Notes under the pieces: model-generated
The model's database searches: none
What the model saw: the letters and a program-made list of their open reading frames with translations, nothing else
Told to the model about the DNA's origin: nothing
Shown: positions 1 to 32,000 of the stretch, piece after piece
Layout: each line of letters starts with the position of its first letter
Position numbering within the stretch: the first letter of the stretch is position 1
Position numbers and translations under genes: made by a program
NCBI RefSeq assembly: GCF_000406145.1
Contig: NZ_CM001976.1
Location: forward strand, 4,392,380-4,424,379
Source of the DNA: Dickeya dadantii NCPPB 898
Lineage (GTDB): Bacteria > Pseudomonadota > Gammaproteobacteria > Enterobacterales > Enterobacteriaceae
Direction: 5' to 3'
Length of the DNA: 32,000 nt

Positions 1-980
1 GTTTCGGGGATCGCCAGCGTCGGGTGGGTATCGTTCAACTGCACCACTTCATACTCGGGCAACGTCTCCAGCGGCCTTCCTGCGCGCTCATGCCGCCGGA
101 AGATGTCCGACACGGCGCAGGCGCACTGAAAATACTGCTGCATCAGGCGCAGTTTTTTACCTGCCGCATGATTGTCGTTCGGGTAAAGCACCTTAGTCAG
201 ACTGGCGGCGGCGATGCCTTGCTGTTCGGCTTTCAGGTAATGGCCGGCGTTGAACTGCTCAAGATCAAACGGGTCGCTATGGGTGGCCTGCCACAATCGC
301 AGCGGTTGCACCCTGCCATTGCGATAACCGATAACCGGGATATCGGTGGCCTCGCCGACGATAACCTGCTCCGGTATCCAGCGTTCGCTGCCGTCCGCCT
401 GTTTCACCAGTTCGCCGCCGAAACCAACCTCCACCGCCAGCTCCGGACGCGGACGCGCCCAGGGGTAGCTGTCGCGCAGCCAGTCGTCCGGCGTTTCCCG
501 CTGAAAGCCGGCGTCAAAATGCTGGCGGAATAAACCGTACTGATAATGCAGACCATAACCGATCGCCGGCTGGCCGACCGTCGCCATCGCGTCCAGATAA
601 CAGGACGCCAGCCGCCCTAACCCGCCGTTGCCGAGCGCCGGGTCGGTTTCCTGCTCCAGCACGTCGCTCAGCGCCAGCCCCTGCTGCGCCAGCGCCTCCG
701 CCACCGCGTCATACCAGCCCAGATTGAGCAGATTGTTGCCGGTCAGGCGGCCGGGCAGGAATTCCATCGACAGATAATTGACATGCCGCGCCGCCGCAGG
801 CGCGGCGTCGGGCGGGAGCAGGTCGGCAGACGTCAACACATCCAGTTGCTCCGTCAGCGCAGCGCTCACCAGTTGCCAGCACTGACGCAACGACAGCGCC
901 TGCAAGGACGGTTGAGCGCACGCCTGCAACTGACGCTGCAGGTCGGCGGCGAACCGGGAAGGATTGAATGATGGTGACAT
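1..980 (-). CDS. malP: Maltodextrin (alpha-glucan) phosphorylase, N-terminal ~326 codons; 3' end lies beyond the window
   Basis: Manual minus-strand translation from the ATG at 980-978 gives [10 protein letters not shown]...[25 protein letters not shown]...[24 protein letters not shown]...[29 protein letters not shown]...[13 protein letters not shown]. These are GT35 phosphorylase motifs. The sequence is closer to remembered E. coli MalP than to the GlgP paralog at 12109-14556. It is absent from the ORF track because it runs off the window edge. An SD-like GGAGAGAGG lies just upstream. Confidence 0.85.
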
Positions 981-1024
981 CGTGCCTCTCTCCTCTGTCA
1001 GTGATGGAAAAAGGCACGTCGGGA

Positions 1025-1783
1025 TCAGCACAACTCCAACTGTACCTTATGTTGTTCGATGATTTTCAGCACACTGGGCGGTGGTAACTGATCGGTAAAA
1101 AGATAGTCGATCAAATCCATGTTACCCAAATTGACCATAGCGTTACGGCCAAACTTCGAATGGTCCGTCACCAGCATCACGCAGCGGGAGTTTTCGATAA
1201 TCGCCCGTTTGGTGCGTACCTCGTGGTAATCAAACTCCAGCAGCGAGCCGTCCATATCAATACCGCTGATTCCCAAAATGCCGAAATCGAGCCGGAACTG
1301 AGAAATAAAATCCAGCGTGGCCTCGCCGATGATGCCGCCGTCCCGGCTGCGCACCTCGCCTCCCGCCAGAATCAGGCGAAAATCTTCTTTGGCGGTCAGC
1401 AACGTCGCCACATTCAGGTTGTTGGTGACCACCCGCAAATCTTTATGGTTCATCAGCGCGTGGGCCACCGCCTCCGGCGTAGTGCCGATATCAATAAAAA
1501 GCGTAGCACCATCCGGAATCTGGCTGGCGACTTGCCTCGCAATCCTGGCTTTTTCATCAGACCACATCATTTTGCGATCGTGATAGGCGGTATTGACTGA
1601 ACTGGAGGGCAACGCCGCCCCACCATGATGACGATGGATCTTGTTCTGCTCCGCCAGATCGTTCAGATCGCGGCGAATGGTCTGCGGGCTGACCGCAAAA
1701 TGCTCCACCAGCTCCTCGGTACTGACGTATCCCTGCCGACGCACCAGGTCGATAATGGCGTCATGCCGCTGTGTTTGCTTCAC
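1025..1783 (-). CDS. glpR: DeoR-family glycerol-3-phosphate regulon repressor
   Basis: The 252-aa ORF is near-colinear with E. coli GlpR ([33 protein letters not shown]...[43 protein letters not shown]). The start codon is GTG at 1783. Confidence 0.95.
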
Positions 1784-1940
1784 ATTGATCCCCTCAAACA
1801 GATCCCTTCAAACACCGACATGCCGTCATGCCGGCCAATTAAGAAACCGCGCCTCGCAGGCAAAACAACGCACGGCCATGCAGTAGCCACTGCGCGCCCT
1901 TCTGCCACTCATTCGGATTTCGGTAAACGGTATGATGCCA

Positions 1941-2765
1941 TTAACGGTGTCTGTTGCGTGTATCCCACCATGCCATCAGCAAGCCAATGACCAGCCCCGC
2001 GACATGCGCCGCATTGGCGATCGACATGCCCAAAATATCGAAATAACCCGCCACCAGCCACACCAGCGCGAACGCCATCAAACCACGCTGAAGATGCAGC
2101 GAGCCATCCGGCTCACGCTCGCCGCGCAGCCAGACGTACCCCATCAGGGCGTACACCACGCCGGACAGGCCGCCGAAATAGACGCCGCTGAACCAGGACT
2201 GCACCCACCCGCTGAGCGCAGACGACAATAACAGAATCACGCACAGCCGCCGGGTGCCGAGCACGCGCTCCACCGGGCCGCCGAGATACCACCACCACAT
2301 CAGGTTGAACAGCAGATGCAGCAGCGAGAAATGCAGCAGCGCGTGGCTGAACCAGCGCCAGAGCTGCAGGGTCTGCGTGCTGTCCGGAAAGGCTAACAGC
2401 ACCATCATGCGCTCTACGCCGTAGGCCTGCATCAACAGGTAGACGGCGATGGCGACCACCAGCACCCCCAGCGTCAACGGTCCCGCGCGCTGGCGCAGCG
2501 TCTGCAGGTAGGAAAACGACGGGTAACGCAGCCCGCTGTCGGTGGTGCCGTTCTGCCAGCTGGCCGCCTGATAACGCTCATGCCAGGGCTCTTGCAGGAA
2601 GCGCGCCAGTTCCTGCTTCACCCGCTCCTGCTGGCTTTCGTCCGGCAGCCAGATATCCACTTCGCTCCCGTTGATGCGGACAACCAGCCGCACCTGATGC
2701 GTGTGCATATAGTCGACAAACGCCTGCGCCAGACGCGGATTGGATAACGCAACAATTCGGATCAT
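1941..2765 (-). CDS. glpG: Rhomboid intramembrane serine protease GlpG
   Basis: The 274-aa ORF carries [37 protein letters not shown] and [20 protein letters not shown], matching E. coli GlpG including the catalytic GxSG and His motifs. Confidence 0.93.
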
Positions 2766-2876
2766 GACAATAGCCCAACGCTTCCCGCCAATGAATTTAT
2801 GTCTTCGATTCTAAAACATTTACCGCCCGGAGCGCAGCGCAATAACCGTTCATAACCTCTGCTATTTCCGTTTGGA

Positions 2877-2892
2877 TGTGATGGCTTTCACA
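2877..2892. promoter_or_regulatory. Perfect CRP core TGTGA-N6-TCACA in the divergent glpG / HTH-kinase intergenic region
   Basis: The sequence TGTGATGGCTTTCACA sits inside the 7-bp-arm palindrome GATGTGA-N6-TCACATC. It lies about 119 nt upstream of the glpG start and about 160 nt upstream of the ATG at 3044. Confidence 0.55.
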
Positions 2893-3043
2893 TCTATCAG
2901 GCATTCGTCGTGACAGGCTCCCTTGCCGCCCGGCGGGAGTGCGGCGAATTTTTGTTTACTTCCGTTTTGTCCGACATCCTATGATCGCGGTCACTTTTCA
3001 ACCAGGGTGGCTCCATTACTCTCATTCAAGAGGTGTTAAGGGT

Positions 3044-4255
3044 ATGTTTCTTGAAGAACGCAGAAACAAGATTCTGGAATATCTGGATCAATACGATCGC
3101 GTCAGCGTGGAATATCTGGCCGCTATTTTCTCTGTCACCAGAGAAACCATACGCAGCGACCTGAACGCCCTGGCCCGGCAACGGCTGATTCAGCGTTGCC
3201 ACGGCGGCGCCGTTATTATTCGCCGCAGCCTGCAATCTCAGCTGATTACCGAAACCGGAAAAGATTTCGAGGTCCTGTTAAAGAAAATAAAAAATCAGGT
3301 CAGAAATAAAAGCGTAGGAAAAAAGGATAAAACCATGAAGGGTAAAGTCTGTATTCTTGGCTCGTTTAATGTGGATATTGTCGCCAGGGTCGCGCGTTTT
3401 CCCAAAGGCGGGGAATCGTTGCTGGCGCAAGGCAGCGCGCTGGGTCCGGGAGGGAAAGGCGCGAATCAGGCCATGGCCGCCAGCATGGCCGGCGCGAAAG
3501 TGCATTTCGTTTCCAAAGTCGGGAAAGATCAATTCAGCCATTTCGCTTACGAGCATTTATCAAAATCCGCCATTCATTCATTTAAATTATATCAGTCCGA
3601 CACGGAACCAACCGGCAACGCCATTATTTATGTCTCGCTACAGAATGGCGAAAATATGATTGCCATTTATTCCGGCGCCAATAAAACGCTGACCGACGAA
3701 GAAATTGCCGAAATTATGCCCGAGCTGGAAGACGCGGACGTATTACTGCTGCAAATGGAAAATAATTTCCCGGCCACGCTGAGCGCCATGAAACTGGCAA
3801 AGGCGCTCGACACGCAAATTATCCTCAACCCGGCCCCGTATTCCGACGATGTTTTATCCTGCCTCGATTATGTGGATATCATCACCCCGAATGAAACCGA
3901 AGCTTCATTGCTGTCCGGCATTGAGATCAACAATCTGGACAGCGCCAGACAAGCCGCGCAGAAAATCCACGCGCTTGGCGCCGCGCGGGTCATCATCACC
4001 ATGGGCGCCAACGGCGCACTGCTGTTCGACGGCCAGCAATTCCAGCACATCCCGGCCTTTCCCGCCGTCAGCGTGGATACCACCGGCGCCGGCGATGCCT
4101 TCAACGGCGCGTTCGCCGCCGCCGTAGCCGGCGGACAAAGCGTGGCGCAGGCCGCCACCTATGCCAATGCGTTCGCCTCTCTGGCGGTCGAACGGGAAGG
4201 CGCCGCCAATATGCCAACCCAGCAGCAGGTAACGAACCGGCTGGCGCAGCGCTGA
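3044..4255 (+). CDS. Fusion protein: N-terminal DeoR-type HTH (no DeoR sensor domain) + ribokinase/PfkB-family sugar kinase
   Basis: The start was chosen at ATG 3044 (SD AGAGGTG at 3029-3035); the track ORF begins earlier, at GTG 2939. The N-terminus MFLEERRNKILEYLDQYDRVSVEYLAAIFSVTRETIRSDLNALARQRLIQRCHGGA is a DeoR HTH. A Lys-rich linker follows, then a RbsK-like body: VCILGSFNVD, GPGGKGANQA, IITPNETEA (NxxE motif) and DTTGAGDAFNGAF (anion hole and catalytic Asp). Confidence 0.85.
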   Translation: MFLEERRNKILEYLDQYDRVSVEYLAAIFSVTRETIRSDLNALARQRLIQRCHGGAVIIRRSLQSQLITETGKDFEVLLKKIKNQVRNKSVGKKDKTMKGKVCILGSFNVDIVARVARFPKGGESLLAQGSALGPGGKGANQAMAASMAGAKVHFVSKVGKDQFSHFAYEHLSKSAIHSFKLYQSDTEPTGNAIIYVSLQNGENMIAIYSGANKTLTDEEIAEIMPELEDADVLLLQMENNFPATLSAMKLAKALDTQIILNPAPYSDDVLSCLDYVDIITPNETEASLLSGIEINNLDSARQAAQKIHALGAARVIITMGANGALLFDGQQFQHIPAFPAVSVDTTGAGDAFNGAFAAAVAGGQSVAQAATYANAFASLAVEREGAANMPTQQQVTNRLAQR

Positions 4256-4312
4256 TTTACCCACACCTTATTTTAAACACCCCGAACAGATTGTCGGGCA
4301 AGGAGAAAAATA

Positions 4313-5239
4313 ATGAAGAGCATCGAAGGTATCGTTCCCGTCATGCTGACCCCGTTTAACACCAGAAACGACATCGACTACCCCGGTCTGGCGAAGCTGA
4401 TCGACTGGTATCTGGACAAGGGGGTGGACGCGCTGTTCGCCGTCTGCCAGTCCAGTGAAATGCTGTTTCTCAGCCTGCAGGAGCGTGTGGATCTGGCGCG
4501 TTTCGTGGTGGAGCGCGTCGCGGGGCGCATACCGGTGATCGCGTCCGGCCACATCAGCGACGCTATCGACGACCAGATTGCCGAACTGACAGCGATGGCG
4601 GAAACCGGCATCGACGCGCTGGTGCTGGTCACCAATCATCTGGACCCGAAAAACCAAGGTTCAGCGACGTTTTTCAGCACGCTGGACACCTTGCTGGCGG
4701 CGCTGCCGGCAACGCTGCCGCTCGGCCTGTACGAATGTCCGGCGCCGTATCGCCGCCTGCTGACGGATGACGAACTGATGCACTGCGCCAACAGCGGCCG
4801 CTTCGTGGTGCTCAAAGACGTGAGCTGCGACCTGCCAACGGTAGAACGCCGGGTCAAACTCACCGCCGGCACGCCGCTGAATATCATCAACGCCAACGCC
4901 GCCATCGCTTTTCCGGCGATGCGCGCCGGCTCCAAAGGCTTTAGCGGCGTGTTCACCAACTTCCACCCGGAGTTGTATCAGTGGCTGTATTCGCACAGCC
5001 AGCAGCAGCCGGAACTGGCGCAGGAACTGGCGACCTTTCTGTCGCTGGCGGCGGTCACCGAAACGCTGGGTTACCCCAAGAACGCCAAAATCTACCATCA
5101 GCGCCTCGGCACCTTTGAACACGATAACTGTCGGGTGACCAAAGACAACGTACTGGAGAAATTCTGGGCCTTGACGGTGATCCTGGATCAGATTCATCAG
5201 GGAACGGAACACTACCAGAAAAAAATTCAGCAACGATAA
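4313..5239 (+). CDS. DapA/NanA-family class I (Schiff-base) aldolase/lyase, divergent member
   Basis: The 308-aa ORF has SD AAGGAG upstream. It begins GIVPVMLTPF and has a CQSSEM segment in place of the usual GTTGE. LYECPAPY corresponds to the YNxP tyrosine region, and VVLKDVS corresponds to the G(I/V)K(D/E)xS catalytic lysine. Confidence 0.75.
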   Translation: MKSIEGIVPVMLTPFNTRNDIDYPGLAKLIDWYLDKGVDALFAVCQSSEMLFLSLQERVDLARFVVERVAGRIPVIASGHISDAIDDQIAELTAMAETGIDALVLVTNHLDPKNQGSATFFSTLDTLLAALPATLPLGLYECPAPYRRLLTDDELMHCANSGRFVVLKDVSCDLPTVERRVKLTAGTPLNIINANAAIAFPAMRAGSKGFSGVFTNFHPELYQWLYSHSQQQPELAQELATFLSLAAVTETLGYPKNAKIYHQRLGTFEHDNCRVTKDNVLEKFWALTVILDQIHQGTEHYQKKIQQR

Positions 5240-5263
5240 CGTCACTGCCGTCAGGTATATTGT

Positions 5264-5302
5264 CCGGCGAGTGGAAATAATACCGTTATTTCCGCCCGCC
5301 GG
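5264..5302 (+). other. Intra-operon stem-loop between the aldolase and yhcH-like genes
   Basis: Outer stem CCGGCG/CGCCGG and inner stem GGAAATAA/TTATTTCC flank a 5-nt loop. No U-tract follows. It could be an mRNA processing or stability element or a partial attenuator. Confidence 0.3.
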
Positions 5303-5342
5303 CTAATGGCATGCTCTTGTCATTCACCAGGAATAACCCGCT

Positions 5343-5822
5343 ATGATTATTTGCGATCAACAAGATTGGGGTCGGGAGAAATACGCGTTACATCCGATTA
5401 TTCATCAGGCTATCGATTATATTTCCACGACCGACTTCACTGCTATGCCGACCGGGAAATACGACATTATTCCCGGAAAAATGTTCTGCCTATTACAGGA
5501 ATTCACGACAGAGCCTGCGGAGGAAAGGCTGGCGGAATCACATTTCCAGTTTGTCGACATCCAATATTTATTACAGGGGGAAGAAACCATCGGCGTCGCA
5601 CGCGGCAGCCGCAACAATACCGTGATTGAAGACAAAAGCGAGCACCACGATATTGTCTTTTATCGTGATATTCAAAACGAAAGTTTTATTTCATTAACAC
5701 CAGGCATGTTTGCCGTTTTCTTTCCGGAAGATCTGCACCGGCCATGCTGTCAAAGCCAGGGCCAGTCTTTTATTCGCAAAGCGGTTATTAAAATTCACAT
5801 CAGTTTATTTACGGATTGCTGA
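5343..5822 (+). CDS. YhcH/YjgK/YiaL (DUF386, EbgC-like) family protein
   Basis: The 159-aa ORF has AGGA 10 nt upstream. The C-terminal PGMFAVFFPEDLHRPCC parallels E. coli YhcH PGMFAVFMPGEPHKPGC, and ESHFQFVDIQYLLQGEE parallels ELHEQYIDIQLLLNGEE. Confidence 0.8.
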   Translation: MIICDQQDWGREKYALHPIIHQAIDYISTTDFTAMPTGKYDIIPGKMFCLLQEFTTEPAEERLAESHFQFVDIQYLLQGEETIGVARGSRNNTVIEDKSEHHDIVFYRDIQNESFISLTPGMFAVFFPEDLHRPCCQSQGQSFIRKAVIKIHISLFTDC

Positions 5823-5827
5823 TTATT

Positions 5828-7123
5828 ATGAAAAACGCCACCTCTACCTTACAAGATAATACGGTTATCACCACCTCGCCGATTACCCGCTTACGTTGGG
5901 GAATCATTTTCATTCTGTTAATGGCGGCAGTCATCAATTACCTGGACCGCGCCAACTTAAGTATCGCCAATACCACCATCGCCAAAGAGTTCGGTTTCAG
6001 CGCTACCCAGATGGGCATGTTGCTTTCCGCCTTCCTGTGGCCTTACGCGCTCGCCAATCTGCCGGCCGGCTGGCTGGTGGACAAACTGGGGCCGAAAAAA
6101 ATGTTTTCCGGCGCGGTGGGGCTGTGGTCAACCTTTACCGTGCTGGCCGGGTTCATCAACGGCTATTCCATGTTCTATGGATTGCGTATGTTGCTGGGTA
6201 TCGCCGAGTCGCCCTTTTTCACCTCGGGCATTAAAATCACCCATCGCTGGTTTTCCGCCCGCGAACGCGGCCTGCCGACCGCCATCATCAATACCGGTTC
6301 GCAGATCGCCAACGCCGTTGCGCCGCCGATTCTGACCGTGCTGCTGCTGACGCTGGGCTGGCGCGGCATGTTCATCGCCATCGGTCTGGCGGGCATACCG
6401 CTGCTGCTGGTCTGGCTGAAGTTTTATCGCGAACCGACCGCGGCCGAAGAGCGCGACATTCACGTCGAGGCAGCGGCGGCGACATCCAGCGACGAGACGG
6501 CCAAAAGCCAGCCAGGCTGGGGCGCGCTGTTCCGGCATAAAACCACCTGGTTCATGATTCTGGGTAACTTCTCCATCATGTTTACCATCTGGGTTTATCT
6601 GACCTGGCTGCCGGGCTATCTGGAAAAATCCCTCGGCTTCACGCTGAAACAAACCGGTTGGATTGCCTCCATCCCGTTCCTCGCCGGCATTCTCGGCGTG
6701 CTGTGCGGCGGGGCGATTTCCGATCGTCTGATTCGCCGCGGCGTCAACACCATCACCGCCCGTAAAATCCCCATCGTAATGGGAGCGGCGCTGGCAGCCT
6801 GCTTTGTGGCGCCGATTCCGTTCGTCAGCAACACCTCACTGTCCATTCTGCTGTTATCGCTGGGCTATTTCTGCTCGCAGTTGCCCTCCGGGGTCATCTG
6901 GACGCTGGCGACCGACATTGCGCCCAAAGAGCAGGTCGCGTCACTCGGCGCTATTCAGAACTTCGGCGGCTTTCTGGGGGCGGCCAGCGCGCCCATCATC
7001 ACCGGCGTGATTCTGGATGCCACCGGGGTGTTCACCAATGTTTTCTTTCTGGGTGCGGGCTTGCTGATGCTCGGGGCGTTGAGCTACGGCCTGTTCGTCA
7101 AAAAGCCGCTTATTGAAAAATAA
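5828..7123 (+). CDS. MFS transporter, anion:cation symporter (ACS; DgoT/ExuT/GudP-like) type, probable acidic-sugar importer
   Basis: The ATG at 5828 lies 5 nt after the yhcH-like stop; the track start at 5816 is TTG. The protein has about 12 hydrophobic segments and the INYLDRANLSIAN motif typical of ACS-family sugar-acid permeases. Confidence 0.8.
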   Translation: MKNATSTLQDNTVITTSPITRLRWGIIFILLMAAVINYLDRANLSIANTTIAKEFGFSATQMGMLLSAFLWPYALANLPAGWLVDKLGPKKMFSGAVGLWSTFTVLAGFINGYSMFYGLRMLLGIAESPFFTSGIKITHRWFSARERGLPTAIINTGSQIANAVAPPILTVLLLTLGWRGMFIAIGLAGIPLLLVWLKFYREPTAAEERDIHVEAAAATSSDETAKSQPGWGALFRHKTTWFMILGNFSIMFTIWVYLTWLPGYLEKSLGFTLKQTGWIASIPFLAGILGVLCGGAISDRLIRRGVNTITARKIPIVMGAALAACFVAPIPFVSNTSLSILLLSLGYFCSQLPSGVIWTLATDIAPKEQVASLGAIQNFGGFLGAASAPIITGVILDATGVFTNVFFLGAGLLMLGALSYGLFVKKPLIEK

Positions 7124-7131
7124 CCATCCGC

Positions 7132-7167
7132 TACGACGAAGGGTGACTTACGGCGCCCTTCGTCGTA
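7132..7167 (+). terminator. Perfect 12-bp stem hairpin just after the MFS gene
   Basis: TACGACGAAGGG (7132-7143) pairs with CCCTTCGTCGTA (7156-7167) around a 12-nt loop. No clear U-tract follows, so intrinsic termination is uncertain. Confidence 0.4.
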
Positions 7168-7233
7168 CAGAACCTACGCTGCATTATCAGTAACCAACCT
7201 TAACGGTCAGCCCAGCCCATAAAAAGTCAAACT

Positions 7234-7251
7234 ATTGATTTATAAATCAAT
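7234..7251. promoter_or_regulatory. Perfect 18-bp palindrome ATTGATTTATAAATCAAT in the AT-rich region upstream of the ydiV-like gene
   Basis: Read directly from the sequence; it is its own reverse complement. This is a candidate operator with no assigned binding factor. Confidence 0.35.
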
Positions 7252-7369
7252 AATGCGTTTTACTTCATCATCTCAACATTCCTCAGCATAAATACTTTAT
7301 TCACAGTATTACTTTTATCGATCGGTTTTAGGAAAATGATAGATTATATAAATTAAAATAGGGTTAATG

Positions 7370-7384
7370 ATCGTTTTAAACGAT
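7370..7384. promoter_or_regulatory. Perfect inverted repeat ATCGTTT-N1-AAACGAT 60-90 nt upstream of the ydiV-like start
   Basis: Read directly from the sequence. Its position suggests a promoter-proximal operator. Confidence 0.3.
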
Positions 7385-7458
7385 TTTCATATTGGTTACA
7401 TAAGCGCTAGATTAATTTGTAGAAAATAACAGCACTAATAGCGGTGATTATTTATGCA

Positions 7459-8160
7459 ATGAATGAACTATTCGTGATACGCCTGATTCCGGTATTGACG
7501 AAAGAAAAAAGAATTTTTGCTTTCGAGCTCTTCCTAAACCAGAGAATATCCATCAATCCTACCAACAAGGGAAACACAGGTCATTCATCATGGATAACGA
7601 ATAAATTTCAGCTCTTTCTTATCAAATTAAACTATATCAGGGAGACATCCACACTTTCATCGTCCCCTTCCAGAAAAATAGTCATCGGGTTGGATCGGGA
7701 TCTTTTGGTTTTTATTCTAAATGATAAAAACATAAAGGAAGAGATCGCCTCTATAAAAGAGGTGAGGTTTATTATTGACGCCAGCATAGACATTATCAAC
7801 AACCGTAATGACTATCGACTAATAAAAGAATTATCTGCGATATCAAAAATATGGCTAAACGACTTCGGCACCGGTAACACCAGTGTCACTTCATTAAAAA
7901 TGAGGACATTTGAGCATATTAAAATCAACAGAGATTTCATGTTGCGATACGGGAATATGAATTTCTTTCGTAAAATGCTAGACGATATCAATACATGGAG
8001 CGACGGCGCAATATTGACCGGCATAGACAGTGACGAACTGCGTCGCCAATTCTCCGCCACGATGTTTTACGGCATGCAGGGAGAATTATGGAGCACTATT
8101 ATTCTGACTATAGGCGACCATGCGTTGCGCACCCCCTTGCCTGGTCTCATTCGACCATAA
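7459..8160 (+). CDS. Degenerate (catalytically dead) EAL-like domain protein, YdiV/RflP-like
   Basis: The ORF is AT-rich. An alternative GTG start lies at 7444. The EAL-fold landmarks are present but mutated: ELF replaces EAL, LNDFGTGNTS replaces DDFGTGYS, IKINRDF replaces KxD, LTGIDSDE replaces EGVE, and GMQGELW retains the QG. Its size (~233 aa) and its LNDFGTGNTS segment resemble the LGNLGAGNST of E. coli YdiV. Confidence 0.7.
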   Translation: MNELFVIRLIPVLTKEKRIFAFELFLNQRISINPTNKGNTGHSSWITNKFQLFLIKLNYIRETSTLSSSPSRKIVIGLDRDLLVFILNDKNIKEEIASIKEVRFIIDASIDIINNRNDYRLIKELSAISKIWLNDFGTGNTSVTSLKMRTFEHIKINRDFMLRYGNMNFFRKMLDDINTWSDGAILTGIDSDELRRQFSATMFYGMQGELWSTIILTIGDHALRTPLPGLIRP

Positions 8161-8191
8161 TCACACCATATTCAGGGAGCACGCGGGTTAC

Positions 8192-8950
8192 ATGAATATC
8201 ACCGCAGCCGAACTCGAAGCGGCTATCAGGGAAAATCGTGGGTTGGCGCTCAGCTACCAGCCTATTCTAAATGTTGGCACTCGACGAATCGACAGCGCTG
8301 AGGCGCTGCTGCGCTGGCGTCATCACGAGCAGGGGCTCGTCTCTCCGGTGCTGATCATTCCACTGGCCGAACAGGCCGGGCTGATGAACAAACTGGGAGA
8401 CTGGGTACTCACCGAAGTCTGTCGACAGCACAGGGAAATCCCGAATTGCAGCCTTTCAATCAATGTTTCCCCTCAGCAGCTGGAGCAGGAAGGGTTTGCC
8501 GATAACATCGCCATGACGCTGGAGCACGCCCGTTGCAACGGTGGAAAAATTGAAATCGAAATCACCGAAAACCATCAACTGAATAATACCAACCACGTCA
8601 GAAAGAATATTCGCCAATTACGCGATCTGGGTATTACCGTCGCTCTGGATGATTTTGGATCAGGCTACGCAGACATTCATTATCTTTACCAGTATGAATT
8701 CGACAAGGTGAAAATGGATAGAAGCCTCATCGCCCAGCTCGGTAAAAACAAAAAGAACGATCTACTGGTTGAATCGTTAATCCGGGTTTTGCACAAGATG
8801 GATATTTCCGTTACGGCGGAAGGCGTGGAAAGCGAAGCGCAACTGCGCATGCTGGAAACATTGCAGTGCGATCGTATACAGGGCTTTATCATTTCCAACC
8901 CCATCGAGGCCAGTCGGTTGACAACATTTATACAGGCTTATCGCCGGTAA
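8192..8950 (+). CDS. Stand-alone EAL-domain c-di-GMP phosphodiesterase (all catalytic motifs intact)
   Basis: The start was chosen at ATG 8192 (AGGGAG at 8174-8179); the track start at 8120 overlaps the upstream gene. Motifs present: YQPI, EALLRW, SINVS, EIEITE, DDFGSGY, KMDRS, EGVES, QGF. Confidence 0.85.
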   Translation: MNITAAELEAAIRENRGLALSYQPILNVGTRRIDSAEALLRWRHHEQGLVSPVLIIPLAEQAGLMNKLGDWVLTEVCRQHREIPNCSLSINVSPQQLEQEGFADNIAMTLEHARCNGGKIEIEITENHQLNNTNHVRKNIRQLRDLGITVALDDFGSGYADIHYLYQYEFDKVKMDRSLIAQLGKNKKNDLLVESLIRVLHKMDISVTAEGVESEAQLRMLETLQCDRIQGFIISNPIEASRLTTFIQAYRR

Positions 8951-9086
8951 TATAACCGCGCCTAATAATTCCAGTTTCAGCGAAACGGCGACTGGAAATA
9001 TGGCGGGAATAAAAGCGGAAACCACGCTCTGAAAATACCGCATGACTTTAATTTTATCGCACCACTTTTATCGCACCGGGGAAAAT

Positions 9087-9395
9087 ATGTATATACCAGC
9101 AGAGGCGACACTCAGAGACGTCATCGATTCATTGCTTAGCGAGTTGACTATCATCAACTATCTTTGTTTGGCCGCCAGCATGAACCAGTATGTGCGTAAG
9201 CAGAACATACGGACGCTAAACTCGCAGGAATTCCGTTTCCTGACCACCCGGCTGAAACGTATAAAAATCGACGTAAACCAACTGTCTGAGCTGAATGATG
9301 ACGACAAGGCGCATCTGCGCAAAGCATGTCATGACATTATCCAGTTCATCGAAGACCGCCAGCCAGAGCGTTCTTCCACCGCCGTTACCGGTTAA
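9087..9395 (+). CDS. Hypothetical small protein (~102 aa), predicted helical, no family recognised
   Basis: The ORF track lists 9042-9395. The internal ATG at 9087 has a better SD (GGGGA, 5-nt spacing). The product has no TM segment, no signal peptide and no motif I recognise. It sits at the right edge of the insertion, convergent with glpE. Confidence 0.45.
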   Translation: MYIPAEATLRDVIDSLLSELTIINYLCLAASMNQYVRKQNIRTLNSQEFRFLTTRLKRIKIDVNQLSELNDDDKAHLRKACHDIIQFIEDRQPERSSTAVTG

Positions 9396-9444
9396 TGGCG
9401 GCACGCTAACCAACAACGAAGGCGCGCGCCGTACCGGTTCACCG

Positions 9445-9765
9445 TCATCCCGCCGCGACATCCTGCGGAAAACGTGTTTGCCAGGCGTCGAAACCGCCAT
9501 CCACGCTGTATACGGCTTCAAAACCAAGGCTTAACAGGTAATTCGCCGCGTTGCGGCTGCTGATGCCGTGATAGCACATCACCATCACCGGCTGCTCAAA
9601 ATCGGCGCCGCGTACAAAATCCGCCAGGGTTTCGTTGGTCAGATGGGTCGAGCCGGGCACATGTGCGGCGCCGAAGCTCTGCGGATCGCGAATATCCACC
9701 AGCACATTGCCTTGCTGCCAGCGCTGATACGCCTGTTCAATATCGATTGCCTCGAACTGCTCCAT
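9445..9765 (-). CDS. glpE: Thiosulfate sulfurtransferase (rhodanese) GlpE
   Basis: [17 protein letters not shown]...[13 protein letters not shown]...[30 protein letters not shown] matches E. coli GlpE, including the active-site CYHG.SS loop. The start was trimmed from the track ORF (9846) to the MEQF methionine by homology. Confidence 0.9.
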
Positions 9766-10020
9766 TGCCTGCCTCATGTTTCTTAATGAATGGTGGTTAT
9801 TATCGAATGGTGTGCCTTGCACTGCATTGCGCGCATTGTAACCCACTCACCGCGCCGATAGACCGGATAAACCACAGGGATATAGGGGATTACAGGCCAA
9901 ACATCACCGGGAAAACCCCGTTCCAGCCGTACCAAAGCGGTTATCTTTAAGTAAATCAGGCGCGAAACTGTTAGCTGCATCACGCGTAAATGTTTTTAAT
10001 TGGTTAACGCTTGGCTAACA

Positions 10021-10150
10021 TGTTTGTTTTCGATTAATATCGTGAGCGAAAACGAACATTATGGCTTTTGGCGAAAGTGTTGCTTTTGGCAAACAAAAAT
10101 GTGGCTTTGGGCAAAATTGTCGCTTTTAACGAATATGACTGCTTTTGACG
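10021..10150 (+). promoter_or_regulatory. glpD control region: GlpR-type operator TGAGCGAAAACGAACAT plus five ~20-bp periodic GCTTT(T/G)G repeats
   Basis: TGAGCGAAAACGAACAT occupies 10043-10059. GCTTTTG-type cores start at 10064, 10082, 10104, 10122 and 10141, spaced 18-22 bp. Several lie within short dyads such as TTTTG-N5-CAAAA. The array runs up to the glpD SD (GGAGGA, 10155-10160). E. coli glpD is known to carry tandem GlpR operators. Confidence 0.6.
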
Positions 10151-10166
10151 TGGCGGAGGAGAAAAC

Positions 10167-11666
10167 GTGGAAACCAAAGATCTGATCGTGATCGGCGGAG
10201 GCATTAACGGTACCGGCATAGCGGCGGATGCCGCCGGGCGCGGACTGTCCGTTCTGTTGCTGGAAGCGCAGGATTTGGCCTGCGCCACCTCTTCCGCCAG
10301 CTCAAAACTGATTCATGGCGGCCTGCGCTACCTGGAACACTATGAGTTCCGGCTGGTGGGGGAAGCGCTGTCCGAACGCGAAGTACTGCTGAAAATGGCG
10401 CCGCACATCATTTTTCCGATGCGTTTTCGCCTGCCGCACCAGCCGCATCTGCGTCCGGCCTGGATGATTCGCGCCGGTTTGTTCATGTACGACCATCTGG
10501 GCAAACGCGTCAGCCTGCCGCCCAGCCACGGGCTGCGATTCGGCCGCGAATCGGTGCTGAAACCAGAACTGACGCGCGGTTTCGAATATTCCGACTGCTG
10601 GGTGGACGATGCCCGCCTGGTGGTGCTGAACGCGCAGGAAGTGGTGCGCCGCGGCGGCGAGGTGAAAACGCGCATGACCGTCACCCGCGCCCGCCGCGAA
10701 AACGGCCTGTGGGTGGTGGAAGCCGAAGATGCCCTGAGCGGCGAGACCCATCGCTGGCAGGCGAAAGGGCTGGTCAACGCCACCGGCCCGTGGGTACGCC
10801 AGTTCTTTGACGACAGTCTGGCGCTGCCGTCGCCGTACGGCATCCGGCTGATCAAAGGCAGCCATATCGTGGTTCCGCGCGTGCATCAGGAAGAGCAGGC
10901 CTACATTCTGCAGAATAAAGACCACCGCATCGTGTTTGTGATTCCGTGGCAGGATGAGTTTTCCATCATCGGCACCACCGATGTGGAGTACCACGGCGAT
11001 CCGCATCAGGTGAAGATTGACGACAACGAAATTCGTTATCTGCTGGACGTATACAACGATCACTTCAAAAAACAGCTGACGCGCGACGACATTGTCTGGA
11101 CCTACTCAGGCGTGCGCCCGCTGTGCGACGACGAATCGGATTCGCCGCAGGCCATCACCCGCGATTATACGCTGTCGGTGGCGGATGAAAGCGGTAAAGC
11201 GCCGCTGCTGTCGGTGTTCGGCGGCAAGCTGACCACCTACCGGAAACTGGCGGAACACGCCATGGATAAGCTGGCGAAGTACTACCCGCAAGCGGGCCAG
11301 GCCTGGACCAACCGCGCCATCCTGCCCGGCGGCGATATCAGCGGCAGCCGCGAAGATTACGCCGCAACCTTGCGCCGCCGCTACAACCTGCCGGAAGCGC
11401 TGGCGCGTCGCTACAGCCGCACTTACGGCACCCAGAGCGAGAAAATACTCGGTAACGCGCAGGCGCTGAGCGATCTGGGTGAACATTTCGGCCATAACCT
11501 GTACGAAGCCGAGTTACGTTATCTGGTAGAACATGAGTGGGTTGTCACGCTGGCAGACGCTATCTGGCGCCGCACCAAGCTCGGCATGTGGCTGGACGAC
11601 GCCCAGCAGCAGCGTATTAGTGAATGGCTGGCGGACTACCGCAGCCAGTTAGCCAAGGCCGGTTAA
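10167..11666 (+). CDS. glpD: Aerobic (FAD-dependent) sn-glycerol-3-phosphate dehydrogenase
   Basis: The 499-aa ORF starts at a GTG. METKDLIVIGGGINGTGIAADAAGRGLSVLLLEAQDLACATSSASSKLIHGGLRYLEHYEFRLV is nearly identical to the E. coli GlpD N-terminus, and the proteins are colinear throughout. Confidence 0.96.
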   Translation: METKDLIVIGGGINGTGIAADAAGRGLSVLLLEAQDLACATSSASSKLIHGGLRYLEHYEFRLVGEALSEREVLLKMAPHIIFPMRFRLPHQPHLRPAWMIRAGLFMYDHLGKRVSLPPSHGLRFGRESVLKPELTRGFEYSDCWVDDARLVVLNAQEVVRRGGEVKTRMTVTRARRENGLWVVEAEDALSGETHRWQAKGLVNATGPWVRQFFDDSLALPSPYGIRLIKGSHIVVPRVHQEEQAYILQNKDHRIVFVIPWQDEFSIIGTTDVEYHGDPHQVKIDDNEIRYLLDVYNDHFKKQLTRDDIVWTYSGVRPLCDDESDSPQAITRDYTLSVADESGKAPLLSVFGGKLTTYRKLAEHAMDKLAKYYPQAGQAWTNRAILPGGDISGSREDYAATLRRRYNLPEALARRYSRTYGTQSEKILGNAQALSDLGEHFGHNLYEAELRYLVEHEWVVTLADAIWRRTKLGMWLDDAQQQRISEWLADYRSQLAKAG

Positions 11667-11696
11667 TACTCAAAGTTGGTTAATAGGCTTCCGTGA

Positions 11697-11738
11697 GGCT
11701 TCCGTAGCTAGGAAGCCGCAGCTACGATGTCGTTTTTT
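11697..11738 (+). terminator. Probable glpD terminator: GGCTTCC/GGAAGCC (or CGTAGC/GCTACG) hairpin followed by a T6 run
   Basis: A tandem AGGCTTCCGT(G/A) duplication lies at 11685-11706. The hairpin is followed by the T-run at 11733-11738. Confidence 0.5.
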
Positions 11739-11870
11739 CACTAGCGATTCATGTCAGAACAGTGAAAAATTTCGTGCTTGATAACATCGGTTATTCCTTT
11801 GCAGCATCATCGCACGCACGACAAGGAGAGGCTCAAACGCCGCCTCTCCTTGACCACTGGCTGAAGGCTA

Positions 11871-12007
11871 AACTGCGCCGCTGCCGCGGTCCCTTCGGCG
11901 TTCGCCTTCGTTATTCGGGCCGCCCGTGACGCGTTCCAGACGCGGCACGGGCTTTCGCCGCGTCCATGCGGCTCACCCGACGAAGTCGCCCACCTCAGCG
12001 CAGTTTT
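11871..12007. repeat. 137-nt GC-rich multi-stem imperfect palindrome in the glpD-glgP intergenic region (unclassified structured element)
   Basis: The closing 9-bp stem is AAACTGCGC (11871-11879) / GCGCAGTTT (11999-12007). Second-tier stems are GGCG/CGCC and CTTCGT/ACGAAG. The apical hairpin pairs 11 of 12 bp, GCCCGTGACGCG (11923-11934) / CGCGGCACGGGC (11942-11953), around the loop TTCCAGA. A side hairpin is GCCGC/GCGGC (11958-11973). Confidence 0.5.
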
Positions 12008-12108
12008 GACGCCAGAAAGCCCTGTCGTGTTGAACCGATTAGCCCCCGGTCTGATGGCCCTGTAAGGGAAGCATTTCACGATATTCCCCCATTACACAGT
12101 CAGCTCAA

Positions 12109-14556
12109 CTACAACCGTATCGGCTTGATATGCCAGATATCGTCGGCGTATTCCTGAATGGTGCGATCGGCGGAGAAATAACCCATGTTGGCGATGTTGT
12201 GCAAAGTACGGCGCGTCCATTCGTCCTCGTCGCGGTACACGTCGTCCACCTTGTCATGGCTATCCACATAACTGCGGTAATCCGCCAGCAACTGGTAGTG
12301 ATCGCCAAAGTTGACCAGCGAGTCGAACAGATCGGCATAACGGCGCGGATCGTCCGGGCTGAACACGCCGGTGGCGATCTGCGTCAACACCCGATGCAAC
12401 TCCTCGTCCTGATTGTAAAATTCACGCGGGTTGTAACCGTTGCGCCGCAGCTCTTCCACCTGCTCCGTGGTGTTGCCGAAAATGAAGATATTCTCTTCCC
12501 CCACCCGTTCGCGCATTTCGACGTTGGCGCCGTCCAGCGTGCCGATGGTCAGCGCGCCGTTCAGGGCAAACTTCATGTTGCTGGTACCGGAAGCCTCGGT
12601 GCCCGCCAGCGAAATCTGTTCCGACAGGTCGGCCGCCGGAATGATGATTTGCGCCAGGCTGACGCCGTAGTTGGGGATGAAAACGATCTTCAGTTTGTCT
12701 TTCACCTCCGGATCGTTGTTCACCACGCTGGCCACATCGTTGATCAGGTGAATGATGTGCTTGGCCATGTAGTAAGCGGATGCCGCCTTGCCGGCAAAGA
12801 TGGCGACGCGCGGCACGCGATCCAGCTCCGGGTCATCCTTGATACGGTTATAAAGCGTAATCAGGTGCAGCACGTTGAGCAGTTGGCGTTTGTACTCGTG
12901 GATACGCTTGATCTGTACATCAAACAGCGCGTTGGGGTCGACCACAATGTCCAGATGCTGCGCGATGTAGATAGCCAGCCGCTTTTTGTTTTCCTGTTTA
13001 GCCTTGCGCACTTTCTGCAGGAAGACCGGAAAATCAATGTGCGGCTTCAGATCCGCCAGTTGGCTCAGATCGGTACGCCAGGTTTTGCCGATGGTGTCAT
13101 CCAGCACTTTCGACAGCGACGGGTTCGCCAGCGCCAGCCAACGCCGCGGCGTCACGCCGTTGGTTTTGTTGCAGAAACGGTCCGGGTAAATGCGGGCGAA
13201 ATCAGCAAACAGCGACTGTACCATCAGGTCGGTATGCAACTGGGACACCCCGTTCACCCGATGACTGCAGATCACCGCCAGCCACGCCATGCGCACTTTG
13301 CGCCCGTGATCTTCATCAATGATGGATACCCGTTTGAGCAGGTCGTGCTCATTGGGAAAACGCTCCTGCACCTCTTCCAGGAAGCGATCGTTGATTTCGA
13401 AGATCAGTTGCAGATGGCGCGGTAGAATTTTGCCCATCATGTCAACCGGCCAGGTTTCCAGCGCCTCACCCATCAGGGTGTGGTTGGTGTAGGAGAACAC
13501 CTTGGTGACCACTCCCCAGGCGGCGTCCCACTTGAACTTATGCTCGTCGATCAACAGGCGCATCAGTTCCGGAATCGCCAGCACCGGGTGGGTATCGTTG
13601 AGGTGGATAGCGAATTTTTCCGCCAGATTGGCGTAGGTTTTGTGCATCATCCAATGGCGGCTGAGGATATCCTGCACCGTAGCGGACACCAGAAAGTATT
13701 CCTGACGCAAACGCAGCTCACGGCCGGAATAGGTGGAGTCATCGGGATACAGCACGCGCGACACGTTCTCGGAGTGGTTTTTGTCTTCCACCGCCGCGAA
13801 ATAGTCGCCCTGATTAAATTTACCGAGGTTGATTTCGTTACTGGCCTGCGCCGCCCACAGCCGCAGGGTGTTGGTGGCATCGGTATCAAAGCCGGGGATG
13901 ATTTGATCGTAGGCGCAGGCAATGATCTCCTCGGTTTCCAGCCAGCGGGTTTTACTGCCTTCCTGCTGAATACGGCCGCCAAAACGCACTTTGTAGCGGG
14001 TGCTGTGGCGGACGAATTCCCACGGATTACCGTATTCCAGCCAGTAATCCGGCGACTCCGCCTGCCTGCCGTCGACGATGTTCTGCCGGAACATCCCGTA
14101 CTCGTAACGGATGCCATAACCGCGCCCCGGTAGCGCCATGGTGGCGAGCGAGTCGAGGAAGCAGGCCGCCAGCCGTCCAAGGCCGCCGTTGCCCAACGCC
14201 GGGTCGTCCTCTTCTTCCAGCAGTTCGTTCAGATCGAGGCCCATCGCTTCCAGCGCGTCCCTCAGATCGTCAAACATGCCCATCGCCAGCAGCGCGTTGG
14301 ACAGCGTGCGTCCCAGCAAGAATTCCATCGACAGGTAGTAAACCTGCCGGACATCCTGCGATAACTGCGCGCGGTTAGAGCGCAGCCAGCGCTCGACCAT
14401 GCGATCCCGCACGGCCAGCACCGCGGCATTCAACCAGTCATGTTTACTGGCGATGCTGGGATCCTTGCCGACGGTAAACATCAGCTTGTAAGCGATGGAG
14501 TGTTTCAGCGCGTCTACGCTAAGCGTAGGTGAGTTGTAGATAAATGGAGAGTTCAT
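12109..14556 (-). CDS. glgP: Glycogen phosphorylase
   Basis: The 815-aa ORF has GT35 motifs ([16 protein letters not shown], the [13 protein letters not shown]-lysine region) and is colinear with E. coli GlgP. It is the last gene of the glgBXCAP cluster. Confidence 0.96.
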
Positions 14557-14578
14557 ATGTCATTCCCACTGATGCGTA

Positions 14579-16012
14579 CTACCACAGACGTTGATAAAGC
14601 GCACGATAGGCCTGGGCAGCAACCTGCCAACTAAAATCCATTGCCATTGCCTGACGCTGTACATAACGCCAGAGCGAAGGGCGCGACCACAACACAAAGA
14701 CCCGACGAATCGCCCGAGACAGCGACGCTGTATTGCAATCGCTGAACACAAAACCGCTCGCCAGGCCATCAGCCAGATTTTCCAGCGAGCAATCTGCCAC
14801 TGTATCCGCCAGCCCGCCGGTGCGCCTGACCAGCGGTAACGTGCCGTATTTCAGGCCGTACAGCTGGGTCAAACCGCAGGGTTCGAACCGACTAGGAACC
14901 ATAATCACATCCGCGCCGCCAATAATGCGGTGCGAGAACGCTTCGTGATAACCGATCTGCACGCCGACGCGGCCGTGATACTCCGCCGCCGCCGCCAGAA
15001 AGCCTTCCTGCAGGGTGGCGTCGCCAGCTCCCAGCACCACCAGTTGCCCGCCCTGCTCCAGCAAATCCGGCACCGCCTGCAACGCGATATCCAGCCCCTT
15101 CTGGCTGGTAAGACGGCTGACGATGGCGAACACCGGCACCCGGTCATCCACCTTCAGCCCCATCGCCGTTTGCAGATGCCGTTTGTTATCCGCCTTGCGC
15201 GCCAGCTCATCGCGGCTGTAGGTAGCGGTCAGCAGCGAATCGTGCGCCGGGTTCCAGATATCGTCATCCACGCCGTTGAGGATGCCGGACAGACGACCGG
15301 CGTCTTCCCGCGACTTCAGCAACCCCTCCAGGCCGTAGCCGTATTCAGGCTGGGTGATCTCATGCGCATAAGTCGGGCTGACGGTGGTGATGTGATCCGC
15401 ATAGTACAGCCCGGCCTTGAGGTACGAGATCTGGCCGTAGAACTCCAACCCGTACATGCTGAAGTACTCCGGCGGCAACCGCAGCTCCGATATGTGACGG
15501 GCATCAAATAATCCCTGATAAGCCAGATTATGGACGGTAAATACCGATTTTGCCGGTCGGCCTTTCGCCGCCAGGTAAGCGCAGGCCAACCCGGCGTGCC
15601 AATCGTGAGCGTGCACGATGTCCGGCCGCCAGAACGGATCGACGCCGCTGGCCATTTCCGCCCCCATCCAGCCCAGCAGAGCGAAGCGCAAAAAATTATC
15701 CGAATAAGCAAACAATGAGGTGTCGTGATACGGGCTGCCCGCCCGTTCATACAGGTGAGGGACATCGATCAGATAGATGCCCACGCCGTTGTAATGACCA
15801 TAACGCAGCGTGACGCGACCGCCAAACGTATCCAGTTCCCGCACCACTTGCGCATCCGGGATGCCTTTTTTCAGGTCGGGGAACGCCGGCAGCAGCACCC
15901 GCACATCCATTCCCGCGGCGATCTGCGCGCCGGGCAATGCCCCCACCACATCCGCCAGTCCCCCGGTTTTCAGCAGGGGGAACAGCTCTGAACACACATG
16001 TAATACCCGCAT
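14579..16012 (-). CDS. glgA: Glycogen synthase (ADP-glucose transglucosylase)
   Basis: The 477-aa ORF begins [27 protein letters not shown], which carries the KTGGL motif, and matches GlgA. Confidence 0.96.
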
Positions 16013-16088
16013 CTTGTCTCCCGTTCAGCCGCCTCGCCTCAGGCGCGGCGACATCAATCCCCCGGCCGCTCTCGACCGGGCATCGCGG

Positions 16089-17375
16089 CTAAGGTTTGAG
16101 TTTGGCCAGCATGGCGCGCGTCACCAGCACGATGCCTTCTTCGGAACGATAAAAGCGGCGGCTATCGTCCTCGGCGTTCTCGCCGATCACCATGCCTTCC
16201 GGAATCTCGCAGGCGCGATCGACAATGCAGCGATGCAGACGGCATGAGCGCCCTACGTTGACATCCGGCAACAGTACCGACGAATCGATGCTGCAAAAGG
16301 AGTTGATGCGCACCCGCGGGAACAGCACCGAGTGCGTCACCACCGAGCCGGAGACAATGCTCCCGCCGGATACCAGCGAGTTCATGGTCAGCCCGTGGCT
16401 GCCGGAGCGGTCCTGCACGAATTTGGCGGGCGGTAACGCCGCCATCGCCGAACGAATCGGCCAGTTATGGTCGTACATGTCCAGCTCCGGCATCACCGAC
16501 GCCAGGTCGAGATTGGCGCGCCAGTAAGCCTCCAGCGTTCCCACATCCCGCCAGTAAGGCGGCGCGTTGTCCGAAGAGGTGACACAGGAGAGCGTAAAGG
16601 GGTGCGCCCAGGCATGCCCCTGCGCCACGATTTTCGGGATCAGATCTTTGCCGAAATCGTGGCTGGAGTCCGAAGTGCACACGTCTTCTTCCAGCCGCCG
16701 ATAGAGATAGTCGGCGTTGAACACGTAGATCCCCATGCTGGCCAGCGCCATGTCCGGGTTATCCGGCATCGGCGTCGGCTTGGCCGGTTTTTCATCGAAA
16801 CTGATAATCCGGTTGTCTTTATCCACGCTCATCACGCCAAACGCGTGCGCTTCCTTGATGGGAACCGGGATACAGGCCACCGAGCACTCGGCGCCGTTCT
16901 CCACGTGGTCCAGCAACATGCGGGAATAATCCATCTTGTAGATGTGGTCGCCGGCCAGAATCACCACGTACTCCGCCCGATAGCGCCGGATAATATCCAG
17001 GTTGTGGCACACGGCGTCGGCGGTGCCGCGATACCAGTGATCGTTTTCATCGTGCCGTTGCTGCGCCGGCAGTAAATCGACGAATTCGTTCATTTCGGTA
17101 TTCAGGAACGACCAGCCGCGCTGGATGTGCTGTACCAGCGTGTGCGACTGATACTGGGTGATGACGCCAATCCGCCGGATGCCGGAGTTCAGGCAGTTGG
17201 AAAGGGCAAAATCGATAATCCGGTACTTACCGCCAAAATGTACGGCCGGCTTGGCGCGGTATGCGGTCAAATCTTTCAGTCGGGTGCCACGCCCGCCCGC
17301 CAGAATCAGCGCGACGGACTTCAGGGGCAATTGTCTGGCCAGCATCAGAGGATCGTGTTTGTCAGTACTCACCAT
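16089..17375 (-). CDS. glgC: Glucose-1-phosphate adenylyltransferase
   Basis: The 428-aa ORF contains [47 protein letters not shown], nearly identical to E. coli GlgC. SD AAGGAG lies upstream. Confidence 0.96.
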
Positions 17376-17388
17376 GTCAGGCTCCTTA

Positions 17389-19358
<1,970 letters not shown>

Positions 19359-19362
<4 letters not shown>

Positions 19363-21542
19363 GCCTCCTTCACCAGATACAGGGTGGCGAGCGGCGGCAA
19401 TGTCAGTACCAACGACTGCGGCCGGGAATGGCTGCCCACCGTTTCGCTATACACCAGCCCCTTATTGCCCAGGTTGCCGCCGTGGTAATGCCAGGAATCG
19501 GTATTGAGCACCTCGCGCCAGGCCCCCGGCTGATTGATGCCGACGCGATAACTGTCGCGCGGCACCGGCGTAAAGTTGCTGATAATCAGCATTTCGTTGC
19601 CGTCGGCATCGCGCCGGATAAAGGCGAACACCGAGTTTTCCCGATCGTCCACCACCACCCACTCAAAGCCCTGATGCAGGTAGTCGCACTGATAGAGCGG
19701 CGGGTGCTGGCGATAGCAGTGGTTGAGATCGCGCACCAGTTGCTGCACCCCGGCATGCCAGCCCTCCGGCTCGTCCAGCAGGTGCCAGTCCAGACTGGTG
19801 TCGTGGTTCCACTCCCGCCCCTGTGCGAATTCGCCGCCCATGAACAGCAGCTTCTTGCCGGGGTAGGCCCACATGAAGCCGTAATAGGCGCGCAGGTTGG
19901 CGAACTTCTGCCAGACGTCGCCGGGCATCCGATCCAGCAGCGAGCGTTTGCCGTGCACCACCTCGTCATGCGACAGCGGCAGCACAAAGTTTTCGCTATA
20001 GGCGTACAGCATGCCGAAGGTCAGCAGGTCGTGGTGGTATTTGCGGTGCACCGGGTCCAGTTGCATGTAGGCCAGCGAGTCATGCATCCAACCCATGTTC
20101 CATTTGTAGTGGAAACCCAGCCCGCCATGCTCCGGCGGCAGCGTCACCCCGGCGTAATCGGTGGACTCTTCGGCGATGGTGACCGCGCCGGCGTGGTGCT
20201 GCCCCAGCATCTGATTGGTGTAACGCAGGAAGCCGATCGCCTCCAGATTCTCCTTGCCGCCGAAGTAGTTCGGCACCCATTCCCCATCGCGGCGGCTGTA
20301 ATCGCGGTAAATCATCGATGCTACCGCGTCTACCCGCAGCCCATCGACGCCAAACCGCTCAGTCCAGTACAGTGCGTTACCCGCCAGATAGTTACGGACT
20401 TCGTGACGGTCAAAGTTATAAATCAGCGTGTTCCAGTCCTGATGGTAGCCCTCTTTCGGATCGGCGTATTCGTACAGCGCGGTGCCGTCGAAACGCGCCA
20501 GCCCATAGCTATCCGCCGGGAAATGGCCGGAAACCCAGTCCAGCAGCACATTGATGCCCGCCTCGTGAAAAGCCGACACCAGATAGCGGAAGTCGTCCGG
20601 CGAACCGAAACGGCGGGTCGGCGCGTATAACCCCAGCGGCTGATAGCCCCAACTGCCGTCAAACGGGTGTTCGTGCACCGGCATCAGCTCAACATGGGTA
20701 AACCCCATCTCTTTCACGTACGGCACCAGTTGGTCCGCCAGTTCGCGGTAACTGAGCCAGAAATTATTGTCGGTGTGACGCCGCCATGACCCCAGGTGCA
20801 CCTCATAAATGGAAATCGGCGACTGCAGATCGTTGGCATGCTGCCGCGCTTCATCCACCGGCAGCGCGGGCGGCAGACGGCTGACCACCGACGCGGTGTC
20901 CGGCCGCATCTGGGATTCGAAGGCATACGGGTCGGACTTCACCAGCACGTTGCCGTAACAGTCGATGATTTCGAATTTGTACAATTGGCCCGGCCCGACG
21001 CCCGGCACGAACAGTTCCCATACGCCGTTTTCGCGCCGCCGCCGCATCGGATGGCGGCGGCCGTCCCAAAAATTGAAATCGCCCACCACCGACACCCGCT
21101 GAGCATTCGGCGCCCAGACGGCAAAACAGGTGCCGACGACGCCATCCAGCGTGGACGGATGCGCCCCCAGCGTTTCAAACGGCCGCAAATGGCGCCCTTC
21201 CGCCAGCAGCCAGATATCCAGCTCCTGCAGCAGGGTGCCAAAACGATAAGGGTCATCAATGACCTGCGTATCCTGCGGCCAGGTCACCGCCAGACGATAG
21301 CTGAACGGCTTTTTGCGACGGGGAATCGCCGAGGCGAAAAAACCGCGTGGGTCCCGACATTGCAGGTTCGCCACTTTACGTCCGCTGTGTGCGTCCACGA
21401 CCCAGACATCGCTAGCATCGGGAAGCAGGGCACGTACTTCCAGCCCCGATGCCGTGTCATGCATACCCAGTACGGCAAAAGGATCGGCGTAATGGCCGGA
21501 AAAAAGGAGATTAATAATGTTCTGATCGGAAAACCCTGACAT
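19359..21542 (-). CDS. glgB: 1,4-alpha-glucan branching enzyme
   Basis: The track ORF extends to 21710. I trimmed the start to ATG 21542 ([28 protein letters not shown]) by homology to the E. coli GlgB N-terminus, with an AGAGGA SD upstream. That gives 727 aa. Confidence 0.95.
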
Positions 21543-21920
21543 GGCATCCATCCTCTGAATTAACCATCTGAATAAGTTAAACATGTTAAAGAGACAGAAC
21601 ATTTCTTCGGCATTCTTATTGATGTGGAAATGCCCTGCGTCAATAACAGAAAAGGAACCAGCCTGACCCCATAAAAGAGAACTAATCTGAAGGAAAATAC
21701 CTCGTGGCAACCAGTGAGGCTGCGAAGCATTATTCAGATGAGCCTAAGATTCAGCTTAGTAAAGAAAAGAGAAAACATTTGAGATTATGGATAAATTTTT
21801 GCGGTCGGGACTTATAAGAAAAAATAATTAATCATAGTGTTAGCGAATGTTGATCCTGTCCGGAGATTGTTCGACCGCGACGGGTAAAATCGGAAGCATC
21901 AACAGGGAGGTGTACTGCTT

Positions 21921-23606
21921 ATGATAAGCCAAATCGATCTGATTCTGTCATTGCTACAACAAACATGCGTCTATCTGGTCATTGCCTATCTGTTGAGCAA
22001 AACTCCGCTGTTTATTCCGCTGACGCAGGTCACCATCCGCCTGCCGCATAAACTGATCTGCTACCTGACCTTCTCGATGTTCTGCATCCTCGGCACCTAT
22101 TTCGGCCTGCATATCGACGACTCCATCGCCAATACCCGCGCCATCGGCGCGCTGCTGGGCGGCGTGCTGGGCGGGCCGTCGGTGGGTGTTCTGGTCGGGC
22201 TGACCGGCGGTCTGCATCGCTACTCCCTCGGCGGCATGACCGCGCTGGCCTGCATGGTTTCCACCATTGCGGAAGGGCTGGCCGGCGGCCTGCTGCACCG
22301 CTACCTGACCCGTCGCCATCGCATCGACCTGTTGTTCCAGCCGCTGGTCATCGCCGCCGCCACCCTGCTGGTGGAAGTGTTGCAGATGAGCATCATCCTG
22401 CTGTTGTCGCGGCCGTTTGGCGACGCGCTGGCGCTGGTCAAAAGCATCGCGCTGCCGATGATAATCACCAACAGCGTGGGCGCGGCGATGTTCATGCGTA
22501 TCCTGCTGGACCGCCGGGCGATGTTCGAGAAATACACCTCGGCGTTTTCCGCCCGCGCATTGCAGATTGCCGCTCGCGCCGAAGGGGCGCTGCGGGAAGG
22601 GTTTAATTCGAGAACCAGTATGCGGGTGGCGCGCATCCTGTATGAAGAGCTGGGCGTCGGCGCGGTCGCCATTACCGATCGGGAAAAACTGCTGGCGTTC
22701 ATCGGCACCGGTGACGATCACCACACGGCCGGTTCGCTGATCACCTCTCCGTTCACCCATCAGGCCATCGACCACAATCAGGTGGTGTACGCCGACGGCA
22801 ACGAAGCGCCTTTCGATTGTTCCATCTCGCCGCACTGTAAACTCGGCTCCACGCTGGTGATTCCGCTGCGCGGCGAAGAACAGCGGGTGATCGGCACCAT
22901 CAAGTTGTATGAACCGAAAAACAAGCTGTTCTCCAGCATCAACCGGACGCTGGGGGAAGGCATCGGCCACTTGCTGTCGGCCCAGATTTTCGCCGGCCGC
23001 TTCGAGCAACAAAAACAATTGCTGGCGCAGTCTGAAATCAAGTTACTGCACGCGCAGGTCAACCCGCATTTCCTGTTCAACGCCCTCAATACCTTGTCGG
23101 CGATTATCCGCCGCAATCCGGATCAGGCGCGCCAGTTGGTGCTGTCGCTGTCCACCTTCTTTCGCAAAAATCTCAAGCGCAGCAGCGACGAGGTGGCTCT
23201 CAGCGATGAACTGGAGCATGTCGACGCCTACCTTGAAATCGAGAAGGCGCGCTTCGCCAACCTGCTGACGGTGGACATCGCCATTCCGCCCTCGCTCAGA
23301 GCCGCCAGGCTACCGGCTTTCTCCCTGCAACCGCTGGTGGAAAACGCCATCAAGCACGGCATTTCTCAAATGCTGGACAACGGCTACCTGCGCATTGACG
23401 CCCGCACCCACGCCAACATGCTGGAACTGACGGTGGAGGACAACGCCGGGGCCTATCACCCGTGCAACGGCGGCGACGGGCTGGGTATGAATCTGGTAGA
23501 CCGGCGCATCAAGGCGCGTTACGGCCATCACTACGGCATCACCGTCATCAGCGAACCGGAACGCTTTACCCGCGTACGGGTGCGGGTGCCGCTACGGGTG
23601 GGGTAA
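21921..23606 (+). CDS. btsS: LytS-family sensor histidine kinase (5TM-LytS + GAF + His_kinase + HATPase), BtsS/YehU ortholog
   Basis: The 561-aa ORF has SD GGGAGG upstream. LLQQTCVYLVIAYLLSKTPLFIPL.QVT.RLPHK, SIANTRAIGA and the H-box LLHAQVNPHFLFNALNT match remembered E. coli BtsS over the full length, as do the N-box PLVENAIKHG and GLGMNLV. Confidence 0.9.
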   Translation: MISQIDLILSLLQQTCVYLVIAYLLSKTPLFIPLTQVTIRLPHKLICYLTFSMFCILGTYFGLHIDDSIANTRAIGALLGGVLGGPSVGVLVGLTGGLHRYSLGGMTALACMVSTIAEGLAGGLLHRYLTRRHRIDLLFQPLVIAAATLLVEVLQMSIILLLSRPFGDALALVKSIALPMIITNSVGAAMFMRILLDRRAMFEKYTSAFSARALQIAARAEGALREGFNSRTSMRVARILYEELGVGAVAITDREKLLAFIGTGDDHHTAGSLITSPFTHQAIDHNQVVYADGNEAPFDCSISPHCKLGSTLVIPLRGEEQRVIGTIKLYEPKNKLFSSINRTLGEGIGHLLSAQIFAGRFEQQKQLLAQSEIKLLHAQVNPHFLFNALNTLSAIIRRNPDQARQLVLSLSTFFRKNLKRSSDEVALSDELEHVDAYLEIEKARFANLLTVDIAIPPSLRAARLPAFSLQPLVENAIKHGISQMLDNGYLRIDARTHANMLELTVEDNAGAYHPCNGGDGLGMNLVDRRIKARYGHHYGITVISEPERFTRVRVRVPLRVG

Positions 23607-23639
23607 ACGCGTAAAGGGACGGGGGACGGCGGCTATAGC

Positions 23640-23706
23640 GTAGCGTTTGGGCGAGCCCCATGAAATGGCAGCCAACGCACCTGCAACGTGAAGTATGGCG
23701 GGTATA
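23640..23706. repeat. Truncated ERIC/IRU-like repeat (right half)
   Basis: GCCAACGCACCTGCAACGTGAAGTATGGCGGGTATA (23671-23706) repeats 30403-30438 with 2 mismatches in 36 nt. It matches my recollection of the ERIC terminus. Confidence 0.6.
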
Positions 23707-23714
23707 GCGACAAT

Positions 23715-23749
23715 AAAAAACGGCTTCCCTTGTGGGGAAGCCGTTTTTT
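23715..23749. terminator. Bidirectional rho-independent terminator between btsS and cspA
   Basis: The sequence reads A6, then CGGCTTCCC, loop TTGTG, GGGAAGCCG, then T6. The 9-bp GC-rich stem is flanked by an A-run and a T-run. Confidence 0.85.
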
Positions 23750-23835
23750 ATTTCAGGCAAACCTGGGTATTACATCAACTTCACTGCTCCGGCTAACGCC
23801 ATCTTCGCTATCGGAAGTGATGATTACCCGGGAAA

Positions 23836-24048
23836 TTACAGCCCTACTACGTTTTCAGCGGAAGGACCTTTCGGACCGTTGCCGATAACGAATTCAACTT
23901 TCTGACCTTCGTACAGAGTCTTGAAGCTATCGCTCTGAATGGCAGAGAAATGAACAAACACGTCTTTGCTGCCGTCAGCCGGAGTGATGAAACCAAAACC
24001 TTTAGTTTCGTTAAACCATTTTACTGAACCAGTCATTTTATTAGACAT
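23836..24048 (-). CDS. cspA: Major cold-shock protein, CspA family (70 aa)
   Basis: [70 protein letters not shown] carries the RNP1 (KGFGFI) and RNP2 (VFVHF) motifs. The start was trimmed from the track ORF (24123) to match the family length. Confidence 0.93.
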
Positions 24049-24259
24049 TATATTACCTCGTAATTTTTTCCAGCCCGTTAGAGGGCGATATAGGTATGCA
24101 TCGCAGGAAATACTTATGAGCAAGAAAAAAAGAGATTCAGGGGAAGTGATATCGAGGATAACGCTTGGACTGAGGACTGCTTTAGTAAAATGCTTTGCAT
24201 AAATAGGTCTGACTCACAAACCGTGGCACTATTAACGCATTCATCCGGAATGAATGCAA
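24049..24259 (-). promoter_or_regulatory. cspA-type promoter and ~176-nt 5' UTR with a cold-box-like segment
   Basis: On the minus strand, TTGCAT (24259-24254) is followed by 17 nt and then GTTAAT (24236-24231). The leader begins ACGGTTTGTGAGTCAGACC...TAAAGCAGT...GTTATCCTCGATA. This parallels the E. coli cspA leader ACGGUUUGACGUACAGACC...UAAAGCAGU...GUUAUCGUUGAUA as I remember it. Confidence 0.65.
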
Positions 24260-24428
24260 GCGTTATGTATTATCGCGAGATGTAAATATTTTATATTCAT
24301 TATAATTCATAAAGTTAATGAGTTAGGCCGGGGTTATTTTTTCGACATTACCGGCTTCCAGGCCGAAACCACGGCACAGAATGCAGGACAACGCCACGCC
24401 ACAACCTGCTCTCCCACCGGAGCGCTGA

Positions 24429-24866
24429 TTATTTGTGGTTTACCGGTTCCGTCCCATTAGCGGCATTCTCCATCGGGATCAGGTTCAACCGGCCGTGGCG
24501 CACGCCGGTCTGGGCGATAACCGACGTGGCAAATTGTTCTACGCGCTCGGTCGGCCCGCGCAGAATCACGGTTTCCACGCATTCGTCATGGCTGAGATGG
24601 GTATGCATGGTCGACACCGTCAGGTGATGATGCTCATGCTGCATACCGGCCAGCCGGCTCGACAACTGACGTTCGTGGTGGTCGTACACATAGCTCAGCA
24701 CCGCCACGCATTCTGCGTTTTTATCCTGCGCCACCGTCATTTCGCCCAGCTCGCGCCGTAACATGTCACGAAACGCTTCCGACCGGTTGGCATAGCCTTT
24801 GCGCAGCATCAGCGCGTCCAGCGCCTCGGCCAGCGGGTCATCCAGAGAAATCGTCAGTCGTTGCAT
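24429..24866 (-). CDS. nikR: Nickel-responsive ribbon-helix-helix regulator NikR
   Basis: MQRLTISLDDPLAEALDALMLRKGYANRSEAFRDMLR...AVLSYVYDHHERQL..R....QHEHHHL.V.T.H.H..HDEC.E..IL.G....V..FA..VIAQ.GVRHG.L matches E. coli NikR, including the His/Cys nickel ligands. The start was trimmed from the track ORF (24941) to the MQRLT methionine. Confidence 0.88.
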   Translation of the reverse strand: MQRLTISLDDPLAEALDALMLRKGYANRSEAFRDMLRRELGEMTVAQDKNAECVAVLSYVYDHHERQLSSRLAGMQHEHHHLTVSTMHTHLSHDECVETVILRGPTERVEQFATSVIAQTGVRHGRLNLIPMENAANGTEPVNHK

Positions 24867-24937
24867 GTCGGCCTCACAAAAAAGCGAAAAGAATCCCGGC
24901 GCGGCGGCGCGCAGGTCGCCCATTATGCCGGGGTTAG

Positions 24938-24952
24938 TCACGATGATCGTGA
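24938..24952. promoter_or_regulatory. Perfect inverted repeat TCACGAT-N1-ATCGTGA 72-86 nt upstream of nikR
   Basis: Read directly from the sequence. It does not match the known NikR operator form GTATGA-N16-TCATAC, so the binding factor is unknown. Confidence 0.3.
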
Positions 24953-25022
24953 TTCAGCGCAATATGGCGCACAAATCCCCGAGCGGGCACATCGGAACGC
25001 ATGACCTAAAAGGTGACGGAAG

Positions 25023-25055
25023 AAAAAGTAAAACGCGCCCGGAGGGGCGCGTTAC
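25023..25055 (-). terminator. asd rho-independent terminator
   Basis: A GC-rich stem AACGCGCCC/GGGCGCGTT with loop GGAG is followed on the minus strand by TTACTTTTT. It starts 19 nt after the asd stop. Confidence 0.7.
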
Positions 25056-25073
25056 TTTCAAGGGAAACGCCGA

Positions 25074-26174
25074 TTACAACAGGATACGCAGCATACGGCG
25101 CAGCGGTTCGGCGGCGCCCCACAGCAGTTGGTCACCGACGGTGAAGGCGGACAGGTACTGCGGGCCCATGTTCAGTTTGCGCAGACGACCCACCGGGGTG
25201 GACAGCGTACCGGTTACGGCAGCCGGGGTCAGTTCGCGCATGGTGATCTCGCGGTCGTTCGGCACCACTTTCACCCAGTCATTGTGGGTTGCCAGCATCT
25301 GCTCGATTTCCGGAATCGACACATCTTTCTTCAGCTTAAGGGTGAAAGCCTGACTATGGCAGCGCAGCGCGCCGATGCGTACGCACAGACCGTCCACCGG
25401 AATGGTGCTGGCGGTATTCAGAATCTTGTTGGTTTCCGCCTGACCTTTCCACTCTTCGCGGCTCTGGCCGTTTTCCAGCTGTTTGTCGATCCACGGAATC
25501 AGGCTGCCAGCCAGCGGCACGCCGAAGTTTTCCACATCCAGACCGCCACGCGACAGCGCCGTCACTTTGCGTTCGATATCCAGAATGGCGGAAGCCGGGT
25601 CGCGCAGTTCAGCCGCCACTTCGGCGTTCAACTGGCCCATCTGCACCAGCAGCTCGCGCATGTTGCGCGCGCCCGCGCCGGATGCCGCCTGATAGGTGGC
25701 GACAGACGCCCACTCCACCAGATCGTTGGCGAACAGGCCGCCCAGCGACATCAGCATCAGGCTGACGGTACAGTTGCCGCCGACGAAGGTTTTGATGCCG
25801 TTGTCCAGACCGGACTTGATCACGCCGTGGTTGACCGGGTCCAGGATGATAATCGCGTCATCTTTCATTCGCAGAGAAGATGCTGCGTCGATCCAGTACC
25901 CTTGCCAGCCACTTTCACGCAGCTTTGGATAGATTTCGTTGGTATAATCGCCGCCCTGACAGGTGATGATGATATCCAGCGCGCGCAGCGCGTCCAGATT
26001 GTAGGCATCCTGCAGGACACCCTGCTGGCCGCCCAGCGCCGGCGCCGGTTGGCCGTGCTGAGAGGTAGAGAAGAATACCGGGCGGATTAAATCAAAATCG
26101 CGTTCTTCCACCATGCGCTGCATGAGTACCGAACCGACCATTCCGCGCCAGCCAATAAAACCAACATTTTTCAT
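25074..26174 (-). CDS. asd: Aspartate-semialdehyde dehydrogenase
   Basis: [37 protein letters not shown]...[17 protein letters not shown]...ALRCHSQAF is nearly identical to E. coli Asd. The start was trimmed from the track ORF (26201) to the MKNVGF methionine. Confidence 0.96.
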
Positions 26175-26372
26175 GGTAACCGTCCTGCCTGGGGGTGACA
26201 AAAAGCAATCCGACTGCCGTTTCAGGCAGGGAGCATAGTTTTAAGTGATGTCTGTCAACCTTACAAAATGTATCAGAAGTCGCAAGTGAATTTATTCGAT
26301 GACTCGGGCGTTTTCAGCAACACGCCTAATGCGTCCGGCGAAGATTGGGGATGAGAGGAGCTTACCGCCACC

Positions 26373-26966
26373 ATGACTGAAATGATCTCGGCAACCGTAC
26401 TGTTGCTGTTAATTATGGATCCGCTCGGCAATCTGCCGGTGTTTATGTCCGTGCTGAAACACCTGGATCCCAAACGGCGACGCGTGGTGCTGATTAGGGA
26501 AATGATCATCGCGCTGGGGGTGATGCTGGTGTTCCTGTTCGCCGGCGAGAAGATTCTGGCGGTACTGAACCTGCGCACGGAAACCGTCTCCATTTCCGGC
26601 GGAATCGTACTGTTTTTGATCGCCATCCGCATGATTTTCCCGACGCAGGAAGGCTTTACCAGCGGCTTGCCCGCCGGCGACGAGCCGTTTCTGGTGCCGC
26701 TGGCTATCCCGATGGTGGCCGGGCCGTCGATTCTGGCCGCACTGATGCTGCTCTCGCACCAGTATCCGAATCAGATGCCGCACCTGACGCTGGCGCTGTT
26801 CATCGCCTGGGGTATCACGGTGGTCGTACTGCTGCTGTCGAACCTGTTCCTGCGCCTGCTGGGCGACAAGGGCGTCAACGCGCTGGAACGGCTGATGGGG
26901 TTGGTGCTGGTCATGCTCTCCACCCAGATGTTCCTGGACGGCATTCGGGCCTACCTGAAACTGTAA
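26373..26966 (+). CDS. yhgN: MarC/UPF0056-family inner-membrane protein
   Basis: The 197-aa ORF is multi-TM and begins ...LLLLIMDPLGNLPVFMSVLK, the MarC-family signature. It occupies the same position next to asd as E. coli yhgN. Confidence 0.85.
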   Translation: MTEMISATVLLLLIMDPLGNLPVFMSVLKHLDPKRRRVVLIREMIIALGVMLVFLFAGEKILAVLNLRTETVSISGGIVLFLIAIRMIFPTQEGFTSGLPAGDEPFLVPLAIPMVAGPSILAALMLLSHQYPNQMPHLTLALFIAWGITVVVLLLSNLFLRLLGDKGVNALERLMGLVLVMLSTQMFLDGIRAYLKL

Positions 26967-26980
26967 CCGCAAAGTAGACG

Positions 26981-27014
26981 CTCTCAGTCTCCCTGCCTAA
27001 GCGGAGACTGAGAG
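26981..27014. terminator. Perfect 12-bp stem hairpin between convergent yhgN and the gluconate permease gene
   Basis: CTCTCAGTCTCC (26981-26992) pairs with GGAGACTGAGAG (27003-27014) around a 10-nt loop. U-tracts are weak on both strands. Confidence 0.5.
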
Positions 27015-27041
27015 AAGACCGTTACATTCCGCCAGCCATCA

Positions 27042-28358
27042 TCACACCACGTAGCTCAGCAGCAGGGTGCCGGCCAGACCGCACACCGCGATAATGGTTT
27101 CCAGCGCCGACCACGACTTCAGCGTTTCTGGAATGCTCAGGTTGAAATACTCCTTGAACAGCCAGAAACCGGGGTCGTTGACGTGGGAGAAAATCACGCT
27201 GCCGGAACCGACCGCGATCACCATCAATTCCGGGCTGACGCCGCTGGTGGCAATAATCGGCGCCACAATCCCGCCCGCGGTCAGCGCGGCCACGGTGGCA
27301 GACCCTAATGCCAGGCGCAGCACGGCGGCGATAAGCCAACCCAGCAGCAGCGGCGACACGCTACTACCGTGCATCATCCCGGCGATGTACTTGTCTACGC
27401 CGCTGTCGACCAGCACCTGTTTAAACGCGCCGCCGCCGCCGAGGATCAGCAACATCATGGCGATGATTTTAATCGAGTCGGTAATGGTGCCCATCACCTC
27501 ATCCATGCTGCGGCCACGGTTCAGGCCGAAGGTGAAAATAGCGATCAGCACCGCAATCAGGGTCGCCATCACCGGGTCGCCGAAGAACTCGGCATACGGC
27601 AACAAGGCATGTCCCTTCGGTAATATCATTTCCGCTACGGCGCGCAACGCCATCAGGATCACCGGCACCAGCGCGGTCATCACGCTGACAAAAAAGCTCG
27701 GCATTTCCTGCTCGCTGAACTGCTTCGGGTTATACAGCCCTTCCGGAATCGGTTTATCGATTTTCTTCAGGAAGCGGGCGTAAACCGGGCCCGCCAGAAT
27801 CACCGTCGGGATCCCCAATAGCGTACCGTACAGCAGGGTTTTGCCCATGTCGGCGTGGAACAGCGACGCAATCGCCGTCGGCCCCGGATGCGGCGGCAGG
27901 AAGCCGTGAGTGACGGACAACGCCGCCGCCATCGGTACGCCGGCATACAGCAGCGGAATACGCGCCGACGCCACAATGCTGAACACCAGCGGCAACAGCA
28001 GCACAAAGCCCACTTCGTAGAACAGCGCGAAGCCGACGGTAAAACCGGTCAGCACAATCGCCCACTGAATATGCTTGCGACCGAAGCGATTAATCAGCGT
28101 GGTGGCGATACGCTGCGCACCGCCGCAGTCGGCCAGTAATTTCCCCAGCATGGCGCCAAAGCCCATGATCAAGGCCAGCGTGCCCAGCGTGCCGCCCACC
28201 CCGTTCTTGATGGACGTCATCACCTTCTGCACCGGCATTCCCTGCATGATGCCCACGGCCAGGGCAACCAGAATCAGTGCAATAAAGCCGTTCAGTTTAA
28301 AGCGGATCATCAGCACCAACAGCAGTGCGACACCCACAGCGACAATCACGAGTGGCAT
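27042..28358 (-). CDS. gntT: GntP-family gluconate:H+ symporter, GntT-like
   Basis: The start was trimmed to MPLVIVAVGVALLLVLMIRFKLNGFIALILVALAVG. The resulting 438-aa protein tracks my recollection of E. coli GntT end to end (..GGAQRIATTLI..FG.KHIQWA.VLTGFTVGFALFYEVGFVL.LPLVF...SHVNDPGFWLFKEYFNL). It resembles GntT more than GntU, although it sits in the gntU position. Confidence 0.88.
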   Translation of the reverse strand: MPLVIVAVGVALLLVLMIRFKLNGFIALILVALAVGIMQGMPVQKVMTSIKNGVGGTLGTLALIMGFGAMLGKLLADCGGAQRIATTLINRFGRKHIQWAIVLTGFTVGFALFYEVGFVLLLPLVFSIVASARIPLLYAGVPMAAALSVTHGFLPPHPGPTAIASLFHADMGKTLLYGTLLGIPTVILAGPVYARFLKKIDKPIPEGLYNPKQFSEQEMPSFFVSVMTALVPVILMALRAVAEMILPKGHALLPYAEFFGDPVMATLIAVLIAIFTFGLNRGRSMDEVMGTITDSIKIIAMMLLILGGGGAFKQVLVDSGVDKYIAGMMHGSSVSPLLLGWLIAAVLRLALGSATVAALTAGGIVAPIIATSGVSPELMVIAVGSGSVIFSHVNDPGFWLFKEYFNLSIPETLKSWSALETIIAVCGLAGTLLLSYVV

Positions 28359-28494
28359 AACGATCTCCGGCAACCCCTGCCTGCGCGAGTCGGGCAACGA
28401 CAGGGGGGATTTTCTTGTGTTTTGCGAATTCTCCCGGTGTTTCGGGCGTGCCTTCGCTACAGTAGAGTCAGGCGTTCGGGTAGCGCTTAACCCG

Positions 28495-28510
28495 TGTGAT
28501 ATACATCACA
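28495..28510. promoter_or_regulatory. Perfect CRP core TGTGA-TATACA-TCACA in the gntT/gntK divergent region
   Basis: TGTGATATACATCACA was read directly from the sequence. It lies 7 bp from the GntR double operator. Confidence 0.65.
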
Positions 28511-28517
28511 ACGCACG

Positions 28518-28547
28518 ATGTTACCGGTATCATGATACCGGTAACAT
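28518..28547. promoter_or_regulatory. Two GntR (LacI-family) operators fused into one perfect 30-bp palindrome
   Basis: ATGTTACCGGTATCATGATACCGGTAACAT is its own reverse complement. It is made of ATGTTACCGGTATCAT and ATGATACCGGTAACAT, which overlap by 2 nt. Each resembles the E. coli GntR operator consensus (ATGTTACCxxTAACAT type). A weaker third core, AAACCGGTAC, lies at 28559-28568. Confidence 0.75.
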
Positions 28548-28606
28548 GTTAAAGTCTGAAACCGGTACGAAGCATTTAATTTACAGTTTGGGATAGAGAT
28601 CAAATT

Positions 28607-29125
28607 ATGTCAGGACAAAGTATTATTCTGATGGGGGTTTCCGGCAGCGGGAAATCCAGCGTGGGCGCCCGGCTGGCACGGGAAATCAACGCCAAATTCA
28701 TCGACGGCGACGATCTGCATCCCAGAGCCAATATCCAGAAAATGGCCAGCGGTCAGCCGCTCAACGACGACGACCGCGCCCCCTGGCTGGAGCGCCTGAA
28801 CGACGCCGCCTACAGCCTGCTGCATAAAAATGAAACCGGCATTATCGTCTGTTCTGCGCTGAAAAAGCGCTACCGTGACCGGCTGCGCGAAGGCAACGAC
28901 GGCATGGTGTTCCTGTATCTGAAAGGCAGTTTCGAGGTGATTCTGCAGCGTCATCAAGCGCGCGCCGGGCATTTTATGCCGACCGGACTGCTGCAAAGCC
29001 AGTTTGATGCACTGGAAGAACCGGATGAGACGGAAACCGATGTCATCACCGTCGATATCAACGGCCCGATGGATCAGGTCGTGGAGCGGTGCGCGGCGGC
29101 GTTACGCGCGCACCCGTCGCGCTGA
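28607..29125 (+). CDS. gntK: Gluconokinase (thermoresistant type)
   Basis: The 172-aa ORF has the P-loop MGVSGSGKS and FIDGDDLHPRANI.KM..G.PL.D.DR.PWL, matching GntK. Confidence 0.93.
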   Translation: MSGQSIILMGVSGSGKSSVGARLAREINAKFIDGDDLHPRANIQKMASGQPLNDDDRAPWLERLNDAAYSLLHKNETGIIVCSALKKRYRDRLREGNDGMVFLYLKGSFEVILQRHQARAGHFMPTGLLQSQFDALEEPDETETDVITVDINGPMDQVVERCAAALRAHPSR

Positions 29126-29135
29126 AAGCACCGGC

Positions 29136-30134
29136 CTAGACGCTCTCTCCCACCTGCAGGGTAAAGCCGACGTCCACGCTGGCCGTCGGCAACGTTTCCC
29201 CATGCAAACGCGCCAGCAGTTGCGCGGCGCCGACTTCGCCAATGCGCTTACGCGGCGTCAGTACGCTGGTCAGCCGCGGCACCGTAGTCTGGCCGATATC
29301 GTGACCGTGGAAACCGGCGATGCCCATCTGTTCGGGAACGCGCAACCCTTGCCGCTGGCATTCGAACATGGCGCCGATAGCCAGGTCATCGTTGGTGCAG
29401 AACAGGCTGTCCACCTGCGGGTATTCCGCCTGCGCCCGGCGCAACAGTTCGCCGCCCAGCGTATAGGACGACGGGCTTTCGCTCATCACGCTGTAACTGG
29501 CAAGACCGGCTTCGGCCATCGCCTGGGCGTAGCCTTGCTGTTTCATTAGCGTTCGTTCGTCCTGACGCGCGCCAAGGTAGACCACATGGCGACGGCCGCG
29601 CGCGATCATGTAACGCGTCATCTGGCGCGCGGCATCCACGTTATCGAACCCTACCGCCATATCAAGACAGGGCGACACGGAATCCATCAACTCCACCACC
29701 GGGATCCCGGCCACGGCGATCATCTGGCGGGTACGGGCGGTGTGATTGCGCTCGGCGAGGATCAGTCCGTCAATGTTGTAGGCCAGCAATGACATCAAAC
29801 GTCGCTCTTCCATTTCCGGCTGATAACCGTAATGCGCCAGCATGGTTTGATATCCCTGCGCTTCCGCCACTTTTTCGATGCCGCGCAACACCTCGGCGAA
29901 TACCTGGTTGGTGAGCGACGGCAGCAGTACGCCGATGGCCCGGCTGGTGGAATTGGCGAGAATGTGCGGCGTTCGGTTGGGAATGTACCCTAGTTCATCC
30001 AGTACGGCGGCGATTTTTCCCCTCAGCGCCGCGGACACCTGCTCGGGGTTGCGCAAATAGCGGCTGACCGTCATTTTGGTCACCCCGACTCGGTCGGCGA
30101 CATCCTGAAGAACCGGCCTTTTTTTCTTGATCAT
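29136..30134 (-). CDS. gntR: LacI-family gluconate utilisation repressor
   Basis: The 332-aa ORF begins MIKKKRPVLQDVADRVGVTKMTVSRYLRNPEQVSAALRGKIAAVLDELGYIPNR.P..L.N.TSRAIGVLLPSLTNQVFAEVLRGIE, nearly identical to E. coli GntR. Confidence 0.95.
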   Translation of the reverse strand: MIKKKRPVLQDVADRVGVTKMTVSRYLRNPEQVSAALRGKIAAVLDELGYIPNRTPHILANSTSRAIGVLLPSLTNQVFAEVLRGIEKVAEAQGYQTMLAHYGYQPEMEERRLMSLLAYNIDGLILAERNHTARTRQMIAVAGIPVVELMDSVSPCLDMAVGFDNVDAARQMTRYMIARGRRHVVYLGARQDERTLMKQQGYAQAMAEAGLASYSVMSESPSSYTLGGELLRRAQAEYPQVDSLFCTNDDLAIGAMFECQRQGLRVPEQMGIAGFHGHDIGQTTVPRLTSVLTPRKRIGEVGAAQLLARLHGETLPTASVDVGFTLQVGESV

Positions 30135-30314
30135 CCGTTGACATCCCCGTGGCTGAAAACACCGATTGTACTAAAGAAATGGTTAGCAGAATATGTACTT
30201 GAACACAGGTTATAAAATCGGACAGGGTACAGTCGCGCAAATAATACACGTTGACATTATTTATATTTTTATTGTTTGCTGATTATTAATTATAAATAAC
30301 AACCAATAGGAATA

Positions 30315-30438
30315 TATACCCTAAATAATTCGAGTTACAGGACAACAGGCTCGCGTGTTGAACAACATCACGCGTTGGCCCAGGGATGGGCCGAGTAATA
30401 AAGCCAACGCACCTGCAACGTGAAGTATGACGGCTATA
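30315..30438. repeat. Full-length ERIC/IRU-type intergenic repeat (~124 nt imperfect palindrome)
   Basis: The left end is TATACCCTAAATAATTCGAGTTACAGG and the right end is CCTGCAACGTGAAGTATGACGGCTATA. The ends are imperfect inverted copies of each other. Both match my recollection of the ERIC consensus ends (..CCTGCAACTCGAATTATTTAGGGTATA / GCAACTTGAAGTATGACGGGTATA). Confidence 0.7.
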
Positions 30439-30791
30439 TCGCCAATAAATTGGATTTTTATATTAATAAGAAAATAGGCAATGAATAATTTTTATTATAA
30501 GTAGCTTCACATATTGATGTTACATTCTTATTCATGCAGTAAAGCAAGCGGGTGGAAATGGAAACAACCGTATTTTTATATCGGCCATTTGATGACATCG
30601 ACCGCGATTATCATCACGGATATCGCCAGAATAACGATGATGGCCTCGACCCGGAACCGTTTTAATACCATCACCTCGCCCAGTTATGTGTTTATGGCTA
30701 AACCCGCCATGTCAGTCCTGTCGCATTTGGGCACATTTGCAGGCAAACGTTGTTGCACAGCACAAAATCATGACATTCAGGAGCAATTAGT

Positions 30792-31607
30792 ATGACGACT
30801 ATTCCAACATTTGGATCGTACACGGTGGCGGATCCAAACACAGAACAGAGCTGGCGAGTAACGCACAGCACGACGGAACAACCAGGCGATAATAATGGGG
30901 CTGTCGCGGACGACGTAAAAATTGACCGTCAGGATGTCAATATCAGCGCAGAAGCTCTCGGTAAATATCAGGCATATATTGAAGCGCGCAAAGCGGGTGA
31001 TGCTACCTCTACTCAGTTGACTATCTCGGAAGGAACAGCGATTGACGTTCCTGATGCGCTCAGCGAAGAAGAGCTTGCCGAGTTGATGAAGCCGACTGAT
31101 ACCTGGACCGAGCGGATGAAAATAGTGGACCAGGAGACACTCAACCTGCGTTCGGTGTCTTCTCAAATTGAGTCGACTTATATGTCTTTCCTGGAACAGC
31201 TTGGCAAAGATAATCCGGATTTAAAGGGAGCGACTTTCGGTTTCAGCGTGAGTAAGTACAACAGGATCGTGGTCACCGGAGCAGAAGGGCTGAGCCAGGA
31301 GCAGATTCAGCGGCTGGAACGGGCGCTTAATTCATCCCGCGAGCTGGTGGATCAGGCGAATAAACTGGCCGATACCCAAATCGCGCTCTTCGAGGCTGAA
31401 AGTCCTAACGCCGTAATCGCCTTTAACCGGGACAACTACGCCCAAACCATCGATATCGGCGCAGAACTCCTGTCAAGAAATCGCGCTCGTTACGCCGCTC
31501 GGGACGGCTCAGCGAATGATGTTCATCAGAAGAACTGGGACAACAACTGGCGGCAGCAGCTGGCGCGTAAAGGCGTCCGAATTAGCAATGAGGGTGTAGA
31601 AGCATAA
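30792..31607 (+). CDS. Hypothetical acidic, Gln/Asn-rich soluble protein (271 aa), no family recognised
   Basis: A strong SD (AGGAG at 30778-30782) lies 9 nt before the ATG. The long ORF sits in a lower-GC context. The product has no TM segment or signal peptide, and its N-terminus is Ser/Thr-rich (MTTIPTFGSYTVADPNTEQSW). Confidence 0.6.
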   Translation: MTTIPTFGSYTVADPNTEQSWRVTHSTTEQPGDNNGAVADDVKIDRQDVNISAEALGKYQAYIEARKAGDATSTQLTISEGTAIDVPDALSEEELAELMKPTDTWTERMKIVDQETLNLRSVSSQIESTYMSFLEQLGKDNPDLKGATFGFSVSKYNRIVVTGAEGLSQEQIQRLERALNSSRELVDQANKLADTQIALFEAESPNAVIAFNRDNYAQTIDIGAELLSRNRARYAARDGSANDVHQKNWDNNWRQQLARKGVRISNEGVEA

Positions 31608-31686
31608 GCCTATCGGGAGCGCAACCAGCCTCAACCACTGGCAGTTTGGTAGCGAATTATACCTCCGCTGCACGGCGGCGAACCAG

Positions 31687-31708
31687 GGCGTTCCGGCACG
31701 GGAACGCC
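31687..31708. terminator. 8-bp stem hairpin between the convergent hypothetical gene and yhhW
   Basis: GGCGTTCC, loop GGCACG, GGAACGCC. No clear U-tract on either strand. Confidence 0.35.
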
Positions 31709-31727
31709 CCTCTAAACGCCGCCGCCG

Positions 31728-32000
31728 TCACTTGACCGGCGGTAAATCAAACAGCAGGATTTCACTGTCTTCGCTGGCACGCACGGTGATGGAATCCTCA
31801 TCCCAGATAGCCAGCGCGTCGCTGGCGGTGGCCTGCTGACCGTTGATCTCAATGGTGCCGCGTACCACCTGAATCCACAGGTGACGACCCTGCTGGGTCT
31901 GGTAAACCGACTCTTCCTGCGATTTCAGCGCCCAGCGCCACAGCGTCATGTCCTGGAACACCTTCAGCGACCCGTCGCGAGCATCCGGCGACAATACCAG
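31728..32000 (-). CDS. yhhW: Pirin-family quercetin 2,3-dioxygenase, C-terminal part (5' end beyond the window)
   Basis: SPDARDGSLKVFQDMTLWRWAL....SV.Q......WIQVV.G...ING..A..SD.LAIWDE..I.....DSE.LLFDLPPV matches the E. coli YhhW C-terminus. The reading frame stays open to position 32000. Confidence 0.88.
   Translation of the reverse strand: MVLSPDARDGSLKVFQDMTLWRWALKSQEESVYQTQQGRHLWIQVVRGTIEINGQQATASDALAIWDEDSITVRASEDSEILLFDLPPVK

Follow-up and report, generated by a model that had tools for sequence, protein, structure and literature searches.

What does a degenerate EAL-like gene do when it lies directly upstream of an EAL gene that looks catalytically intact? Such a pair sits in a small cassette between glpG and glpE in Dickeya dadantii, D. 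solani and D. fangzhongdai. We analyzed it within a 32,000-nucleotide stretch of D. dadantii NCPPB 898 (hereafter, the window), for which a sequence-only reading had proposed a co-transcribed pair of a YdiV-like pseudoenzyme and an active c-di-GMP phosphodiesterase (PDE). The two frames are as that reading placed them, running from GTG 7444 to a stop at 8160 and from ATG 8192 to 8950 with a gap of 31 nt. The features of the cassette, in window coordinates, are:

7370..7384, no strand assigned: inverted repeat ATCGTTT-T-AAACGAT (7-1-7, perfect), with its centre lying about 42 bp upstream from the TSS
7384..7419, + strand: promoter, with a −35-like TTTTCA at 7384–7389, an 18-nt spacer, a −10-like TAGATT at 7408–7413 and the TSS at about 7419
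7459..8160, + strand: ORF1, dead stand-alone EAL-like protein of 233 aa (238 aa if started at GTG 7444)
8161..8191, + strand: ORF1–ORF2 spacer of 31 nt, with a GGGAG Shine–Dalgarno-like element at 8175–8179
8192..8950, + strand: ORF2, canonical stand-alone EAL protein of 252 aa, predicted c-di-GMP phosphodiesterase
8959..9005, + strand: stable ORF2–ORF3 hairpin (MFE −26.7 kcal/mol, z −3.4 for 8945–9030)
9087..9395, + strand: ORF3, orphan helical protein of 102 aa (alternative start at 9042)
9396..9444, + strand: 3′ end of the operon, directly next to the stop of the convergent glpE (9445)

These features form a three-gene operon spanning 7370–9440 and orthologous to Dda3937_00339 (ORF1), Dda3937_00338 (ORF2) and Dda3937_00337 (ORF3) of D. 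dadantii 3937. In that strain, the three orthologues are co-transcribed as TU 1867, graded ‘validated, validated’ (PMC9239193 supplement). Co-transcription, previously surmised from the sequence, thus has experimental backing for the 3937 orthologues; the linkage of ORF1 and ORF2 stands, but the unit comprises three genes rather than two, the orphan ORF3 having been overlooked. Gene order is kept in the three species, as is the spacer between ORF1 and ORF2 (31–33 nt in D. solani and D. fangzhongdai), and terminator prediction found no terminator-like site within 8161–8191. The in-frame ATG at 7459 is the more likely start of ORF1, because the D. fangzhongdai orthologue begins there and because the TSS leaves GTG 7444 a leader of just 25 nt. 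A longer ORF2 starting at ATG 8120 was rejected: the extension is poorly conserved between strains, whereas the ORF1 tail that it overlaps is conserved. The ORF2 orthologues are annotated as 252 aa in D. fangzhongdai and D. solani. The ORF1 orthologue of strain 3937 is annotated as a ‘hypothetical protein’, the locus tags Dda3937_00337, 00338 and 00339 are not mentioned in the searchable main texts of the literature, and no functional report on the orthologues of ORF1–ORF3 was found in the searchable literature.

The promoter was placed from a published start site: TSS 4483792 of strain 3937 corresponds to window position 7419 by a collinear, gap-free alignment (PMC9239193 supplement). Its hexamers were read by eye from the sequence; a generic sigma-70 consensus scan returned no plus-strand promoter reaching threshold, and no match to a FliA-type (flagellar class III) promoter was found. 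The palindrome at −42 is identical in D. dadantii, D. solani and D. fangzhongdai and occurs exactly once in the window, where two other matches carry three mismatches each. It is a candidate operator or activator site and may resemble the core of the PecS consensus (TCGTATATTACGA), a tentative lead. A GlpR operator was rejected by eye, as its CG cores are spaced differently. Positions 7370–7458 are 86–92% identical to their D. fangzhongdai counterpart, while the synonymous sites of ORF1 differ at a pS of 0.60; by this comparison, conservation of the promoter and 5′ leader greatly exceeds that of synonymous sites. A search of the leader for known RNAs, including c-di-GMP riboswitches, against Rfam at E ≤ 1 gave nothing but a chance miRNA match on the upstream terminator hairpin, and the leader folds no better than shuffled sequence. 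Further downstream, an internal transcript end of strain 3937 (4485389) maps to about 9016, and the hairpin at 8959–9005 is likely a partial terminator or processing site. The TTS of the unit (4485813 in 3937) maps to about 9440 (both from the PMC9239193 supplement); the region 9396–9444 folds no better than shuffled sequence.

The catalytic site of ORF1 is severely eroded. All of the substitutions ascribed to it are present (ELF for EAL, NDFG for DDFG, KIN for KxD and TGID for EGVE), and the arginine of ExLxR, the metal-binding asparagine and both glutamates of ExxE are lost as well. Canonical residues remain at 4 of 12 catalytic positions in the window and at 2 of 12 in the D. fangzhongdai orthologue; by this count, ORF1 is more degenerate than YdiV or STM1697. 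Aligned with its family, ORF1 lacks nearly all residues for metal binding, catalysis and coordination of the c-di-GMP phosphates, and therefore cannot be an enzyme. The same losses make it very unlikely that ORF1 is a nucleotide sensor of the FimX or LapD kind, binding c-di-GMP or pGpG and relaying its level. Degenerate EAL receptors for c-di-GMP are an established class, the EAL domains of FimX and LapD are among the PDB matches, and the gene for ORF1 adjoins that of a predicted c-di-GMP hydrolase. Yet besides the arginine, asparagine and glutamates named above, the first aspartate of DDFG and both glutamates of EGVE are gone, the glutamate of ‘EAL’ is itself an aspartate in two orthologues, and the nearest characterized relatives, YdiV and STM1697, bind no c-di-GMP (PMC5622320).

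The fold nevertheless appears to be retained. ORF1 scores 28.9 bits (E = 9e-7) against Pfam EAL (PF00563), just under the gathering score of 31.3, and its C-terminal half alone matches. An AlphaFold model of ORF1 reached a pLDDT of 83.7 and a pTM of 0.81, from an AF2 alignment that held YdiV-like relatives and so biases it towards the YdiV fold. Foldseek returned 97 PDB matches to this model at E ≤ 1e-3; the best 50 of the 97 are all EAL or EAL-like domains, headed by 4es4, 5hxg and 3tlq (YdiV and STM1697). TM-scores are 0.72–0.83 against YdiV and STM1697 and about 0.6 against active EAL domains. The model thus supports an EAL TIM-barrel-like fold for ORF1.

ORF2 is a full-length EAL domain, scoring 236 bits against PF00563 (gathering score 31.3) over profile positions 3–236 of 236. 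As the sequence-only reading had stated, its motifs are complete, with canonical residues at 12 of 12 catalytic positions (the E and R of EALxR, N, ExxE, DDFG, KxD, EGVE and QG), and an alignment to the EAL domain of MorA (1.6e-44) agrees on these residues. Loop 6 reads DFGSGYAD; the usual EAL loop 6 is DFG(T/A)GYSS. Like PdeH (YhjH; EcpC in Dickeya), ORF2 is a single-domain EAL protein with all catalytic residues, but it falls outside the PdeH clade: close homologues occur in Dickeya only, and the next best, about 40% identical, are the EAL domains of GGDEF-EAL proteins. By its sequence, ORF2 lacks none of the residues that Mg2+/Mn2+-dependent cleavage of c-di-GMP to pGpG requires. A PADLOC search for defence systems matched neither ORF1 nor ORF2.

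ORF3 belongs to TU 1867, is co-inherited with ORF1 and ORF2 and has homologues in Dickeya only. Searches against Pfam, NCBIfam, PHROGs and PADLOC gave nothing above noise. Its AF2 model consists of four helices at low confidence (pLDDT 61), and Foldseek found no match to this model at E < 0.9.

The cassette is confined to the D. dadantii/D. solani/D. fangzhongdai lineage, and in D. undicola a deletion scar is all that is left of it. Its description as an AT-rich block holds for ORF1 (40% GC) and the region upstream of it (35%), but not for ORF2 (50%) or ORF3 (48.5%); the window as a whole has 56.6%. Horizontal acquisition, which had been suggested along with possible H-NS silencing, is consistent with the unusual base composition of the cassette and with its patchy distribution. 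Among orthologues in the three species, dN/dS is 0.11–0.15 for ORF1, 0.14–0.17 for ORF2 and 0.19 for ORF3, values indicating that the cassette is maintained by purifying selection. It is extremely improbable that ORF1 is a decaying, functionless relic carried along with ORF2. Its lost catalytic residues, its sub-threshold Pfam score and its AT-richness would suit a relic, but its low dN/dS extends over a dS of up to 1.19, its orthologues are free of frameshifts and stops in all three species, its model folds confidently and its orthologue is the transcribed first gene of a validated unit in strain 3937. We therefore rejected a pseudogene. Decay or silence of ORF1, which the sequence-only reading had raised against its own proposal, is not what we found, and in this respect the finding stands.

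To which EAL-like proteins is ORF1 related? A single-sequence search of the PDB gave YdiV (1.8e-5) and STM1697 as best matches. A family profile of ORF1 matched STM1697 at 6.9e-44, YdiV at 6.9e-38 and active EAL domains at 3.5e-13 or weaker, values from a profile dominated by relatives, the direct match of ORF1 being the 1.8e-5 given above. ORF1 does not reach the cut-off of 190 bits for the PdeH equivalog NF008617 (46.7 bits); E. coli YdiV and STM1697 score 47.2 and 78.4 bits against the same model. In a neighbor-joining tree, ORF1 and its orthologues form a separate long branch, YdiV pairs with P0146, and STM1697 clusters with P0151, P0157, P0158 and P0163, although the tree is star-like and without bootstrap support, which makes these placements weak. 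The suggested likeness to YdiV/RflP thus holds insofar as YdiV and STM1697 are the best matches in both sequence and structure; orthology does not, given a separate Dickeya-only branch and 18–19% identity. On sequence criteria, ORF1 is a member of the PdeH/YdiV/STM1697 superfamily that forms its own Dickeya-only lineage and is no YdiV orthologue. A YdiV-like protein, W909_11910, is present in D. zeae (PMC5113947).

The nearest relatives of ORF1 outside Dickeya are PdeH-like stand-alone EAL proteins, 24–28% identical and mostly canonical at 10–12 of 12 catalytic positions. Most of these near relatives look catalytically intact; the degeneracy of ORF1 therefore arose independently, and its binding partner need not be the same as that of other degenerate members. 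Relatives of ORF1 adjoin adhesin, autotransporter, EPS-export and fimbrial loci.

The closest parallels are found in two characterized proteins. YdiV/RflP (STM1344; E. coli YdiV, PDB 3tlq and 4es4) shares the fold and size of ORF1 and is its best Foldseek match. ORF1 differs from it in genomic context and in having a conserved, disordered C-terminal tail (residues 220–233) without counterpart in YdiV, the alignments to which end near residue 219–225. STM1697 of Salmonella Typhimurium (PDB 5hxg) is, like ORF1, a stand-alone EAL-like protein (about 230 aa) that lacks catalytic residues, and a second divergent EAL-like paralogue beside a YdiV-type protein in its genome. The two superpose with Foldseek TM-scores of 0.75/0.83 at just 18% identity. 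Compared with STM1697, ORF1 is more degenerate, in that the asparagine and the KxD aspartate are also gone, and it is operonic with an active-looking EAL gene and an orphan gene. As a precedent, Salmonella carries two divergent EAL-like anti-FlhD4C2 factors within one genome (PMC5622320; PMC10100727).

The residues through which YdiV and STM1697 contact FlhD are conserved in ORF1 in part, as judged by alignment. Of the four key residues of YdiV, ORF1 retains two (the equivalents of F168 and F181), and those of F155 and A184 are both lysine (residue lists from PMC5622320). In 238-aa numbering, F165, F174 and M178 of ORF1 correspond to STM1697 F160/L173 and YdiV F168/F181. The equivalent of STM1697 F160, which sits at the center of the FlhD interface, is present, and L173 and Y180 are conservatively replaced by Met and Trp. 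The replacements of K167, L172, K175 and H176 by Met, Lys, Asp and Asp are not conservative, and at K175 and H176, which touch acidic FlhD side chains in STM1697, they reverse the charge. YdiV and STM1697 also differ from each other at FlhD-contact positions. The most conserved segment of ORF1, residues 151–190, is invariant at 36 of 40 positions among orthologues (68% overall) and aligns with the FlhD-binding helices.

We tentatively favor, at somewhat less than an even chance, a reading in which ORF1, devoid of enzymatic activity, regulates by binding a protein and is co-produced with ORF2, an enzyme that would lower c-di-GMP. ORF1 would act as YdiV/RflP and STM1697 do, gripping a protein partner with the helices that come after the KxD strand, with neither catalysis nor c-di-GMP binding. 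Its most likely target would be FlhD4C2, the master regulator of flagella and virulence. ORF2, translated from the same mRNA, would lower c-di-GMP, and the net effect would be to join a low-c-di-GMP state to the direct control, at the post-translational level, of a transcription factor. In Dickeya, low c-di-GMP favors type III secretion and the production of pectate lyases. Transcription would start at the sigma-70-type promoter, probably governed by a regulator at the −42 palindrome, and ORF3 would be an accessory protein. The usual effects on motility of a repressor of motility and of a PDE are opposed, which counts against this scheme, as does the search for a FliA-type promoter, which found none.

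The partial conservation of the FlhD contacts leaves some room, at odds that make it unlikely, for ORF1 binding either a regulator other than FlhD4C2 or ORF3, and controlling adhesion, envelope functions or some other trait peculiar to Dickeya rather than flagella. E. coli YdiV has a second target, Fur with SlyD (PMC7515728), adhesin, autotransporter, EPS-export and fimbrial loci lie near ORF1 relatives, and purifying selection acts on ORF3, which is inherited along with ORF1. Nothing positive points to any particular alternative target, however, and the ORF3 model is of low confidence and without a fold match.

The conserved surface of ORF1 could also face inward. The region at 151–190 belongs to the canonical EAL dimer interface, so its conservation fits ORF2 as a partner equally well. 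A heterodimer of ORF1 and ORF2 through this interface, switching or localizing the PDE and involving no ORF1 target outside the operon, is nonetheless an unlikely explanation. In its favor, the two genes are always adjacent, co-transcribed and lost together, and since none of four relatives examined elsewhere is paired with a second EAL gene, such pairing is peculiar to the present cassette. In addition, degenerate GGDEF domains make heteromeric contacts in E. coli (PMC5635695). These CdgI-type heteromers share the concept of an inactive paralogue with a possible regulatory role towards active enzymes of its own fold, but they belong to a different domain family. The same E. coli interactome study paired diguanylate cyclases (DGCs) with PDEs, not EAL with EAL (PMC5635695); no EAL/EAL-like heteromer was found in the literature searched, and the characterized structural neighbors of ORF1 bind FlhD, not EAL domains. 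Furthermore, ORF1 and ORF2 are only 22% identical (E = 3e-4, 102 aa aligned) and differ in their nearest relatives, on which grounds we rejected a tandem duplication; on sequence they come from different EAL clades and therefore have no common ancestral homodimer interface. Quite unlikely, too, is a bolder scheme in which ORF1 physically couples to the ORF2 PDE, and perhaps also to ORF3, and either gates hydrolysis or tethers the PDE to FlhD4C2. Tethering would link local removal of c-di-GMP to the shut-off of flagellin, a plant immune elicitor, and would amount to a switch for ‘stealth virulence’ confined to the lineage of D. dadantii, D. solani and D. fangzhongdai.

Dickeya virulence, including type III secretion, pectate lyases, motility and biofilm, is strongly controlled by c-di-GMP and FlhDC, and published work on c-di-GMP in this genus centers on EcpC, EGcpB and a few cyclases. 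To these the operon adds a PDE that looks active, a pseudoenzyme that is EAL-like but very divergent, and an orphan partner; each is lineage-specific and maintained by selection. Each component belongs to a known class, which makes the operon a useful lead rather than a surprise. If ORF1 binds ORF2, control of an EAL phosphodiesterase by a pseudoenzyme would be established, and were the physical coupling of the two true, it would provide the first EAL/EAL-like pseudoenzyme–enzyme complex. Binding of FlhD4C2 by ORF1, which we tentatively favor, would mean that a second anti-FlhDC factor has been gained by a plant pathogen, in parallel with the gain of STM1697 by Salmonella.

A conserved, transcribed operon was shown to encode a dead EAL-like protein, an intact-looking EAL phosphodiesterase and an orphan protein:

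7444-8160 (+), or 7459-8160: ORF1, dead EAL-like protein (238 aa from GTG 7444, 233 aa from ATG 7459), orthologue of Dda3937_00339
8192-8950 (+): ORF2, intact stand-alone EAL protein, orthologue of Dda3937_00338
9087-9395 (+): ORF3, orphan protein, orthologue of Dda3937_00337

The sequence-only reading had the first two genes correctly placed: ORF1 begins at GTG 7444 or at the in-frame ATG 7459 and stops at 8160, and a 31-nt gap separates it from ORF2 (ATG 8192 to 8950). The start of ORF1, which is ATG 7459 in D. fangzhongdai and a still later GTG in the D. solani annotation, appears fixed only to within 30 nt. A longer ORF2 frame from ATG 8120 overlaps the ORF1 tail and would add 24 residues. 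We take 8192 as the start because this extension is weakly conserved even among D. dadantii strains, the overlapping ORF1 tail, read in the other frame, does not vary, and the 252-aa form is annotated in D. fangzhongdai and D. solani.

ORF1 is a real gene and not a decayed pseudogene. Intact orthologues are found in D. dadantii 3937 (96% identity), D. solani (90%) and D. fangzhongdai (73%), and dN/dS is low (0.145 against D. fangzhongdai, dS 1.19; 0.109 against strain 3937), comparable to that of ORF2 (0.167 and 0.138) and ORF3 (0.19). The AlphaFold2 model, built with 23 family sequences, is confident (pLDDT 83.7, pTM 0.81), and a published transcript map covers the gene in strain 3937. The flanks are near-identical to those of strain 3937 (MFS protein 99.8%; glpD dS 0.022); judged by sequence, the window comes from a D. 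dadantii-like genome.

In the map of strain 3937, the three orthologues form transcription unit 1867, with co-transcription recorded as 'validated, validated' (PMC9239193, supplementary file 1). The co-transcription of ORF1 and ORF2 that had been thought likely from their spacing is thereby borne out for these orthologues. Strain 3937 and the window align collinearly here with a constant offset, which allows the mapped positions (PMC9239193, supplementary file 1) to be converted:

~7419: transcription start site (4483792 in 3937)
~8237: internal end (4484610 in 3937)
~9016: internal end (4485389 in 3937)
~9440: transcript end (4485813 in 3937)

A stable hairpin at 8959-9005 (z -3.4) lies just before the internal end at ~9016. 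Upstream of the mapped start are the following elements:

7408-7413: -10-like TAGATT
7384-7389: -35-like TTTTCA
7370-7384: perfect 7-1-7 inverted repeat, ATCGTTT-T-AAACGAT, centred ~42 bp upstream of the start

The segment 7370-7458 of the window is 86-92% identical to D. fangzhongdai and 97-100% to D. solani. It is far better conserved than the synonymous sites of ORF1 (pS 0.60), which indicates strong constraint on promoter and leader. The 7370-7384 palindrome, which may resemble a PecS box, has no other good match within the window. No Rfam family, c-di-GMP riboswitches included, matched the promoter and leader region, and no FliA-type promoter was found. Two further elements lie upstream. 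A perfect 20-bp palindrome (TATTGATTTA and TAAATCAATA; 7233-7252) sits ~177 bp before the transcription start, and D. fangzhongdai conserves just one half of it (TTGAT). Directly behind the MFS stop codon, a perfect 12-bp stem (TACGACGAAGGG / CCCTTCGTCGTA; 7132-7167) probably terminates the sugar-acid operon upstream; it is also the source of the sole Rfam match, which is weak and spurious (mir-5881).

ORF2 has the features of an ordinary, intact-looking single-domain EAL phosphodiesterase. It scores 236 bits against Pfam EAL, the MorA EAL domain is its best match among solved structures (1.6e-44), and it carries the canonical residue at 12 of 12 catalytic, metal-binding and substrate positions, as the reading of its motifs had held. 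The best matches to ORF2 beyond Dickeya are EAL domains of ~40% identity, many of them in GGDEF-EAL proteins of unrelated bacteria. An origin of the pair by duplication was rejected: ORF1 and ORF2 are 22% identical over 102 residues and ORF2 is of other ancestry, so the pair was assembled by juxtaposition.

ORF1 was searched exhaustively with phmmer against 1.84 billion representative proteins, which returned just 48 relatives at E <= 1e-3, all stand-alone proteins of ~200-300 aa, the best beyond the Dickeya cluster being 28% identical (E 4.7e-17). Those that are named all come from Enterobacterales (Pantoea, Paramixta, Prodigiosinella, Brenneria, Gibbsiella, Sodalis, Yokenella, Enterobacter and a Klebsiella plasmid). 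The family is mobile: its members are widespread on plasmids of enterobacteria (362 PLSDB records) and match phage protein family phrog_32988 (7.7e-12). Against solved structures, a profile of ORF1 and 22 relatives matched STM1697 (6.9e-44) and YdiV (6.9e-38) over their full length, and every active EAL at 3.5e-13 or weaker; the single ORF1 sequence also ranked YdiV (1.8e-5) and STM1697 (3.7e-5) first. Foldseek placed YdiV-FlhD (4es4), STM1697-FlhD (5hxg) and YdiV (3tlq) at the top (TM 0.72-0.83), compared with ~0.6 for active EALs. NCBIfam holds no YdiV model; the PdeH model NF008617 gives YdiV 47.2 bits and ORF1 46.7 bits. Together, these results place ORF1 in the PdeH/YdiV/STM1697 superfamily of small stand-alone EAL(-like) proteins. 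The proposed resemblance to YdiV holds for sequence and fold, where YdiV and STM1697 are nearest, but does not extend to orthology with either: in a neighbour-joining tree that is star-like and without support, so that placement is weak, the Dickeya ORF1 clade forms a separate long branch. ORF1 is a new, very divergent YdiV/STM1697-type EAL-like pseudoenzyme.

Against Pfam EAL, ORF1 scores 28.9 bits, slightly below the gathering score, over its C-terminal half only. The substitutions noticed earlier (ELF for EAL, NDFG for DDFG, KIN for KxD, TGID for EGVE) are all right, and the family alignment shows still more losses:

Residues replaced in ORF1, from the family alignment
R of ExLxR: N
metal-binding N: G
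two E of ExxE: I and A
first D of DDFG: N
D of KxD: N
two E of EGVE: T and D

Canonical residues are left at 4 of 12 catalytic positions, and at 2 of 12 in the D. fangzhongdai orthologue, which has D even for the E of 'EAL'. This makes enzymatic activity very unlikely, and canonical c-di-GMP binding as well. YdiV and STM1697 are less degenerate at these positions. Most of ORF1's nearest relatives retain 10-12 of the 12, and its degeneracy is therefore an independent event.

STM1697 contacts FlhD through V115, L116, L136, V147, F160, K167, L172, L173, K175, H176 and Y180, of which F160, L172, L173 and H176 were confirmed by mutagenesis; the key YdiV residues are F155, F168, F181 and A184 (PMC5622320). 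Their ORF1 equivalents were read from HMMER alignments:

FlhD-contact residues and their ORF1 equivalents (238-aa numbering)
STM1697 F160: F165, kept
STM1697 L173: M178, conservative
STM1697 Y180: W185, conservative
STM1697 K167: M172, not kept
STM1697 L172: K177, not kept
STM1697 K175: D180, charge reversed
STM1697 H176: D181, charge reversed
YdiV F168: F165, kept
YdiV F181: F174, kept
YdiV F155: K152, not kept
YdiV A184: K177, not kept

The contacts are thus only partly kept in ORF1, and YdiV and STM1697 themselves use differing residues on one FlhD surface. The counterpart of the FlhD-contact segment, ORF1 residues 151-190 (233-aa numbering; FEHIKINRDFMLRYGNMNFFRKMLDDINTWSDGAILTGID), is the most conserved part of the protein, with 36 of 40 positions invariant among orthologues against 68% overall. 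This argues for a conserved protein-protein interface here, whoever the partner. ORF1 may be a protein-binding regulator in the YdiV/STM1697 manner, with FlhD4C2 as the likeliest target. Separately, the C-terminal tail (residues 220-233, 233-aa numbering; window 8118-8160; DHALRTPLPGLIRP) has a disorder prediction (pLDDT < 50) but is GC-rich and near-invariant across species; it could serve as a short linear motif or degradation signal, or be constrained by ORF2 translation initiation.

Two main rivals concern the partner. ORF1 might directly regulate ORF2 as a heterodimer, or it might bind a different protein, either ORF3 or a transcription factor other than FlhD4C2; E. coli YdiV acts on Fur too, via SlyD (PMC7515728). 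ORF3, the third gene of the validated unit, is a Dickeya-only, predicted helical protein (102 aa in the window, 91 aa in D. fangzhongdai, 107 aa in D. solani) for which no family or fold match was found. None of four ORF1 relatives examined in other genomes is paired with a second EAL, and these four tend to adjoin adhesin, autotransporter or exopolysaccharide loci, which keeps both rivals alive. The operonic pairing of ORF1 with an active-looking EAL and an orphan is unusual and may or may not matter to the mechanism. All the components fall into known classes, public genomes annotate the genes, and the transcription unit has been mapped; we consider a genuine pseudoenzyme-enzyme or tethered signalling module improbable. 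Chromosomal relatives (loci L089/L090, L091 and L094) often directly precede adhesin, autotransporter, BapA-like or Wza/Wzc exopolysaccharide loci, a hint that members of the family are commonly local regulators tied to surface structures.

The three-gene cassette lies between glpG and glpE. In D. fangzhongdai the order is glpR-glpG, ORF1-ORF2-ORF3, glpE, glpD; D. dadantii and D. solani carry an extra block between glpG and ORF1:

2939-7123: DeoR-PfkB fusion (regulator-kinase), DHDPS-family, YhcH/DUF386 and MFS transporter genes

In Serratia, Ewingella and Symbiopectobacterium, the MFS, YhcH and DHDPS genes are found a few kb or less from glpE, with MFS adjoining it, and these genes are probably older residents of the site; none of the block is present between glpG and glpE in D. 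fangzhongdai or D. undicola. ORF1, ORF2 and ORF3 are absent from 80 of 80 glpE loci in one D. undicola genome and other genera, including Pectobacterium, Brenneria, Lonsdalea, Serratia and Rahnella. The 499-bp glpE-glpG spacer of D. undicola (locus L008, 8322-8820) lacks ORF1, ORF2 and most of ORF3 and retains ~70 nt of the ORF1-upstream region (79%) and ~45 nt of the ORF3 3' end (86%). These remnants imply that the cassette was present in the D. undicola ancestor and deleted later. Insertions and deletions seem to recur at the glpE-glpG junction.

Atypical composition and narrow distribution fit horizontal acquisition of the cassette, as had been suggested. The AT-richness invoked for it is strong only in ORF1 (40% GC) and its upstream region (35%); ORF2 has 50% and ORF3 48.5%, against 56.6% for the window. 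The cassette showed neither a mobility gene nor a flanking repeat. Its AT content makes H-NS binding a plausible guess. Across 7800-8400, which covers the ORF1 3' half, the junction and the ORF2 5' end, the window differs from strain 3937 by 54 mismatches in 600 bp, compared with ~1% elsewhere in 4400-11600; this patch looks like a recombination tract or allelic replacement. Cassette (7444-9395) dS against D. fangzhongdai is 0.9-1.2, 3-5x that of the flanking glpE (0.36) and glpD (0.22), for which weaker codon bias, faster evolution or a different history are possible causes. Another low-GC stretch (0.445 for 30001-31000) contains a 271-aa ORF (30792-31607, +) with no Pfam match.

The searchable literature yielded no functional study of these genes, and a functional reading of the operon draws on established knowledge of Dickeya and Salmonella. 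ORF2 would lower c-di-GMP. In a plant pathogen, its combination with ORF1 would favour c-di-GMP-repressed virulence functions, with flagellar gene expression under independent control.
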